Counted from the stretch's first letter, positions 1 through 64,000 are shown. The stretch is DNA of 64,000 bases from Candidatus Latescibacterota bacterium (GCA_965203805.1 OZ241917.1:864001-928000), one strand, 5' to 3'. Notes: generated by a model not told the origin, from the letters alone. Program-made: numbers and translations.

Positions 1-231
1 CTTCGTTCGGGTAGGATACTCGGGAATCGTCGTCCCGGCGTCAGCGACGTGCTGGTACGCGACCATGCCCCGTTTGTGTGCAACAGCTTCGAGGGTAAAC
101 GACCGCTGATCGGCTTCGACCACCGTATCGACACCCCCGTGGTCCCAGCCCAGTTCCTCAATGAAGAGCGCACGGAGGTTGAATTCTTCCAGATACGTCC
201 TGACTTTGTCTCTGTTCAATTTTGAGGGCAC
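1..231 (-). CDS. N-terminus (partial, runs off window) of a probable R-M DNA methyltransferase, Eco57I/type IIG-like partner of the PLD-helicase
   Basis: Manual translation from GTG at 231, with AGGGG SD upstream: MPSKLNRDKVRTYLEEFNLRALFIEELGWD...LEAVAHKRGMVAY...IPEYPTRTK. It resembles N-termini of MTases found after this helicase family. Catalytic motifs lie outside the window. Confidence 0.6.
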   Translation of the reverse strand, partial: MPSKLNRDKVRTYLEEFNLRALFIEELGWDHGGVDTVVEADQRSFTLEAVAHKRGMVAYQHVADAGTTIPEYPTRTK

Positions 232-270
232 CTGGATGTCCCCTGGTATGTTATGTCCGAACGAGATTGA

Positions 271-390
271 TTAGTGAAGCGGTTCGATTTCGTCGGATCG
301 CGCGAAGTCGTGCTGGTTCTGCGTTACCAGCCTTCGGACGCCATGGGTTGCTATTTTAGCCAAGTTGAAAAGCGTGTCACTGGCCATCAT
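271..390 (-). pseudogene. Internally deleted PIN/VapC toxin relic (39 aa)
   Basis: ATG overlaps the end of AbrB 377-649. Translation MMASDTLFNLAKIATHGVRRLVTQNQHDFARSDEIEPLH; the tail matches the PIN C-terminal pattern HGVxxLxTxNxxDF, and the core is absent. Confidence 0.6.
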
Positions 391-649
391 CGCCATAGAT
401 CTCATCCCTATTCCACGACGTCGTCTTTCCAGTCCTGACCGTCACCAGATCCAGCATCGGGACATCGGCGTCTGTCGTCCCCGTCCCGTCCAACTCGTCT
501 AGATCGGATTCATTATCGGACCTGGGACGAAGAAGGAGGCCGTCAGGTCCTTTCTCAATCTCAAGATGGTCTCCCGGACCTACCCGCAGCATGTTTTGCA
601 CCCGCTTTGGTAGGGTGACCTGACCCTGTGAACTTATCTTAACGATCAT
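377..649 (-). CDS. AbrB/MazE/SpoVT-family antitoxin (copy 1)
   Basis: KISSQGQVTLPKRVQNMLRVGPGDHLEI motif; VapB-like tail WNRDEIY; AAGGAAG SD. Confidence 0.85.
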   Translation of the reverse strand: MIVKISSQGQVTLPKRVQNMLRVGPGDHLEIEKGPDGLLLRPRSDNESDLDELDGTGTTDADVPMLDLVTVRTGKTTSWNRDEIYGDDGQ

Positions 650-675
650 GGGGACTTCCTTAGAACCCGATTGAG

Positions 676-722
676 GGTAACCGAACCAGTACTATTGCGT
701 CAATCCCTTAGCGACGGGTCAT
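676..722 (-). pseudogene. 5' relic of vapC (PIN) with a nonsense codon
   Basis: Reads MTRR*GIDAIVLVRL versus MTRRFGIDTSVLVRL for the intact toxin at 7007-7405, with the same overlap on the antitoxin end. Confidence 0.8.
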
Positions 723-942
723 ACGATTGTCTCCTGAAGTCCTGGAGATCAAATGTCCCACGTCCGCGCCGGATTTTGTGGCGCAACGTCCCGAGACGGG
801 TACAAACGATGCGCCCCGGCCTCAGGACGAACCCGTCGGGCCCTTCTACGATTTCGAGTTGGTCGCCCGGGCCAACGCCCAGTGCGTTAAGCAATCGTTC
901 GGGCAACGTGACCTGTCGTTTCGACGTTATTTTGACGATCAT
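700..942 (-). CDS. AbrB/MazE/SpoVT-family antitoxin (copy 2, orphan)
   Basis: 80 aa starting MIVKITSKRQVTLP; 14 differences in 80 aa from copy 3 (7383-7625) by manual count. Confidence 0.88.
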   Translation of the reverse strand: MIVKITSKRQVTLPERLLNALGVGPGDQLEIVEGPDGFVLRPGRIVCTRLGTLRHKIRRGRGTFDLQDFRRQSYDPSLRD

Positions 943-965
943 GGATATTCGGCTGAGATTCATCG

Positions 966-1151
966 GACTACGAAACAAAAGAAAGGACTACGAAAGATAC
1001 GAAAAGGCACGAAAAAGGATCAAAGACATTGGACTACGAAAGACACTAAGTGGTGCGAAATAGGATCAGAGGCATGAACTACGAAAAACGCGAAAAGGCA
1101 CGAAATAGGATCACAAGCACGGACTACGAAAGATACAAAATGACGCGAAAA
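966..1151 (+). repeat. Tandem ~45-bp repeat array 1 (about 4 units plus a partial unit)
   Basis: Units start at 986, 1032, 1077 and 1122. Consensus about RACTACGAAA GATACGAAAA GGCACGAAAT AGGATCAGAG GCAYG. Confidence 0.92.
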
Positions 1152-1160
1152 TGAGGTCTG

Positions 1161-1544
1161 TCATTCGTTTACGAAACGTTCGTATTCCAGCCCTGGATGA
1201 TGGCCGAAGTTGACGAGCAGGCCGAGTTTAACGCTTGTTGATTTCAGGTAGTTGATGATTTGGGCACGATGTTCATCTTTCAATTGTTTCACTGCCTTGA
1301 TTTTCACGATAATTCTGCCGAAACAGAAAAAATCCGGCTGGTAGAATTGCTTCAATGCCTGTCCTTTGTACCGAAGTTTCAAGTCCATTTTCTCTTCGTA
1401 CGTGATCGCCGAGGAAGCGAATTCCATCGCAAGACACTCCTGGTAAACCGCTTCAAGAAAGCCGGCTCCTTTTTCCTTGTACACTTCGAAGCAGGCACCG
1501 ATTATCCGATAGCTTTCCTCTTTGTAGACGATTTTTCCTGTCAT
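1161..1544 (-). CDS. GxxExxY protein (PD-(D/E)XK nuclease fold)
   Basis: 127 aa with GAGFLEAVY motif, QPDF...IIVKIKAV and LGLLVNFG. The usual catalytic E-x-K reads K-x-K here. Confidence 0.92.
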   Translation of the reverse strand: MTGKIVYKEESYRIIGACFEVYKEKGAGFLEAVYQECLAMEFASSAITYEEKMDLKLRYKGQALKQFYQPDFFCFGRIIVKIKAVKQLKDEHRAQIINYLKSTSVKLGLLVNFGHHPGLEYERFVNE

Positions 1545-1547
1545 ACC

Positions 1548-1576
1548 TTTCGCGTCTTTTCGCGGGTTTCGTAGTT
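1548..1576 (-). repeat. Inverted copy of the triple-CGAAA core upstream of gxxExxY
   Basis: TTTCGCGTCTTTTCGCGGGTTTCGTAGTT; further inverted copies at 1944-1972, 2071-2099 and 2104-2133. Confidence 0.88.
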
Positions 1577-1580
1577 AATC

Positions 1581-1604
1581 AAGCCCATGGAGCAGATGAT
1601 TCGA
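1581..1604 (-). repeat. Duplicated helicase 3' end (RIICSMGL)
   Basis: 22/24 identical to 2138-2161; a second, more degenerate copy lies at about 1977-2015. Confidence 0.88.
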
Positions 1605-1660
1605 TGGCTTTCTCTTTGTGGATGTCCACTCGAAAATGCGAAATTAAGATCAAAGGCATG

Positions 1661-1823
1661 AACTACGAAAGACACGAAAAGGCACGAAACAGGATCAGAG
1701 GCAGGAACTACGAAAAATACGAAAAGGCACGAAATAGGATCAGAAGCAGGAACTACGAAAAATACGAAATGACGCGAAATAGATTCAAAAGAACAGGCGA
1801 CCAAAGATACGAAGGGCACGAAA
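1661..1823 (+). repeat. Tandem 45-bp repeat array 2 (3 units plus a degenerate unit)
   Basis: Units start at 1661, 1706 and 1751 (exact 45-bp period) and about 1798. Confidence 0.92.
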
Positions 1824-1940
1824 GAGTATCCCTGATTCGTTTACGTAACGTTCGTATTCCAGTCTTGGATGATGACCGAAGTTGACGAGCAGGCCGAGTT
1901 TCACGCCTGTTGCATTCACGTAGACGATTTTTCCTGTCAT
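1785..1940 (-). pseudogene. Mini-gxxExxY with an in-frame internal deletion
   Basis: MTGKIVY|VNATGVKLGLLVNFGHHPRLEYERYVNE... joins the first 7 and last ~28 codons of the 1161-1544 gene, then reads into the repeats. Confidence 0.88.
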
Positions 1941-2037
1941 TTCTTTCGCGTCTTTTCGCGACTTTAGTAGTTTATCAGACCCATAGAACAGATGAATTAC
2001 GGCTTCTGCGGTTCATGTTCCACTCCGACAACGTGAG

Positions 2038-2067
2038 CTACTCTATGCCGACGATTTCTCTACTCAT
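2038..2067 (-). pseudogene. Third gxxExxY start relic (MSREIVGIE*)
   Basis: 2050-2099 aligns to 1527-1576 (start codon plus upstream inverted repeat). Confidence 0.6.
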
Positions 2068-2097
2068 ACCTTTCGTGTCTTTTCGCGTCTTTCGTAG

Positions 2098-5000
2098 TTA
2101 TTCTTTCCTCGTCTTTTCGCGATTTTCGTAGTCAACCAAGCCCATAGAACAGATGATTCGAGGCTCCTGCGGTTCGTCGTCCTCGTGCACGACACACAGC
2201 CGCCCATCTTCCCAAATCTCGATCACGACAGAAGCCAGATCCTCGTCAGAAATACCGCTGCGCAGTTGCCGGTTCAGTTTATCCACGGTCGATTGCCGCA
2301 GCGGATATCGGTAGATCTCACCCACCGCCCGCCGAAGCTGTTGTGTATCGAAGAGCGTTCCCTCGACACTCTCGGCATAATTCTTCAGCCGTTCATAGGT
2401 GCGGAATCTCGCACCGGAAGGTCGTCCCAGTTGACCGCCGACCTGATTCTCCTCGCGCGCGATCCGTTCCGCGGCTTTTCCGACAAGATTGTGATGTTTC
2501 TCGTGCCTGGGCAACGCGGGAGTATCCGGTTTGCATTCTGCTGCACGCAGGATTTCAAACTGGCTTTCTGTGACGCTGTCCCCTTTCCGATCCATCCACG
2601 AGAGGGCATCGTTGTCCTGTGTCGTCCGCATGTAAACGAGTACACCAGCCTGCTGATTCTCTTTAGACGAGGCGGCTTTGGAGGTATGTACGACGTCCGG
2701 CATCTCCTCCACTTTTTTCTCCAGCGCCTGATCGGCAGTTGTGGCGTTTTTCCAGATCTGATAGGCATAAGAAGCCAGGTCTACCTCGGAATCGTCGTCG
2801 CCGTCAAGGATTCCGGTCTGTTCGTTATACAGATCCACGACGGAACGAGTGTCATCGTCCTCGAAAAAGGCTTCGTCGGTTCCCACGACTTCGGCATTCT
2901 CGCCGAGGCGCTGCCTTACGCGGGCGCGTAACCGAATCACGCGTTCAATGCCCTCGGCAGGAAGAAAGGAGTAACAGAGGATGTCCTGCGCCGACTGCCC
3001 TATACGGTCCACACGTCCGGCTCTCTGAATCAGCCGGATTATCGCCCACGGAAGGTCGTAATTGACCACGATGGCGCAATCCTGCAGGTTCTGTCCCTCG
3101 CTCAACACGTCCGTCGCGACCAGCACTCTGAGTTCCTCATCAGCCGCGGTCTGCCCGCCCTTTTCATTGCTCCTGGGACTGAAACGCCAGGCAAGCTGAG
3201 TCGGATCCGCCGAACCGCCCGTAACGCCGGACAACCGTTCCACGCCCCCATCCCTGAGTTGACGTTCCAGGTAATGTACCGTGTCGGCGAACTGCGTGAA
3301 GACCAGAACCTTGTCACGTGGATGCTTGTCCGCAAGGATTTCCTGCAGCGCGACGAGCTTGGCGTCGAGTGACGGATTCCATTGGCCGAAGTCCTCCAAC
3401 ATTTCACGCAACGTTTTAGTGTCCGACAAAAGAGATTGCAGCAGTGACTCACCGAAATGACGCGGACTGAGCCACCGAAATCGACTTCTGTATCGTTCGG
3501 CGTAATCAGTGTAAACTCTCGTGGCGTGCCGACGGAACTCTTCCTCGGTTCTTAGAGAGTGTTCGGTCTGATTCTGGCCGCCTTCGTCCTCTCCTTCGTC
3601 AAAAATGTCACCGGCGGCGCCGTCCGCATCCTCGTCGTAAGATTGGGGATCCAGAATGCCGGCATCTGTCGTGCCGATCGGCAGATCGAGTCCGTTTTCG
3701 ATGGCGTGGATAAAGATGAAGTTCCTCAGGACATGCCGCTCGATCGACAGCAGGAACGAATGACCGCTGCTTTCTAGGCGTTTGAACAGATTCGTGCGGC
3801 AGAAGCCCATGAGGCGCCGTCCCGCGCGCGACAGGTCCTGCAGGATCCGGTCCTCGGCAGACGATGGCGGCGGGGCGACGGACGCCGCCAGGTAGTTTGC
3901 CAGACCGTAGCGCGGGAGTTCCAAACCATTGATAGAGGATACCACGTTGTCGTCGAATAGGCGCGCGTATTGGTTGTCGATTTCGAAACCCACGGTTCGG
4001 GGAACGCGAACGGGGAAATAGGAACGCGAGCCGTCTTCGAATGTCAGATACCTTCGTCCATTGGCCGGATCCAGCGTTGCGTAGTTCTCTTGAATAAAGC
4101 TGCGCGTGCGCCGTACGAGGTAGAGTCGCATCAACTCGCGCCAGTCGTCCGCGTATTCCGACTGTTCGAATGCCGCGAGAGACCGTACGTCTGCCTGATG
4201 GCGGCGAATGAACTCGGTTTCTCCCATCTCCCGTAGCAGGCGCTCGGGTCTGATTCCCAGGTCTTCATCCTCACGCACAAACAGTCGGATCTGGTTTGAG
4301 AGATCCTGGTACGTCTTATTGTACGGCGTGGCCGAAAGCAGGATGCACTTGCTTTCGTTCTCACGGATGTATTCCTGGATCGCACGGTAACGCTTGCCCT
4401 CACGGTTCCTGAGATTATGGCTCTCGTCGATCACAACCAGCCTGTAGCGTCGCATGTCGGGTAGTCTATTGATAGCCTGGCTGATCGAAAGTACCCGCGC
4501 ACGCAGCCGATACTCGTCGCGATAGTCCTCCCACATCGCCACCAGGTTTTTCGGGCAGATAATCAGCGTTGCTACCCCATGATCGTCTTCAAACACCCGC
4601 GCTAACGCCGTGGCCATCAGCGTTTTACCAAGCCCAACCACATCGCCGATGATAACACCGCCACGCTTGTTCAGGTGGTGTGCGGCGATCTTCACGGCGG
4701 CCACCTGGAAATCGAGAAGCTTGCTGCCGAAGTCGTTCGGAATTCGGAACTCAGTCAGACCCGCCCGGGCTTCCTGCGACAGGTGATAAGCCATCTTCAC
4801 GTAAATGTGGTACGGCGGAATCAGTCGAGGCCCCGCCCAACTTTCGTCGATAATCTGCGCCAACTCCTCAGAAATATCGATGCACCAGCGGTCGTTCCAG
4901 CGATCTTCGAACCATTGCGCAAGCTTAGCACACGCATCGTGATCCATCACGTCAACGTTCAACTCACCCTGCCGGGAAAGACCGGACTGCGTGAGATTGC

Positions 5001-5481
5001 TACTGCCGAGGTATCCGACTTTTGGATTGATGGGATCCGGCCGGAACAGCATGTACAGCTTGGCATGGAGCGGATCTCTGAGGAAGAGTTTGACAACGAC
5101 CTTGTTGGCCTTGATCTGTTTTGACAATCTGCGAAGCCCAGCCTCGTCTTTATTGTTTGGTGCTCCGATGACCAACTGATCCCTGAATTCTTCCGCGAGC
5201 CGTTTCTTCAGCCGAAGCGCGGTCTGATTGTCGAGTTTTGCATCCCGAGAGATCAGACTCCTGGCGAGTCGAAATTCCTCGTGCGGCAAGCGGTGCATGC
5301 CCACCAGCAAGCGGCAACAATGCCCCTCCCCACCCTTCCATTTTTCGACGTATTCGTCGATATTCCGCCACCCGCGCAGGTTGAAGTAGCCCACACAGAA
5401 ATCCGCACGTTCGGAAACCTCCATCGTCTCCTGAAGTGCAGGAAGAAGCGGCTGTTCAATATTGTCGAAAATACGCGGCAT
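2098..5481 (-). CDS. PLD-nuclease / SNF2-like SF2 helicase fusion (R-M-associated)
   Basis: PLD motif HAKLY..GSSNLT..ELNV; Walker A GDVVGLGKT; DESH; SATP; TDVLSEGQNLQ; QRAGRVDRIG. Confidence 0.92.
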   Translation of the reverse strand: MPRIFDNIEQPLLPALQETMEVSERADFCVGYFNLRGWRNIDEYVEKWKGGEGHCCRLLVGMHRLPHEEFRLARSLISRDAKLDNQTALRLKKRLAEEFRDQLVIGAPNNKDEAGLRRLSKQIKANKVVVKLFLRDPLHAKLYMLFRPDPINPKVGYLGSSNLTQSGLSRQGELNVDVMDHDACAKLAQWFEDRWNDRWCIDISEELAQIIDESWAGPRLIPPYHIYVKMAYHLSQEARAGLTEFRIPNDFGSKLLDFQVAAVKIAAHHLNKRGGVIIGDVVGLGKTLMATALARVFEDDHGVATLIICPKNLVAMWEDYRDEYRLRARVLSISQAINRLPDMRRYRLVVIDESHNLRNREGKRYRAIQEYIRENESKCILLSATPYNKTYQDLSNQIRLFVREDEDLGIRPERLLREMGETEFIRRHQADVRSLAAFEQSEYADDWRELMRLYLVRRTRSFIQENYATLDPANGRRYLTFEDGSRSYFPVRVPRTVGFEIDNQYARLFDDNVVSSINGLELPRYGLANYLAASVAPPPSSAEDRILQDLSRAGRRLMGFCRTNLFKRLESSGHSFLLSIERHVLRNFIFIHAIENGLDLPIGTTDAGILDPQSYDEDADGAAGDIFDEGEDEGGQNQTEHSLRTEEEFRRHATRVYTDYAERYRSRFRWLSPRHFGESLLQSLLSDTKTLREMLEDFGQWNPSLDAKLVALQEILADKHPRDKVLVFTQFADTVHYLERQLRDGGVERLSGVTGGSADPTQLAWRFSPRSNEKGGQTAADEELRVLVATDVLSEGQNLQDCAIVVNYDLPWAIIRLIQRAGRVDRIGQSAQDILCYSFLPAEGIERVIRLRARVRQRLGENAEVVGTDEAFFEDDDTRSVVDLYNEQTGILDGDDDSEVDLASYAYQIWKNATTADQALEKKVEEMPDVVHTSKAASSKENQQAGVLVYMRTTQDNDALSWMDRKGDSVTESQFEILRAAECKPDTPALPRHEKHHNLVGKAAERIAREENQVGGQLGRPSGARFRTYERLKNYAESVEGTLFDTQQLRRAVGEIYRYPLRQSTVDKLNRQLRSGISDEDLASVVIEIWEDGRLCVVHEDDEPQEPRIICSMGLVDYENREKTRKE

Positions 5482-5544
5482 CAAGAACCCTCGCTACGTA
5501 TGGGGATCGCAATCGCTTTTCACCTCGGGAATCGGGCAATACCA

Positions 5545-5573
5545 GATATAGGTAAGAATGCGCCGCGTGTCAA
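5545..5573 (-). promoter_or_regulatory. Putative sigma-70 promoter of the helicase operon
   Basis: TTGACA-17 nt-TATATC. Confidence 0.55.
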
Positions 5574-5780
5574 CCGGGCAGTGATACGCCCCGCATTCCC
5601 AAATGATATTAAACTGTTGATAACAAGCTGTTTAATCTGTTTATTCGAGGCTTCTTTCTGTGTCACGCAGTGTCCTTCATGCTGCGGTATCCTATGCGAC
5701 AAAAAGGAAAAACCCCTTTTCGGGCGAATCATCTACACGTTACCTTGAAACGGCTTTCACGGTAGGGTTCGATCGGAAAC

Positions 5781-5823
5781 ACAAAAATGGCCATTCAAAC
5801 AGAAAGTCAGAATGGCCATTGTC
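5781..5823 (-). repeat. Copy of the tRNA-Gly downstream terminator hairpin
   Basis: ACAAAAATGGCCATTCAAAC...AATGGCCATTGTC, a near copy of 10124-10166. Confidence 0.8.
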
Positions 5824-5895
5824 GGCCGCGAAGAAAAAAGTTAAATCCGTGGAATTGCAGGATTAGCGCAACCCACTTTATCGCTCATTTCAACA

Positions 5896-6123
5896 TTAAT
5901 TCAATCCACTCATTACATCTTGCCTAGCCATATCGATAAGGTGTTTCTCTGGATTTTCTCGAAGGACCATTAACATGCCAACATAGGCTACATCTGTCGC
6001 AGCGTATCTGAATCGATTTGCAGGTCTGTTATCCCGAAACACCCTATAAAACGCAGATTCACCGTATGAAATCAGCCGAATTTCGTATTCTTGATTGTCG
6101 TGTTCGAATTTCTCGACGGTCAT
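5896..6123 (-). CDS. Small hypothetical protein (75 aa)
   Basis: GGAGG SD before MTVEKFEHD; lower GC than the core genes. Confidence 0.6.
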   Translation of the reverse strand: MTVEKFEHDNQEYEIRLISYGESAFYRVFRDNRPANRFRYAATDVAYVGMLMVLRENPEKHLIDMARQDVMSGLN

Positions 6124-6314
6124 TTTGGCCTCCGTATTTTGACGGCGTGAAATCTGTTGTCTTCGCGACCCACATTGTACTATAACGATTCCGGCGGAAT
6201 TTGCAAGTCGATTCAACGAAATAATCGGCATGAGAACCGGTACGTCTGTGTTTTCATCCCCATCCAGTTTTCTTTAGACAGTCGCTACGCCGTCAAGCCT
6301 GGCTGTGCGTATTG

Positions 6315-6767
6315 TCAGCCGCTGCTTCTGTCGAACTCAAGCCTGCCGGCCTGTTGATAGAGTTCGGCCAATGCCCCTTCGGCCTCTTCGTAGATCTCTC
6401 GCAGCTTTCGGTTTTTCCGGATCAGTGGATGGCTTCCGATGAATTGATAGATGTAGTCCACCGCGACGGACGCTCGATCCATGAGCTCGAAATAATGGCC
6501 GTCGTTTATTGGCATTTCCGAATCGTCGGGCAACAGAGTTGATCCACCGTCTCTCTGCTCTTCTTCAAGTATGGGTAAACGGAACGCCCGAAGGAAATAC
6601 CTTATGTCTTCTCGTAACTCCTCGGGGGATTCACCCAGCGGTTCGACCGGTTCTTCCGTCCATTTCTCTATGCTTCCGTCCTCGCCGTAATAAACCTCGT
6701 GGACGTGATACGTCACCGAGTCGGTTTCGGTATGGCGGTTCCGGATGACCCTGTAGTTCCACGTCAT
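6315..6767 (-). CDS. Hypothetical protein (WNYRV...HEVYY type)
   Basis: 150-aa ORF with GGAG SD; the N-terminal motif resembles phage/mobile small proteins. Confidence 0.7.
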   Translation of the reverse strand: MTWNYRVIRNRHTETDSVTYHVHEVYYGEDGSIEKWTEEPVEPLGESPEELREDIRYFLRAFRLPILEEEQRDGGSTLLPDDSEMPINDGHYFELMDRASVAVDYIYQFIGSHPLIRKNRKLREIYEEAEGALAELYQQAGRLEFDRSSG

Positions 6768-6850
6768 CTCTTTTCTCCCGTGACGGCTCGGGTGACGAAC
6801 GGCCGGTTAATCGCTCTTATATACGATCATCTTCATCAGCCGCCACGTGG

Positions 6851-6977
6851 TTACGTGTCCCGCGGCATCCTGCCCGAGGGACGATCCGGGCCCGATCGAG
6901 AGTCAGGGACTTTCAGGAGCTTGCTGCCCTCGACAATCGAGTCGTACGCCGGGATGGTCGGGCAGCGCTTCAACCGG
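6851..6977 (-). pseudogene. Collapsed relic of a Gfo/Idh/MocA paralog
   Basis: PVEALPDHP joined to AYDSIVEGSKLLKVPDSRSGPDRPSGRMP*, matching PIESLPDHP and AHDSIEAGSTPLKVPDFRPG of 7675-8868. Confidence 0.75.
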
Positions 6978-7006
6978 CGACTGGAATTGGTCCGCAATGC
7001 TTCTTT

Positions 7007-7405
7007 CTACAGGTGGCGAACATCGGGCAGGGCGGCCATCTTTTGGTCGAGCGTGAGGACTTGCATTCCAGCGCGTGAATAGTCGTCGGCGATGAGCCGG
7101 TCAAACAGGCCGGCGCCGCCGGAAGCATGAAGGGCTTCGATAACCGAGCGCCCGTTCAGGGGGGAGACCAGGCCGCTGCCCAGCGCGTCGAGCAAAGAGG
7201 TTCGGGCATCGGCTTTCGATACGCCATAGTGGTGCTGTACCGCCACGTAGGACTCTCCGACGACCTGGTTTGAAACGAAGATTTCATGGCCGTGCTCACG
7301 GACCAGCGCGCCAAGTTTGCTTACGCAATACACGAAGTGTTCTTCCGGATCTCTGGTGAGCAACCGCACGAGGACTGACGTGTCAATCCCGAAGCGACGG
7401 GTCAT
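7007..7405 (-). CDS. vapC: PIN-domain toxin (VapC-like)
   Basis: GIDTSVLVR...E...DRLI...LTLD acidic PIN residues; overlaps the antitoxin end. Confidence 0.88.
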   Translation of the reverse strand: MTRRFGIDTSVLVRLLTRDPEEHFVYCVSKLGALVREHGHEIFVSNQVVGESYVAVQHHYGVSKADARTSLLDALGSGLVSPLNGRSVIEALHASGGAGLFDRLIADDYSRAGMQVLTLDQKMAALPDVRHL

Positions 7406-7625
7406 ACGATTTCTCCCGGAATTTCTGGAGATCAAACGTCCCACGTCCGCGCCGGATCTTGTCGCGCAGCGTACCGAGACGGGAAAGATCAATTCGTCTG
7501 GGCTTCAGCGCGAACCCGTCGGGACCTTCTACGATCTCGAGCTGGTCGCCCGGGCCTACCCCCAGAGCGTCCAGCACACGCGCAGGAAAGGTGACCTGGC
7601 GTTTTGACGTGATTTTGACAATCAT
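7383..7625 (-). CDS. AbrB/MazE/SpoVT antitoxin (copy 3, intact TA pair)
   Basis: MIVKITSKRQVTFP; GGAGGT SD. Confidence 0.9.
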   Translation of the reverse strand: MIVKITSKRQVTFPARVLDALGVGPGDQLEIVEGPDGFALKPRRIDLSRLGTLRDKIRRGRGTFDLQKFREKSYDPSLRD

Positions 7626-7634
7626 GACGCACCT

Positions 7635-7673
7635 CCTTACTATTAATATAATAAAGTAAGGCAAACAGGTCAA
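7635..7673 (-). promoter_or_regulatory. TA promoter with palindromic operator
   Basis: TTGACC-17-TATATT; inverted repeat CCTTACT (7635-7641) / AGTAAGG (7655-7661) brackets the -10. Confidence 0.7.
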
Positions 7674-7674
7674 G

Positions 7675-8868
7675 TCAGTCGCCACCCAACTCCATGCCCC
7701 CCGGCATCCCCCCCGCCCGGCGTTGCGAGCCCGGGCGAAAGTCGGGGACCTTCAGGGGCGTGCTCCCCGCCTCGATCGAATCGTGCGCTCTGATTGCGGG
7801 CGCGATGGTGTCCATGGCCGTGTACACGTCCAGGGGAAGCGGCTTTCCCTCCCGCACGGCGTCTCTGAAGTGAAGGTGAACGTAATAGTCGGCGTCGCCG
7901 TGGCCGCTGCCCCGGGACCCTGAAGGGGCATCCCTGCGCTGGTACTGCCAGTCCACCTCCGCCCAATCGTTCATCTGAGTATCGGCAAGCCACATCTTCG
8001 GCTTCTCGTCGAGCGACCGGCGCCACTCGATACCGCCCTCGGTGCCGATGAACTGCCACCAGTGGTGGTCGCCTTGCGGCCTGGGCTGGGTAAACCCGCA
8101 CAGCATCCGGATCACTGTGTCCTTCTCCGTCTTCATCAACGCGACCTGTATGTCCGGACGAGAGATCTCAGGGAAGGCGTAGCTGGGCTCGTTCGTGCTC
8201 ATTCCCACCACCTCGACGACCCGATCGTCGAGCACATTCAGAACCACACTCATATCGTGAGAACCGATGCCGCCGATGATTGTGGGTAGCGTGTGCAGCA
8301 CCGTCGGTTCGGCCTCGGGATGATCGGGCAGCGATTCGATGGGATACTGCTTACCCGTCTTGAAATCCTGGAAATACTGATGCGTGCCGTACCACCCCAC
8401 GTACTGGCCCTCGGCGTAGGTAATCCTGCCCAGCCGTCCCTGTCCTACGAGTTGCCGCCAGCCCTCCACAACCCCCCAGTACCGCGTCTGCTCGGCCAGG
8501 CTGTATACCAGCCCCGTCCGCTCCACGTTGGTGACGATTCGCCAACAGTCCGACATCGCGTACGCCGCGGGCACCTCGGAGTTCACGTGTTTTCCCGCCT
8601 CCAGCGCCCGCGCGGCCATCTCCCCGACTTCCTTCTGCCTCACACACAGACCCACCGCATCCGTCCCGTCGAACGCGAGGAAATCCTCATAATCGGAGAA
8701 CACGTTCACATCATCGCCGTCGCGGATGTGTCCCAGCGCACGCTCCTGCAGGGGTTCGATCCAGTCATAGATCGCCGTAATCCGGTACCCCGGGATCTCC
8801 TGCAACAGTCGAATCCAGTTCAGGGCGCGGTGGCCCAGCCCGGCGATCCCGATTCGCACGTTGTCCAT
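7675..8868 (-). CDS. Gfo/Idh/MocA-family oxidoreductase
   Basis: RIGIAGLGHR Rossmann motif; ALEAGKHVNSEVP. Confidence 0.9.
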   Translation of the reverse strand: MDNVRIGIAGLGHRALNWIRLLQEIPGYRITAIYDWIEPLQERALGHIRDGDDVNVFSDYEDFLAFDGTDAVGLCVRQKEVGEMAARALEAGKHVNSEVPAAYAMSDCWRIVTNVERTGLVYSLAEQTRYWGVVEGWRQLVGQGRLGRITYAEGQYVGWYGTHQYFQDFKTGKQYPIESLPDHPEAEPTVLHTLPTIIGGIGSHDMSVVLNVLDDRVVEVVGMSTNEPSYAFPEISRPDIQVALMKTEKDTVIRMLCGFTQPRPQGDHHWWQFIGTEGGIEWRRSLDEKPKMWLADTQMNDWAEVDWQYQRRDAPSGSRGSGHGDADYYVHLHFRDAVREGKPLPLDVYTAMDTIAPAIRAHDSIEAGSTPLKVPDFRPGSQRRAGGMPGGMELGGD

Positions 8869-8879
8869 TTCGAGAATCC

Positions 8880-9956
8880 TTACACTGAACCGGAAACCCG
8901 AACCGGGCCGACGAACAGATCGTCCGGCAGCAGGCTCGAGGTCACGACTGAATGGGGGTGGTTGAAGCCATCGGTGGTGACCTGGGCCATTGCCGTGTAA
9001 TGCGTGCTTTCTCCGCTCACGCCGCAGCGATTTCCGCCGCTGTGCCCTCTGAGCCATTTGGGATCGACCAATAGCTCGCCCTTCCACTTCCCCCGCGTCG
9101 CCAGCAGATGCCCGAAACGAGCGATATCCGAGGGGCTCATCACGACCCACCCCGGACCGCTTCGCACCACGTGACCGTTGATTTCATAGGGCGGATCGAG
9201 ATAGGTATAGGAATCCGGTATGTCGGGATAAAAGTACTTGTTTTCACTCACCGTACGGCCGGTGTACCAGTCCCACCGCCCGGCAGGAATCCCGATCTTG
9301 CCGAACAGCCGCTCGTCCAGCAGGTCTTTCAGGTCGCGGTCCCAGACGAACGTCAGCGCCTGGCCCAGCCGCCAGAATCCGGCGCTGCTGTAGCGTTCTT
9401 TCGTGCCCGGCTTCACGTGCGAATAGAGGTCATAAAACGGATCGCCGGTCCAAGTTGCCCACTCGGGGCGCCCTTCGCGTCCCTGCGCCCATGCGCTTCC
9501 CAATTCCATGGGAAACCCTCCCAGATGCGCGCTGCGGTCCTTCGCTCCGATGAGGTGGCGCCAGGTGAGCGTCCGGTGGTGTCCGCGGTTCAGATATTTG
9601 TGTGGATGCGATAGCTCCCCCTCTCCCGTCCAGGTCCTGTGGATCGGCTCATCAGGATCCAGTATCCCGTCTTCCACGGCATACCCGATCAGCACCCACA
9701 TGAACGCCTTGCCCATCGACGCCGTCTGAAACCGGTAGTGCCGGTCGCCCCAGACATGCACGAGGTAGCCTCCGCGCGTGAGGACCGTGCCCCACTTGTC
9801 ACCGGTATGATCCTCGCCGCCGAACGACGCGCCCTTGATGTTCAGTCCCGACAGAAAGCGTTCGAACGCTTCGGCGTCCAATCCGGCGTCGGCCGGCGTG
9901 ATCGTGATCCAGTCATCGGCGGGATAGGTTACCCAATCCGGGATCTCGTGTTTCAC
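8880..9956 (-). CDS. Serine hydrolase / beta-lactamase-like protein
   Basis: SxxK (SMGK), YSS, and SPSDIARFGHL...G.W.G motif. Confidence 0.82.
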   Translation of the reverse strand: MKHEIPDWVTYPADDWITITPADAGLDAEAFERFLSGLNIKGASFGGEDHTGDKWGTVLTRGGYLVHVWGDRHYRFQTASMGKAFMWVLIGYAVEDGILDPDEPIHRTWTGEGELSHPHKYLNRGHHRTLTWRHLIGAKDRSAHLGGFPMELGSAWAQGREGRPEWATWTGDPFYDLYSHVKPGTKERYSSAGFWRLGQALTFVWDRDLKDLLDERLFGKIGIPAGRWDWYTGRTVSENKYFYPDIPDSYTYLDPPYEINGHVVRSGPGWVVMSPSDIARFGHLLATRGKWKGELLVDPKWLRGHSGGNRCGVSGESTHYTAMAQVTTDGFNHPHSVVTSSLLPDDLFVGPVRVSGSV

Positions 9957-9990
9957 GATGCGGTTCCTTCCGACAGAAAGATCGCGAGGC

Positions 9991-10087
9991 GGGCAGACAG
10001 GAATGTCCGCCTGCCTGCGCAGCGAACTGCCTGCCTGTGCGTGTACGCCTGCCTGCGCAGTGCCCTGCGCTGCAGGCAGGCCCCACC
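9991..10087. repeat. REP-like palindrome interrupted by nested GCCTGCCTG elements
   Basis: GGGCAGACAGGAATGTCCGCC...CCCACC split by three GCCTGCCTG and one CAGGCAGGC. Confidence 0.7.
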
Positions 10088-10123
10088 CTCAAACTTGCTA
10101 CCGTGTACACGTCATTTCCACCA

Positions 10124-10166
10124 ACAAAAACGGCCATTCAAACGTGAAAGTTAAATGGCCATTGTC
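10124..10166 (-). terminator. Intrinsic terminator after tRNA-Gly
   Basis: GGCCATT stem followed by TTTTTGT on the minus strand. Confidence 0.6.
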
Positions 10167-10189
10167 CGGGCAGCAAAAGTGGAATTTTA

Positions 10190-10265
10190 TGGAGCGGGAA
10201 ACGGGACTCGAACCCGCGACTTCAAGCTTGGGAAGCTTGCGCTCTACCAGCTGAGCTATTCCCGC
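10190..10265 (-). tRNA. tRNA-Gly(CCC)
   Basis: GCGGGAATAGCTCAGCTGGTAGAGC...CCC anticodon...GTTCGAGTCCCGTTTCCCGCTCCA; promoter TTGACA-17-TAGATT at 10281-10309. Confidence 0.97.
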
Positions 10266-10295
10266 CCCCGTTAATCGTGAAATCTACCAACTCCC

Positions 10296-11237
10296 TCAGA
10301 GGGTGTCAAGAATTTTGAGAATGGCGTCGGGCGCGCCGTCTTCGTTTGCATCGATCCACGTCAGCCGGCGGTCCTTGCGAAACCACGTGAGCTGTCGTTT
10401 GGCGTACCGCCTGGTACCCATCTTGATTTGCGCCGCGGTTTCTGCCAGGTCCAGTTTCCCGTCCAGATAGTCGAACACCTCGCGGTATCCGAACGTATTG
10501 AGCGCGTTGAGTTCCGGACCGTAACCGCGGCCCTGCAGTTCACGGACTTCGTCGACGAGCCCGGAATTGAACATCGCGTCGACCCGTTCTTCGATCCTCC
10601 GGTACAGTAAGGACCTGTCCATCTTCAGTCCGAACCGCGCCACGCACCAGTTTCTCCCGGTTGGCGGGGGCTGCTCGTGAAGCACCGAGAGCGGCGTTCC
10701 CGTCAGCTCGAGAACTTCAAGCGCGCGCACGATACGTTTGGTATCGTTGGCGTGCAGGCGTTCGGCCGTTCGCGGGTCGACGCCGCGCAACCGGGCGTAG
10801 ATTCCGGCCGGATCTTCGTCCGCTTCGGCCATCAGACGCCTCCGGACCGCGCGCGGCGTGCGCGGCAGCGGCGAAAAACCGTCGAGGACCGCCTTCAGAT
10901 AAAGGCCCGACCCCCCCACGAGGACGGGGATCCGGTTTCGATCCAGAATCGACTCGATTGCCTCGCAAGCGTCGCTGGCAAAATGCCCGGCGCTAAAGTC
11001 TTCGTCGGGGTTCACCACGTCGATCATGTGGTGTTTCGCAAGGGCACGCTCTTCCACCGTGGGTTTGGCCGTACCGATGTCCATATGCCGGTAGACCTGG
11101 CGTGCGTCCGCGGAGACCACTTCACCGCCGATCGCCCTCGCCAGGGCGATGCCAACCCGGGTCTTGCCGGATGCGGTGGGGCCCACGAGCGCCAGTATTC
11201 GGCGGCGCCTATCTGCTGAATTGCCGGTCGATTTCAT
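10296..11237 (-). CDS. miaA: tRNA dimethylallyltransferase
   Basis: GPTASGKT, DIGTAKP, VGGSGLY, YAKRQLTWF. Confidence 0.97.
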   Translation of the reverse strand: MKSTGNSADRRRRILALVGPTASGKTRVGIALARAIGGEVVSADARQVYRHMDIGTAKPTVEERALAKHHMIDVVNPDEDFSAGHFASDACEAIESILDRNRIPVLVGGSGLYLKAVLDGFSPLPRTPRAVRRRLMAEADEDPAGIYARLRGVDPRTAERLHANDTKRIVRALEVLELTGTPLSVLHEQPPPTGRNWCVARFGLKMDRSLLYRRIEERVDAMFNSGLVDEVRELQGRGYGPELNALNTFGYREVFDYLDGKLDLAETAAQIKMGTRRYAKRQLTWFRKDRRLTWIDANEDGAPDAILKILDTL

Positions 11238-13041
11238 CGAGGGACATCTTCACCACGGTGGGTTTTCCGTTCGGGCAGACAAACGGTTCCCTGGTGGCGA
11301 ACAGCCGATCGATCAGCGCACGCATCTCCCTGGAAGAGAGTCGCTCTCCCGTTCGGATGGCCGTGTGCCGGGCGTAGGCGGCCGCCAATCGATGCTCGAG
11401 CGGAGACACAACGTCCCGGCGCCCCGCGGGGACCGAAGACCGGAACTCCGCGTCGGTCAGATCGTCCACAATCTCCTGAAGAAGCCGACCGTCTTCCCAT
11501 GCCTTGAGCTCCACCGGAATGGCATCCACAACCACGGTATTCCCGCCGAAATCCCGTACGCCGAAACCCATGGCTTCAAGCAGCGGCATCGCCTCCCGCA
11601 CGGCATGAATCTGAGCCAGACCGAAGTCAAGCGTGACCGGAAACAGGAGTCGCTGGCCCAGTCCGGCGTTTGCTTCGAAGGAATTCAGCGTCTGTTCGTA
11701 GATCATCCGCTGGTGAGCCAGGTGCTGATCGACGATAATCAGGCCGTTCTTGATATGTGCAAGGATATATTTGTCGTGTACCTGCCAGACCGAGACCTGA
11801 TCGACGGTTCCATCGTCCGTCAGGTCGGCGCCGTCTTCTCCGGCCGCGCGTTCATCGCTTCCCTCCTCCGTTTTCCTTACGGTCAGGGAAAGCGCCATCT
11901 GCACGTCTTCAAGACCCAGAGGATCCGGAAGATAGGCCTCCCGCTCCGCGGGCGCATCAGCGACGCGTCCTGCCGGTTCCGGTGCCGCGGACGATGAGCC
12001 GTTTGTCAGAATCGCGGACGAAGCGAATCCGCTGTCCACCTCCGGCACCAGGTCTTCCTCCCTCAATCCCGCACGCACGACTTCCGAAACCGCTTCGTAG
12101 ACCATTGACTCGTCCGCAAAACGCACCTCGCGTTTGGTCGGATGCACATTGACATCGAGTCGGGAAGGATCCAGCTCAAGGAGCAGCGCAAAGGCGGGAT
12201 GGAAGCCCTTCACGAGCAATCCACCAAAGCCGTCGTGCACGGCGTGCGCCACCGACCGATCGCGCACCCACCGCCCGTTGACCACCGTTGCCTGCTGGGC
12301 GCCCGACTTCCGCGCCAGTTCCGGTCTCCCGGCGAACCCCCAAACCCGAATCCCATGCCGCTCACCGTCCAGGAAAACGGCGTCGCGGCCCATTTGAACC
12401 CCGAATACAGCCTCAAGACGATCCTGGCGTTCCGCCCGTACCAGGTTCAGGATTTCACGCCCGTTGTGAGAAAGTACGAATGCAACGGATGGATACGCCA
12501 GTGCCAGGCCCGTCAGAGCGTTCGCCACGTGTTTGAATTCGGTGTCAGCGCCTTTCAGGAACTTCCGTCTTGCCGGTACATTGAAAAACAGGCCGTGAAC
12601 GGCGACGGTTGTTCCCCGGTCGCGGCCTGTGGACGCGACGTCGCGCACCCGTCCGCTTTCCACGCGGACAAGCGTCCCCTGAAGTTCCTCTCCATGGCGC
12701 GTCTCGATTGCCATTCGGGACACGGCCGCGATACTTGGGAGGGCCTCACCGCGAAACCCCAGCGTACGCAGCGCGCGCAAATCGGAGAGATCCGAGATCT
12801 TGCTCGTCGCGTGCCGTTCCAGGGCAAGCAACGCGTCGTCGGGCGACATCCCGCACCCGTTGTCGCTGACCCGTATGGACTCCTTCCCGCCGCCGGCCAC
12901 TTCAACCACAACTCGGTCCGCGCCCGCGTCGATGGCGTTTTCCACCAGTTCCTTCACCACGGAGCCCGGTCGCTCCACGGCTTCACCCGCGGCGATCCGA
13001 TTGGCGATTTCGTCGGATAGAACTCGAATCCGGTTGGGCAT
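11209..13041 (-). CDS. mutL: DNA mismatch repair protein MutL
   Basis: NRIAAGE, ENAIDAGA, GFRGEAL, DVNVHPTK, DQHLAHQR, CPNGKP. Confidence 0.96.
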   Translation of the reverse strand: MPNRIRVLSDEIANRIAAGEAVERPGSVVKELVENAIDAGADRVVVEVAGGGKESIRVSDNGCGMSPDDALLALERHATSKISDLSDLRALRTLGFRGEALPSIAAVSRMAIETRHGEELQGTLVRVESGRVRDVASTGRDRGTTVAVHGLFFNVPARRKFLKGADTEFKHVANALTGLALAYPSVAFVLSHNGREILNLVRAERQDRLEAVFGVQMGRDAVFLDGERHGIRVWGFAGRPELARKSGAQQATVVNGRWVRDRSVAHAVHDGFGGLLVKGFHPAFALLLELDPSRLDVNVHPTKREVRFADESMVYEAVSEVVRAGLREEDLVPEVDSGFASSAILTNGSSSAAPEPAGRVADAPAEREAYLPDPLGLEDVQMALSLTVRKTEEGSDERAAGEDGADLTDDGTVDQVSVWQVHDKYILAHIKNGLIIVDQHLAHQRMIYEQTLNSFEANAGLGQRLLFPVTLDFGLAQIHAVREAMPLLEAMGFGVRDFGGNTVVVDAIPVELKAWEDGRLLQEIVDDLTDAEFRSSVPAGRRDVVSPLEHRLAAAYARHTAIRTGERLSSREMRALIDRLFATREPFVCPNGKPTVVKMSLDEIDRQFSR

Positions 13042-13156
13042 GCCGAGATGTCTGCCTTTGCGCATTGCCTGCGAAGATATGAGCTGACTCGGTTCAGAAC
13101 CGCGTTCGCCGCGCCCCGGAATCCCGGTAGACAGGAGCGCGAAACCCCCGGCCTGC

Positions 13157-14557
13157 TCAGGATTCCGCATGCGGGACCCTGTCCCGGCTTCCGATGAGAC
13201 CCTGGCGCTTCAGACGGTCCAGGGTGCGATCGAACGCGTGGACAACGTGATCCAGATCTGCTTCGGTATGCACGGATGCCGTTAGTCCGACCAATCCGTT
13301 CAGATCGACGCCTTCCAGTTGCATCGCGGCGCGGAAAGCATCCCGCAATGCCGGATCGGGCCTCTTCAGCCTGCGGTAGTCGTAAGTCCCCCCCATGATC
13401 GCTTCCAGGCTCTGCGCTGCCGGTCCACTTTCGGGCAGGAACTTTACGCCCGAGAAATCACCGTAGACAACCCAGTCCACACCGTGGTCCGCAATGACGC
13501 CGTTGAGGCGTTTGCGCAGGAATTCGCCGTTCCGATTTGCCCGTGCGACATGGGTCCCGTCTTCAATGGCCTTCAGCGTGGCAATTCCGGCTGCGGCGGA
13601 AACGGGATTCGCGTTGAAGGTGCCCTGGTGGGGCATTTTCCGACATGTGTCCCACTCGCGGTCTCCCCGGAACGCCAGCAGGTCCATGATATCCCGCCTG
13701 CCTGCCAGGCAGCCTCCCGGGAGGCCGCCCGCCAGGATTTTCGCCAGCGAGGTGAGATCGGGCTTGACGTTGTAGTGGGCCTGAGCGCCGCCAGGCGCGC
13801 ATCGAAAGCCGGTAATGACTTCGTCGAATATCAGGAGCACGTCGTGCCGCAGGGTAACCCGCCGCAATTCATCCAGAAAACCCGGCCGGTTGGGCACGAC
13901 GCCGAACTGGGCGCCGGTAGGCTCCAGAATGACACAGGCAATGTCGTCATCCCGGTCCAGAATCTCCTCCACCCGATCGATCCGGTTCGGTGGACACAGG
14001 CAAACCGTATCCGCGACTTCGCGAAGAACGCCGGCGGGCACAGGTTCGTCGAAATGCGGCAGCACACCCACGATTAGGTTGTCGTGCCAGCCGTGGAAGT
14101 GGCCGAAGAACTTGAGCACCTTTCGCTTTCCGGTAAACGTCCGGGCAAGTCGGAGCGCCATCAGCGTCGCCTCCGTGCCTGAACTTGTAAATCGGACGCG
14201 TTCGGCGGAAGGAATCAGTTTGAGGACCCATTCGCCCCATTCCACCTCCAGTTCGTGACCCGCGCCATAGTGCGTGCCGCGCGCCACCTGTTCCGAAACG
14301 GCCGCCACCATCTCCGGATAACAGTGACCCAGCATCAGCGCCCCGTGTCCCATCCAGAGGTCCACGTATTCCCGGCCGTCCACGTCCCACTTGCGGCCGG
14401 CCTTGGCGCGACTGGCGTAAACCGGAAATGGCGCATAGTAGCGCAGGTCGTGGGTGACGCCCCCCGGGAAAATCCGTGACGCTCTTTCGTACAGCGCATG
14501 GGAGCGGTCGAGCGTTTCCCGGAACTCCCCGTTTATTCCTTTAATTATTTCATCCAC
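13157..14557 (-). CDS. Class III aminotransferase (HemL-like)
   Basis: SGTEA, FHGWHD, FDEVITGFR, PLP lysine in LAKILAGG. Confidence 0.9.
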   Translation of the reverse strand: MDEIIKGINGEFRETLDRSHALYERASRIFPGGVTHDLRYYAPFPVYASRAKAGRKWDVDGREYVDLWMGHGALMLGHCYPEMVAAVSEQVARGTHYGAGHELEVEWGEWVLKLIPSAERVRFTSSGTEATLMALRLARTFTGKRKVLKFFGHFHGWHDNLIVGVLPHFDEPVPAGVLREVADTVCLCPPNRIDRVEEILDRDDDIACVILEPTGAQFGVVPNRPGFLDELRRVTLRHDVLLIFDEVITGFRCAPGGAQAHYNVKPDLTSLAKILAGGLPGGCLAGRRDIMDLLAFRGDREWDTCRKMPHQGTFNANPVSAAAGIATLKAIEDGTHVARANRNGEFLRKRLNGVIADHGVDWVVYGDFSGVKFLPESGPAAQSLEAIMGGTYDYRRLKRPDPALRDAFRAAMQLEGVDLNGLVGLTASVHTEADLDHVVHAFDRTLDRLKRQGLIGSRDRVPHAES

Positions 14558-14679
14558 AGTTATTTATCTCTTTAATTTAATGTGAATATTCAATGGCGTT
14601 CCGACACGATTCACGGACGCTGGCCGCGGATTGGAAAAATAATGAACGGAGAGAAAAAAGCAACCGGCAAAAAACGTTG

Positions 14680-16740
14680 TCAAGCCCGCGCCGGCAACGG
14701 GTAAATAAACGTCCGGTCGGCGTCGACGCCGGAGAGATCCCGGGAAACGTCCGACAGGATCCAGAGATGTCGTTCGGACCCGGCGTGCACAAGATATCCT
14801 CGGGCACGGTCCGGTCCTTCCCACGCCAGCGGATCGACGCGACTCACCGAAGGGTCCGCGTCCCAGTGATGTATAAGCGTGACAAAGGTTGCTTCGCGGG
14901 AAATCCGGCGGCGGATGAGCAGATCGCCGGTCTCCGTCGCGGGTTGGAGGGGCGCTTTTCCAAGGATGATTCGTGTGCCCTTTTCTTCGGGCAGGAATGC
15001 CCCCACCCCGCCCCCTGGCAGGCCCCAGGCCAGGGAAACCACGTCCTCGGGTACGAGTTCAATCGGGTGTCGGGCGTGGGCATATCCGTCGCCGGAAAGC
15101 GCGACGGTTCCGCGACGCGAAAGTCCGGCGTGCCTCCGCCGTTCGTCCGGGTATCTGCACACCCAGTCCAGCTGGCACTCCTGCGGCGCCGTCACGAGGA
15201 ACACATCCCAGAAGTATGAATCCGTCCACAGAATCACCCGGCGCATGGCAACCCCCGAATAGGGGCCTTTCTCCCATGAAACTCCGGCATCGGCCACTTG
15301 GAAGCCGCCCTTGCGTTCTGAATCGAAGTTCACCAGACGCCCTTCCGCCGGAGGCTGAGAGCGTCCGTTGACCGTTACGGTGTTGTGGCTGAGTGTCTGC
15401 CGGTACCAGCTTTCATTCATGCCAACGCCATAACCGGGCGTGCCCAGATCCGTCGCAACCGTATATCCCCGTGCGTAGAACGAAATCGACAGTTTGTCGG
15501 GATGTCCGTGTCCGCCGCCGTGGGGGCCGTACTTCATCAGCAAGCAGCTCTGCCGATGATGGGCGTCCCTGGACCTCAGGATGGCCATTCCGGTCGGCTT
15601 CAGAACGGTGCTGTCAAGGCCGAGCCCGCCATCCGGATCGGGCAGATCCAACCCATAAAGAAGCGCTTCCACGGCCGTTCGGGGATGGCCCGAATAATTG
15701 CGTTGGAGAATCCGGGCGAAATCCGGGTCCCCGTACCACCCGTACGCCACTTCGTAAAAGGACTCCGCCGGCGGCACGCCGTGGCAGACGTCCGACAGCA
15801 AGGATGAAAAATACCAGCAGTCGTTCGTGGCGGGCAGCCTGAAATCGGGAAACGTCAGCGACACCGGCGCACGGAACATCGCCCTCAGCCGGTCGTCGTC
15901 TTGAAGGTCCGTGCCGATGTTCTCTGAAACCTGAACGTGAGCAATCAACGCGGCAAGGGTATAGAAGTGGTAACTGGAGGATCCCTCCCACCACATACCG
16001 TCGTCCAGAACACCTTCCCGCAGCTGGTGTCGGAAGCCGAACCTCTCGTCCAGGGCCGCCTTCTGCAACCCCGCGTCGTCCAGGCAGATCCCAACCGCCG
16101 CGAGTGCGGCATTGTGCCAGCATTCGATATTGTGTATGCGGTGGAATTTCTGGCCCTGTATATGCTCCGCCGCAAGTGTGAGCAGGTTCGTTTCGATCAG
16201 CGTCCGCTCGCGGGCGTTCAGGGTCTCCCGGACCAGGTCGTAGGCTCTTGTAACGGGAATCAACCACACCGCCTCGTCGAGTGAGTGATTCGCCACCTTG
16301 CCCCAGCCGTACGGCAGTTCCCGCTCGATCGGATACCCCGGATAACGCTCAGCGTAGGCCAGCAGGATCTCTCTGCATCTTTTCAGATATACACGGTTCG
16401 CATCCAATCGCCACAGGAGCGCGAGACGGTATGCCATTTCGGACAGTCTGTTATTGACGAACCATCGCCACGCGGAATCGTACGGCTCGCCCGAAAAAAC
16501 ACGCCCGTCCCTCGGACATCGATGGGCGTTCGGCGAATTTGCGTCGAACGCAAGCTCTACGGCGTGGTCCGGACAGAAGTAGTTGTGATAATAACCAGCC
16601 GGGCGGTCCTGAGGCTGCATCTCTTCGGAAAGGAAGGCATTCGCCTCGTTCTCAAGGCGACGGTAGGCATTCAGGAATGCGGGATGGGTCCGCCGTTCCC
16701 TCGCCGTTGCAAGGCGACTGCCGGGTATCAGTCTTGTCAT
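14680..16740 (-). CDS. Heparinase II/III / oligoalginate lyase-like protein
   Basis: HNIECW, DDGMWWEGSSSYHFY, HGGGHGHPDKL, SHNTVTV. Confidence 0.85.
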   Translation of the reverse strand: MTRLIPGSRLATARERRTHPAFLNAYRRLENEANAFLSEEMQPQDRPAGYYHNYFCPDHAVELAFDANSPNAHRCPRDGRVFSGEPYDSAWRWFVNNRLSEMAYRLALLWRLDANRVYLKRCREILLAYAERYPGYPIERELPYGWGKVANHSLDEAVWLIPVTRAYDLVRETLNARERTLIETNLLTLAAEHIQGQKFHRIHNIECWHNAALAAVGICLDDAGLQKAALDERFGFRHQLREGVLDDGMWWEGSSSYHFYTLAALIAHVQVSENIGTDLQDDDRLRAMFRAPVSLTFPDFRLPATNDCWYFSSLLSDVCHGVPPAESFYEVAYGWYGDPDFARILQRNYSGHPRTAVEALLYGLDLPDPDGGLGLDSTVLKPTGMAILRSRDAHHRQSCLLMKYGPHGGGHGHPDKLSISFYARGYTVATDLGTPGYGVGMNESWYRQTLSHNTVTVNGRSQPPAEGRLVNFDSERKGGFQVADAGVSWEKGPYSGVAMRRVILWTDSYFWDVFLVTAPQECQLDWVCRYPDERRRHAGLSRRGTVALSGDGYAHARHPIELVPEDVVSLAWGLPGGGVGAFLPEEKGTRIILGKAPLQPATETGDLLIRRRISREATFVTLIHHWDADPSVSRVDPLAWEGPDRARGYLVHAGSERHLWILSDVSRDLSGVDADRTFIYPLPARA

Positions 16741-16908
16741 GTGTGATCCACCCTGACGATGGCCGGTTGTCCGATTGGCTTCCGCACCCTATCTTGGGAA
16801 ACCAGGGCCGGTCGTGCAGCCGAAGACGCTCAGTAAGGCCTACGGCTTCCGGTTTCCGAATTCGACGTGCAATCCATCCGTGCAGTTGCTTTCAACCGCG
16901 GTCATTCC

Positions 16909-17508
16909 ATGGTAGACCCACAACCTGAAATTCTAATACCGGCCACGGAAATACAGAAGAGGGTCCGCCACCTCGGCGCCCGGATATCGTCGGACTTCCG
17001 CTCTGACCACGCCGCCTGTCCGGAGAGCCCGGGAGCGCGGAACCCACGTCACGCAGAAGAGCCACTGCGACCGCTCATCCTGACGGGCGTTTTCAAAGGC
17101 GCCCTTTTCTTTCTTGCCGATCTGGCAAGGGAATTAACCGTTCCAGTCGAGATCGAATGTATGTCGGTGACCAGTTATGGGAAAGCGACGCGGAGTTCCG
17201 GCGTCGTCCGGATCCTGAAGGATCTCGATCAGGACATCTCCGGCGCGGACGTACTCCTCGTGGAAGACATTGTGGATACCGGCCTCACGCTGGAGTACCT
17301 GTTGCGCATTCTGGATACGAGGCGCCCCCGAAGCCTGAAGGTCTGCTGTCTGCTGAATAAATCCGCCCGTCGAATCGCGAATGTGCCCATCGACTATACG
17401 GGATTCTCCATCCCGGACGAGTTTGTCGTGGGCTATGGCCTGGACTACGACCAGCGATACCGAAATCTCCCCCACATCGCGGTGTTGAAGAATCTTGAAA
17501 CGCCGTAG
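16909..17508 (+). CDS. hpt: Hypoxanthine phosphoribosyltransferase
   Basis: VLLVEDIVDTGLTL, FVVGYGLDY. Confidence 0.95.
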   Translation: MVDPQPEILIPATEIQKRVRHLGARISSDFRSDHAACPESPGARNPRHAEEPLRPLILTGVFKGALFFLADLARELTVPVEIECMSVTSYGKATRSSGVVRILKDLDQDISGADVLLVEDIVDTGLTLEYLLRILDTRRPRSLKVCCLLNKSARRIANVPIDYTGFSIPDEFVVGYGLDYDQRYRNLPHIAVLKNLETP

Positions 17509-17642
17509 CGACGGCTCTCCCCGATGCCCCGGACGGAAACCGTACACGGGTGTCCCTTCCGAGTTGCTTCGCTGCCTGAACGTGGTCATTGCGTGCGTTG
17601 AGCTTGTCGAAGAACCCGAGACGGGCGACTCGTCGGCCGAAT

Positions 17643-18413
17643 TCAGGCAGTCCATTCCGGGGCAGAACACGAGGTCCCGCGATTCTGACCCGGTTCCGCC
17701 AACAGACGATTCACGGACTTGAACAACCCTTCAACCATCCGTTCCGTGAGCCTTCCCGTATTTATATTGTAACGGCTGAAGTGGTAACTGGCAATCAGAA
17801 TCCGGGAATCGCGCTCGAAACGGTAGGTCCTTCCGTGCACAAAACGGTATCCTGCCATCTTCTGGATGATGCCGTCCGCCCGCAGCAGACGCAGCCAGGC
17901 TTCAAACGCGTCTCTACCCATCGCCAGCACAACCCGAATCCGTCTTAAGTGTTCCGTTTCCATTTGCAGCCAGCCCAGGCAAGCGCGTTTCTCGCTGCCG
18001 TGCGGCCTGTTCGCGGGCGGGACGCACTTAACAGCGTTGGTAATGTAGACGTTATTGAGTTTCAAGCCGTCGTTCGGGTGGGTGGATTCGGGCCGATTGC
18101 AGAAACCGTGCCGGTAAAGCGCCCCGTACAGCACCCGCCCGGCCCAGTCGCCTGTAAACGGCCTGCCGGTACGGTTCGCACCGTGGGCCCCCGGCGCAAG
18201 TCCGATGACGAGCAGTTGGCCGGACGCATCGCCGAAACCCGGCACCGGTTTTGCCCAGTAGCCGTCGGCATTCCCCGTCCGGCTTTCCGTGGAAACGAAC
18301 GTGGCGCGGAAGTCAGCCAGCCGTTCGCATCTGCCGCAGTCCGCAATGGGCGTGAAAAGCAACCGTTCCGCGCCCGCCTCGTCCCGCGCGTTGCGCCGCA
18401 ATCCGACGTCCAT
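17643..18413 (-). CDS. Uracil-DNA glycosylase, family 5 (Fe-S)
   Basis: CxxC, GLAPGAHGANRTGRPFTGD, NAVKC.PP.N; start uncertain. Confidence 0.9.
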   Translation of the reverse strand: MDVGLRRNARDEAGAERLLFTPIADCGRCERLADFRATFVSTESRTGNADGYWAKPVPGFGDASGQLLVIGLAPGAHGANRTGRPFTGDWAGRVLYGALYRHGFCNRPESTHPNDGLKLNNVYITNAVKCVPPANRPHGSEKRACLGWLQMETEHLRRIRVVLAMGRDAFEAWLRLLRADGIIQKMAGYRFVHGRTYRFERDSRILIASYHFSRYNINTGRLTERMVEGLFKSVNRLLAEPGQNRGTSCSAPEWTA

Positions 18414-18532
18414 TGTGCCGCGGTGAACCCCGCGGGCCGGCAGATCTTCCGAGACATCCATAAAAAAGAGGCGGTCCCGTTGGGCCGCCTCTCCTAATAG
18501 TTCAACTTGAACCCGATTGTTCAGAAGCTGTT

Positions 18533-18895
18533 TCAGCTTCCCGGCCTGTTGCTGAAAAAAACCGCCTGTTGCGACCGGGCCATGGCCTCGTGTTCCTCGT
18601 CGGTACAAGAACTGTCGGTGGGAACATCGGGGTTCGGGCCCGCGGGCCGGTATCCGCTTCGAACCAGATAGGCTTCCAGTTCGTCGCCGCTGATGTCGGC
18701 CAGAATCTGTCCGTTGAAATCCAGGGTCGGCTGCAGCGGTTGCCCGCTCTTCCGCACCATTTCCTCGTAGTTCTCCGGAACGTTGATAATATCCTTGTCT
18801 TCGTATTCGAGTCCGTATTTGGCCAGTACCGCCCGGATGCCCCGGCTCCATCCGCATTGGGGTTTGAGATACGCGGTAATCGTGGGATTACCCAT
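18533..18895 (-). CDS. Monothiol glutaredoxin-like protein
   Basis: KPQCGWS, SGQPLQP. Confidence 0.8.
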   Translation of the reverse strand: MGNPTITAYLKPQCGWSRGIRAVLAKYGLEYEDKDIINVPENYEEMVRKSGQPLQPTLDFNGQILADISGDELEAYLVRSGYRPAGPNPDVPTDSSCTDEEHEAMARSQQAVFFSNRPGS

Positions 18896-19068
18896 TCGAG
18901 ATTCTCCTTTTCATTGAATTAGCCACCGGAACACGATGAATTCCTCTGTCACCTAACATAACGAACTTCACCGTAATTTGCAAGTCCAATCGCCTTTTGT
19001 ACGGACCGTCCGGGTTCTTCCGGGCGCACAGTGCCGAATATTCGTGCCAGCGGTTGACGCCACGCGGG

Positions 19069-19371
19069 TTACTCCGCGGCGTTCACCGCATTGGCGAAAT
19101 CGAGGTCCGCCCGGGTGACGGCGTTTTCGCTATGAGTCGTCACCGTAACCGTCAGGGTCTTCTTCCTGCTGTCAAGATGGATGTCCGAGTGATGGTTGTT
19201 GGCGTCCATGACCTGTGTAAGCGTGCGCACAAAGGCCATCGTCGGGACGAACTTCTGAAATCTCCATATTCGGTGGAGCGCCTTGTTTTCCCGATCGTAT
19301 TCCCACCCCTCCAGAGCCTTCAGGGCTTCCCGGATCTGCTCCTCGGTCACCAGGGTCTTGTCCTCGTTCAT
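19069..19371 (-). CDS. phhB: Pterin-4-alpha-carbinolamine dehydratase
   Basis: NHHSDI, TTHS, VTRADL; GGAGG SD. Confidence 0.85.
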   Translation of the reverse strand: MNEDKTLVTEEQIREALKALEGWEYDRENKALHRIWRFQKFVPTMAFVRTLTQVMDANNHHSDIHLDSRKKTLTVTVTTHSENAVTRADLDFANAVNAAE

Positions 19372-19518
19372 AACCGCCTCCCTTGAAAATGACAACCCTT
19401 GATATATGTCAGACTGCACCTGCGGCGCGAGTCGACCTGAATGCGTGTGGTCCGTAACCCGTCCCAACGGGACCGGCGTCCGGTTCGGGAGACAATATAC
19501 CAGGAATTCACAGGACGA

Positions 19519-20130
19519 TCAATCCCCGCGGAGGTTCCCGGCAGCTCCCAGCGCCCGCTCATATTCTTCCGGCGTATTGACGTTTAGCAGCGAATCCAGT
19601 TCAGGATCCACATCCCTCAACTCAGGCGCGGACAAGCGGCGGCAGTCACAACGTTCCGCAAGTAACGTGAGCCTGGAAGCGCCGGCATCCAGCATATCCT
19701 GAATCACCGGGAGTACGGACACTCGATAAACGGCGGCAAGCGGGTGCAGACGACCGTCAACGAACGGCATGGTAATCTCGGCTTCGCTTGCCAGATGCGC
19801 AAGGCGCCGAACAAAATCAGGGCGCAGAAACGGCGCGTCGCAACCACAGACGAACGCCGCATCGGCGTGTCGGGAAATGGCTTCAAGACCCGTCGCCAAC
19901 CCCTCCAGAGGCCCCCTGCCCGGCAGCCGATCCCGGATGACGCACACGTCTTCGGAAAGGCTCGGCAGTCGTTGCCCCGGCCCCGAAACCACAATCAGCG
20001 GCTCCAGCGTGCCGGCGAGCACACAGACCACGCGCTGCAGCAGGGTTTCTTCGCCGAAGCGCAGCCAGGCCTTGGGAGATCCCATTCGTCGGCTTTGTCC
20101 GCCGCACAGCACGATGCCGCCGAGTCTCAT
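19519..20130 (-). CDS. mobA: Molybdenum cofactor guanylyltransferase
   Basis: LCGGQSRRMG, GPLEG, CDAP, NVNTPEE. Confidence 0.9.
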   Translation of the reverse strand: MRLGGIVLCGGQSRRMGSPKAWLRFGEETLLQRVVCVLAGTLEPLIVVSGPGQRLPSLSEDVCVIRDRLPGRGPLEGLATGLEAISRHADAAFVCGCDAPFLRPDFVRRLAHLASEAEITMPFVDGRLHPLAAVYRVSVLPVIQDMLDAGASRLTLLAERCDCRRLSAPELRDVDPELDSLLNVNTPEEYERALGAAGNLRGD

Positions 20131-20231
20131 CTCAGATATCCAGGACGACGAACGCCCGCAGCAGAAGCCACCAGAAGGCGCAGCAACGTGGTCCTGTCGC
20201 TGCCCGGCGTGACGGGCATGACATGCTCCTC

Positions 20232-21176
20232 TCAGTCGTGTTCGCTGTTTGCATAGTGGTTCTGCAGCGGATCCAGGCCGAAGTCGTTCTCCAGGTCGCG
20301 CAGTACGGAGTGAATGTGGTTCGCGTCGTTCTGGGTGTTGTCGTATTCCACCAGATGGGTTGGACCATGGATCCGGTAATAATGCTTCTCCCCGGGTTGT
20401 ATCCCGCCGGCCCAGGCGAAGTGAAGACGGTCCACCCCCGCTTTTCGAATGCGAGCCAGATGAGCTTGCGCAAGGTCCGGCCGGAGGTTCGTTGCGTACA
20501 CCTCCAGAATCCGCATCACCGCTTCTTTCTGCGGCGGCGGCATTTCAGAAACGGGCAGACCCTCCGGATCGCCGATCCGCGCCACCTTGCTGTTTCGAGT
20601 GAGGATATCGCTAGGCGCATCCGCCGCGATCCGGACCGCGTTCTGCAGATCCCCGGGCAGCGCATTCAGAACGCCTCGCGCGAGGTCCTCTTCGTCACGC
20701 AGCACGCGCCAGCCCCGCCGCTCTCCAGAGGGCACACGCGCCGGGTTCGCGCCCCAGAAGGCCGGTGTGGACGCCACCTTTTTATTCTCGCCGACCGAAA
20801 CCGTCAGAGACAGGTGGTGGCCGTCGATTCGCCAGCCCCAGGTTCCGTTTCCCGAAACAAGATCGCCAAACAGCGTCAGAAAGTACCCGTCCGGATCCCT
20901 CCGAAATCGCGACGTCTGCGCCTCGATCTGTCCGAGGATGCCCTCGAGAACCATGATGTCCAGTGCTTTCTGATATCCGGCGTCGCTGAACGCGCATTTC
21001 AACAGACGATGAGCCGCGTCCCGCTGGGCCTGCGTCATTTCCCTGAAAGGCACGCCGTTCCGCTTGACGGGTACGTAGTTCCAGTTGAAACGCTCCTCGT
21101 TTTCGAACGCATACAGAACCCGCTTCCGTTGTTCCGCGGTGAGTTCGTTCATGAAATCCTGAGCTTCGCGCAGCAT
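20232..21176 (-). CDS. DUF3500-family protein
   Basis: WGWRIDGHHLS, YYRIHGP, EYDNTQNDANHIHSV. Confidence 0.85.
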   Translation of the reverse strand: MLREAQDFMNELTAEQRKRVLYAFENEERFNWNYVPVKRNGVPFREMTQAQRDAAHRLLKCAFSDAGYQKALDIMVLEGILGQIEAQTSRFRRDPDGYFLTLFGDLVSGNGTWGWRIDGHHLSLTVSVGENKKVASTPAFWGANPARVPSGERRGWRVLRDEEDLARGVLNALPGDLQNAVRIAADAPSDILTRNSKVARIGDPEGLPVSEMPPPQKEAVMRILEVYATNLRPDLAQAHLARIRKAGVDRLHFAWAGGIQPGEKHYYRIHGPTHLVEYDNTQNDANHIHSVLRDLENDFGLDPLQNHYANSEHD

Positions 21177-21234
21177 GGAACTCCTCCCCGTGAGGGTGCC
21201 TGTGGTAAAGAGTCGGTTTTCGCGATTGAAGCCG

Positions 21235-23301
21235 TCAGTTGGACGAATCGCGCACCGATGCCCGGAATTCCGCGACGGCCAACTGTTTATTCGTCGTTTC
21301 GCCCGCCTTGAGCGCCACGAGGATAGGGGCGGGGGACGAACTCTCTGCAAGCGACGAATCCGTTTGTACGCCCGTCGCCGTGTCCACCAGTACCTCGTAG
21401 ACGCCGTCGGGCTTCCAGAAATCCCGAGAGGGACGCCCCGCCGTCGCGCCTGCCATAAACGCCGTCCAGATCGGCACGGCGTCGCGCCCGCCGGTGATCC
21501 GGGGATGTCTGCCGGTTTTCCGGTCGAAACCGACCCAGACACTGGCCACCAGTCCGGGCGTAAAGCCGGTAAACCAGGCGTCCGCATGGTCATTTGTCGT
21601 GCCTGTCTTCCCCGCCGCCGGCCGGAGAAATCCCCGTGACCTTACGCCGCGGCCGGTACCTCGATGGATGACGTTTTGAAGCATTCGAATCATGACATAG
21701 GCATCGGCGGCATCGATGACGGGAACGGGTTGCACGCGGTGCGAGTACACGACTCGACCCTCTGAATCTTCAATCCGCCGCACAAAAGCGGGCGCCACCC
21801 GGACCCCGTAGTTGGCGATGGTGGCATAGGTCGCAGCCAACTCCAGCGGCGAAACCTCGCTTGCGCCAAGCGCGACGCTCGGATAGGGCTCCATCGAACG
21901 CCGAATGCCGAGGCGCGTCCCCATTTCCACCACCCGCTCGGGACCGATCCGATCCATAATCTGCACGCTGACGGAGTTTGCGGAATTCGTCAGCGCCCAC
22001 GCCGCAGTCGTCAGGCCCAGATACCGATCCCTGTAATTTCCGGGGGACCACGGCTTCCCGTTCACTGTATAGGTCCGGCGTTCATCCACAAACAACGACA
22101 CGGGCGATATCGCGCCCGCCGCCAGCGCTGCCAGAAACACGACCGGCTTGAATCCCGATCCCGGCTGCCGCCGGGCGGTCGTTGCCCGATTGTAGTGGCT
22201 GATGAAGATGTCACGGCCGCCAACCAATGCCCGCACGTATCCCGTTGCCGGTTCCATGCTGACAAGCGCAGACTGGATATATCCCGCCCTGCCCGCTTTG
22301 CCGGCGCGCTCGTACGGACCAAATCCAAGCCGCGCGTCCACCTCCGCAAGCCCCTTCCCCACAGCCTTTTCCGCGGCTTTCTGCATGTGAAAATCCAACG
22401 TCGTATGGATGTTCAATGCACCAAAGCTGAGCGCGGACCGGCCCCATTGACGTACCACCTGCTCTTTGATGATCTCGACGAAATACGGCGTTCGGTTCCG
22501 GTCGCGGACTCGCGTCGCCAGTACCGGTGACTGGGCGAGAGCACCTTGCAGCGTGTCCGCATCCAGGTAGCCCGCCGCATGCATGCGCCTCAGAACGTGT
22601 GCGGTACGCGCGGCGGCCTGCCGCCCGCCGTCCCGGAATGGATTCAACGCGCCGGGCGAGTTCGGCAACCCGGCCAGCATGGCCGCCTCCACCAGACTCA
22701 GGTCGGCGGCGGCCTTTCCGAAAAACGTCCGCGCCGCATCCTCCACGCCATAGGCGTTGGTACCGAAGAAGCTTCCGTTGATGTAGATTTCCAGCAGTCG
22801 GTCTTTGGCCGCCTTTCCGTACAACCTGGAAAACATCGCTTCCAGTTGCATGGCCAGCAGCAACTCCCTCGCCTTCCGAAGATAAGTCTTCTCGCGCGTC
22901 AGGAACACGTTCTTGACGATCTGCTGGGTAATCGTGCTTCCGCCCCTGACTTTTCGGAAGTGCGTCAGGTTTGCCAAAAATGCGCCCACGATACCCTTCA
23001 GGCTGATTCCACGGTGTTCGTAAAACGATTCGTCTTCGGTCGCGACCACCGCCTTGATAAACCAGGGACTCACCTGGTCCAGCCGTACGTGCCTAACCCG
23101 ACGGTTGAACGTAAACAACAGCTCCCCGGAGTCCGCGTAGATATTCACGCCAGCCTGGCTTCGCAACGCGTCGGGGTCGGGTGGAATCCGTGGAAGCGTC
23201 GTCACCAGCCACACGAAGCCGAGGCCCGCGAGGAGAACGGCGTCGACTCCCATAATGAAACCCGTCCGTGTCCAGTCGTTCCGAAGTGAAGCACGGAACA
23301 T
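21235..23301 (-). CDS. Class A penicillin-binding protein (PBP1A family)
   Basis: EDESFYEH, GGSTITQQ, RQPGSGFK, KTGTT. Confidence 0.93.
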   Translation of the reverse strand: MFRASLRNDWTRTGFIMGVDAVLLAGLGFVWLVTTLPRIPPDPDALRSQAGVNIYADSGELLFTFNRRVRHVRLDQVSPWFIKAVVATEDESFYEHRGISLKGIVGAFLANLTHFRKVRGGSTITQQIVKNVFLTREKTYLRKARELLLAMQLEAMFSRLYGKAAKDRLLEIYINGSFFGTNAYGVEDAARTFFGKAAADLSLVEAAMLAGLPNSPGALNPFRDGGRQAAARTAHVLRRMHAAGYLDADTLQGALAQSPVLATRVRDRNRTPYFVEIIKEQVVRQWGRSALSFGALNIHTTLDFHMQKAAEKAVGKGLAEVDARLGFGPYERAGKAGRAGYIQSALVSMEPATGYVRALVGGRDIFISHYNRATTARRQPGSGFKPVVFLAALAAGAISPVSLFVDERRTYTVNGKPWSPGNYRDRYLGLTTAAWALTNSANSVSVQIMDRIGPERVVEMGTRLGIRRSMEPYPSVALGASEVSPLELAATYATIANYGVRVAPAFVRRIEDSEGRVVYSHRVQPVPVIDAADAYVMIRMLQNVIHRGTGRGVRSRGFLRPAAGKTGTTNDHADAWFTGFTPGLVASVWVGFDRKTGRHPRITGGRDAVPIWTAFMAGATAGRPSRDFWKPDGVYEVLVDTATGVQTDSSLAESSSPAPILVALKAGETTNKQLAVAEFRASVRDSSN

Positions 23302-24242
23302 CAGGGAGGCCCTCCCCCGTCGCCCAACAGTTCTTCGATTGCTCCGGGGTGCAATTCAAAAATGACCGAGGTCCGTTCCGCGTCGACATATGCCAGTTCG
23401 CCGTGGTAGCTGCCGAGCCCGCTCTGAACAATAATCTGGCTCACCCGTCCGGACCGGTACTCTTCAATTAAACGATTCCGTTCGTCGGACCTCAAGTGTT
23501 CGACGATATCCCCTGCCAGCCGTTCACGTACATCCGCCCGAATCGAGTCCGCGATCTCCAGCGAGTCTGCTCGGGCGCGCCATTCGGTCCCGCCCGCGTG
23601 GCGATACAACGCGTCGACCCGTTGCTGTACCAGGGTCTGATACCGCGCCCCCGGGAGACTCGCCAATTTCAGCAGGGAAAGCCCCTGATTGTAGGCGCTA
23701 ACGCTCCTGATCAGTTCCCGCGTATCGCGGCTCGCGCCCGTGGAGAGTTCAGTGCGCCAGACCGCGATCAGGGAAGGCCTTCCCGTCTCCGGCACGCGTT
23801 CCAGGTCGAAGCGGGCGCCTGCGACCGCATCGGGCAGGCCTTCCCTGACCGCAGGCGCCTCCATCGTCCGCAGCGTATCCTTAACCACCGCCCGCGCGTC
23901 CAGCCGCTTCCAAATGGCGCCTGTCCTGGCACGCCTCGCGTTGGTCCGGTCCAACGCAATCCCCACCCATCCCGCAATCCAGTCATTGCGATATTCCAGG
24001 CAGGCTGCGAAAACAGCAATCAGGGATATCAGAAGCAGCCCGGCGACAGGATATGCCACCTTCCTGTATCTCAACGGCAACCAGCGTCCCTCGATCATCG
24101 ACCGGACACGACGGCCGGGGGAACCGATTCGATGCAGGAAAGCCATGGTGTGTTCAAGTCGTGAAAAAAATCCCGAAACAACGCGCCTTCGGCTGTTACG
24201 GGATGGGTGGTCGGAATCGGGGGGACTGTCAGGCGGCGACAC
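23301..24242 (-). CDS. Hypothetical membrane-anchored protein
   Basis: Long ORF coupled to fba and PBP, with one hydrophobic segment; start uncertain. Confidence 0.65.
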   Translation of the reverse strand: MSPPDSPPDSDHPSRNSRRRVVSGFFSRLEHTMAFLHRIGSPGRRVRSMIEGRWLPLRYRKVAYPVAGLLLISLIAVFAACLEYRNDWIAGWVGIALDRTNARRARTGAIWKRLDARAVVKDTLRTMEAPAVREGLPDAVAGARFDLERVPETGRPSLIAVWRTELSTGASRDTRELIRSVSAYNQGLSLLKLASLPGARYQTLVQQRVDALYRHAGGTEWRARADSLEIADSIRADVRERLAGDIVEHLRSDERNRLIEEYRSGRVSQIIVQSGLGSYHGELAYVDAERTSVIFELHPGAIEELLGDGGGPP

Positions 24243-25251
24243 CCTCCATCTCCGTAACGTACTTGCCGTAACGCGCGGCCCCGTTACAACTCGCCCTGTG
24301 ATAAAACACCCTTTGAGCCGCCGCCACGTTGGCAGCCTGACCCTTCCAGACGGCGCGGGCCGGATCCTGTAACGCCCTTCCGTAAGAATAACTGAGTTCC
24401 CACGGGAAGCCGCCGATCTGATTCATTGCGTTCAGGTGCAACGTGGAACGTTCCGGGCTCTGGCCCCCGGACAGAAACACCACACCCGGAACGGCCGCAG
24501 GAACCGTGCGCCGGAGGCACCGGACAGTCGCTTCAGCCACCTCCTGAACGCCTGCCTGCACCGGACAGTTGGCGCCGGACAGTACCATGCTGGCTTTAAG
24601 CAAAGTACCTTCTAGAACGACCCCGTGCTCTCCCAACTCTGAAAACACGCTGCGTAACACCGATTCGGTCGCCTGTTCGCACTGCTCGATAGTATGGTCG
24701 CCATCCATCAACACTTCGGGCTCCACGATGGGCACAAGCCCCACCTCCTGGCATCCGGCGGCGTAACGGGCGAGGGCGTGGGCATTGGCCTGGATGCACG
24801 CTCGCGTGGGAATCCCGCCGCCAATGGCGATGGCCGCCCGCCATTTGGCGAATCGGGCGCCACTATTGTGATACGCCTCCAACCGGCTCCGGAGTCCGTC
24901 CAGACCCTCGGTTATCTGTTCATCCGGAAATCCCGCCAGCGGCACGAGCCCGGTGTCCGCCTTGATACCGGTTAACATCCCCCGGTCGGCCAGCAACCGG
25001 GGAAACGGCACGCCGCCGATCGAGGCCGTGTTCAGCGTCTCCTCGAACAGAATGACGCCGCTGACAAAATCCGCCAGGTCCGGTGTCGTGAACAACATAT
25101 CGCGATACGCGCGCCGTGCTTCCGCCGTGGGTTCCACGCCGATATCGGCAAAACGCTTCGTGATGGTACCCATACTCTCGTCTGCCGCCAGAATTCCTCT
25201 GCCCGCGGGTACCAGTGCGCAAGCCGTGGCTTCGAGTTCCGCTCTTGACAT
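24229..25251 (-). CDS. Fructose-bisphosphate aldolase class I
   Basis: GILAADES, FAKWR, VPIVEPE, FLSGGQS, SYGRALQ. Confidence 0.95.
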   Translation of the reverse strand: MSRAELEATACALVPAGRGILAADESMGTITKRFADIGVEPTAEARRAYRDMLFTTPDLADFVSGVILFEETLNTASIGGVPFPRLLADRGMLTGIKADTGLVPLAGFPDEQITEGLDGLRSRLEAYHNSGARFAKWRAAIAIGGGIPTRACIQANAHALARYAAGCQEVGLVPIVEPEVLMDGDHTIEQCEQATESVLRSVFSELGEHGVVLEGTLLKASMVLSGANCPVQAGVQEVAEATVRCLRRTVPAAVPGVVFLSGGQSPERSTLHLNAMNQIGGFPWELSYSYGRALQDPARAVWKGQAANVAAAQRVFYHRASCNGAARYGKYVTEMEGVAA

Positions 25252-25345
25252 CGACAACGACCTCACTTCCCGGTGTTATACGGCATGGTTGAATATGCAC
25301 CGTAGAATATACGTTATAATTGGACGCTGTCCAGCAGATTCAGGT

Positions 25346-26308
25346 CTATATTCCGGAATCCGTGAGACCATCGACGGCCTTCCGGTCGGCACGCGTTGTA
25401 TCAAATGTCCACACATCGTTGTAGACAGTGCTTCCCGCGATAGACCCGCTGTACCCGCCTAGCAGCCAGATCTTCTCCCGGAAGTCCAGGCATGGAAACG
25501 CGTGGCGAATCCCCCACGGCGCAACGCGGTGACTGCGCTGCCATGTCCGGCCGTCGTCGGAATACCAGACGTCGTTCATATTGATGGCCGGCTCGATGGC
25601 CCCGCCGGCAATCCAAATCTTGCCGGCGTATCTGAAGCTGCTGTGGAACCGCCGGGGGTTCCAGCCCGCAAGGGTTGCCTCCGGTTTCCACGATACGCCG
25701 TCCGACGAACTCCAGACATCGTTATAGTTGACACGGCGATCGTGATAATTCCCTCCTCCGAGAATCCACATCCTGTTGCTGTGTTCGATGGCCGGAAACA
25801 TGGCCCGAGGGGCCCAGTTCGCGGACTTGGCGACAAGATCCCATTGACGCCCGTCCTCCGAGCACCAGACGTCGCCGTAATGCGCCTTTTCTTCCCAGTT
25901 GAGCCCGCCCAGAACCCAGATCCGGTTATCGTAAACCAGGCAGCCGAAGGCGCCGCGACAGCCCCACGGGGCACGATGTGTCACACGATCCCAGTTGCGG
26001 CCGTCGCCCGAACACCAGATATCCCCGAGCGTCTGTACACCGTCAAATCCGCCCATCAACCATATTCGGCCTCGCAAGACCACGCAACCCGCCAGATTCC
26101 GGGCTGGCCAGGGCGCCGCCGGCAGCAGGCATTCCCACGAGAGACCGTCTTTGGAACGCCACACGTCATTCAGACGCGGAAAGTTTGCGGGACCCAGCAT
26201 CTGCCAGCCGCCGAGAAGCCAGATCTGATCCCCGAAGACCGCGGCTCCCGGCGAATCTCTGGGCGGCCATGGCGCGGATTCGGTGATACGATTCCAGGTC
26301 CCGGTCAT
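25346..26308 (-). CDS. Kelch-like beta-propeller protein
   Basis: Six repeats of W..R...IWxxGG...DVWxSxDGxxW. Confidence 0.85.
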   Translation of the reverse strand: MTGTWNRITESAPWPPRDSPGAAVFGDQIWLLGGWQMLGPANFPRLNDVWRSKDGLSWECLLPAAPWPARNLAGCVVLRGRIWLMGGFDGVQTLGDIWCSGDGRNWDRVTHRAPWGCRGAFGCLVYDNRIWVLGGLNWEEKAHYGDVWCSEDGRQWDLVAKSANWAPRAMFPAIEHSNRMWILGGGNYHDRRVNYNDVWSSSDGVSWKPEATLAGWNPRRFHSSFRYAGKIWIAGGAIEPAINMNDVWYSDDGRTWQRSHRVAPWGIRHAFPCLDFREKIWLLGGYSGSIAGSTVYNDVWTFDTTRADRKAVDGLTDSGI

Positions 26309-26450
26309 CCTGCAGGTGCACCGCCCGGAACGCCCGTCATGCTGCGGACTTCCCTTTTTTGTTTTCCAACGCCTTGCTTTTCCGATATATTTGACATCTG
26401 TCACCTCCCAGGTCGCGAATCGATGAAACCCGTGGCGCTTCCGCAATCCT

Positions 26451-27269
26451 ATGTACAGTACGCTCGTTTACGCCGTCTTCAGCCAACTCGCCGTCGGTGG
26501 GCTGTTATCGATGCTGGTTGTTCCGCTTGAAGCCGGCAAACGCTTTTTCCGGTTCTGCACAATCGCTTGTCTCGTGTTTCTCGTCCTCGCCCTGAGGGCA
26601 GGGCCATTCCCTGTCCTGACACCATCGGTGAATGGCGCGACGGGCGACTTGCTGCCCCGTCGGCTGCTGTTGGCCTGCGCCCTGCTTGCCCTCGTCTATC
26701 TGATTGCGGTTCTGGCCGAACGCATCAGGCCGCAAAGACCACTGCTTGCCGCCACGGCTCTGACCGGTGCGGTCGGATTGCTGTCGGACGGCTGGATTGC
26801 CTGCGCCGCGTGCCCTCCGTCACTTGCGAGCCCGTTGTCCGCGGCGTGTTATCTGGTTTCCGCTCTGTTCCTCGGAAGCGTCGTTTTCGCGATGATCCTG
26901 GGCCACTGGTACCTCGTGGTACCGGCGCTCCATATCAGGCCCCTTCGTGCCCTCACGCGTTTGATGCTGGGCGCTACGCTTGCCAAAGTGACGCTGACCG
27001 CGCTCACGATGTACGTCTTCTGGACGGACGGGGACACGCTTACCCGCGAAACGCTGCGGTCTTTCTGGGGAATCGGCGGGCTCTTTCTCTGGGTAAGGGT
27101 ACTCTTCGGGTTGCTGGGTCCGCTTATCGTGGGCTTCATGGTCTGGCAGACCGTGAAGATACACTCGACCCAATCGGCCACAGGCCTGCTATATGTGGCG
27201 ACGATCTTCGTGCTGATCGGGGAATGTGTTTCCGCTTATATTTTCTATACAACCACCATACCGGTTTAG
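26451..27269 (+). CDS. Polytopic membrane protein (DmsC/NrfD-like)
   Basis: About 8 TM segments; AMILGHWYLV and TQSATGLLY. Confidence 0.7.
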   Translation: MYSTLVYAVFSQLAVGGLLSMLVVPLEAGKRFFRFCTIACLVFLVLALRAGPFPVLTPSVNGATGDLLPRRLLLACALLALVYLIAVLAERIRPQRPLLAATALTGAVGLLSDGWIACAACPPSLASPLSAACYLVSALFLGSVVFAMILGHWYLVVPALHIRPLRALTRLMLGATLAKVTLTALTMYVFWTDGDTLTRETLRSFWGIGGLFLWVRVLFGLLGPLIVGFMVWQTVKIHSTQSATGLLYVATIFVLIGECVSAYIFYTTTIPV

Positions 27270-27273
27270 ACCC

Positions 27274-27720
27274 ATGGAAATCAGCTTCCGCTGTTACGAC
27301 TGCCAGACCGTCAACCAGGTTCGGCCTTCGACGGCCGAAACCACCTGTACGGCCTGCGGCCGAATGTTCCCGATGGCTTTCTCGAATAATATCCTGCACG
27401 GCAATCAGGTTGACGTCTGCCCTCGATGCGAAAAGACCGATTTTTACGTCCAAAGAGACTTCAACGGAAAAATCGGCCTGGCGATCGCGGTGCTTTTTGC
27501 CGTCATCGGGCTTGTTTTCGTGGCGCTGGACCGCCCTGTATACTTCTACCTCTGTCTGGGCGCGGCCGCGGTTATCGACCTTGCGCTCTACCTGTGCCTG
27601 CCGGAAATCACGATCTGCTACAGTTGCAAGACTGCTTTTCGCGGCGCCCGCAAGAACCCCAAGCATCAGCCGTTCGACCTGCATACCGCAGACATGTACG
27701 ATAACCGCGCCAGGGGATGA
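27274..27720 (+). CDS. Zinc-ribbon membrane protein
   Basis: Four CxxC pairs plus two TM segments. Confidence 0.75.
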   Translation: MEISFRCYDCQTVNQVRPSTAETTCTACGRMFPMAFSNNILHGNQVDVCPRCEKTDFYVQRDFNGKIGLAIAVLFAVIGLVFVALDRPVYFYLCLGAAAVIDLALYLCLPEITICYSCKTAFRGARKNPKHQPFDLHTADMYDNRARG

Positions 27721-27800
27721 CCCGCCGTGAAGCGGGGTCGGCACAACCGGTAGACCGGGTTATCTTTCGTCAACCGGTTTTGGTACCGGACCGTCGGCCG

Positions 27801-28370
27801 TCAGTCTGTGGCGCCAAAGGCCAGCCCCAGGCTGATCCGAAACGACGAGTCCGCCTCGTCGTCGGCGATCATCATCTTGATTTCACCGAACCAGAGCATC
27901 CCGGGGCCGAACCGTCTGCGGAACCCGAGGGGAACATTCAGGGTAACCTTCGTATCCTCGGGTACAGACACGTTTATGGCGCCCCCCTGCCCACCGGGCT
28001 CGATAATGTCCCATCGCGACAGATGTACGCCGATTCCGCCGCCTATGTAGCCGACGGTGTTGCCCTGGCCGAAGATGAACTGGGCTTCGCCGTTGATGGA
28101 ATACATCTTCAAATTGTCCTGTATAACCAGATCCACACCCGGTACGAGATGGAGACGGGGAATGAAGATGGAACCGAAGTCCACGTGCCCGCCGACCGCC
28201 AGCCGGGCTGAGTCAAATTCATACCCCACGTATTCCTGGGACTCCTGACGCGTCAGGTCCACGCCAGCCTTCAGCCCCAGCCCGCGCAGCCCGAGCGCGT
28301 CTGCCCGGCAGTGAACCGAAACCAGACATGCGGTAACCAGTCCAAACGTCCACCATGTATATTTACGCAT
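27801..28370 (-). CDS. Secreted outer-membrane beta-barrel-like protein
   Basis: Signal peptide; alternating amphipathic strands (GYIGGGIGVH). Confidence 0.65.
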   Translation of the reverse strand: MRKYTWWTFGLVTACLVSVHCRADALGLRGLGLKAGVDLTRQESQEYVGYEFDSARLAVGGHVDFGSIFIPRLHLVPGVDLVIQDNLKMYSINGEAQFIFGQGNTVGYIGGGIGVHLSRWDIIEPGGQGGAINVSVPEDTKVTLNVPLGFRRRFGPGMLWFGEIKMMIADDEADSSFRISLGLAFGATD

Positions 28371-28448
28371 AGGGATGCCCCCGTTTCCGTTGTCGCCCGG
28401 CGGCGGGCGCCGTTCAGGCAATGCGCCACGCCGACCGCCATCGTGCCA

Positions 28449-29540
28449 TCATGCATTGAAGAGGAAGCGGATAACGTCGCCGTCCTGGACGGCATACTCC
28501 CTTCCTTCGGTGCGCATCCTGCCCGTTTCACGCAACCCGGCGATGCCGCCGGCGGCCAGGACGTCCTCGTAAGCGGCCACGTCCGCCCTGATGAATCCGC
28601 GCTCCATGTCCGAATGAACCCGTCCCGCGGCGGCTGGAGCCCGCGTACCTTCGGGAACTTCCCAGGCCTGCAGCTTCTCATTTGCCGTGGTATAGAACGC
28701 GATCAGCCCCAGCAAGGCGTAGCCCGCGCGAATCAGCCGGTTTACGCCAGGCTGTGTCAACCCCATGTCCGCCACAAAGACCTCACGGTCGGCGGGCGGT
28801 AATTCGGCGATCTCCGCTTCGATCTGTGCCGCCAGCACCAGGACGCGGTCGGCGCCGACCATCTCCCCCAGCCTGGCCGTCGGACGGCCCCCGTCGGGCA
28901 GGTCCGATTCCGAGACGTTCGACGCGTACAACACGGGTTTGGCGGTAAGAAAATCGAAGGGCTTCAGGGCCTCCAACTGCGTTTCCGTCAGGTCCTGTTC
29001 CCTCAAGGGTAGAGACCGCCCCAGTCCTTCGATGGCCACTCTGAGGGTTTCGTACGAGAAGCGTTCAGGGGCGCGGGGATTGGAACGCAGGACGCCTTCG
29101 AGCCGGCGCGCGATGCCTTCGGCCGATTCAAGATCGGCCAGTTCAAGCTCGGTTTCGACGGTTTCCACGTCCCTAACCGGATCGGCCCTGCCGTCCACGT
29201 GAGGTACATTTTCATTTTCGTAGGCGCGGACGACGTGAACCAGCGCGTCAACCTCCCGAATCCGAGCCAGAAACCGGTTGCCCAGACCCTCGCCGCGACT
29301 GGCCCCGCGCACCAGGCCGGCGATATCCACAAACTGAACGAACGCTGGAATGCAGGCCTCGGGCGCGAGCAGTTCATTCAGCCGTTGAAGGCGCTCGTCC
29401 GGCACTTCCACGACGCCCACGTTCGGTTCAACGGTACAAAAGGGATAGTTCGATGCTTCAACGCCGGCCCTGGTTAGCGCATTGAACAGGGTCGACTTGC
29501 CCGCGTTTGGCAGGCCGATGATGCCGATATTGAGGCCCAT
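28449..29540 (-). CDS. ychF: Redox-regulated ATPase YchF
   Basis: GLPNAGKST, NYPFCT, DIAGLV, GEGLGN, TGS domain. Confidence 0.96.
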   Translation of the reverse strand: MGLNIGIIGLPNAGKSTLFNALTRAGVEASNYPFCTVEPNVGVVEVPDERLQRLNELLAPEACIPAFVQFVDIAGLVRGASRGEGLGNRFLARIREVDALVHVVRAYENENVPHVDGRADPVRDVETVETELELADLESAEGIARRLEGVLRSNPRAPERFSYETLRVAIEGLGRSLPLREQDLTETQLEALKPFDFLTAKPVLYASNVSESDLPDGGRPTARLGEMVGADRVLVLAAQIEAEIAELPPADREVFVADMGLTQPGVNRLIRAGYALLGLIAFYTTANEKLQAWEVPEGTRAPAAAGRVHSDMERGFIRADVAAYEDVLAAGGIAGLRETGRMRTEGREYAVQDGDVIRFLFNA

Positions 29541-29753
29541 ACTCGCTGGCAGGATACGGCGGACGCGTTCGCGCCCGACAAAAAAAAACAGCCAGAGGCT
29601 AGTGTTCTGTACCGGAAATAGCTTGCCTGAATTCGCTCGGCGAGCGATGGCGACACAGCGAGAGGGCATGAATCGTCGGCCGAATGGTGAGATATTTCAG
29701 GGACGGGACCCTATACGTAATCCGCTGGCCGACAGAAAGTTGACCAACTAACG

Positions 29754-30020
29754 TTAAAGCCCGCCGCTGATGGCGGTAACAAAGTGAATCTCACTTTCCG
29801 CCTCTACCCTCTGACGCATTCCGTCGTTGCTTACAATGCCGTCGATTGCAACCGCCAAACCGGACCTGATACGGCCGTCGTCGCAGATCCGCGCCCTGAT
29901 TCCCGGAAACTCAGCTTCGAGGTTCTCGATGACCTCCCTTATTGTCTCTCCCGGTACCTGGACCTGCTCCAGACCGTCGGTGAGACGACGCATGAGAGAC
30001 GGAATCCAGACCTCCGGCAT
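29754..30020 (-). CDS. MoaD/ThiS-family sulfur carrier
   Basis: Beta-grasp pattern ending AISGGL. Confidence 0.85.
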   Translation of the reverse strand: MPEVWIPSLMRRLTDGLEQVQVPGETIREVIENLEAEFPGIRARICDDGRIRSGLAVAIDGIVSNDGMRQRVEAESEIHFVTAISGGL

Positions 30021-30023
30021 GGC

Positions 30024-32327
30024 TCACCCCTTCCCGCTGTTCCCGCCATTGTTGTTGCAGATTGTCTCCAGGACGCGCCCCGGGGACATGGGCAGGTCGC
30101 GCAAACGCACGCCGACGGCATCGTAGATCGCATTCGCCACGGCCGCTGGCGGAGGAACGATGGGCACTTCACCGACACCCCGCACCCCGTACGGGTGTCC
30201 AGGATTCGGCACCTCGACGATCACCGTCTCGATCATCGGCAGATCCAGGCAGGTTGGCATCCGGTAGTCCAGCAGGCTGGCGTTGACCAGATCGCCCTTT
30301 TCGTTGTAGAAATATTCCTCGTTCAACGCCCACCCGATACCCTGGGCGACGCCGCCCTGCATCTGTCCCTCCACGTAGGCGGGATGGATGGCCTTACCGG
30401 CATCCTGTACTATGGTTACCCGGAGAACGTCGACCTTTCCGGTGTCAGGATCGACTTCAACGTCCACGACCATAACGGCGTAAGCCGGCCCCGCCGCCTT
30501 TCCGGCCACCGCCGCCCGACCGACCACAGGACCGCCCGTGGCGCCAAGCTTACCCGCCAGTTCGGTAAATGTGATGGACTTCTCCGGGGCCGATCGTGAC
30601 CTGAACACACCGCCGTCGAAGACCACGTCATCATCCGGTATCTCCCACAATCTGGCGGCCCTCGTGACCATCTGGCGCTTCACGTCTTCCGCCGCCTCGT
30701 AACCGGCCCACCCCGTGGCAAAGGTCACGCGGCTGCCTCCCGTGCCGTCCGTCTGCCCGATGGCGTCGGTGTCTACCACCATCGGCTTCACCTGCTCGGC
30801 CGGAACCCCCAGTACCTCGGCAACCTGCATCGCGATAGAAGTCCTGGTGCCTCCGATATCGGGCGAACCCTCGACGAGATTAACCGTTCCATCGCCATTT
30901 ACACTGACCACGACCGTTGACGTGCCGCCTCCATTGAACCAGAACCCGGATGCCACGCCGCGACCCCGATTGGGCCCGTTGAGCCTGGACTGATAGTGAT
31001 CCGACGCCATCGCCGCCCTTACGCATTCGTCGTGCCCGATCCGGGGAAAAACCGGTCCGTCGGCACGCCGGCTGCCCTCTTTGGCGGAGTTGTTCAGGCG
31101 AAACTCAAGCGGGTCGGTACCGAGAATCTCGCAGATCTCGTCGATGACGGTTTCGGCGGCGAATGCGCCATTTGTGGCGCCCGGCGCGCGGTATGCCGAG
31201 GTCTGTGGTTTGTTCACGACAACGTCGTACCCGTCGATGACAACGTTGGGGATGTCGTACGGAGAAAAGATACATCCGGCCCCGGCACCCACGGGCGAAC
31301 CGGGATAGGCCCCGGCTTCATACGCCAGATACGCCTGCGCGGCGACCAGTCTGCCGTCTCTTGTGGCGCCCATCTTCACCGTCATATAAGAACCCGGCGT
31401 TGGGCCCGTCGCTTTCAGAACTTCCGTACGGCTCATTACCATCTTTACAGGTTTGCCCGTCATCCGGGACATGAACGCTGCCGTCGGTTCCTGGTAGACG
31501 CGGAACTTGCCACCGAATCCGCCGCCGATCTCCGCCGGAACCACCCGGACGCTGGACGTGGGCACGCCCAGGATGTCGGCGACCTGGTCGCGAACTTCGA
31601 AGGGCCCCTGGGTACTGGTCCAGACGGTAATCTGATCGTCGAGATTCCAATGGGCCGTCACGTTGTGGGGCTCGATGTAGCCCTGATGCACAGTCTGCGT
31701 ACTGAATTCCCGCTCAACCACGATATCGGCCTCCGCAAAACCCCGGTCGATATCTCCCAGCGTATGCTGGAAGTGATTGGCGATATTTCCAGGTTTATCC
31801 GTCGACTGCCCCAGCGATTTCACCTTCATGGTCTCGTGCAGGAGCGGCGCGCCGTCTTCCATCGCGGGACGGACGTCGAGCACGGGCGCCAGGACTTCGT
31901 ATTCGACCTGTATCAGATCCAGCGCTTCTTCGGCGACATGGGCCGATGTTGCCGCGACCGCCGCAACCGCATGACCCTCGTAAAGCACTTTGTCGGACGC
32001 CAGGACGTTGGTGACCAGGTGAGGCAGACTCACCGAACCCTCTCCAATGTTCGCCACCTTGTCTTCGTAGTGCATCGCGAGGTCCGCTCCCGTCATGACG
32101 GCTTTCACGCCCGGCAGCGCTCTGGCCGCTCCCGTGTCAATTGACAGGATGCGAGCGTGCGCGTGGGGGCTGCGGAGGGTCTTTCCGATCAACACGCCAG
32201 ACGTGTGAGTATCCGCGCCGTACTTCGCGCGGCCGGTCACCTTGTCCGTGCCGTCATGGCGAATCGGTCGGGTTCCAACCACGTTATAGCGGTCGATGCC
32301 GAGATAGTCTTCCGTTTTTGTGGCCAT
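30024..32327 (-). CDS. Xanthine dehydrogenase-family Mo-binding subunit (copy B)
   Basis: GGGFGGK, AYRAPG, GQMQGG, RGVGE. Confidence 0.93.
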   Translation of the reverse strand: MATKTEDYLGIDRYNVVGTRPIRHDGTDKVTGRAKYGADTHTSGVLIGKTLRSPHAHARILSIDTGAARALPGVKAVMTGADLAMHYEDKVANIGEGSVSLPHLVTNVLASDKVLYEGHAVAAVAATSAHVAEEALDLIQVEYEVLAPVLDVRPAMEDGAPLLHETMKVKSLGQSTDKPGNIANHFQHTLGDIDRGFAEADIVVEREFSTQTVHQGYIEPHNVTAHWNLDDQITVWTSTQGPFEVRDQVADILGVPTSSVRVVPAEIGGGFGGKFRVYQEPTAAFMSRMTGKPVKMVMSRTEVLKATGPTPGSYMTVKMGATRDGRLVAAQAYLAYEAGAYPGSPVGAGAGCIFSPYDIPNVVIDGYDVVVNKPQTSAYRAPGATNGAFAAETVIDEICEILGTDPLEFRLNNSAKEGSRRADGPVFPRIGHDECVRAAMASDHYQSRLNGPNRGRGVASGFWFNGGGTSTVVVSVNGDGTVNLVEGSPDIGGTRTSIAMQVAEVLGVPAEQVKPMVVDTDAIGQTDGTGGSRVTFATGWAGYEAAEDVKRQMVTRAARLWEIPDDDVVFDGGVFRSRSAPEKSITFTELAGKLGATGGPVVGRAAVAGKAAGPAYAVMVVDVEVDPDTGKVDVLRVTIVQDAGKAIHPAYVEGQMQGGVAQGIGWALNEEYFYNEKGDLVNASLLDYRMPTCLDLPMIETVIVEVPNPGHPYGVRGVGEVPIVPPPAAVANAIYDAVGVRLRDLPMSPGRVLETICNNNGGNSGKG

Positions 32328-32390
32328 TTTGATCCGATCTCCGGAATTTAACGCGCGGCGCCCTGCCATGGGGCACGCACGCGGTTTCCC

Positions 32391-34670
32391 TTATGATCCG
32401 TTACTTTTCCACAACGCTTTCAGAACGTTTCCGGGCGACATCGGCAATACGTTCATCCGGACGCCCACGGCGCGGTAGATGGCGTTGGCCAGAGCCGCCG
32501 GCGGCGGCACGATGGGCGCTTCGCCCACCCCGCGAACACCGTAGGGATGCCCCGGATTGGGAACTTCGACAATGATGGTTTCAATCATGGGCAGGTCGAG
32601 GCATGTAGGCATCCGATAGTCAAGAAGGCTGGCATTGGTCAACTCGCCGTCATCATTGTACCAGTACTCTTCGTTCAGGCCCCATCCGATGCCCTGGGCC
32701 GCACCCCCCTGCATCTGACCTTCCACATATGCGGGATGAATAGCCTTGCCTGCATCCTGCACCATGGTCACCCTGAGAATATCCACCTTGCCCGTATCCG
32801 GGTCGGTCTCGACGTCGGCGATCATCAGGGAAAACGCGCCCCCCACCCCCTGCGGGTCGACGGTCGCACGCCCGACGACAGGCCCGCCAGTCTCGTTTAG
32901 TTTTCCTGCCAATTCTTTGAATGTCAGTGATTTCGAAGGATCGGACCTGGATTTGAACGTGCCGTCTTCGAAGGCCACGTCGTCCGGGGAGATCTCCCAG
33001 TATTTCGCGGCGCGCTCAACCATCTGTGCGATGATATCCTGTGCCGCGTTATAGGCCGCCCATCCCGTGGAAAACGTGACACGGCTGCCGCCGGTGACGT
33101 CCGTTTCTCCCACACCGTCGGTGTCGGCCACAACCGGGTTGACGTCTTCCGCAGGAATTCCAAGAGGTTCGGCGAGTTGCATGGCTACAGACGTCCGCGT
33201 GCCTCCGATATCGGTGGATCCTTCGACCAGGCTGACGGTGCCGTCTGTATTCACGGACGCGCACGCACTGGATTTCAGCCCCACGTTGAACCAGAATCCC
33301 GACGCCACTCCCCTGCCCCGGTTCCTGCCCTGCAGCGGCGCCCTGTAGTGGTCGCTTGCCATCGCCGCCTTCAAGACTTCCTCCTGGCCGACGCGAGGAA
33401 AGGTCGGCCCGTCCGCGCGTCGCGTGCCTTCCTTTGCCGCGTTCTTCATTCGGAACTCGAGTGGATCCTCCCCAAGCCTCTCGCAGATTTCGTCGACAAT
33501 GGTCTCGGATGCAAAGGCCGCATTGGTGGCGCCCGGCGCCCTGTACGCCATGGTCTGCGGCTTGTTCACGACCACGTTGTACCCGTCTATGGCTACGTTT
33601 TCAATATCGTACGGGGCAAAGATGCACATGGCGCCGGGTTCCGCCCACGCTCCGGCAAATCCACCCGACTCGTAGGCCATGTAGGCTTCCGCGGCCACCA
33701 GTTTACCCTGGTTTGTAGCGCCCATCTTCACCCGAATGTAGGACCCGGGAGTGGGGCCTGTGGCTTTCAGCACTTCGTCCCGGTCCATTACCATCTTCAC
33801 CGGATGCCCGGACTTTCTGGACAGAATGGCGGCAACGGGCTCCAGGTAAACTCTGATCTTTCCGCCGAATCCCCCGCCGATTTCGGTGGGGATGACCCGG
33901 ATATTCACAGGCGAAAGCTGCAGCAGGCCCGCCAGCTGCTCGCGTACCGTAAACGAACCCTGGGTGCTGCACCAGACGGTCAGGCGCCCGTCCGGATTCC
34001 AGAGCGCCGTGGCATTCTGCGGCTCGATATAACCCTGGTGCACCGTGTCGGTAAAGAACTCCTTTTCGATGACCACGTCGGCCTGCGCGAAACCCGATTC
34101 GGTGTCGCCCAGCTTATGCTGAAAGTGGGTGGCGACGTTGCTCGCCGTACCGGTATCTTCGCCCAGCGATTCCGTGGTTAACGTTTCGTGCAGGAGCGGC
34201 GAACCCGGCTTCATCGCCTCCCTCACGTCCAGCAGCGGATCGAGGACCTCGTATTTCACCTCGATCAGGCCCAGCGCCGCTTCCGCGATATGCGCGCTCG
34301 TCGCGGCCACCGCGGCCACCGCATGTCCGTCGTAGACCACTTTGCCGTCGGCCAGCACGTTCGCGCGAAGGTCCACCATATTGGCCGCGCCTTCGCCCAG
34401 ATCCTCCACCTTCTTTTCCGGTACGGGAATGTCGTCGACGGTGGTTACGGCCTTTACGCCATGCAGGGATTCGGCCTTGCGTGTATCGATGGATACGATG
34501 CGCGCGTGGGCGTGTGGACTTCGCAACACTTTCCCGTAGATCAGACCGGACATCTGCACATCGGCTCCATATATTGCCCGCCCCGTGACCTTGTCGACGC
34601 CATCGTGCCTGATCGGCCGCGTGCCCAACACCTTGTATTCCTTGATTCCGAGATAATCCTCGCCTGGCAT
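32391..34670 (-). CDS. Xanthine dehydrogenase-family Mo-binding subunit (copy A)
   Basis: Same motifs; clear paralog of 30024-32327. Confidence 0.93.
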   Translation of the reverse strand: MPGEDYLGIKEYKVLGTRPIRHDGVDKVTGRAIYGADVQMSGLIYGKVLRSPHAHARIVSIDTRKAESLHGVKAVTTVDDIPVPEKKVEDLGEGAANMVDLRANVLADGKVVYDGHAVAAVAATSAHIAEAALGLIEVKYEVLDPLLDVREAMKPGSPLLHETLTTESLGEDTGTASNVATHFQHKLGDTESGFAQADVVIEKEFFTDTVHQGYIEPQNATALWNPDGRLTVWCSTQGSFTVREQLAGLLQLSPVNIRVIPTEIGGGFGGKIRVYLEPVAAILSRKSGHPVKMVMDRDEVLKATGPTPGSYIRVKMGATNQGKLVAAEAYMAYESGGFAGAWAEPGAMCIFAPYDIENVAIDGYNVVVNKPQTMAYRAPGATNAAFASETIVDEICERLGEDPLEFRMKNAAKEGTRRADGPTFPRVGQEEVLKAAMASDHYRAPLQGRNRGRGVASGFWFNVGLKSSACASVNTDGTVSLVEGSTDIGGTRTSVAMQLAEPLGIPAEDVNPVVADTDGVGETDVTGGSRVTFSTGWAAYNAAQDIIAQMVERAAKYWEISPDDVAFEDGTFKSRSDPSKSLTFKELAGKLNETGGPVVGRATVDPQGVGGAFSLMIADVETDPDTGKVDILRVTMVQDAGKAIHPAYVEGQMQGGAAQGIGWGLNEEYWYNDDGELTNASLLDYRMPTCLDLPMIETIIVEVPNPGHPYGVRGVGEAPIVPPPAALANAIYRAVGVRMNVLPMSPGNVLKALWKSNGS

Positions 34671-35152
34671 CAGACCGTCTCCCTCATCGTTCGCGCGGTG
34701 TCCATCACCGCTCTTACGATTTTATCGTATCCCGTGCAACGGCACAGATTCCCTGCCAACCAGAGGCGAATCCGACGTTCGTCGGGTTCCGGTTCGCGAT
34801 CGAGCAACGCCTTCGCCGCCACGATGAAACCGGGCGTGCAGACGCCGCACTGAAGCGCCGCGTGCTCCAGAAATTTCTGCTGCAGCGGATGCAGACCGTC
34901 GGGGGTGGCTACCCCTTCAATGGTCGTAATTTCGCACCCCTCCGCCTCAACGCCCAGGGCCAGACAGGAGTTGATCACGCGGCCGTCGACAATGACGCTG
35001 CAGGCGCCGCAATTGCCGTTGCCGCATCCTTCTTTGGCGCCGGTGAGGCCCAGGTTGTCTCGGAGCACATCCAACAGCGTGTCTCGCGGTTCACAAAGGA
35101 ATTCCGTTTCTTCTCCATTGACGTTCGTCGTCACATGAACTTTGCCAGCCAT
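34670..35152 (-). CDS. 2x[2Fe-2S] subunit (CoxS/XdhC-like)
   Basis: GCGNGNCGAC, QCGVCTPG, NLCRCTGY. Confidence 0.95.
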   Translation of the reverse strand: MAGKVHVTTNVNGEETEFLCEPRDTLLDVLRDNLGLTGAKEGCGNGNCGACSVIVDGRVINSCLALGVEAEGCEITTIEGVATPDGLHPLQQKFLEHAALQCGVCTPGFIVAAKALLDREPEPDERRIRLWLAGNLCRCTGYDKIVRAVMDTARTMRETV

Positions 35153-35205
35153 TTTACGCGTACTCCTTTGTTGGCGTATAGTCAGGAGATTCGAGCCACC
35201 TGGAT

Positions 35206-36075
35206 TTATCCTGCGCGTTCCACCGCGCCGCGGACCGCACGGCGGGTCAGTACTCCGGCCAGGTGAATCCTTTGTTCGATCGTACCGCGCATATCCGTGA
35301 TGGGCCGGGCGGATTGCCGGGCGATCTCGGCCGCCCTTTCGATCGTCTCGTCCGATACCTCATTGCCGGCGAGGGCTTCACCCGCCTCGGCCAGGTAGAG
35401 AGGGACGGGCGCAACGGCGCCCACGGCGACGCGGGCGGACGCAAACGCATTCTTCTCGGCGTTCAACACCACGGAAGCCGCGGCGTTGACAACGGCGATA
35501 TCCATTTCGTTCCGGGGAATGAACCGGAGGAAATACGCCCCCGAGTTGGCATCGGGCGCGGGAAAGCGGACGGACACCAGGAACTCGCCGTCCTGCATCA
35601 CGGTCTGCCCCGGCGCCGTGCAGAAGTCCTCCACCGCGACCTCTCGTTCGCCGCCCGGTCCCGCGACTTTCGCCGCTGCCCCCAGAACGATCAGGGTTGG
35701 AATGGTATCCGCCGCGGGCGACGCGTTACACAGGTTCCCGCCGATCGTGGCCCGGCCCTGGATCTGGATGGATCCGATGAGTTCCGTGGAATCCACGAGC
35801 GCCGGGTATTTCGACGCCACATGTTCGTTTTCGTAGATGTCGCAACACGAGACCCCGGCCCCGATCGTCAATCCCTCTTCGGGATCGAACGACAGTTCGT
35901 TTGCCTCGGGTATTTTCTTGACATCCACCAGCACTTTCACCCGACGTCGACCCTCTTTCAACTGTGCGATGATATCCGAACCGCCGGCCAGCATCCGGGC
36001 ATCCGGGCCGTTTTCGGAGAGCACGGCGACGGCCTCGTCGACGGTCTGAGGCGCTACGTAATCAAACGCATGCAA
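35206..36075 (-). CDS. FAD-binding subunit (CoxM-like)
   Basis: LAGGSD, ATIGGNLCNASPAAD; TTG start with AGGAGG SD. Confidence 0.93.
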   Translation of the reverse strand: MHAFDYVAPQTVDEAVAVLSENGPDARMLAGGSDIIAQLKEGRRRVKVLVDVKKIPEANELSFDPEEGLTIGAGVSCCDIYENEHVASKYPALVDSTELIGSIQIQGRATIGGNLCNASPAADTIPTLIVLGAAAKVAGPGGEREVAVEDFCTAPGQTVMQDGEFLVSVRFPAPDANSGAYFLRFIPRNEMDIAVVNAAASVVLNAEKNAFASARVAVGAVAPVPLYLAEAGEALAGNEVSDETIERAAEIARQSARPITDMRGTIEQRIHLAGVLTRRAVRGAVERAG

Positions 36076-36152
36076 GGTTTGCTCCTCCTGTACTGAGTTG
36101 GGGGATCCCCCGGCGCCGGCATTTCACTTCCGATGGCCCGGGAATGCGCGTA

Positions 36153-36181
36153 AGAATAAGATTCGGGGGTCGTAATGTCAA
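36153..36181 (-). promoter_or_regulatory. Sigma-70 promoter of the molybdo-hydroxylase operon
   Basis: TTGACA-17-TATTCT. Confidence 0.65.
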
Positions 36182-36303
36182 GGGTTTTCGAGGTAGCTTG
36201 AGCGGCGGCACTGCGCCAGGAGTCCTACCCGCGAAACCGGGGTTTATCCGCGCGAGTTAATAGCTTCCGAGGGGAGACAGGCTTCCTCGAGGTTCGCGTT
36301 CGG

Positions 36304-37356
36304 TCATTGCGCGCACAGTACGGCGTAACCGGCGCGGGACGCGAGAGTCCCTGCAGTGCGGAACGACCGCTTCATCTGTTTCAGGTACATTCCCGGACGC
36401 GTGGCGACAACGATGAATCTACCGCCCGGTACCAGGTGTCGGGCGGCGCCCTCCGCAAACTGCCTGGCCGTGGCGACACCCTGGTGGGTCGGCGCATTGC
36501 ACAGAATAAGGTCGAAGGACGCTCCCGATGCGGCCTCGAAACCGTCGCTCAAGGCAGTACGCGCGCTCGTAAGGCCGTTGCGGGCGACGTTCCGTCTCGC
36601 GCATTGAACCGCCAGCAGGTCCGAATCCAGCAGCAGGACCTTGCGCGCCCGGCCAGCAGCCGCGATGCCGATCGCACCGAATCCGCATCCCAGGTCCAGC
36701 ACAGTTTGGTGCGCCCTGACGTCGACCGTATCGATCAGAAGCCGGGTGCCGGGATCCAGGCCGTCGCTCGAGAAGACGCCCGCACAGGTTTCAAACACGC
36801 AACGCGCGCCACGAGGGTCGTTCCAGACGAACGAACGCGCCGTGTCGACCGGATCCGCGCCGGCCGTGGCGTTTTTCTTCTTGAACCGATAGATTCGAAG
36901 GCCCGATTTCGCCAATAGCTTTTCAGCGTCTCCGAAAACCGCCTCCAGCCTGTTCCGATAGCTGTTCACACCGGCATTTTGCCATCCGGCGAGCAGGAAC
37001 CGACCGTGAATCGCCATTCTGTGAAACGCGGCGTCGATGAGCTGAAATGCTCGCGCCTTGGCCTCCCACCGGGCGGGAGCATAGAAGACCACGTCGAAAC
37101 CCGGTCCGGGCACGCCCGAGGGCGACGCTTCGAGCCAGGCGCACGCATTGGACAATCCCCTTCGCCGGATTGCGTTCTCGCATCGTCGGACGGCTCGGAG
37201 ATCGGAGCTCACGAAGTGAATCCCAGCCGCGTTCACGTCCAGCCCCGCGGGGTGTCCGGCCACCCCCAGATCCAGAACGCGTTCGTGGCTTTCGACGGCC
37301 GCTGCCGCCAGCAACGCGGAGGCTGCCCGATCCTGTTTGGCGGAACGCCCGATCAC
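36304..37356 (-). CDS. RsmC-like class I SAM methyltransferase
   Basis: GVFSSDGLDPGTRLL, LDLGCGFG, NAPTH; duplicated MTase domain layout. Confidence 0.82.
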   Translation of the reverse strand: MIGRSAKQDRAASALLAAAAVESHERVLDLGVAGHPAGLDVNAAGIHFVSSDLRAVRRCENAIRRRGLSNACAWLEASPSGVPGPGFDVVFYAPARWEAKARAFQLIDAAFHRMAIHGRFLLAGWQNAGVNSYRNRLEAVFGDAEKLLAKSGLRIYRFKKKNATAGADPVDTARSFVWNDPRGARCVFETCAGVFSSDGLDPGTRLLIDTVDVRAHQTVLDLGCGFGAIGIAAAGRARKVLLLDSDLLAVQCARRNVARNGLTSARTALSDGFEAASGASFDLILCNAPTHQGVATARQFAEGAARHLVPGGRFIVVATRPGMYLKQMKRSFRTAGTLASRAGYAVLCAQ

Positions 37357-37384
37357 TCTTGCCTCAAGCTTCTCCCGGCGCTAT

Positions 37385-37600
37385 GTACGTATTCCGGAGG
37401 TCGATCGGGAGGTCGCCGCCCGATGGGGCGAGATTTCGGCGGCGGCGGAAAGAGCCGGGCGAACCTTGCCGGTTCCGGACGGTCTGCTCGCGGCCACCGC
37501 CCTGACTTCCGGTCTGACGTTCGTGACGCGAAACACGGGCGATGTACGGGTAACCGGGGTACCGGTATTCGACCCCTGGGAGGAACCGTCCCTTCGTTAG
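37385..37600 (+). pseudogene. C-terminal fragment of a PIN/VapC toxin
   Basis: VAARWGEI...LPVPDGLLAATALTSGLTFVTRNTGD...FDPW; the N-terminal half and antitoxin are absent. Confidence 0.8.
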
Positions 37601-37617
37601 ACCCCAATGGTGCGAAT

Positions 37618-38436
37618 TTACCCGCTGCGCTTCAGGCGGCCCGTCCGCTTCGCGTAGACCTCGGCAATGTGAAAGATCCATAATCCCAGTGGGACCATAA
37701 TTACGCCTGAAACCGTCAGAATAATGAGGTCGACCTGCACATCGGCGATGGTCGCGTTGTCGAGCAGCGCCGTGCGGATGGATCGGAGCGCGTAGGTGCC
37801 TGGCGAGAAGGTCGATAGCGGCCGCAGCCAGTCGGGGAGTACCGACACTTCGTAGTAAACGCCTGAAATCAGCAATACCAGCGTGCCGAAAATATCAGTT
37901 GCCCGTGCGCCTTTCTCCGGCGATAGAAGCGGGAACACGGCCGCCATTAGTCCCATCCCCAGGAACGAAAGACTGGCCGTGACCAGGACGGCGACGGCCG
38001 TCGTCAGATTCGCGTCTGAAAGGCTCAGATCGAAGAACATCACCGCCGATACGAGAACCACACCGGACCTCAGGAAACCGTAGATGATCGCGTATATGCA
38101 CTGGCCGGCGAGGTGCGTCAGCCTGTAGACGGGCGACATGAACGTGTATTCGATGGTCCCTTCCCAGCGCTCCCACGCGACGGCGTCCGCCACTTCGAAG
38201 AAAAGCAGGCGAAGAAAATTCCAGAGCACCGCGCCCACGATCAAAAACAGCACGGACGCCCTCACCTTTTCCGGGTCGTCCCCGCCCATATATACACCGA
38301 TCAACCCGATGGTCAACGCGTGGACCACGTTCCATACAACGAATATCAGTTCCCAGCTCGCGTACCGCCGGGCCAGGTTGAAATTCCTCTCGATAAACGC
38401 TACCGACGCTTTGATCTCCGCGGTTACCGGGTTCAC
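37618..38436 (-). CDS. ABC-2 type permease
   Basis: WERWEGTIE, 6 TM segments; GTGA overlap with the ATPase. Confidence 0.88.
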   Translation of the reverse strand: MNPVTAEIKASVAFIERNFNLARRYASWELIFVVWNVVHALTIGLIGVYMGGDDPEKVRASVLFLIVGAVLWNFLRLLFFEVADAVAWERWEGTIEYTFMSPVYRLTHLAGQCIYAIIYGFLRSGVVLVSAVMFFDLSLSDANLTTAVAVLVTASLSFLGMGLMAAVFPLLSPEKGARATDIFGTLVLLISGVYYEVSVLPDWLRPLSTFSPGTYALRSIRTALLDNATIADVQVDLIILTVSGVIMVPLGLWIFHIAEVYAKRTGRLKRSG

Positions 38437-39338
38437 GTTCCGTCTCCTTCCGTTTCGTCTTCCAAGTCGGCATGCGCGAGATCCATTCCAGTCATCTTGA
38501 AGAAAACATCCTCCAGACTTCCACCGACGCATCCGGCGCGGACCTTCAGTTCGTCGACCGTGCCCATGGCGATAAACCTGCCGTGGTGGATGATCGACAC
38601 CCGGTTGCACACCCGTTCCGCCTCGTCCATGTCGTGTGTTGTCAGCAGAACCGTCGCTTCGTGCCGCTCCCGAATACCCATCACGTAATCCTGCACCTGG
38701 CGCTTCGAGACCGGATCCAGCCCCGTCGTCGGTTCATCCATCAGCAACAGAACCGGCGACGTAAATAGCGCGCGCGCCACCGCCACCTTCTGTTGCATGC
38801 CGCGGGACAGGTCTTCCACGGGTTGGTCCACCCGGTCTTCTCCAAACCCCATTTCCGCCAGAATCGCCCTGGCCCGCCGGCGCCCCTCCCGAACGGGAAC
38901 GCCGTACAATCTGGCCGCGTAACTCAGGTTCTCCCACGCCGACAGCTTCTTGAAAAAGGCCGCATCGACGGACACCCGGTTGATATAACGCTTTACGCGC
39001 ATCGCGTCCCGCACCACGTGCAGGCCGAAAACCTGTGCCTCGCCCCTGTCGGGAAAGACCAGGGTCGAAAGGATGCGAATCAGGGTCGATTTGCCCGAAC
39101 CATTTGGACCGAGAATTCCGAAAATCTCACCCCGTTGCACCGTGAATCCGACGCCGTCAACGGCCAGAATTTCCCTGCGGCGGCGCCTGAATCTGCCCAG
39201 GAAGCCGTTCGCCCTGCCGGTCTCGTTATCGGGTACCCGGAAGACCTTGGTCAGGTCCGTCGCCTGGACCGCGGGCGCTTCGTAATCGATGTCCAACGCT
39301 GATTTCCCTTTCCCGGAAGCAACGTCCCGATTCACCAA
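38433..39338 (-). CDS. ABC transporter ATP-binding protein
   Basis: GPNGSGKS, LSRGM, DEPTTGLD. Confidence 0.92.
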   Translation of the reverse strand: MVNRDVASGKGKSALDIDYEAPAVQATDLTKVFRVPDNETGRANGFLGRFRRRRREILAVDGVGFTVQRGEIFGILGPNGSGKSTLIRILSTLVFPDRGEAQVFGLHVVRDAMRVKRYINRVSVDAAFFKKLSAWENLSYAARLYGVPVREGRRRARAILAEMGFGEDRVDQPVEDLSRGMQQKVAVARALFTSPVLLLMDEPTTGLDPVSKRQVQDYVMGIRERHEATVLLTTHDMDEAERVCNRVSIIHHGRFIAMGTVDELKVRAGCVGGSLEDVFFKMTGMDLAHADLEDETEGDGT

Positions 39339-39623
39339 CGCCAGATTGAGTTTGAATACTCCCGTAACTCAGGCGTCGCAAAATCGGGAAAACAGCAGCC
39401 GATATGCATTTCAATTTGGACACAAAAAAGATGCGCGTTCGCGCATCCTGGTATGAACCTGCATTACCTGGCATATGATATCCCAACCCCGTACGCCCTC
39501 CGAAGCCCTTCAATCGCGACGGCGTTTCCCTTCACGGCGGGCAACATCGGCGGCGCAACCTGAACATCCCGACATACACTGGGTTCACCGCCGTGACCGA
39601 TCACCTGAGACGCGACTGCGCGC

Positions 39624-40061
39624 TCAGCGTCCCTTCTGTCCATCGTAGGAATTCTGCGCCGTGACCTCCGTTGATACAGGCAACCCCGAATCCCGCCATC
39701 CGGAGACTTCCACCCCCCCGGTTCCCGGATTGACCTTACCGCCAAAGCCCCCGACCACGTTTGCCACATTCGTGTACCCTGCTTTTTCAAGCATCTGCGC
39801 CGCATACTGTGAACGCACGCCCGACTGGCAGCCGCAGTAGATTCTCGTCTCCCGGCTCAGCACACCCTCCACCACGCCCTGAAAATCCGGGTTGGGCATC
39901 ATGCCGCCGGCCGGACTCTGAAAGGCGACCGGAATATTGATGGCGCCTTCGGGGTGCCCCCGGGCGAATTCCCCTTCGGTCCGAACGTCCAGGTACACCG
40001 CATTGGTATCGGCGTCCAGGGCCGCCTTCGCATCGGAAGGAACAATCTGCTCAATTGCCAT
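39624..40061 (-). CDS. Rhodanese-domain protein
   Basis: LDVRTEGEF..GHPEGA, CQSGVRS. Confidence 0.9.
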   Translation of the reverse strand: MAIEQIVPSDAKAALDADTNAVYLDVRTEGEFARGHPEGAINIPVAFQSPAGGMMPNPDFQGVVEGVLSRETRIYCGCQSGVRSQYAAQMLEKAGYTNVANVVGGFGGKVNPGTGGVEVSGWRDSGLPVSTEVTAQNSYDGQKGR

Positions 40062-40288
40062 AGACGGAACTTCCCTTCGTGTCCTGTCTGCCCACATCCG
40101 TTCGAGGCGCCTCAGCGGCGTTCGTTGCGGATCGCGGAGAGCCAACGATGCACGGATTGCGCCCGCGCGTTCTTGTGCGAAGTACCAATTGCGCGACTGC
40201 AGCCGCAACGCCGGAGATCAAGACGCGCACGTTTTTTTTCAGTTTCGATCATCAAATATACGCCCTTACGGCCCACAGTGCAAGTGCT

Positions 40289-42202
40289 CTACGGTAAACT
40301 GTCGATGTTTCCCAGATCCACCTGCAAAACCTCGAATCCGGCGGCGAAATACAGCGAGCCGTCGACGATTCGCAAATGCTCTCCCATCTCGTCGATCCGG
40401 GGTGCGAATTCAATGTGTTCCCCACGGACTTCCAGCATGCCGACCTTGCCGTTGGCTGAAGTCCACATCCGTCCGGTGGCCCGATCCAGCACGACCTCCC
40501 GGCAACCGGACGGCGCCGGGCCCAGATCGCGCAGATCGCCGGTTTGCGCATTCCACGCGTAGAAGCGACTTCTCTGAAGCGCGAGCACCTCCCCGGAAGG
40601 CAGAACGACCATTACCCGGGCGGCGCCCTCGCCTTCCTGAATTGCCTGTGAACGGTCGACCGCAAGCTGGTCCATGTCGAACGATACCAGCATGCCCGTG
40701 GTCTGCGTGGGCGGCGCCGAGTTCGCATCCGCGAAGATCTCAGTTCCGCAGTAAACCCGGCGGCGTTTCGAATCCACCAGCAGGGAGTTCACCTTCTGAT
40801 CCTCCACGATATGCCGCCAGACCCGGATTTCGCCGGTCTCCGGTTCGATCCGGCTGAGCGCGCCGCCGAGATGCCCGTATTCCGGACTGGTGGACATCCA
40901 GACGTACCGCCCGTCGTGAAGCAGCCCTGTAGGCCTCATTTGCCCTTCGCGTTGCGCGCTGGCCAGCACTCGCGGATTGTCCGGCCAGTCAGGTTGCGCC
41001 GATGGATCGAACGCCGTTACCGCGGACGTCGTATAGCTGCTTTGCAGAACACGCTCTGTGACCGGTTCCCAGATAATCTGGTTGATCTGCCCCCCGCCCG
41101 GCGCCGCACGTCCGCAATCCTCCCCGTCTCCGGTTTTCATGTCGATCATCCAGAACCGCTGGTTGATGAACGGCGCGCCGAGAATTACGTTCCGTTCCGG
41201 TACGGGGCAGAGCGCGTGCGCGGCCATGGGACCGGTGGATTCCAGGTCGGTACAGTCCGTCCGCCCCGTCTCCACGTCGAATTTGAGCGCAAGGCCGGAA
41301 ATGGTCACGCCGCACACGGCGGTCTTTCCCCATGGATGCAGGGTTGCAGGTCCGCCATCCGACCAGTCCAGCGCCGCCACGTCCCATCTTTCAGCTTCGC
41401 GATGAAGAACGTAGAGACTGCCGTCCGCAGAGCTGTACGCATAAAGCCGGCCGTCGACAACGCAGGCTTTTCCGCCCAGGCCCCCCGTCTCGGGACCCTC
41501 GATGCGCTGTTTCAGTTCGAAACCCGGATATGTCATGAAATGGAGTTCGCCCCGGACAAACGCCGCAAGCGTCTCGCTGTCCCAGAAGAAGGCGTCGGTC
41601 GTGGAACCCACGCCCCGAATGTTCTCAGGTGTGTGGGACTCCGCGGACATGGTTTCCAGATTCAGCAGGACCAGCCGCGCCTGCGGTACGTCGATGGCGA
41701 GCAGGACACGTCCGTCCGGCGCCTCCAGGACATTGTGGCCGTATAGCGCCGTCGGGTATTCCGTATCTATCGGCCGAAAGACCTTTACCAGCCGCGACTC
41801 CCGCCAGTCGTACACGCCAACGTGACCGGGAGAGGCTTCCCACACCGCATACCGGTCAGTCACACACCCGCCCCAGGTGATAGACGTCAATTCGCCGGTT
41901 ATCAGGATCTCAAAGCCGTCGGCGACCGGATCGTACCGGATCAGGTCTCCATTCCCGCAGCCGAGGTAGAGGCAGCCGTCGGCCGCGGTTCTCAACATGT
42001 AGGCCCCGGGGATGCCTTCCGGCAGTTCCCGCATCCCACGGGATCCGGTGTCCGGATTCCAGAAGTAGATGCGACCGCCCGAACTTCCGCCCCAGACGCT
42101 GCTCACCAGATGGTCGTCGCCGAGAAATCGGACATTTGCCACTTCGGCATTGATGAACGGCAAACGGCTGTGAGGAATGGGATAGCGTTTAATGGATGCC
42201 AT
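40289..42202 (-). CDS. Large beta-propeller-like hypothetical protein
   Basis: 637-aa ORF with repeated DG.LY / Y..D..TG strands. Confidence 0.7.
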   Translation of the reverse strand: MASIKRYPIPHSRLPFINAEVANVRFLGDDHLVSSVWGGSSGGRIYFWNPDTGSRGMRELPEGIPGAYMLRTAADGCLYLGCGNGDLIRYDPVADGFEILITGELTSITWGGCVTDRYAVWEASPGHVGVYDWRESRLVKVFRPIDTEYPTALYGHNVLEAPDGRVLLAIDVPQARLVLLNLETMSAESHTPENIRGVGSTTDAFFWDSETLAAFVRGELHFMTYPGFELKQRIEGPETGGLGGKACVVDGRLYAYSSADGSLYVLHREAERWDVAALDWSDGGPATLHPWGKTAVCGVTISGLALKFDVETGRTDCTDLESTGPMAAHALCPVPERNVILGAPFINQRFWMIDMKTGDGEDCGRAAPGGGQINQIIWEPVTERVLQSSYTTSAVTAFDPSAQPDWPDNPRVLASAQREGQMRPTGLLHDGRYVWMSTSPEYGHLGGALSRIEPETGEIRVWRHIVEDQKVNSLLVDSKRRRVYCGTEIFADANSAPPTQTTGMLVSFDMDQLAVDRSQAIQEGEGAARVMVVLPSGEVLALQRSRFYAWNAQTGDLRDLGPAPSGCREVVLDRATGRMWTSANGKVGMLEVRGEHIEFAPRIDEMGEHLRIVDGSLYFAAGFEVLQVDLGNIDSLP

Positions 42203-42329
42203 CGACCCTCCGATCATGCGAACGGCGTTCTTAACTGCCTGCGATGGGTTGCCACGGAAACGACAATAAACCACTCAGGATTGACATAAATAACTGTCGC
42301 ACAATTTAATATAGAGCAATTCTCTTGCG

Positions 42330-42947
42330 TTACTCGATATGTCGGCGCACCTCGATTACCTTTCCCAGGATGGAAAAGGGTTCTCCTTCCTGGCTGGGGA
42401 TGATGGATTCGAAGGACTCGTTCTCCGGATGCAGCTCGATACGGCCGCTTCTGACCCGGTATCTCTTGACCGTCGCCTCCTCTCCCACCAGGGCGACGAC
42501 GATGTCACCCGGCCTGGCTGCCTGTTGCCGGCGGACAATCACGATATCTCCATGGAGGATGCCGGCCCTGAGCATGCTGTCCCCCTGGACCGTCAGGGCG
42601 AAGAGTTCCCCGCTCTCGTACCGGGTCTGCTGCACCGGAAGATAGTCTTCCGGATTCTGTATTGCCGCGGTGAGATCCCCGGCCTGGACCCGCCCCAGCA
42701 CGGGAATCAGGTGGGACGCATGCGCGCCGCCTATTTTGGGCAGGCGGTGGGACCTGGCCTTGCCGGAATCCTTGACCAGCCTGCCCTCCTGGACCAGCGC
42801 CTCCAGATGCTGGCGGGCCGACTGAACCGCGCGGAACCCGAACGCCATCTGGACCTCTCTCGTGCTGGGCGGGGTTCCGTTCAGGATCCGCTCCCTCACG
42901 AACTCATAGATCTTTTCGCGCGTCTGTCCGGGCGGCGTGTAGGCCAA
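42330..42947 (-). CDS. lexA: SOS repressor LexA
   Basis: PPSTRE wHTH, GRVQAG cleavage site, GDSM serine, TVKR lysine. Confidence 0.95.
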   Translation of the reverse strand: MAYTPPGQTREKIYEFVRERILNGTPPSTREVQMAFGFRAVQSARQHLEALVQEGRLVKDSGKARSHRLPKIGGAHASHLIPVLGRVQAGDLTAAIQNPEDYLPVQQTRYESGELFALTVQGDSMLRAGILHGDIVIVRRQQAARPGDIVVALVGEEATVKRYRVRSGRIELHPENESFESIIPSQEGEPFSILGKVIEVRRHIE

Positions 42948-43014
42948 GGTGCGCTCCTCGGTTCGATCTGCGACAAATCGCTGACGACCGGCTGGAACTC
43001 ACCGTAAAAAAAAC

Positions 43015-43036
43015 AGACAAATATCTGTCTTGTCAA
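43015..43036 (-). promoter_or_regulatory. lexA -35 with adjacent palindrome (candidate SOS box)
   Basis: TTGACA immediately followed by AGACAGATATTTGTCT (AGACA-N6-TGTCT). Confidence 0.55.
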
Positions 43037-43183
43037 GAGAATTCGGGCAGAATTGACGTTCGGTAGGGAAATGAACATGCGCGGACCGACGGGATGAACT
43101 GGAATCAGTCTATTGGGGTGGTGTCTGGCTTGTTCATGTTTCCCAACCTTGCGCCGAAGTCAGGATGACCGTTAGATGGGAAT

Positions 43184-43570
43184 TCAATCGGAATGAGCAG
43201 ATGCGGGGCGTTCCGACGGTTCCGGCTGACGCGGCCGACGTCTTTCATTGGACTGAGTGGATAGTCTGACTTCGATACTGCAATCGATTCTGTCCTGGAG
43301 GATGTGGAGAATATGCGTGAGATTGTCCATTGTAGGATTACCCTTTAACGATAACATCCGATGGACACTCTTGCTTGGCTTGTTGAGCTTCTTCGCCAAT
43401 GATTCGAAGCCGATCGTTGAATTTACCAGGTCTCGAAGAACAAGCCGGGACGTCTCGGAATCGCCACCTAGAAATGACGAGATCGCCTCATTCATCAGAG
43501 ATGCGGCAAAATCAGGGTCTCTTTGCGCCCTTTCTCTAACGGTGTGCCTGTAATCACGCGTCAGCGCCAT
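43184..43570 (-). CDS. Orphan addiction-module antidote (HigA-like HTH)
   Basis: ALTRDY..TV..RAQRDP.F, GFESLAK, LS..GNPT..NL; GAGGAG SD. Confidence 0.85.
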   Translation of the reverse strand: MALTRDYRHTVRERAQRDPDFAASLMNEAISSFLGGDSETSRLVLRDLVNSTIGFESLAKKLNKPSKSVHRMLSLKGNPTMDNLTHILHILQDRIDCSIEVRLSTQSNERRRPRQPEPSERPASAHSD

Positions 43571-43793
43571 CTTCAGCTCCTCGATATGTATTCGTTAATT
43601 TACTGGCGGTATACGAAAAGAACTCCAGTTCGAACAGGACATCCAAGACGCCTTCGTCGCTAGCTGAGCGCCTCTGCTGCTTCAATTGCAATTGGGACTT
43701 TCCCGTCAAGCCTTGACCCAGGCACACGGATATTCTATCTTATACCTATGTCTCCAATAATGTCGGGTTCCAAAAGTGCAACGGAGGTAAAGC

Positions 43794-44360
43794 TTGGTCA
43801 GTAGACCGATCAGAAACGAGGCCTGGTATGAATTCGGTAACTCGGCAAGGTTGGTCCTTTATTTCGAGGCTATGGCAGCGCAATATCGTTCAAATCATAA
43901 TCGTTTTTCGCAGGTGATATTGGTTGGAAGCATAGCCAGCGCGCTGGTCGCCTTATTATTGGCGTTTTTAAATCTCGTGAATTCACCGGTTCTATCCCAT
44001 ACCAACGAAACGGTTCAAGAAGTAGCTCGAATTGTTGCAAGTGTCACGGTCGGAGTGGCAGCCATCTGGAGTCGTTGCTGCAATGATGTCCAAAAGGCAA
44101 TGGTGCTACGCACGATATGGGTAAAATGTAGTCATCTGTCCGATGAGTACAAGGACCTTTGGCTAGAAATCCAAACCCATAGAATCAGTGACGAATTGGC
44201 TTTGCGAAGACTAAAGGAATTGTCTACGGAAATAAAAAAAGCAACCGAAATTATCGGTTTATCAGATATTCCAGAAAATGAAAAGATAAATAGGGAGGTC
44301 ACCGTTGCCGCAGATACCTTATTCGTGCAACAATATGGCGGCATTTACCCACGGACCTAA
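43794..44360 (+). CDS. Two-TM protein, SLATT-like
   Basis: AT-rich 188-aa ORF with two TM segments followed by a helical tail; GGAGG SD; promoter TTGACC-17-TATCTT at 43713-43741. Confidence 0.6.
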   Translation: MVSRPIRNEAWYEFGNSARLVLYFEAMAAQYRSNHNRFSQVILVGSIASALVALLLAFLNLVNSPVLSHTNETVQEVARIVASVTVGVAAIWSRCCNDVQKAMVLRTIWVKCSHLSDEYKDLWLEIQTHRISDELALRRLKELSTEIKKATEIIGLSDIPENEKINREVTVAADTLFVQQYGGIYPRT

Positions 44361-44374
44361 GAAACGGAGGCATT

Positions 44375-44542
44375 GTGAACAATCAAGTTTCAGAAGAGAC
44401 GGTAAAGGATCTGTCATATACGCGAATGACAGTGCATCCGGTAAGGCCGAAAAATATCACTCCACCGGAACCACCACCCCAACCTGAGGAATCCAGCCCA
44501 CCTGAGGCCGGGGCCTCGAATCAGGATGGTGAAACAGAGTAA
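44375..44542 (+). CDS. Small Pro-rich peptide (55 aa, not in ORF track)
   Basis: GGAGG plus GTG; MNNQVSEE...RPKNITPPEPPPQPEESSPPEAG...; followed by a terminator. Confidence 0.5.
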   Translation: MNNQVSEETVKDLSYTRMTVHPVRPKNITPPEPPPQPEESSPPEAGASNQDGETE

Positions 44543-44568
44543 AATTGGAATCGGCTTAGAAAAATCGG

Positions 44569-44599
44569 GGCTTGTCAGCTGAAGCGACAAGCCTTTTTT
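44569..44599 (+). terminator. Intrinsic terminator
   Basis: GGCTTGTC-loop-GACAAGCC-TTTTTT. Confidence 0.8.
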
Positions 44600-44637
44600 G
44601 CTGCATGCAAATTTCGCTGAGAATCACGTGTGAAGAT

Positions 44638-44837
44638 GGGGCAGACATTCCTGTCTGCCCTTCTCATCGGCCTTCTGCCGCAATCGAGGCACAAGGAAGG
44701 ATTGCGCCGCGTTTATCGTGTAGGGTGCGACCGTCCGGTCGCCCTTCCACACATTGAGGATCAATTATCTCGTCCTCGACACAGAATTCCGGAACGTTGT
44801 TTTCACGTACGCGAGCAGACAAGAATGTCTACTCCAC
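44638..44837. repeat. REP/REPIN-like composite
   Basis: GGGGCAGACATTCCTGTCTGCCC (44638-44660), inverted degenerate mate (44813-44837), and internal GTAG-type palindrome GTAGGGTGCGACCGTCCGGTCGCCC (44720-44744). Confidence 0.75.
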
Positions 44838-45006
44838 CGTCCATTGGTCCTTGGCGCCCCGTCTGGATCCGTGTGCCACTGATAAAGTATGTACTTGCTC
44901 CACCCTCTCGAGCTTCTGTGCGTGGAATCGCTCGAATACAACGATAGACGCTCCGTGTTTCGCTTCCTCGGGTGAATCTTGCGCGCCTACCGGTGATTCG
45001 TTTCGT

Positions 45007-46044
45007 TCAAGGTGTTTTCTCGGGCTCAGTGGAAGTGTCCCCGGCTGCAGAGGGCTTCTCGGAGGCGTCCCCCTTATCTTCTGTTGCCGATTGTTCGGTT
45101 ATGGCGCCCTTTTTCACAGGGTCTGACCGCGGGGCAGACGATTGAGTGAGCTTTTCCTTCAGCGCCGACCAGAGTCCCGACAGGCCCCGCTGTGGTCGTG
45201 ACGGCTTCGTCTCTCCGTCGGCATCGGGTTCTTCTTCGCTGTTATCTTCCGGAATCGTCTCTTCGTCGCAGTCGGCCTCCGGGGCGTAAAGCAATACGGT
45301 CGTATTGTCCTGATGAGGCCGTCCCGCCGCTTCCACCGCACTGATAAGCGCGCCGGCGACGTCGTCGAGCGGCACGTCCTTGCGATCGTCCACAATGCGC
45401 GCAATTTCCTCCTCTTCCAGCGTGAACAGTCCGTCGCTCGCCAGGACCACAAGATCGCTCTTCCGCACCGCGACCGGTTGGGACGAAGTGTCCACCAGGT
45501 GGACCTCATCGCCCATCAGCGCGGACCTCAGCGCGTGGCGATTGGAATCCGTCGCCGCCTGCTCCTCGGTCATGCGCCCGGTTGCCACCAGGCTGGCGAG
45601 AACCGGCGCCATCGAGTGGTCCGCATTCAGGCGGCGCAACCGGCCCTCGCGGAACAGCCAGAGTGGGGAATCCCCCACGCTGATCCAGTCGAGCCCATCC
45701 GTCGAGACAACCGCCGCGACCACGGTGGACCCCATGCCCTTCAGTTCGGGACGCTCGTCCACCGCCTCTGCAAGCGCGTCGTTCGCGGCAGTCAGGCACG
45801 CGCGCAGGCGGTCCGTGACCGGCCCGTCCGTTCGGGGATAGGTCTCGACAAACGTCTTGACCACGAGGCTGCTCGCCGTGTCGCCGCTGACGTGCCCACC
45901 CATCCCGTCGGCGAGCAGCAACGCCTCTCCATCGTCCGTGTCGGCTTCCCCGCGCTCGATCAGCCCGAAATCATCCTCCTGGTACTCCCGTCCCCCGGGA
46001 ATCTGCCGGGCGGCAAATCTGCCTTCCAATCGACTCATGGCCAT
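45007..46044 (-). CDS. PP2C-family Ser/Thr phosphatase
   Basis: R..QED, LADGMGGH, VGDS, ASDGL, QDNTT. Confidence 0.92.
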   Translation of the reverse strand: MAMSRLEGRFAARQIPGGREYQEDDFGLIERGEADTDDGEALLLADGMGGHVSGDTASSLVVKTFVETYPRTDGPVTDRLRACLTAANDALAEAVDERPELKGMGSTVVAAVVSTDGLDWISVGDSPLWLFREGRLRRLNADHSMAPVLASLVATGRMTEEQAATDSNRHALRSALMGDEVHLVDTSSQPVAVRKSDLVVLASDGLFTLEEEEIARIVDDRKDVPLDDVAGALISAVEAAGRPHQDNTTVLLYAPEADCDEETIPEDNSEEEPDADGETKPSRPQRGLSGLWSALKEKLTQSSAPRSDPVKKGAITEQSATEDKGDASEKPSAAGDTSTEPEKTP

Positions 46045-46056
46045 TCTCCAACACGA

Positions 46057-47196
46057 CTATCTGATCGTCCGGGCAACGCGAAAACCGTCACTGCTGCCCC
46101 GGTCTCGGGAAGTGTTCCCGTAACGATCCGCCGAACGCAGGCCCCACGGTATGTTATCCCACGAGCCGCCGCGCAACACGCGCTTCGCACAGTCACCGCT
46201 CTCCCATGCCGAACCGCCCGCTGGCGCGCCACCGTAACTGTCATTCCAGCAGTCCTCCACCCACTCCCATACGTTCCCGTGAACGTCATACAGCCCCCAC
46301 GCGTTCGCGCTGAACGCGCCTACAGGCGTCGTTTTCTCAGCATCCCACCGGCTGCCGCAGCCATCGCAATTCGCACGGTTGCGGCCAATCTCATTTCCCC
46401 AGTGATACCTCGATGTCGTACCAGCACGGCCCACATACTCCCACTCCGATTCGCTCAACAAGCGATACCTCTGGCCCGTCCGTTCGGACAACCAGCGCAC
46501 ATACAACTGCGCATCCTCCCAACTCACGTTGATCACCGGGCGATTCCCGCGACCCCAGCCCTCATCTTCAGGGACATATCCACCGCAGCCGTCGGCATTC
46601 GCGCACGCGTCCCACTCGGCAAACGTCACTTCATACATGCCTACAGCGAAACGGTAATCAATCGTCACCCGGTGACGCGGGCGCTCATCAGCAGCACCTT
46701 CCCCACTGCGAGATCCCATCATGAACGAACCCGACGGTACCGCCACCATCCGGGGGCACTCCAAACAATCCCTGAATGTCACACCGACTCTCAACTCTTT
46801 CTCACGCAGTCGCCTCGCCTCGCGCGCCGCAGACAGACGATTTTTCGATGCCATTAACTCGGCATAAGGTACATTGACGGCCCCCAATGAATCCACGTAT
46901 CCTGCGGCCCTATCGAAGTCGCTACGATCCAGGGCTTCCTCAAAATTCGTCCTATATCGAGCAATTGAGCCTTGACGATGACGCTCCGCCTCTTCGGCCG
47001 CCAGCCTCGCCCCTTCCGACTCACGTGCGGCGGATAATCGATGGACCAGCGCTGACAACTCGGAATCAGACGAATTGGCAGCGCGAAGCGAATCGACATA
47101 CCTGCCCGCCGTGTCGAATTCCTTCCGACCCAGCGTTTCCGAAAATTTCCGCTCATATTTAAGTTTATGTATACTCTTACGTTTACATATACTCAA
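46057..47196 (-). CDS. FGE-sulfatase (SUMF1/EgtB/PvdO) domain protein; 5' end uncertain
   Basis: FRDCLECP.MV.VP.GSF.MG, RLLSESEWEY, GLYDVHGNVWEW, RGGSW, GFRVAR. Confidence 0.85.
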   Translation of the reverse strand: MSICKRKSIHKLKYERKFSETLGRKEFDTAGRYVDSLRAANSSDSELSALVHRLSAARESEGARLAAEEAERHRQGSIARYRTNFEEALDRSDFDRAAGYVDSLGAVNVPYAELMASKNRLSAAREARRLREKELRVGVTFRDCLECPRMVAVPSGSFMMGSRSGEGAADERPRHRVTIDYRFAVGMYEVTFAEWDACANADGCGGYVPEDEGWGRGNRPVINVSWEDAQLYVRWLSERTGQRYRLLSESEWEYVGRAGTTSRYHWGNEIGRNRANCDGCGSRWDAEKTTPVGAFSANAWGLYDVHGNVWEWVEDCWNDSYGGAPAGGSAWESGDCAKRVLRGGSWDNIPWGLRSADRYGNTSRDRGSSDGFRVARTIR

Positions 47197-47319
47197 ATAC
47201 GGGATTTCATCGACTCTTCCCGGCGCTGAGATCGAATCGATGGCGCAGGTTAACTGCAGATCATCACGGCCGTCCGAACCAGATACGTGTCTGGATGACG
47301 ATGGTATCGGAGACGGAAG

Positions 47320-47353
47320 AAAAAACGGGGCTACGCCAACTGACTAGCCCCGT
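47320..47353 (-). terminator. Intrinsic terminator
   Basis: ACGGGGCTA stem / TAGCCCCGT plus T-run. Confidence 0.75.
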
Positions 47354-47438
47354 GAGTCCGGATGGTCGAGCCGTACGGTTTCGAACGCGGCACCTGCGCA
47401 TCTGTCAACACACCGACCCCGGTACGGATCGCCAACCC

Positions 47439-49304
47439 CTATTCAAAGGTCCACGTCCCAAAGTTCTCGAACTCCACGCCCCGGTTGTAACGGGTCTCCG
47501 TCCAGGTGCTGAACTCGAGCACCCGGGTCGTCTGGCGGCGGTGCGTCCACCGGTGCAGGTTGCCCTGGAGCCGGTCGCCCGGCTTCGGCGTCGCCATGCC
47601 CAGCGCCGCCCACGGAATGGCGATTTCAGCCGACCACGAATCCGCCTGCTTCCGGGCAGCGGTCAGATACTCCCCTTTCCAGGTGGAATCCCGTCCGTAG
47701 ATCTCCCTACCGGTGGCGATATCGCTTCCGTGTTCCTTTTGCCCGGTCTCCGTCCGCGAGTCCCAGCGCGCGTTCGCCAGGTCCAGCCGAATGTGGTAGT
47801 AGGCCGTCGGCGCCTCGTACGCGGCTATGACCACCTCCACCTGATCGGCCCGGCCTCCGAGTTCGGTGAACAGCGTGGGATGGGTGTGTTGCATTTCCGG
47901 TTCGTCACAGCGGAATCCGATGTACAGCGTCCCATCGTCAAAGGTCAAAAACGCTTCAGTAACGGTTTCCAACTCCCTCGCGCGCGCCGCGACGTAATTG
48001 ACGAAGGCTCCCGTCGTCGCCGCCCGTTTCCACGCCTCGTCCGACAGATCCCCGTCGATGTCCGGCGGGGCGGCGCGCAGGCGCGGGATGTGCAGCATCT
48101 TCGGTTGAATCGGCCGTTTCTCGGCGTTTGTCTTTCCCAGGTGGCCTTTCCGGACAATCTCATCCACGTCGAATCCCAGCGGCCTGCCCTGCGCGACCTT
48201 CTCCTTTGCGGACCTGAGGGCGCCATCCAGAAAGCCTGGCAGGTTCCGCCCGTTCCACCAGTCCATGCGCTCGCTGTAGAACCACACGTACCGGTCGCTG
48301 CTTGTGAGCGCCCAGTAGGCATTGTATTCCACCCATCGCGCCCGTTCTTCGGGCGTGACGTAGGTCGCTTCCGTATGGTTCTCCATGGTTCCGCACAGGT
48401 AGTCGGCAAAAACGGCGTGCCCGGCCTGGACCTGACGGCGGTACTTGGCGCGAAGGAACCGTGGAATCAGCGTCTGCCCCGTCTGCCGGATGCGGTGGTA
48501 CGCCCGGAAATAGTGCGACTCGCGGTTGTAGTAATAGGATTGCTCGTCTCCGTCCACAAAAACGGTTCCGGAATCGGCGGCCTCGAGCATCCCGTTCATG
48601 AACGCGGGAAGGAGGCCGTAGTAATCCGACTTGAGAATGGCTTCCCGCCTGGAAGGGTCGGTCTCCCGCGCGGCCTCCTGGAAACGAGGCATTGAAGTCC
48701 AGAAGAGGGTGAGAATCACCGGATCGGGAAGTTCCTCTTCGATACGTTCCATATACTGCGCGCCCCGTTTCCGAACAATCTGCTCGTACTCGGCAAAGCT
48801 CCTCATCCCCCTGTGCTTCTGCCACTCGTACTTCCACGCGGAATACGGCCGGCCCCAGTAGACGAATTCCGGATCGAAAGCGAGTCCCACGCAGCCGCCC
48901 ACCCGCGCGGCCTTCGCGCACCAGCCGATATTGCGCAGGAAGGGGCTGTTTTCACCCCACAGCGCATCGTCGAACCAGTCCACGTTGTCGTCGCAGTGGA
49001 AGTAGATGAAGTTGTCGGTGAACGTCCGCCACTCGATTCTCCCCATCGCTTCGATCTCCGCCTCGGCGGCCGTATCCGGGAGATCCACCATGTAGAACGT
49101 ATGGCCGAAGGTGGGGCGGATGATGATGCCGTCGAAGGGGCGCTTCTCCATATCCCGGATATGCTCCGCAACGTAGGCAGGCGACTTCAGATCCCATCCC
49201 AGCTTGATCAGCTTCTTGGGAACCGCCCCGCCGCATGCCTTCTGCGGCCGGCCGACCAGCAGCACGAAAACCAGCGAGCATACGATCGCGACCAACTGTA
49301 TCAT
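47439..49304 (-). CDS. Secreted protein with C-terminal CBM9/DOMON-like sugar-binding domain
   Basis: Signal-like N-terminus; PDIDGDLSDEAW, LYIGFRC, WSAEIAIPW. Confidence 0.75.
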   Translation of the reverse strand: MIQLVAIVCSLVFVLLVGRPQKACGGAVPKKLIKLGWDLKSPAYVAEHIRDMEKRPFDGIIIRPTFGHTFYMVDLPDTAAEAEIEAMGRIEWRTFTDNFIYFHCDDNVDWFDDALWGENSPFLRNIGWCAKAARVGGCVGLAFDPEFVYWGRPYSAWKYEWQKHRGMRSFAEYEQIVRKRGAQYMERIEEELPDPVILTLFWTSMPRFQEAARETDPSRREAILKSDYYGLLPAFMNGMLEAADSGTVFVDGDEQSYYYNRESHYFRAYHRIRQTGQTLIPRFLRAKYRRQVQAGHAVFADYLCGTMENHTEATYVTPEERARWVEYNAYWALTSSDRYVWFYSERMDWWNGRNLPGFLDGALRSAKEKVAQGRPLGFDVDEIVRKGHLGKTNAEKRPIQPKMLHIPRLRAAPPDIDGDLSDEAWKRAATTGAFVNYVAARARELETVTEAFLTFDDGTLYIGFRCDEPEMQHTHPTLFTELGGRADQVEVVIAAYEAPTAYYHIRLDLANARWDSRTETGQKEHGSDIATGREIYGRDSTWKGEYLTAARKQADSWSAEIAIPWAALGMATPKPGDRLQGNLHRWTHRRQTTRVLEFSTWTETRYNRGVEFENFGTWTFE

Positions 49305-49392
49305 TTCGGGACCCCTTGTCTGCCCGATCAAAGGAAGACTCTCAAAAAACAAGGGTTTACGTCGGATTGACATAAACCCTTGTTTCAAAAAA

Positions 49393-49469
49393 TGGTCGGG
49401 GCGCCCGGATTCGAACCGGGGGCCTCCTGCTCCCGAAGCAGGCGCTCTACCGGACTGAGCCACGCCCCG
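49393..49469 (-). tRNA. tRNA-Pro(CGG)
   Basis: CGGGGCGTGGCTCAG...CGG anticodon...GTTCGAATCC...GACCA; downstream hairpin at 49347-49385. Confidence 0.97.
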
Positions 49470-49601
49470 TATTCAACACTAAAAATACAAGAATCCGTTC
49501 TGGCAGCAAGGAAATTCTCCAATTCGACTCTCACGGACAGGGGACCGGAAAATGAACACGTCTTCGCCATGGACGCAGCCAAAGCGGTTTGCCCCTTCAA
49601 T

Positions 49602-50540
49602 TCAGCGGCGGTATTCCGCCAGCCGGTCCAGAACGACCACAAGCGCGAAACCCGCGATGGCCAGTCCCGCGGCGGCGGCCAAATCACCGTCGATCGTTCC
49701 GGGCAGGACGTTTATCTCCGCGAGCGGTACTTCAATTCCGTTCGCGTCCGGATGCGGCATGACGTTCTCTTTCCAGGGCCAGATCTTCCGCAATGAACCG
49801 GCCATGAACCCTGTCAGCGTTGCGATAGTCAGGTCATGCTGCCGCCTGAAGATCCAGGCAAGAACCCTCGCGAAACTCAGAATTCCGACCGCGGCTCCCG
49901 CAGCGAATACGACGATGGGGACAATGTCCCGGTTGTTCAACGCCGCCAGGAAATATTCGTACTTGCCCAGCAGCACCAGAATGAACGATCCGGAGATGCC
50001 AGGCAGAATCATCGCCGAAATGGCCACAACCCCGCAGACGAAGAGAAACCACGGAGAATCCGGCGTCGTCACCGGCACGAGGCCGGCAACAACGTAGAAT
50101 AACATTCCCGCGGCAAGCGCGGCGATCCAGGTTGGTCCACGCCACGCCACAACCCGTTTCCTCACGACGAATACGGAGGCGACCACGAGCCCGAAGAAAA
50201 ACGCCCAGATCAACTCCGGACGATGTTGGAGCATCCACTGAATCCCGCGTGCAAGTGTCACCACGGCCAACAGGATGCCAATGAGAACCGTGCCCAGGAA
50301 TCGCCATGGAATCCTGTTGAACGCTTCGCGGAACTTGAGAACAAACAGCAATCTGGCAAAACGACGATCAACGGAACGGATTGAATGGATCAGCTCCTGG
50401 TAAATTCCCGTAACGAACGCGATTGTGCCGCCTGAAACGCCGGGAACCACATCGGCCGCGCCCATACATACGCCCCGCAGGCCGAGTCCGAGATAGTACC
50501 TCCAGCCCGCACGCGCAAATGTGTGTCCGTTACCTTCCAC
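49602..50540 (-). CDS. DUF368-family membrane protein
   Basis: GAADVVPGVSGGT, AMILPGISGS, GSLRKIWPWK. Confidence 0.92.
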   Translation of the reverse strand: MEGNGHTFARAGWRYYLGLGLRGVCMGAADVVPGVSGGTIAFVTGIYQELIHSIRSVDRRFARLLFVLKFREAFNRIPWRFLGTVLIGILLAVVTLARGIQWMLQHRPELIWAFFFGLVVASVFVVRKRVVAWRGPTWIAALAAGMLFYVVAGLVPVTTPDSPWFLFVCGVVAISAMILPGISGSFILVLLGKYEYFLAALNNRDIVPIVVFAAGAAVGILSFARVLAWIFRRQHDLTIATLTGFMAGSLRKIWPWKENVMPHPDANGIEVPLAEINVLPGTIDGDLAAAAGLAIAGFALVVVLDRLAEYRR

Positions 50541-50694
50541 CTGTTCCTGGCCTCAAGGAATCCGCCGTTCCAGTTTCGAGAATTTCAGGCTATTCGACAA
50601 TGAAAGGGCGGCGGCCCATGGGCTCCCCGTAGGGCAACACGGTTCGCCACGCGAAAAACAGGGACTCACGATCCAGGTCGTAAGTCCCTGTTTA

Positions 50695-50771
50695 TGGTCG
50701 GAGCGACTGGATTTGAACCAGCGACCCCTATCACCCCAAGATAGTGCGCTACCGGGCTGCGCCACGCTCCG
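50695..50771 (-). tRNA. tRNA-Pro(GGG)
   Basis: CGGAGCGTGGCGCAG...GGG anticodon...GTTCAAATCC...GACCA; promoter TTGACG-17-TAGATT at 50800-50828; hairpin at 50656-50693. Confidence 0.97.
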
Positions 50772-50977
50772 ATCTCAACTCGTTTCGCAACGAGGCGAAA
50801 ATCTAACGGGTCTTGCCATTTCCGTCAAGGGAAATGTTGCGCGTGAAGACCGGGCGCCCCGACCCGGCGTCGCGTCCGGGACGCCAGAGTCCCGAAAAGG
50901 GAACTTGCTGCAGGGCACAGTCCCGAGAACATTCGACCGACCGTCAGCCTGTTTCCGGAACAGCGCCTCAGCGCATC

Positions 50978-52255
50978 TCACTCGGTCTTGTAATAGAGCG
51001 AGTTATAGTACCGTTCGGCAATGACCTTGCACAGGATATTCACAACGGCCGCCCCGGGTATCGCGATGAGCATGCCAATGAATCCCCAGAAGTGGGCGCC
51101 GACAACCAGCGCGGCCATTACCCACACCGGATGCAGCCCTACGCGCTGCCCAACCACGCGTGGAGACAGGAAGTTGCCCTCGATACCCTGAACGACGACG
51201 AATACGCCAATGACCTTGAACAGGCTGCCGATCGGGTCCACGTCTGACAGCGCAACCATACACGAAACGCTGAATGCAACCGCAATTCCTATGTAGGGAA
51301 TCAGATTGAAGAGCCCTGCCATGAGTCCCAACAAGACAGCATATCGGATTCCGAATACCGTTAGACCGGTGGCCGTGAGCACTGCGATAAAGGTGCAGAC
51401 CAGCACCTGCCCGCGCAGGTATTGGCCCAGAACTTCGTCGACCCTCGTGAGTAACTCGCCGGCGGATGCGGCGTGTCGGCGGGGAAGAATCCGCGCCAGG
51501 GTGTGTTTTATGCGCTCGTAGTCCTTAATCATATAAAAGGTCACGAAGGGGATCATCAGAAGTTCCAGGAACGTCGCCAGTCCGGAACTCAATGCCATTA
51601 GCGCAGCCGTCATCTGCTCCGCGAAGAGTTCACCCAACTTCGGCAATTGCTCGAGGAGCACACCTCTGGGCAGCCGCACGCCAAAAGACTGCAACCAGTT
51701 GAGGACTTGATCGTAGAGTGCCTTGAGCATCGCCGCATAGACGGGAACACGACGGCCGAAATCGAGAATTTCCTGCGTCACCCGCGGGATGGCCACAATG
51801 CCGATGCCTGACAGTGCCCCCAGAACAACCACCACGATCAGGGCGATGGCGATCGTTCGGGACATCCAACGCTCCATCAGGCCAACAAGCGGAGACAGCA
51901 AATAAGCCAACACGAACGAGGTAACGAACGGCCAGAATAACCCTGCCATGTCACCCATCAGCCAGGCGCCGAACAGCAAGACCACCACAACCGCCACTCC
52001 CGCTTCGAACCTTACGCCCTTGCTGACCATGACGACGACCGCCAGCAGCGTGAGGCCGATCAGGAACGGGGAAAGGTCCTGGTGGAGCACGTAGAGGAAG
52101 CCAACCAGAAACAAAAGGATGGTCATACGGAAAAACGGCCTGTCACCGGCTAACGCGCCGGATGGCCGTTCGTCCGCGCCCGAACGCTGATCCTCCGCAT
52201 TGCGGCTCGGTTCGTCCCGGCTGTGCCCTTGCTGAGATTTTGATTCCGTTTGCAT
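50978..52255 (-). CDS. AI-2E family transporter
   Basis: LAYLLSP, YLRGQ, NLIPYIG, EGNFLSP.VVG..VGLHP. Confidence 0.9.
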   Translation of the reverse strand: MQTESKSQQGHSRDEPSRNAEDQRSGADERPSGALAGDRPFFRMTILLFLVGFLYVLHQDLSPFLIGLTLLAVVVMVSKGVRFEAGVAVVVVLLFGAWLMGDMAGLFWPFVTSFVLAYLLSPLVGLMERWMSRTIAIALIVVVVLGALSGIGIVAIPRVTQEILDFGRRVPVYAAMLKALYDQVLNWLQSFGVRLPRGVLLEQLPKLGELFAEQMTAALMALSSGLATFLELLMIPFVTFYMIKDYERIKHTLARILPRRHAASAGELLTRVDEVLGQYLRGQVLVCTFIAVLTATGLTVFGIRYAVLLGLMAGLFNLIPYIGIAVAFSVSCMVALSDVDPIGSLFKVIGVFVVVQGIEGNFLSPRVVGQRVGLHPVWVMAALVVGAHFWGFIGMLIAIPGAAVVNILCKVIAERYYNSLYYKTE

Positions 52256-52276
52256 GTCAATGCCCGCAGCCGGCGT

Positions 52277-53125
52277 CTATTCCCCGGGTGCCTGGTCTTT
52301 CTCCTTCGGCAGGACGAGGAACGTCTCCGACTGGAGGTCAATATTGAAGATACGCAGGTACCGGCTGTGGCGGAGTCCGTCCACTTCACCGATCAGTTCC
52401 AGGACGCCGTCGCTGTCGATATCCAGATAGCCGAGCCGGTCTCCGAATCCGTCGGCGAAATACCACTCCACAAGCAGTGTTTCAAGGTCCACGACCACGC
52501 CCGTATTCAATGCCACCTCGAGCCCGTAGTCGTCGTCGAAGTCCGCGATCACCATGCTTTGAGCGTGAATGGATTCTTTCGGAATCACGTCGCTGATGCC
52601 CTGTTCGTACAGTTCCAGGCAGTCATATACATGGACGTGCATCTCGCTGTGGCCCAACCCCTTGACCAGATAGACGAATTCCAGTTGGGGATCGTCGTCT
52701 ACGTTCGCGATCGCCATGTGGATGATGTCTTCCTGGATCTGCCATATGAAACTGTAGTCCTCCGCGCTGTACAATACGATCCGGGTAAAGGTGTAAGCGA
52801 TAATCTCGACCTCCCCGTCCGCATCGACGTCCTCCACAAACACACCGAGGATGGCCGATCCCAGTGACTCGCTCTTCCACTCCTCGTACCCGCGTCCGTC
52901 GACGTACCTTATCGCATGCAGACTCCCGTCCGCGTCGCCGTAGACGACCCTGGGACTGGTACCTTCACCCGGCGGCAGGATACGAATCTGAGGCAATTCA
53001 TCGATGCTGCCACCCCAGTGGAAATGCCGGTTGCCGCGCAAGCCGTACCAGTCGGGGATCTCGGCCTGCGCCGGCGCCTGCGCCGTCAGCCAGAAGAGCG
53101 CTGCAATCCAGGAGCCGTATCGCAT
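52277..53125 (-). CDS. Secreted FG-GAP/VCBS-like repeat protein
   Basis: Signal peptide; repeated DVDADGEVEI / NVDDDPQLE / DIDSDGVLE. Confidence 0.75.
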   Translation of the reverse strand: MRYGSWIAALFWLTAQAPAQAEIPDWYGLRGNRHFHWGGSIDELPQIRILPPGEGTSPRVVYGDADGSLHAIRYVDGRGYEEWKSESLGSAILGVFVEDVDADGEVEIIAYTFTRIVLYSAEDYSFIWQIQEDIIHMAIANVDDDPQLEFVYLVKGLGHSEMHVHVYDCLELYEQGISDVIPKESIHAQSMVIADFDDDYGLEVALNTGVVVDLETLLVEWYFADGFGDRLGYLDIDSDGVLELIGEVDGLRHSRYLRIFNIDLQSETFLVLPKEKDQAPGE

Positions 53126-53127
53126 GT

Positions 53128-54312
53128 CTATCGGTCCTTCAACTCGGAGAGAATTGAAAAAATCTCGGTGTTCGCCCGAATCGCGTCTTCGCCGTCCGGT
53201 ACGGTACGCTGGTGACACGCCAGACACACCTCCCGGAGTTCCAGTTTATGACAACTCGTGCATTCGTTCACATTGCCGTACGGCTCGAAAAACGGCGCTT
53301 CGCGCAAGTGAAAAGCCTCCGCATCGGTGCGCCGCCCCGGGTTTTGATGACCAACCGTGCCGGTAACCCCTTCTCTCTCGTGGCAATCCTGGCAGAATGC
53401 CTTGAGTTTGTGGCATGACGCGCAGTCTCCGATCCTTCCGGAGACTTCCTCTCCATGGTTTCCCCGAAAATCCGATGTGATCGAGATGACCTTAATGTAT
53501 CGCTCGGGCCGCAGACTCTGGTATTCACCGATCAGATCCGGCGTTCCATCGTAATTCACGTCCATGTACCCCATTCGGTCGCATCCGCCGAAGTGCCACT
53601 CGAAGTCGAGGGATCGCGCGTCGATCACGACGCCGGTATTGATGGCGATTTCGAGTTGATCGTCTTCGTCCAGATTGGCGACGACCATGCTCTCGCCGAT
53701 AAGGGTCTGTTCGCCCCTCCGCTCCTCCGCAAGATGCCTTCCGTCGTAAACGAACAGCCGCGAGTCCCGCTCTCCGGAAGCGTCTTCCGCTTCTCCGAGA
53801 AAGATCAACTCCAGCTGCGGATCCCCATCGAGATTCTCAATGGCCATCGTGGAAATCGTGGCGTACTCGTCATCCTTGCTTCGCCAGATCAACTCGTACG
53901 TATCCGCATTGTAAATCACGATATCGCCCCAGTGCGAATAGGCGACGATCTCCTGGATTCCATCGGCATTGACATCCGCAACGAATACCTGCGCCACGGA
54001 TGACTTCAGGGATTGGCCAACCCAGACCTCCCTGGACCGCCCTTCCGTGAACTCGAGCACATGCAAAAGGCCCTGCCGGTCTCCGTAGACCAGACGCTTC
54101 ACCGTATCGGCACCGGCGGGGATGATGCGAACGGTACGCATTTCGGAGAGTGCGCCGCCGAACGCAACGTCCTTTCGCTTCTCCCAGCGGAACCATTCCA
54201 GGTCCCCTGCATGCGCCAGCGTCAGCCCTCCGCACAGACAGGACAGCACCCAGAACAGGTTTCGAGAGAATACGCGCCGCACGCCGGACCTCCGCTCAGA
54301 ACAGGCTGACAT
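53128..54312 (-). CDS. FG-GAP/VCBS-like protein fused to a tetraheme cytochrome c domain
   Basis: Paralog of 52277-53125 plus CASCH, CQDCH, CTSCH and CLACH; start may be slightly downstream. Confidence 0.78.
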   Translation of the reverse strand: MSACSERRSGVRRVFSRNLFWVLSCLCGGLTLAHAGDLEWFRWEKRKDVAFGGALSEMRTVRIIPAGADTVKRLVYGDRQGLLHVLEFTEGRSREVWVGQSLKSSVAQVFVADVNADGIQEIVAYSHWGDIVIYNADTYELIWRSKDDEYATISTMAIENLDGDPQLELIFLGEAEDASGERDSRLFVYDGRHLAEERRGEQTLIGESMVVANLDEDDQLEIAINTGVVIDARSLDFEWHFGGCDRMGYMDVNYDGTPDLIGEYQSLRPERYIKVISITSDFRGNHGEEVSGRIGDCASCHKLKAFCQDCHEREGVTGTVGHQNPGRRTDAEAFHLREAPFFEPYGNVNECTSCHKLELREVCLACHQRTVPDGEDAIRANTEIFSILSELKDR

Positions 54313-55201
54313 CTACGTTGAGATAGCGTTTCGGGTCCTCTTTTATCCCGTTGATGAGGCTGTCTACCGAGGCCAGGGTGCGCCGCAGATCCAGATACAG
54401 GGATTCGTCCTGGACGAGGCGGCCCAGCGTCCCTTCGCCACGGCGCAGCTTCCCGCTCACCTCGTTCAGATCGGACAGAGACGTCCCGAGCGATTCCAAT
54501 ACCGTTTCCATATCGTGCGCTACCCCGTCAAGCCTTTGGGTCATGCGCCGCAAATTCCCGACAGCCTGGCGCACTTCCGGCCTGTTCTCGCCCAGCAGGC
54601 CGCGTGCGTCGCCGGCGGCCATGGCCGCGGTATTCAGAACGGCCGCGAGCGTCTCGCGGTTCTCGGAAAGCGTCTGCTTCAGATGGACGGCGGTACTGTC
54701 CATATTCGCCAGCAGGGCTTCGATGCGGGCGATGTTCCGGTCGGCAAGCACGGCTTCCAGACGCTGCGCCACAGAACCGGCCTGGTCGGCCATCTCTTCA
54801 ATGCCGCCTCCCGACCGTCCCTGCAGCGTGTCGTGATCGGCATAAACCCGCTTGATGTCCGATCCTACCTTGACGTCGATCATTTTGCCCCCCAACAGTC
54901 CCTCGGACTGCAGGAGAACCCTTGAATCTCGCGGAAGACTCCGAATTTCCGCAAAGCCGATACTGACGAGGGGCAACCCGTGAGTAAGTCTGATATCAAG
55001 CACCTTGCCGGCCCAAACGCCGCGGATGAAGACCGGATCGCCGGGTTGCAGCCCGGGTACGCTGTCGAAATACACATGCAACTGATAGCCGCCGGCGGCC
55101 CCCGCGTAATTCTCCGACAGCCAAGCCGCGCCGAGGACGGCAATCGCAATCGCCAGAAAGATGACGGCGCCCAGAACCATCTGTTTTTCTCGACTGATCA
55201 T
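54296..55201 (-). CDS. mlaD: MCE/MlaD-family protein
   Basis: N-terminal TM, GLQPGDPV..RGV..GKV, GLLG, helical tail GTLGRLV. Confidence 0.88.
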   Translation of the reverse strand: MISREKQMVLGAVIFLAIAIAVLGAAWLSENYAGAAGGYQLHVYFDSVPGLQPGDPVFIRGVWAGKVLDIRLTHGLPLVSIGFAEIRSLPRDSRVLLQSEGLLGGKMIDVKVGSDIKRVYADHDTLQGRSGGGIEEMADQAGSVAQRLEAVLADRNIARIEALLANMDSTAVHLKQTLSENRETLAAVLNTAAMAAGDARGLLGENRPEVRQAVGNLRRMTQRLDGVAHDMETVLESLGTSLSDLNEVSGKLRRGEGTLGRLVQDESLYLDLRRTLASVDSLINGIKEDPKRYLNVDVSLF

Positions 55202-55213
55202 TTGTGACTCGCT

Positions 55214-55957
55214 TCAGATTCTTCCCTGAACGAACATGTCATAGACGTCGTTTCCGCTCCTCTCGATTTCATCGGGAGTCCCTTGAATGGCCGTCTTCCC
55301 GTTGTAGAGCAAGGCGATCCGGTCCGAGATCCTGCGGGCAAGCGGCAGATCATGGGTAACCACAACAGAGGTTACGTCCAGCTCGTTCTGAAGTTTCAAT
55401 ATATAGTCGCCCACGACATTGGCGGTACCCGGATCCAAACCCGTCGTTGGCTCGTCATAGAGAATGAAATCCGGCGACATGGCGATCGCCCTTGCCAGCG
55501 CCGCGCGCTTGCGCATGCCGCCGGACAGTTCGACGGGCATCGTCTGCTCCGACCCTGCGAGCCGGACCGCGTCCAGGCATACGCTCACCCGTTCCTCGAT
55601 CTCCCTCTCCGACATCCGGGTATGCATCCGCAGCCCGAACGCCACGTTCTCCTTGACGTTCATTGAGTCGAACAGCGCCGCGGACTGAAACAGGACACCA
55701 ATGCGTTTGCGCAACTCCTTCAGGTCTCTGTTGTTGATGGAATTCATAACGTGACCGTCCACGGTTACCCGTCCGTGATCGGCCTGTTCGATTCCGATAA
55801 TATGCTTGAGCGTCACACTCTTTCCGCACCCGCTGGGGCCCAGAATGGTGGTGACTTCCCCCCAGCGGACCTCCAGGTCCATTCCCTTGAGGACTTCCAG
55901 ATCGTCGAACCGCTTGTGTACGGCATCAAATCTGACGGCAACGCCATTCGTTGACAT
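55214..55957 (-). CDS. mlaF: MlaF-like ABC ATPase
   Basis: GPSGCGKS, FQSAALFDS, LSGGMRKR, YDEPTTGLDP. Confidence 0.92.
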   Translation of the reverse strand: MSTNGVAVRFDAVHKRFDDLEVLKGMDLEVRWGEVTTILGPSGCGKSVTLKHIIGIEQADHGRVTVDGHVMNSINNRDLKELRKRIGVLFQSAALFDSMNVKENVAFGLRMHTRMSEREIEERVSVCLDAVRLAGSEQTMPVELSGGMRKRAALARAIAMSPDFILYDEPTTGLDPGTANVVGDYILKLQNELDVTSVVVTHDLPLARRISDRIALLYNGKTAIQGTPDEIERSGNDVYDMFVQGRI

Positions 55958-56025
55958 TTCTCATCCCATACGACGAATCTGCAGGACAGGGGGAGCCGCA
56001 TGCGGAATGCAGGAAAAATACGCCA

Positions 56026-56799
56026 TCAATAGAGCAACGTCTTTGTCAGGAAGTAGTCGAGGATCAATATCGATGCCGCCGAAATCACCACTGCCGCCGT
56101 CGCAGCGCGGCCGACGCCCTGCGCCCCGCCGGATGCCGACAGCCCGGCGTACGAACCGTAAAAGGTGATCATCCCCCCGTAGACCACAGACTTGATGAGG
56201 CAGACCACCAGATCGTACGAGCTGAAGTCGAGTTTCATCCCTTTTACAAAATCCGCAACTGTGATATCCATGAGAAGAATAGACATCACAAAACCGGAAG
56301 AGATCGACGTGAACGCGGAGAACACCACCAGCACCGGGATCATGACGATGCCGGCGAGAACGCGGGGCATGAGGAGGTAGCCGACCGGATCCACGGCGAG
56401 AGAAACCAGGGCATCAACCTGCTCGGAAACCTTCATGGTGCCCACTTCCGATGCGATGCCCGCGCCCACCTGCCCCGCCAGCACAAGTCCCATGAGAATC
56501 GGCGCGAGTTCCAGCAACACGGAGCGGACAACGATGCTGCCGACCATGTAGTCCGGGACGTAGTCCTCCATCTGGTAGGCCATCATCGTGGATACGGCCA
56601 TACCGCTGAAAGCCGATACAAGGATCACCAGAGACAACGAATTCACGCCAATCGCGTAACATTGTTCGATGACCTGGCGCCTGTAGAAGTAGACGTTCGG
56701 CAATTCACCGAGAAACCGCCGAAAATACCCTGCCATCGAGTGGGTCAGCAGCAGAAAGCGGGCGGTCTTGATGCCCACGAATTGCAGCAATCGCTTCAC
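56026..56799 (-). CDS. mlaE: MlaE-like permease
   Basis: ELAPIL..AGQVG..IASEVGTMKVSEQVDAL, GGAQGVGRA. Confidence 0.92.
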   Translation of the reverse strand: MKRLLQFVGIKTARFLLLTHSMAGYFRRFLGELPNVYFYRRQVIEQCYAIGVNSLSLVILVSAFSGMAVSTMMAYQMEDYVPDYMVGSIVVRSVLLELAPILMGLVLAGQVGAGIASEVGTMKVSEQVDALVSLAVDPVGYLLMPRVLAGIVMIPVLVVFSAFTSISSGFVMSILLMDITVADFVKGMKLDFSSYDLVVCLIKSVVYGGMITFYGSYAGLSASGGAQGVGRAATAAVVISAASILILDYFLTKTLLY

Positions 56800-57124
56800 G
56801 GGATGACTCCGGCAACGGGTTTTGGCGCCGCGCGAAAGCGCGGCTTCGCCACAGGCACTGGCTATCGGACGCAATCGTTCGAGTGCGAAGACGATAACCG
56901 AAGGCCCGCCGGCCGGCGGACAAGAGGCGCCACTCTGTAATTTCGCGCCGGGGCGTCCGGAGAAACCGACAGCCTTTACAGGTTTCGAATCACGCAAGCC
57001 CGCTTGCCATTCGGGAGTTGCTCCCAATGTAACCACTGAATACGGTTGGATCAACGACTTTATGTTTCTCCCGCATCGCCTGCTCCCCGTCCGAAACGAC
57101 GCGCCCGGACGGCCTCCGCAGCAG

Positions 57125-57158
57125 AAAAAAAGCGGGTGGGGAAAACCCCCTAACCCGC
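57125..57158 (-). terminator. Intrinsic terminator after the sigma gene
   Basis: GCGGGT...ACCCGC plus T7. Confidence 0.7.
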
Positions 57159-57186
57159 GTATCCTGGCGCTGCTGCCGACTCGGAA

Positions 57187-58056
57187 TCAGACCTGATCCT
57201 GCCATGCCTCTTCCGCGCGAACACGTTGCCTGAAATACCGGCGCAGTTTGCCCAGGGCGCGATTTCGGATCTGGCGTACGCGTTCACGCGTGACCCCCAG
57301 TTCTTTGCCGATCTCTCCGAGTGTCCTCCGGTCTCCTCCTTCCAGGCCGAAATACGATCGGATCACGTTGGCTTCCCGGGTGTCGAGGCTGCCGGCGAGG
57401 GAAGCGCTGATCAGTTCGGTGCGGTCCCGCTCGAGGACCTCCAGATCCGGGTGGGCATCGTCGCAATCGAGCACCTGCAACAGGGTCTTTTCTCCTTCCG
57501 CGTCGATGGGCGATTCAAGCGAGAGGTCCGTCCGTGCGCATCGAAGCGCCCGTTCCGCGCGCTTTCGACTGATCTTCATGTCACTTGCCACTTCGTCGAC
57601 CGTCGGCACCCGCCCCAACTCCTGAGTCATCTGCCCCCATCGTCGGGCCATGCGATCCATGTCCTCCTGCCGGTTGGCTGGCATGGCCACCGCGGAGGTA
57701 CGTTTCAGCGCGTTCAATATCGCCTGACGAATCCACCAGACGGCGTAGCTGATAAACTTGTAACCCCTGGATTCATCAAACCGGTTCAGGGCTTCCATCA
57801 GACCCATGTTTCCTTCTGCAATCAGGTCCGAGAGCGGAACGCCGCGGCCCTGGTACTCGAGGGCAACGCTCACAACAAATCGCAAGTTGGAGGTGACCAG
57901 TCTCTCGATCGCCTTCGGATCGCCCTTCCGGGCGCGCCTGAGGGTGTCCGTCTCCTCCTTGCGCGTCATCGGCGGATACCGGCGCAGTTCCTTAAGGTAT
58001 CGCTGCACGGAGGCGTCATGGGGCGGACGCTTCTTTGTGGGTTCCTGGAAGTTCAC
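57187..58056 (-). CDS. RNA polymerase sigma-70 factor (short RpoD/RpoS-like)
   Basis: NLRFVVSVA, DLIAEGN.GL, KFISYAVWWIRQ, TRERVRQI. Confidence 0.93.
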   Translation of the reverse strand: MNFQEPTKKRPPHDASVQRYLKELRRYPPMTRKEETDTLRRARKGDPKAIERLVTSNLRFVVSVALEYQGRGVPLSDLIAEGNMGLMEALNRFDESRGYKFISYAVWWIRQAILNALKRTSAVAMPANRQEDMDRMARRWGQMTQELGRVPTVDEVASDMKISRKRAERALRCARTDLSLESPIDAEGEKTLLQVLDCDDAHPDLEVLERDRTELISASLAGSLDTREANVIRSYFGLEGGDRRTLGEIGKELGVTRERVRQIRNRALGKLRRYFRQRVRAEEAWQDQV

Positions 58057-58075
58057 GGCGAGGACCCATTCCTCT

Positions 58076-58146
58076 ACAGCCCGTTGATAAAGTCCCTGCG
58101 GGCTACGTCCGGCCTCGCCTGCGGAGCGACTTCTTCAACGGACTGT
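58076..58146. repeat. 71-bp element with 19-bp terminal inverted repeats (MITE-like)
   Basis: ACAGCCCGTTGATAAAGTC / GACTTCTTCAACGGACTGT, 16/19 complementary. Confidence 0.55.
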
Positions 58147-58386
58147 TAACGGCTGCAAAGGCGCCGCCCGATCTCGCCGGTATTTCCGGCGCGGATGGGG
58201 AACGACGTACGATTGGAACGATTTGCAGGCACGAAAGTTCCACTTTCTTCATTGCGTACCTCGCACCCTCGACCTTTCCGGTCGTCCGGGATTGGTTTTC
58301 AGATTCGAACTGCCCGATTCCTGCGAAACCCCGCCCAAAGAAAAAAGCGAGCCATCGAAAAAACGACGGCTCGCCCCGAAATGGCA

Positions 58387-58464
58387 TGGTGGGACATACA
58401 GGATTCGAACCTGTGACCTCTGGTTCCGGAGACCAGCGCTCTATCCAGACTGAGCTAATGCCCC
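58387..58464 (-). tRNA. tRNA-Arg(CCG)
   Basis: GGGGCATTAGCTCAG...CCG anticodon...GTTCGAATCC...CACCA; terminator at 58341-58374. Confidence 0.97.
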
Positions 58465-58482
58465 CTGGACTGATGAAATCGA

Positions 58483-58572
58483 TCAGGCCTTCTTGTGGCG
58501 ATCTCTTCTGCGGCGCTTCTTGCGCTTGTGAGTCGCGATCTTGTGACGCTTTCGTTTTCTTCCGCAGGGCAA
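58483..58572 (-). CDS. Small basic bS22/AURKAIP1-COX24-like ribosomal peptide (29 aa, not in ORF track)
   Basis: AAGGAGG SD plus TTG; MPCGRKRKRHKIATHKRKKRRRRDRHKKA. Confidence 0.85.
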   Translation of the reverse strand: MPCGRKRKRHKIATHKRKKRRRRDRHKKA

Positions 58573-58615
58573 GTAATGCTCCTCCTTGTCGGGCTATCGA
58601 TGTCGCGGCGCGGGT

Positions 58616-58903
58616 TCAGCCTGCCTGTTCACCCGTGAGGCCCGCCCGCAGCTCCCGTGAAGGCTTGAATACCGGCGCAGGGCGCTCCGGAATCCTGACG
58701 ACGTCGCCCGTCTTGGGATTTCGACCTATCCGGGGTGCCCGGGTCACAACCTTGAACGTCCCAAACCCTCGAATTTCGATGTGCTCGCCATGTTTCAATG
58801 CCGTCACCACCGAGTCGAGGAAACCCTCCACGACAGCCGCCGTATCCGATTTCGGCAACCCCGTGGCCTCTGCAATCTGACTGACGATATCGGCTTTGGT
58901 CAC
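58616..58903 (-). CDS. hup: HU/IHF DNA-binding protein
   Basis: MTKADIV, IRGFGTF, GRNPKTG, FKPS; promoter TTGACA-17-TATCCT. Confidence 0.93.
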   Translation of the reverse strand: MTKADIVSQIAEATGLPKSDTAAVVEGFLDSVVTALKHGEHIEIRGFGTFKVVTRAPRIGRNPKTGDVVRIPERPAPVFKPSRELRAGLTGEQAG

Positions 58904-59015
58904 CAAATCCCCTTTCGAAACTGGCTTGTGACTCAACGAACAACAGACCGGTCGATTTGGTCTGGACAAGCCAAAAGGATATAAAAATGACATCGCTTTG
59001 TCAACAAAAATCAGT

Positions 59016-60800
59016 TTACCGTCGGGCGCTTCCGATGTACTGGAGTTGATGAAGCCGGTGATAGATGCCCTTGCTCGCCAACAAGGCTTCATGTGTCCCG
59101 GATTCCCGGATCTCACCCCTGTGAAGGACCAGAATCCGATGGGCGCTACGGACAGTCGAAATGCGATGCGCGATGACGATGGACGTCCTCGACCGCATCA
59201 GTCTGCCCACCGCATCCTGAATCCAGGCCTCTGTCTCGGTGTCTACGCTGGAGGTGGCTTCATCCAGGACCAGAATGTCGGGGTCAAATGCGATCGCACG
59301 GGCAAAAGCCAACAACTGGCGCTGTCCTCCGGACAGGGTGCCTCCCCGTTCAGTGACGGTGTGTCCGTATCCCGACGGCAGCAGCCTGATAAACCGGTCC
59401 GCGTTCACGTCCCGAGCGGCCTGTTCGACCTGCTGCCGTGAAATCCCGGGGTTTCTCAATCGGATATTCGCATCGATGTCCCCCGAGAACAGGAACACGT
59501 CCTGCTGGACAACGCCTATGCGCCTCCTCAGAGCCTCTACATCCCACTCGGCTATATCGACGCCGTCAATTCGAATCCGCCCCCGCTGGATTTCGTAGAA
59601 TCTGCACAGCAGGTTTATGATGGTCGTTTTTCCTGAACCCGTCGCGCCGACGATGGCCAGCCGCTCGCCCGGTTTTACGATGAAAGAGACGTCTCTCAGG
59701 ACCCAGTCATCCTGGTTGTAGGCGAACCACACATTGATAAATTCGATCTCCCCTCTGATCTTCTTCGGCCCGTTCAGACCGCGGCCGGGCTCTGGCCGCG
59801 TGTCCAGGAGTTCGAATATCCGCTCCGAAGAAGCCATTGCGGCCTGGAGAATTGCGTACCTTTCGGCGACGTCCAGAATGGGCCAGAAGAATCTGGGGAT
59901 GTACTGCAGCATGGCGATCAGCGCGCCCCACTCGATCTGAGACCGGATTACGTCATTGCTGCCCTGCCAGATAACCAGCGCCGTGGCCGCAGACCCGAGC
60001 AGCTGCATAATCGGAAAGTAGAGCGAGTAATACAGCGTCGACTCCAGATTCGCGTTCAGGTACCGTCCGTTGACGCCGTCGAAGCGTTCGGCATGCCGGC
60101 TTTCACAGCCGAAGAGTTGCACCACCGACATTCCCGTGATGTTCTCCTGCAAATAAGCGTTCAGGCGGGCCAACCGGCTGCGCGCGAGGCGAAAAGCCCG
60201 CAACATGCGTCCCTGGAACCAGAATGTGACACCGAACATTACGGGCACCGTCGCGCAGACCCACAGCGCCAGTGAAGCGTCCATATAAAACATGTAGGCC
60301 ATAATCGCGATCAGCGTGAAGATGTCGCTGAACACGGCCACCACCCCATCCGTAAACAGTTCGTTGAGCGCGTCCACGTCGTTCGTATTGCGGGTCATCA
60401 GGCGACCGATCGGCGTTCGGTCGAAGAATTTTACGGGCAGCCGCTGAAGGTGAGCGAAGATGGCTTTTCGAATATCGTACATCACCCACTGGCCGACCAT
60501 CTGTGTTACCAGCCTCTGTGCCATATCGGCCAGGAACTGGAACACGAGCAGCCCGACGAACACGAGCACGATCCGGTTCAGGCCCGCGACGTCTCCGGGA
60601 AGAATATGGTCGTCCACGGCAATCTTGCTCAGATACGGACCGGCCTGCCTGGCTGCAGACGTCAGGAGAATCAGGACGAAGGCAACAGTCACCCAGCGCC
60701 TGTATGGCTTGAGGTAACCGAGAAGGCGCCACATCAGCCGGGAATCGAACGGCTTCTGCGCCACCTCTTCTTCGTGCGTATCGCGGGTTGCATCAGGCAT
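59016..60800 (-). CDS. ABC exporter, TMD-NBD (MdlB/YheH-like)
   Basis: 6 TM segments, GATGSGKT, LSGGQRQ, LDEATS. Confidence 0.93.
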   Translation of the reverse strand: MPDATRDTHEEEVAQKPFDSRLMWRLLGYLKPYRRWVTVAFVLILLTSAARQAGPYLSKIAVDDHILPGDVAGLNRIVLVFVGLLVFQFLADMAQRLVTQMVGQWVMYDIRKAIFAHLQRLPVKFFDRTPIGRLMTRNTNDVDALNELFTDGVVAVFSDIFTLIAIMAYMFYMDASLALWVCATVPVMFGVTFWFQGRMLRAFRLARSRLARLNAYLQENITGMSVVQLFGCESRHAERFDGVNGRYLNANLESTLYYSLYFPIMQLLGSAATALVIWQGSNDVIRSQIEWGALIAMLQYIPRFFWPILDVAERYAILQAAMASSERIFELLDTRPEPGRGLNGPKKIRGEIEFINVWFAYNQDDWVLRDVSFIVKPGERLAIVGATGSGKTTIINLLCRFYEIQRGRIRIDGVDIAEWDVEALRRRIGVVQQDVFLFSGDIDANIRLRNPGISRQQVEQAARDVNADRFIRLLPSGYGHTVTERGGTLSGGQRQLLAFARAIAFDPDILVLDEATSSVDTETEAWIQDAVGRLMRSRTSIVIAHRISTVRSAHRILVLHRGEIRESGTHEALLASKGIYHRLHQLQYIGSARR

Positions 60801-60838
60801 ATGGGTTCACACAACCTGGGGCCTGGAACTCCCCCGGT

Positions 60839-62620
60839 TCAGATCTCCTCGAGTTCGCGCGTCAGTTTCTGACGCCGGTGCATCGCGGCATAGATGCCGC
60901 CCCGGCCGATCAATTCGGTGTGCGTACCCCGTTCCGCGATCGCGCCTTCATCCAGCACCAAAATCTGATCCGCGTCCTGCACGGTTGAAATCCGGTGTGC
61001 GATGATGATGGTGGTTCTGGACGCCATGACTTCGCGAAGTCGACTCAATATCCGCTCTTCGGTCTGCGTATCGACGCTGGCGAGCGCATCATCCAGGATC
61101 AGAATTTCCGGTCGACGGATCACCGCCCGGGCCAACGCCGTACGCTGCTTCTGACCGCCGGACAACGTCACGCCGCGCTCTCCGATTACCGTTTCGATTC
61201 CCTGCGGGAAATTCGCCAGATCGCTCGTAAGCCCGGCAACGTCGCACGCCCACCGTATGTCGGCCTCGACGGCCCCGTCGCTCCCCAGGCAGATGTTCTC
61301 CCGAAGCGAGTCCGAGAAGAGGAACGTGTCCTGCGGCACGAATCCGATGGACGCCCGGAGCGCCGCAAGGGGGATTTGATCCACGGGGACGCCGTCGATC
61401 AGCACCGCGCCGTCCGTCGGCAGGATCAGGCGCGGAATCAGGCGGGCCAGGGTGGTCTTTCCGGAGCCCACGCGTCCGACCACGGCCAGCGTCCTGCCCC
61501 TTGGAATATGCAGATTGATATCTCTCAGTACGGACGCACCATTGTACGCAAAGGCCAGATTCCGGAATTCGATCTCACCGCCGGGCGCTCCCACAGCTCT
61601 CACGCGCGCCGAATCCTCGATCTCGGGTTCTGTCTTGAGGACTTCTTCAATCCGCTTCATGGATGCCAGTCCCCGCTGGTACCGATCGATCATCCATCCC
61701 AGGGTAATCATCGGGAAAATCAGCTTGGTCAGATAGGCGTTGAATGCCACGAAATCCCCCAGCGTCAGCCGGCCCTCAATCACATGAGTGCCGCCGATCC
61801 AGAGAATGACCGCCAGCGACGCTCCGCTGATGAGAAAGGTCAACGGAAAAAGAAGGCTCTGAATACGAATCAGTCTGCCGTTCTTGACCAGATAGTCCCG
61901 GCTCAATTCGTCAAATGCATCCATCTCAGCCCCACGCTGAGCGAATGCCTTCACCACCCGGATGCCGGACAGGTTCTCCTGAACGCGGGCGCTGATTCGC
62001 GAGAACTGTTCCTGCACGGACCGGAACCCGTGGTGAACCCGGCCCGCCAGGCGGTTCATGACCAACGCCATCACTGGCATCGGGACGACTGCAAGCAGTG
62101 CGAGTCTCCAGTCGATCCAGCACATGACCAGCATACTCAGGGTCAGTCCAAGCACGGCGCCAAACAACATGCGCACGCCGAATCCAAGAAACATCCGGAC
62201 GGCGTTCACGTCGTTCGTGGCCCGGGAAATCAGGTCTCCCGTGGGCGTCTGATTGAAATAGCTCAGTGACTGCCGCAACAGCACCCTGAAATAATCCCGT
62301 CTGATATCACGCTCGACGAGGCGCGATACACTGTTCAGGCACCAGCGCATGCCCATTTCCAGCCCCATCTGCACGAGCGCAAGAACGACGATCAGCATGG
62401 CCCAGAAGATAACCTGCTCGCCGACACCGGCGCCCGAGAGGTCGCCGCCGGGAGGCGCGCCGTCCAACCGTTCCTTGACCAGATCGACCGCCTCTTTCAA
62501 CGCGAGCGGGATCGCGCTCGACGAAAGTTGCGCGATCGACAACAGCAGCAGCCCCAGGAGGATCCGGTTCCTGTAGGGTCTCAGGTACTTCCGGAAGGGT
62601 CCGAAGGGATTAAGCGTCAT
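60839..62620 (-). CDS. ABC exporter, TMD-NBD (MdlA/YheI-like)
   Basis: GRVGSGKT, LSGGQKQR, degenerate Walker B LDDAL (heterodimer partner). Confidence 0.93.
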   Translation of the reverse strand: MTLNPFGPFRKYLRPYRNRILLGLLLLSIAQLSSSAIPLALKEAVDLVKERLDGAPPGGDLSGAGVGEQVIFWAMLIVVLALVQMGLEMGMRWCLNSVSRLVERDIRRDYFRVLLRQSLSYFNQTPTGDLISRATNDVNAVRMFLGFGVRMLFGAVLGLTLSMLVMCWIDWRLALLAVVPMPVMALVMNRLAGRVHHGFRSVQEQFSRISARVQENLSGIRVVKAFAQRGAEMDAFDELSRDYLVKNGRLIRIQSLLFPLTFLISGASLAVILWIGGTHVIEGRLTLGDFVAFNAYLTKLIFPMITLGWMIDRYQRGLASMKRIEEVLKTEPEIEDSARVRAVGAPGGEIEFRNLAFAYNGASVLRDINLHIPRGRTLAVVGRVGSGKTTLARLIPRLILPTDGAVLIDGVPVDQIPLAALRASIGFVPQDTFLFSDSLRENICLGSDGAVEADIRWACDVAGLTSDLANFPQGIETVIGERGVTLSGGQKQRTALARAVIRRPEILILDDALASVDTQTEERILSRLREVMASRTTIIIAHRISTVQDADQILVLDEGAIAERGTHTELIGRGGIYAAMHRRQKLTRELEEI

Positions 62621-62660
62621 TCAGGTGTCCTGTCACAAGAATTTCTCACGATTCAGCCGT

Positions 62661-62978
62661 CTATACGTCGGCGTGCCACCGGTACACGTCCAGATCCACT
62701 TTTCCGTTCACAAAGGCCACGCCTTCGTCCTCAAGGAGCCTTTCCTGGACCAGATGCGCCTTCCTGGCGCCCGTGCGGACCGACACGGCGCCCCGTGCGT
62801 TAATCACCCGGTGCCAAGGGCATCTCGTGCCTGCCGGCAATGCCTTCAGCGCCTGCCCCACCTGCCTGGGTCCCACGCCCGCAATATCCGCAATCTGGCC
62901 GTAGGTGGCCACCGTCCCCGTGGGAATCCTGGCGACCACGCGATAAATCTTCCGAAACGTGCGCTCGAATTCCGGCAT
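62661..62978 (-). CDS. Alkyltransferase-like protein (ATL, MGMT family)
   Basis: IPTGTVATYGQIA, RQVG, PWHRV (Trp in place of the catalytic Cys). Confidence 0.9.
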   Translation of the reverse strand: MPEFERTFRKIYRVVARIPTGTVATYGQIADIAGVGPRQVGQALKALPAGTRCPWHRVINARGAVSVRTGARKAHLVQERLLEDEGVAFVNGKVDLDVYRWHADV

Positions 62979-63024
62979 TTGGTCCACGATCCTTCCAGAA
63001 ATGATGGAACACGCAGGATCCGGC

Positions 63025-64000
63025 CTACGGGCGCCGCCCACGGTCTTCCAGCAGCCAATCTTCCAGATATCGGGAGGGGTCCGGCTGTGACTCGCATTCC
63101 TTGAGGAGCCGGACCGCGGCATTGAGATCCTGTCCCAGCGCCCGGTACACGCGATCGAAGACGTCTACTTTCTCGTGGTATGTCCGATAGGCCATCATCA
63201 CGGCGTTGTTCAATCGCCGCTGGGGAAAACGGGAATAGGCGCCGGTCTTCAGATCCAGCCGGTAGAAACGGTTTTTCGCGCGCTCGAATATGACCTCTCT
63301 CTCCTTCAGTTTCTCCTCATAAGTGCGTTCCGTGGCGTAGAGCGCCTGCAGTTCTTCCGCGACGTCGTGCATGAATCGATTGAACGTTCGTTGGTCGGAC
63401 TTCCTGGCCCGCATGCTCCTCACGGCCGCGGCGTCCCGCCCGTGACGCTCCCGCATGAACTGCAACGCGCCGACCTCCCCCACAAAGGTTGCCAGATTCT
63501 CATTAAAGGAGACCCTGTCCGGGATCCACACCGTCGCGTGGGCCAGTTCGTGGATGATGAGTTCGGCCAGGTCGCCGTCACGATATCGCAGCATCGTACT
63601 CAGGATCGGATCTTCAAACCAGCCCAGTGTACTGTAGGCGCCGACCGGCCGCAGCAATGTATCGAAGCCTCGCGCTTCCAGTCCGTCCCGATCCCTTTTC
63701 GCACGGTCCAGATCAAAATAACCCCGGTAGGGAAATCGTCCCACTACCGGGTACGTCCACTGAACGGGCTCAAGCCGGTCCCTGGCCGCCGCGGTCAGTT
63801 GCCACGAAACCGGACCCTTGCCGATATCGATGTAGCTGAGATAATTTCGGGACCGGGCCAGCCCGATCCGTCTTTCCGCGAAGCGCCGCACCTCCTGGAT
63901 GAATTCGAGCCGGTCCCGGACTTCCCGATCCAGATCCCGGCTCGCCAGCATCTTTGAGATCGGCTGCCGGTTCCAGAGCATTTCCGCCTGGCCGCGAACA
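63025..64000 (-). CDS. Predicted zinc aminopeptidase (5' partial)
   Basis: YRGYF, AYSTLGWF.DP, HELAH, NE..ATF; frame stays open to the window edge. Confidence 0.85.
   Translation of the reverse strand, partial: VRGQAEMLWNRQPISKMLASRDLDREVRDRLEFIQEVRRFAERRIGLARSRNYLSYIDIGKGPVSWQLTAAARDRLEPVQWTYPVVGRFPYRGYFDLDRAKRDRDGLEARGFDTLLRPVGAYSTLGWFEDPILSTMLRYRDGDLAELIIHELAHATVWIPDRVSFNENLATFVGEVGALQFMRERHGRDAAAVRSMRARKSDQRTFNRFMHDVAEELQALYATERTYEEKLKEREVIFERAKNRFYRLDLKTGAYSRFPQRRLNNAVMMAYRTYHEKVDVFDRVYRALGQDLNAAVRLLKECESQPDPSRYLEDWLLEDRGRRP

Follow-up and report, generated by a model that had tools for sequence, protein, structure and literature searches.

A tandemly duplicated, decaying GxxExxY cassette at a helicase 3' end, of a widespread type whose protein may bind its own flanking repeats

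A stretch of 64,000 nucleotides from a Candidatus Latescibacterota bacterium (the window) carries, on the minus strand at the 3' end of a helicase gene, a threefold stack of a small unit built around a gene of the GxxExxY family. We read this stack as one old cassette insertion that was tandemly duplicated and is now decaying, the cassette being of a widespread type with an arm-binding protein, and give this reading a probability of roughly 0.6. The basic unit is about 450 bp long and consists of a 28-nt left arm (three tandem 9-bp units, xAC[G/A]CGAAA; overall pattern ACTACGAAA-N4-CGAAA-N5-CGAAA), a 127-codon gene, and an inverted arm. Its insertion point would have been the helicase stop codon, between the PLD-SNF2 helicase gene and its methyltransferase. 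One tandem duplication would have repeated a 127-bp unit (some 35 codons from the helicase end, the left arm, and some 10 codons from the gene start), a second and larger one would have taken in the gene and right arms, and a third type would have given the 45-bp right-arm arrays. The features, in window coordinates, are as follows.

5484..2098, minus strand: helicase ORF with PLD (HKD) and SNF2 domains (Pfam PLDc_2, SNF2-rel_dom, Helicase_C)
2133..2175, minus strand: native helicase 3' segment, copy 1 of the duplicated part (direct-repeat family D3; tblastn with the helicase C-terminus)
2132-2101 and 2098-2071, minus strand: tandem left arms, a degenerate extra arm and arm 1 (sequence; inverted pairs I2, I3 and I7 with downstream arrays)
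2015..2067, minus strand: unit 1, gene stub and junction remnant of the 127-bp tandem unit (homologous junction in relatives G013 and G008; 127 spacing of copies at 1905/2032)
2014-1973, minus strand: helicase 3' segment, copy 2 (sequence, repeat search, tblastn)
1972-1944, minus strand: left arm 2, with opening unit ACTACTAAA (sequence, repeat search)
1785..1940, minus strand: unit 2, gene with internal deletion (PF13366 match; D5 repeat 1835-1928 vs 1163-1256 at 88%; comparison with relative G007)
1639..1782, minus strand: unit 2 right-arm array, 3.2 copies of a 45-bp unit, 87% matches (Tandem Repeats Finder; inverted pairs)
about 1636-1577, minus strand: junction remnant and helicase 3' segment, copy 3 (sequence, repeat search, tblastn, comparison with relatives)
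1576-1548, minus strand: left arm 3 (sequence, repeat search)
1161..1544, minus strand: unit 3, full-length GxxExxY gene, 127 aa, ATG at 1544 (PF13366, TIGR04256, alignments)
965..1150, minus strand: unit 3 right-arm array, 45-bp period (Tandem Repeats Finder; families D2 and D4; inverted pairs)
978..700 and 649..377, minus strand: two AbrB/MazE-type antitoxin genes (PF04014 at E 6e-11 for both)
within the downstream context 1..978, minus strand: PIN-like remnant
231..1, minus strand: start of the methyltransferase gene (tblastn map of relatives)

The initial annotation had described this anatomy correctly, with unit boundaries good to about 10-30 bases: helicase end, triple arm, and GxxExxY start are found three times on the minus strand, and inverted 45-bp arrays of the arm motif follow units 2 and 3. 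A repeat search finds 35 inverted pairs linking left arms with array units (e.g. 1661-1689 against 2071-2099, 29 nt, 93%) and a 96-nt direct family at 1509, 1905, 2032 and 2066 (spacings 396, 127 and 34). Left arm 1 is spelled ACTACGAAA-gacg-CGAAA-agaca-CGAAA (2098-2071, minus strand). The unit 1 stub runs from an ATG at 2067 through 9 codons to a stop at 2040-2038. The unit 2 ORF, from the ATG at 1940, encodes 51 aa in which 8 N-terminal codons are fused to the C-terminal ~40; its match to PF13366 (E 6.5e-4, 20.5 bits, profile positions 91-116) falls below the 22-bit cut-off. Each 45-bp unit of the array behind it holds one inverted arm (1752-1779, 1706-1734 and 1661-1689, plus-strand coordinates). 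In the unit 3 array, where Tandem Repeats Finder reports 3.5 copies of 45 bp at 985-1140 with 76% matches, inverted arms lie at 1123-1150, 1078-1105, 1033-1060 and 987-1014, with a partial one at 967-988. The stack is decaying in all three units, by a stub in unit 1, an old internal deletion in unit 2, and the substitution E81K in unit 3.

The helicase is that of a defence-type locus (PADLOC model HKD+Snf2 C3a139 at E 3.4e-49, plus DrmD-like models). Its C-terminus in the window reads ...RIICSMGLVDYENREKTRKE*, the left arm of the cassette encoding the last codons (those beyond ...SMGLV) and the stop codon; orthologues in relatives with an empty site terminate ...IICSMGLIG*. In annotation, a helicase-like tail such as ...YENREKTRKE is to be taken for read-through of the repeat rather than for protein.

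The product of 1544..1161 is a family member, matching PF13366 at E 1.9e-39 and 135.1 bits (cut-off 22) and TIGR04256 at E 2.3e-39 and 134.4 bits (cut-off 35). G28, E31 and Y34 of the G-x-x-E-x-x-Y motif are invariant in alignment A1. The fold is PD-(D/E)XK, as the annotation had stated, judging by an AlphaFold model of a close relative, L076 (pLDDT 94.5); the model has an alpha-alpha-beta core, and the PDB structures that match its fold best are Cas4, lambda exonuclease and Hjc, generic matches with TM about 0.5 or less. Searches with the protein gave no match by sequence in PDB, nor in PADLOC or PHROGs. Codon 81 of unit 3 (1304-1302, minus strand) reads AAA and encodes Lys. Glu stands at this position in 17 of 18 genus relatives and in at least 90% of 88 alignment rows; a related strain (X4, below) has C at plus-strand position 1304, giving GAA (Glu). 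By this comparison E81K is a strain-private change in the catalytic motif. The D ... E-x-K signature keeps D71 and K83 and is broken at residue 81, and the full-length copy of the window, a family member by sequence, is yet probably inactive. Other decayed copies are found in G026 (frameshifted) and G002 (with a stop codon). The family is large: a threshold of E up to 0.001 gives 12,146 cluster representatives, and one of 1e-10 gives 3,054 (clusters at 50% identity). PDDEXK_3/GxxExxY was entered as of unknown function in a 2012 superfamily survey (PMC3424549, excerpted text), and a published mention of the domain, also in excerpt, only names it beside a CRISPR-associated RT. In literature on GxxExxY, PF13366 and PDDEXK_3 we found no account of flanking repeats, a cassette or a role.

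The stack recurs in independent material. Runs X1 and X2, both from a single sample that may be the source of the window, yield contigs identical to the window over 829-2500 and 600-2500. Another sample in that study (X3) gives identical contigs over 1112-1602 and 1648-2408, and a contig from X4, a related strain in another study (95-99% alike), covers 1192-1697 and bridges the unit 2/3 junction. Short repeats are prone to mis-assembly, and X1 and X2, the best-covering runs, may be the source sample itself; the second-sample and X4 contigs, however, together with homologous stacks of other copy numbers in sister species, show the structure to be real, and the chance that it is an assembly artefact is negligible. 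A different explanation, that of the initial annotation, is a mobile system that is active, amplifies itself and has this helicase end as its preferred target, where it was inserted or copied three times, as three units lying head to tail might suggest. Against this, the 127-bp unit junction is homologous in the window genome (G000), G013, G008 (with five units) and G001, and the unit 2 internal-deletion junction recurs in G007; because both are common to sister species, the stack appears to have been inherited, not re-inserted. Copy number and the order of cassette and AbrB genes vary among relatives on a tblastn map. Head-to-tail copies, one junction common by descent, and variable copy number are the marks of plain tandem duplication, and on these sequence comparisons the three-unit stack is a product of inherited, ordinary tandem duplications that have since decayed. 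Genome-wide blastn of G000 finds no further copy of the 45-bp unit, the 127-bp unit or the gene, where the annotation had looked to amplification, and the sole full-length copy has K in place of the near-invariant catalytic Glu. Subfamily A copies elsewhere (G005 C234 and G002) retain a helicase-like remnant, as rearranged descendants would and fresh insertions would not.

Empty helicase/methyltransferase junctions do exist, in seven relatives (G025, G028, G029, G030, G035, G039 and G040), where the methyltransferase begins 13-18 nt past the helicase stop. G026, of the same genus as these seven but of another genus and family than the window, is filled at exactly the same helicase junction. 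The preferred target proposed at the helicase end would have this one further case in its favor. Tandem duplications that start at the left arm also recur, with different junctions, in G008, G001 and G005/G006. Taking both sides together, an active self-amplifying system is very unlikely. A position between a PLD-SNF2 helicase and a methyltransferase, beside toxin-antitoxin genes, could also point to an accessory nuclease of a helicase-methyltransferase defence system, with regulatory repeats; but the cassette is missing at the orthologous locus in the seven relatives, defence (PADLOC) and PHROGs models do not match its protein, and in other phyla it is hosted by transporter and other housekeeping operons, all of which makes such a role scarcely credible.

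The old insertion favored here is one instance of a general unit. Of 80 homologous loci, drawn from about ten phyla, 63 are flanked by a triple-motif inverted arm pair, as against 20 of 5384 control placements, and an inverted match scoring at least 14 (shuffle maximum 15) is found at 57 of 73 loci with enough flank. The terminal inverted repeats have a sharp outer boundary: column conservation is 0.9-1.0 up to the outer A of AAC(T/C)ACGAAA and drops there to about 0.3. At 42 loci both arms could be parsed, and most of these units measure 430-470 bp. Proteins 61-72% identical occur in about ten phyla in unrelated contexts. The cassettes usually lie within operons, on the same strand and immediately past a stop codon. 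An ABC ATPase/permease junction in Opitutaceae carries the cassette in 6 genomes and remnants in 2, and is empty in 11. The arms face outward in 10 of the 80 loci, and in subfamily C the flanking repeats are direct rather than inverted. Deep protein subfamilies each have a motif of their own, and G000 itself has four PF13366 loci, each of a different subfamily, in keeping with one gene per subfamily per genome. From these comparisons the cassette type is widespread and has spread horizontally. The proposal that gene and flanks form a mobile cassette holds to this extent, as a conserved and horizontally spread unit; there is no sign of recent transposition, because no genome examined contains near-identical multiple copies and the gene and 45-bp unit are unique in G000. 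No target-site duplication is visible at the 42 parsed loci, filled and empty pairs being too diverged to place the junction to the base.

The arms also co-vary with the protein. All six pentamers of a cassette switch jointly, on both sides of the gene, to CGGAA, CGAAT or CAGAA, and the left arm is 96% identical to the reverse-complemented right arm at motif positions and 72% at variable ones. Among 148 genes (29 without a phased pentamer and 13 mixed), those with K at residue 23 have as fifth base A in 55 cases, G in 1, and T in none; those with N have T in 18, and A or G in none; those with R have G in 12, A in 1, and T in none. With motifs called de novo at 108 loci, K is found in 60 of 63 A-type, N in 24 of 27 T-type, and R in 13 of 16 G-type loci, residue 23 carrying 1.02 of 1.35 bits of mutual information (0.70 for the next best column). 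Out of sample, in Verrucomicrobiota, all three genes adjoining a triple CGAAT have N at this residue. Unit 3 of the window has Lys, matching its CGAAA arms. Because residue 23 tracks the fifth repeat base, binding of the arms by the protein that they enclose is most likely. The repeats, earlier proposed as binding or recombination sites, thus look like binding sites of the encoded protein. The residue-base link may partly reflect common descent: contrasts on well-supported branches number only 2-4 pairs (p 0.125-0.5), the R/G group is a single clade, and L079 is an exception, with K and CGAAT arms. In a close clade the protein tree does little to group the pentamer variants, which take 13 changes on it where shuffled ones average 15.8. 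As a mechanism, the protein would bind in a base-specific manner to every 9-bp unit in the two arms, with the fifth position of the CGAAA core read by residue 23, and the nuclease site would act on or next to the arms so as to move, copy or maintain the cassette; we infer all of this, binding, cleavage and movement alike. A bolder and quite tentative extension, against which we would put the odds, makes GxxExxY proteins the enzymes of an unnamed class of ~450-bp mobile cassettes, with a residue 23 code (Lys-A, Asn-T, Arg-G) and three phased 9-bp sites per arm, that cut the arms in order to move or home into operon junctions of many bacterial phyla. On that extension, a family of about 12,000 clusters (50% identity) would constitute a natural set of small, re-targetable, sequence-specific nucleases.

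Two other readings bear on what the arms do. One, which is compatible with the old insertion and arm-binding protein preferred here, is an RNA-level element like the ORF-bearing intervening sequences (IVS) of 23S rRNA: RNase III would cut the ~28-bp stem of the arms and free or insulate a small mRNA from the host operon, the protein having another role. The Coxiella burnetii IVS, 428-444 nt long and bounded by a 28-bp terminal stem that RNase III cleaves (PMC4990558, excerpted text), matches the cassette in size and arm length. In MFE and centroid folds alike, the left arm is paired to the first right arm, which is consistent with a role that the arms may have in RNA; same-strand placement in operons right after a stop codon would suit it, and genes of the IVS protein family (PF05635) in G000 carry analogous flanks. 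However, shuffled sequences fold just as stably (z +0.43), complementarity loosens to the 72% given above where the 9-bp units vary, outward-facing and direct arm arrangements occur, and a plain stem needs neither the joint switch of six pentamers nor the tracking of base by residue. We consider this reading unlikely. The other is a domesticated partnership of the REP/RAYT kind, in which a nuclease with a gene in single copy would maintain or spread arm pairs that have no gene of their own and are of use to the host, while the gene itself is immobile. There is one gene per subfamily per genome, and in some genomes gene-less arms outnumber genes: 27 of 30 triple-CGAAT loci are gene-less, CGAAT-motif hits number 63 in G241 and 34 in G070, and an N23 gene is present in the CGAAT-rich G241, G270, G320, G413 and G070. 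Hairpin-like gene-less pairs adjoin genes. But in many genomes the arms are confined to the gene (the 5.1 Mb of G041 contain a single exact triple CGAAA), no N23 gene was found in CGAAT-rich G450 and G429, with their solo arms, G000 has 33 copies of a CACAAAG-type motif (motif B) with no cognate subfamily B gene, and similar proteins in unrelated contexts across about ten phyla imply horizontal spread of the whole unit. The balance makes a domesticated partnership distinctly improbable. The missing N23 genes of G450 and G429 and the motif B copies of G000 weigh against the preferred reading as well.

If the protein does read its own arms, the orphan family PF13366/TIGR04256 gains a concrete, bench-testable function, and the K/N/R code at residue 23 lends itself to direct residue swaps. 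Short phased intergenic repeats of Verrucomicrobiota, Planctomycetota, Latescibacterota and others would gain an origin.

Among known systems, REP/REPIN sequences with their RAYT genes (Bertels & Rainey 2011, PMC3116915, excerpted text) also present a low-copy gene between inverted short repeats, a repeat dispersed as gene-less hairpin-forming pairs in some genomes, and a repeat type for each gene subfamily. The analogy drawn in the initial annotation holds in this logic only. RAYT is a Y1 HUH transposase, whereas the cassette protein is PD-(D/E)XK (PF13366), the arm is three tandem 9-bp units and not a REP palindrome, many genomes confine arms to the gene, and gene plus arms cross phyla as a unit into unrelated contexts. 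Membership in REP/RAYT was rejected, there being no Y1 HUH (IS200/IS605-like) transposase and only PF13366 from Pfam in the gene. Inverted repeat copies do flank the gene, and how widely they are dispersed differs between genomes: ACTACGAAA occurs 73 times in G000, on both strands, against about 23 expected, G041 has its one exact triple, and the 45-bp unit is unique in G000. Like the 23S rRNA IVS, in the excerpted account, the cassette is a selfish element of ~430-470 nt with one small ORF and stem-capable terminal inverted repeats of ~28 nt, sporadic in distribution and with decaying ORFs; unlike it, the cassette lies between or at the ends of protein-coding genes and not in rRNA helices, its ORF is PF13366 and not PF05635, and its phased arm repeats co-vary with a protein residue. 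Identity with an IVS was likewise rejected for the window cassette, which lies between the helicase gene and the AbrB/methyltransferase genes, not in a 23S rRNA helix, and has no Rfam match in 9 sources. Insertion sequences and MITEs resemble the cassette in having terminal inverted repeats, one gene, derivatives without it, and sites that are occupied in some relatives and empty in others; the cassette differs in lacking a visible target-site duplication, identical multi-copy sets per genome, and any DDE, HUH, serine or tyrosine recombinase, and in its reversed arm polarity at some loci. Free-standing homing endonuclease genes include PD-(D/E)XK examples such as I-Ssp6803I. They too are small nuclease genes found intact, degenerate, as remnants or absent at one orthologous site, the states of a homing cycle, but the cassette has many unrelated insertion sites and brings its own inverted arms.

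The cassette type beneath the stack at the helicase 3' end is real and widespread, and the window's own copy is a probably dead, duplicated relic. A cassette comprises a left arm, a GxxExxY gene (PD-(D/E)XK family) and an inverted right arm, with each arm made of three tandem 9-bp units that carry a pentamer such as CGAAA. Gene calls, profile matches and a repeat search bear out the initial annotation's description of three units with inverted-arm arrays.

Features of the window locus (all on the minus strand)
5484..2098: PLD-SNF2 helicase gene; reading frame runs into the repeat and terminates ...RIICSMGLVDYENREKTRKE, then stop
2175-2133: unit 1, native helicase 3' end
2132-2101 (degenerate) and 2098-2071: unit 1, two left arms
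ATG at 2067: unit 1, gene stub of 9 codons
2014-1973: unit 2, helicase-end copy
1972-1944: unit 2, left arm
1940..1785: unit 2, gene with internal deletion
1639-1782: unit 2, array of the 45-bp unit, 3.2 copies
~1636-1577: unit 3, third helicase-end copy
1576-1548: unit 3, left arm
1544..1161: unit 3, full GxxExxY gene, 127 codons (PF13366/TIGR04256, E 2e-39)
965-1150: unit 3, array of the 45-bp unit, ~4.5 copies

The left arm recurs in inverted form inside every 45-bp unit (35 inverted pairs, up to 93% over 29 nt), and downstream of unit 3 lie two AbrB/MazE genes and then the methyltransferase start. An assembly artefact is very unlikely: contigs from two runs on one sample, possibly the window's source, are identical over the stretch, identical contigs also cover 1112-1602 and 1648-2408 in a second sample of that study, a contig of a strain from another study (95-99% alike) bridges 1192-1697, and homologous stacks are present in sister species. 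Contig joints inside the arrays of that strain were discounted as effects of repeats or of strain differences.

The helicase was used as query against 40 relatives, and the DNA 3' of 17 orthologues was compared. The empty helicase-methyltransferase junction that the initial annotation had proposed to look for exists in another genus, in seven of its species (G025, G028, G029, G030, G035, G039 and G040), where 13-18 nt separate helicase stop from methyltransferase start and where ...IICSMGL is seen to be the native helicase end. In relatives G015 and G011, AbrB (plus PIN) is all that lies between the two genes, and a frameshifted cassette occupies the junction in G026, whose congeners are empty there. 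In the window's genus a tandem unit of 127 bp, which joins the final ~35 codons of the helicase, the left arm and the opening ~10 codons of the gene, occurs in G013 (2 copies), G008 (5 copies), G001 and the window, with the same junction sequence in all, and is therefore inherited; unit 2 has the deletion junction of the only copy in G007. A sequence search of the 5.87-Mb genome found no second copy of the gene, the 45-bp unit or the 127-bp unit elsewhere. Residue 81, the Glu of the D...ExK motif in 17 of 18 genus relatives and in at least 90% of 88 alignment rows, is Lys in the full-length copy; codon 81 is still GAA in the related strain from the other study. Common junctions, the lack of any other genomic copy and Lys81 together indicate that the stack arose by tandem duplication and has since decayed, the outcome that the initial annotation had set against its own reading. 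Three separate insertions, or self-amplification, are not supported, given the junctions common to sister species and the lack of copies elsewhere; what stands of its interpretation is the cassette type, and what falls is the stack, an ordinary duplication.

Three different rearrangements have their breakpoints 18-28 nt inside the gene, right after ...AAAATCGTC: the 127-bp duplication, a duplication of G005/G006 type and the internal deletion seen in unit 2 (window 2040-2067 and 1915-1940; loci L030, L028 and L032 of G005/G006/G008). The microhomologies GAGGA and ATCnnCTAC can explain two of the three. The AbrB/MazE gene at 7685..7383 (minus strand) overlaps a PIN-like ORF at 7492..7007. Its close paralogue, the AbrB gene at 978..700, has lost the PIN partner; the sole PIN remnant sits after the second AbrB gene (region 377-978). 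Relatives G015 and G002 retain an AbrB-PIN pair at the helicase junction, which thus gathers several kinds of small selfish modules. A cassette of the window's CGAAA type (subfamily A) with helicase-like remnants also lies at locus L051 (G005:C234), on a contig different from that of the G005 helicase and directly 3' of a DUF2283-like gene; here too the end of the upstream reading frame reads into the left arm. The genes downstream (a nucleotidyltransferase/HEPN-like pair) also accompany the copies in G002 and G006.

Scanning a single genome of each species yielded 572 confirmed relatives, from which the best 80 loci (61-100% identical) were taken. These are all near subfamily A, distant subfamilies having been sampled in the genus and 12 other genomes, and they come from Verrucomicrobiota, Planctomycetota, Lentisphaerota, Kiritimatiellia, Myxococcota, Pseudomonadota, Armatimonadota, Fibrobacterota and Calditrichota. 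The inverted phased flanks anticipated for homologues are present: a triple-motif arm pair is found in 63 of the 80 (57 inward, 10 outward, 4 both) versus 20 of 5384 control placements in the same loci, and, of the 73 loci whose flanks are long enough, 57 have an inverted match scoring at least 14 (shuffle maximum 15). With loci aligned on the arms, the outer A of AAC(T/C)ACGAAA marks the exact point where conservation falls from 0.9-1.0 to background. Most complete units measure 430-470 bp. No target-site duplications were seen at the parsed cassette ends. The left arm often adjoins, or provides, the stop codon of a same-strand upstream gene.

Outward-facing arms, with the inverted form upstream and the forward form downstream, characterize Pirellulales-type loci (L105, L117, L124, L127, L129, L133, L150 and others; 10 of 80), in which complete gene-less arm pairs adjoin the gene (~8 pairs, ~75 nt apart, in G042). 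At three loci from different phyla (L083, L088, L092) an outer inverted pair, GTAACTACTCAG.../...CTGAGTAGTTAC, brackets the cassette ~40-70 nt outside the arms, as if the cassette sat within another palindromic element.

When the right arm is reverse-complemented and set against the left, the two are identical at 96% of motif positions but at only 72% of variable positions; the corresponding values between loci are 88% and 58%. When the pentamer switches (to CGGAA, CGAAT or CAGAA), all six copies are altered together, which a reader of each unit demands and a stem alone does not. The fifth base is tracked by residue 23 of the protein, at the end of the first helix and just N-terminal of the GxxExxY motif. 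Among 148 non-redundant genes, K23 goes with A in 55, G in 1 and T in 0; N23 with T in 18 and with A or G in 0; and R23 with G in 12, A in 1 and T in 0 (the remaining genes have no pentamer or mixed pentamers). De novo motif calls at 108 loci give K in 60 of 63 A-type, N in 24 of 27 T-type and R in 13 of 16 G-type loci, with mutual information of 1.02 of 1.35 bits (runner-up column, 0.70). The N-T pairing recurs in several motif families (CGAAT, CGGAT, CAAAT, CTAAT); locus L079 is an exception to the link. Out of sample, triple CGAAT was matched in 64 of 401 Verrucomicrobiota genomes (reversed control pattern, 0), and of 30 such loci examined, 27 are gene-less and 3 have a GxxExxY gene, with N23 in 3/3. 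On the best tree residue and base change together 7-8 times; the R/G group is a single clade, and independent-pair tests find 2-4 pairs on well-supported branches, too few at p 0.125-0.5. Residue 11 (S/T) is modestly linked to pentamer base 3 (mutual information 0.34 of 0.67), and the remaining top columns for bases 2 and 3 were rejected as resembling clade markers. The expected covariation of flank motif with phylogeny holds between the five subfamilies in the window's genus, each with its own phased motif (CGAAA, CACAAAG, AATCA, CAGGAT, CACAAAA), and is weak in the close clade (13 changes versus a shuffled mean of 15.8, minimum 14, on a poorly resolved protein tree).

The Opitutaceae ABC ATPase-permease junction presents the cassette in several states. 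Six genomes are filled, with arms of CGAAA, CGGAA or CGAAT type, and eleven are empty, the stop and start codons overlapping in several of them; the nearest relative of one filled genome retains part of one arm only, and another relative retains gene-less arm remnants. Such states are consistent with a selfish element that enters a site, degenerates there and eventually disappears. Upstream of the permease start, two genomes (G057, locus L173; G089, locus L178) have gene-less inverted repeats with a different phased motif, GAACAGAAGG...AACGAAG, which elsewhere flanks R23-type GxxExxY genes (L221, L247).

In the reading preferred here, the GxxExxY protein most likely binds the three units of each arm base-specifically, as the residue-base covariation indicates. 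The fold and the site polymorphisms suggest that it would also act there as a nuclease, cleavage allowing the cassette to copy itself or move into operon junctions. The predicted fold (pLDDT 94.5) gives generic Cas4, lambda-exonuclease and Hjc-like matches; a PDB sequence search with the gene product gave 0 matches, and a dimer prediction for two protein copies, scoring 0.00, weighs neither way. The arm stem may instead, or as well, act at the RNA level like that of 23S rRNA intervening sequences (a 28-bp stem and 428-444 nt in the accessible text of PMC4990558), a role that can coexist with a protein reading the arms; the stem does appear in the whole-cassette RNA fold, but the fold energy is no better than that of shuffles (z +0.43). 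A part in defence was rejected because orthologous helicase loci are empty of the cassette; PADLOC and PHROGs gave 0 matches to the gene.

Arms also occur alone, and in some genomes there are many. Triple-CGAAT matches number 63 in G241 and 34 in G070; an N23 gene is present in these two genomes and in G270, G320 and G413, and was not found in G450 or G429. G041 has no arms beyond those at its gene. The window's own genome (G000) contains 33 CACAAAG-type modules, with no GxxExxY gene of that subfamily found there, and 73 copies of ACTACGAAA (~23 expected) embedded in mosaic intergenic repeats. Solo arms with and without a cognate gene make a REP/RAYT-like dependence on that gene possible. The mosaics, which lie outside the window (e.g. 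C1:3707719, 4170907, 3336666), hold arm-like modules in fixed order: GTCAGC runs, a CACAAAG triple, ATGGATGGACAGGAT (46 copies) and a ACTACGAAA triple. Rfam, searched at E up to 1 with nine sources (the locus, dispersed repeat copies and another GxxExxY locus), gave 0 matches. Both full PF05635 genes of this genome (23S rRNA IVS protein/four-helix-bundle) have their own phased short inverted flank repeats.

PF05635 genes of G000
C1:1101813-1102130: L156, flank repeat of GGTCAGTGG type
C1:3573050-3573364: L157, flank repeat of CTGTCAGC type

The L156 gene appears to interrupt a methyltransferase-like reading frame, of which the C-terminal portion resumes downstream.

The function of PF13366 is entered as "Unknown" in a table of PMC3424549, in the portion available, and the published text seen names GxxExxY only as a neighbouring domain. 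Nothing on flanking repeats was found in the accessible portions of the GxxExxY/PF13366 literature, and the cassette type is, as far as we have found, undescribed in print. Its closest relatives among known systems are REPIN/RAYT (PMC3116915, from the text available), ORF-bearing IVS and IS/MITE pairs, each of which has a defining feature that the cassette does not share.
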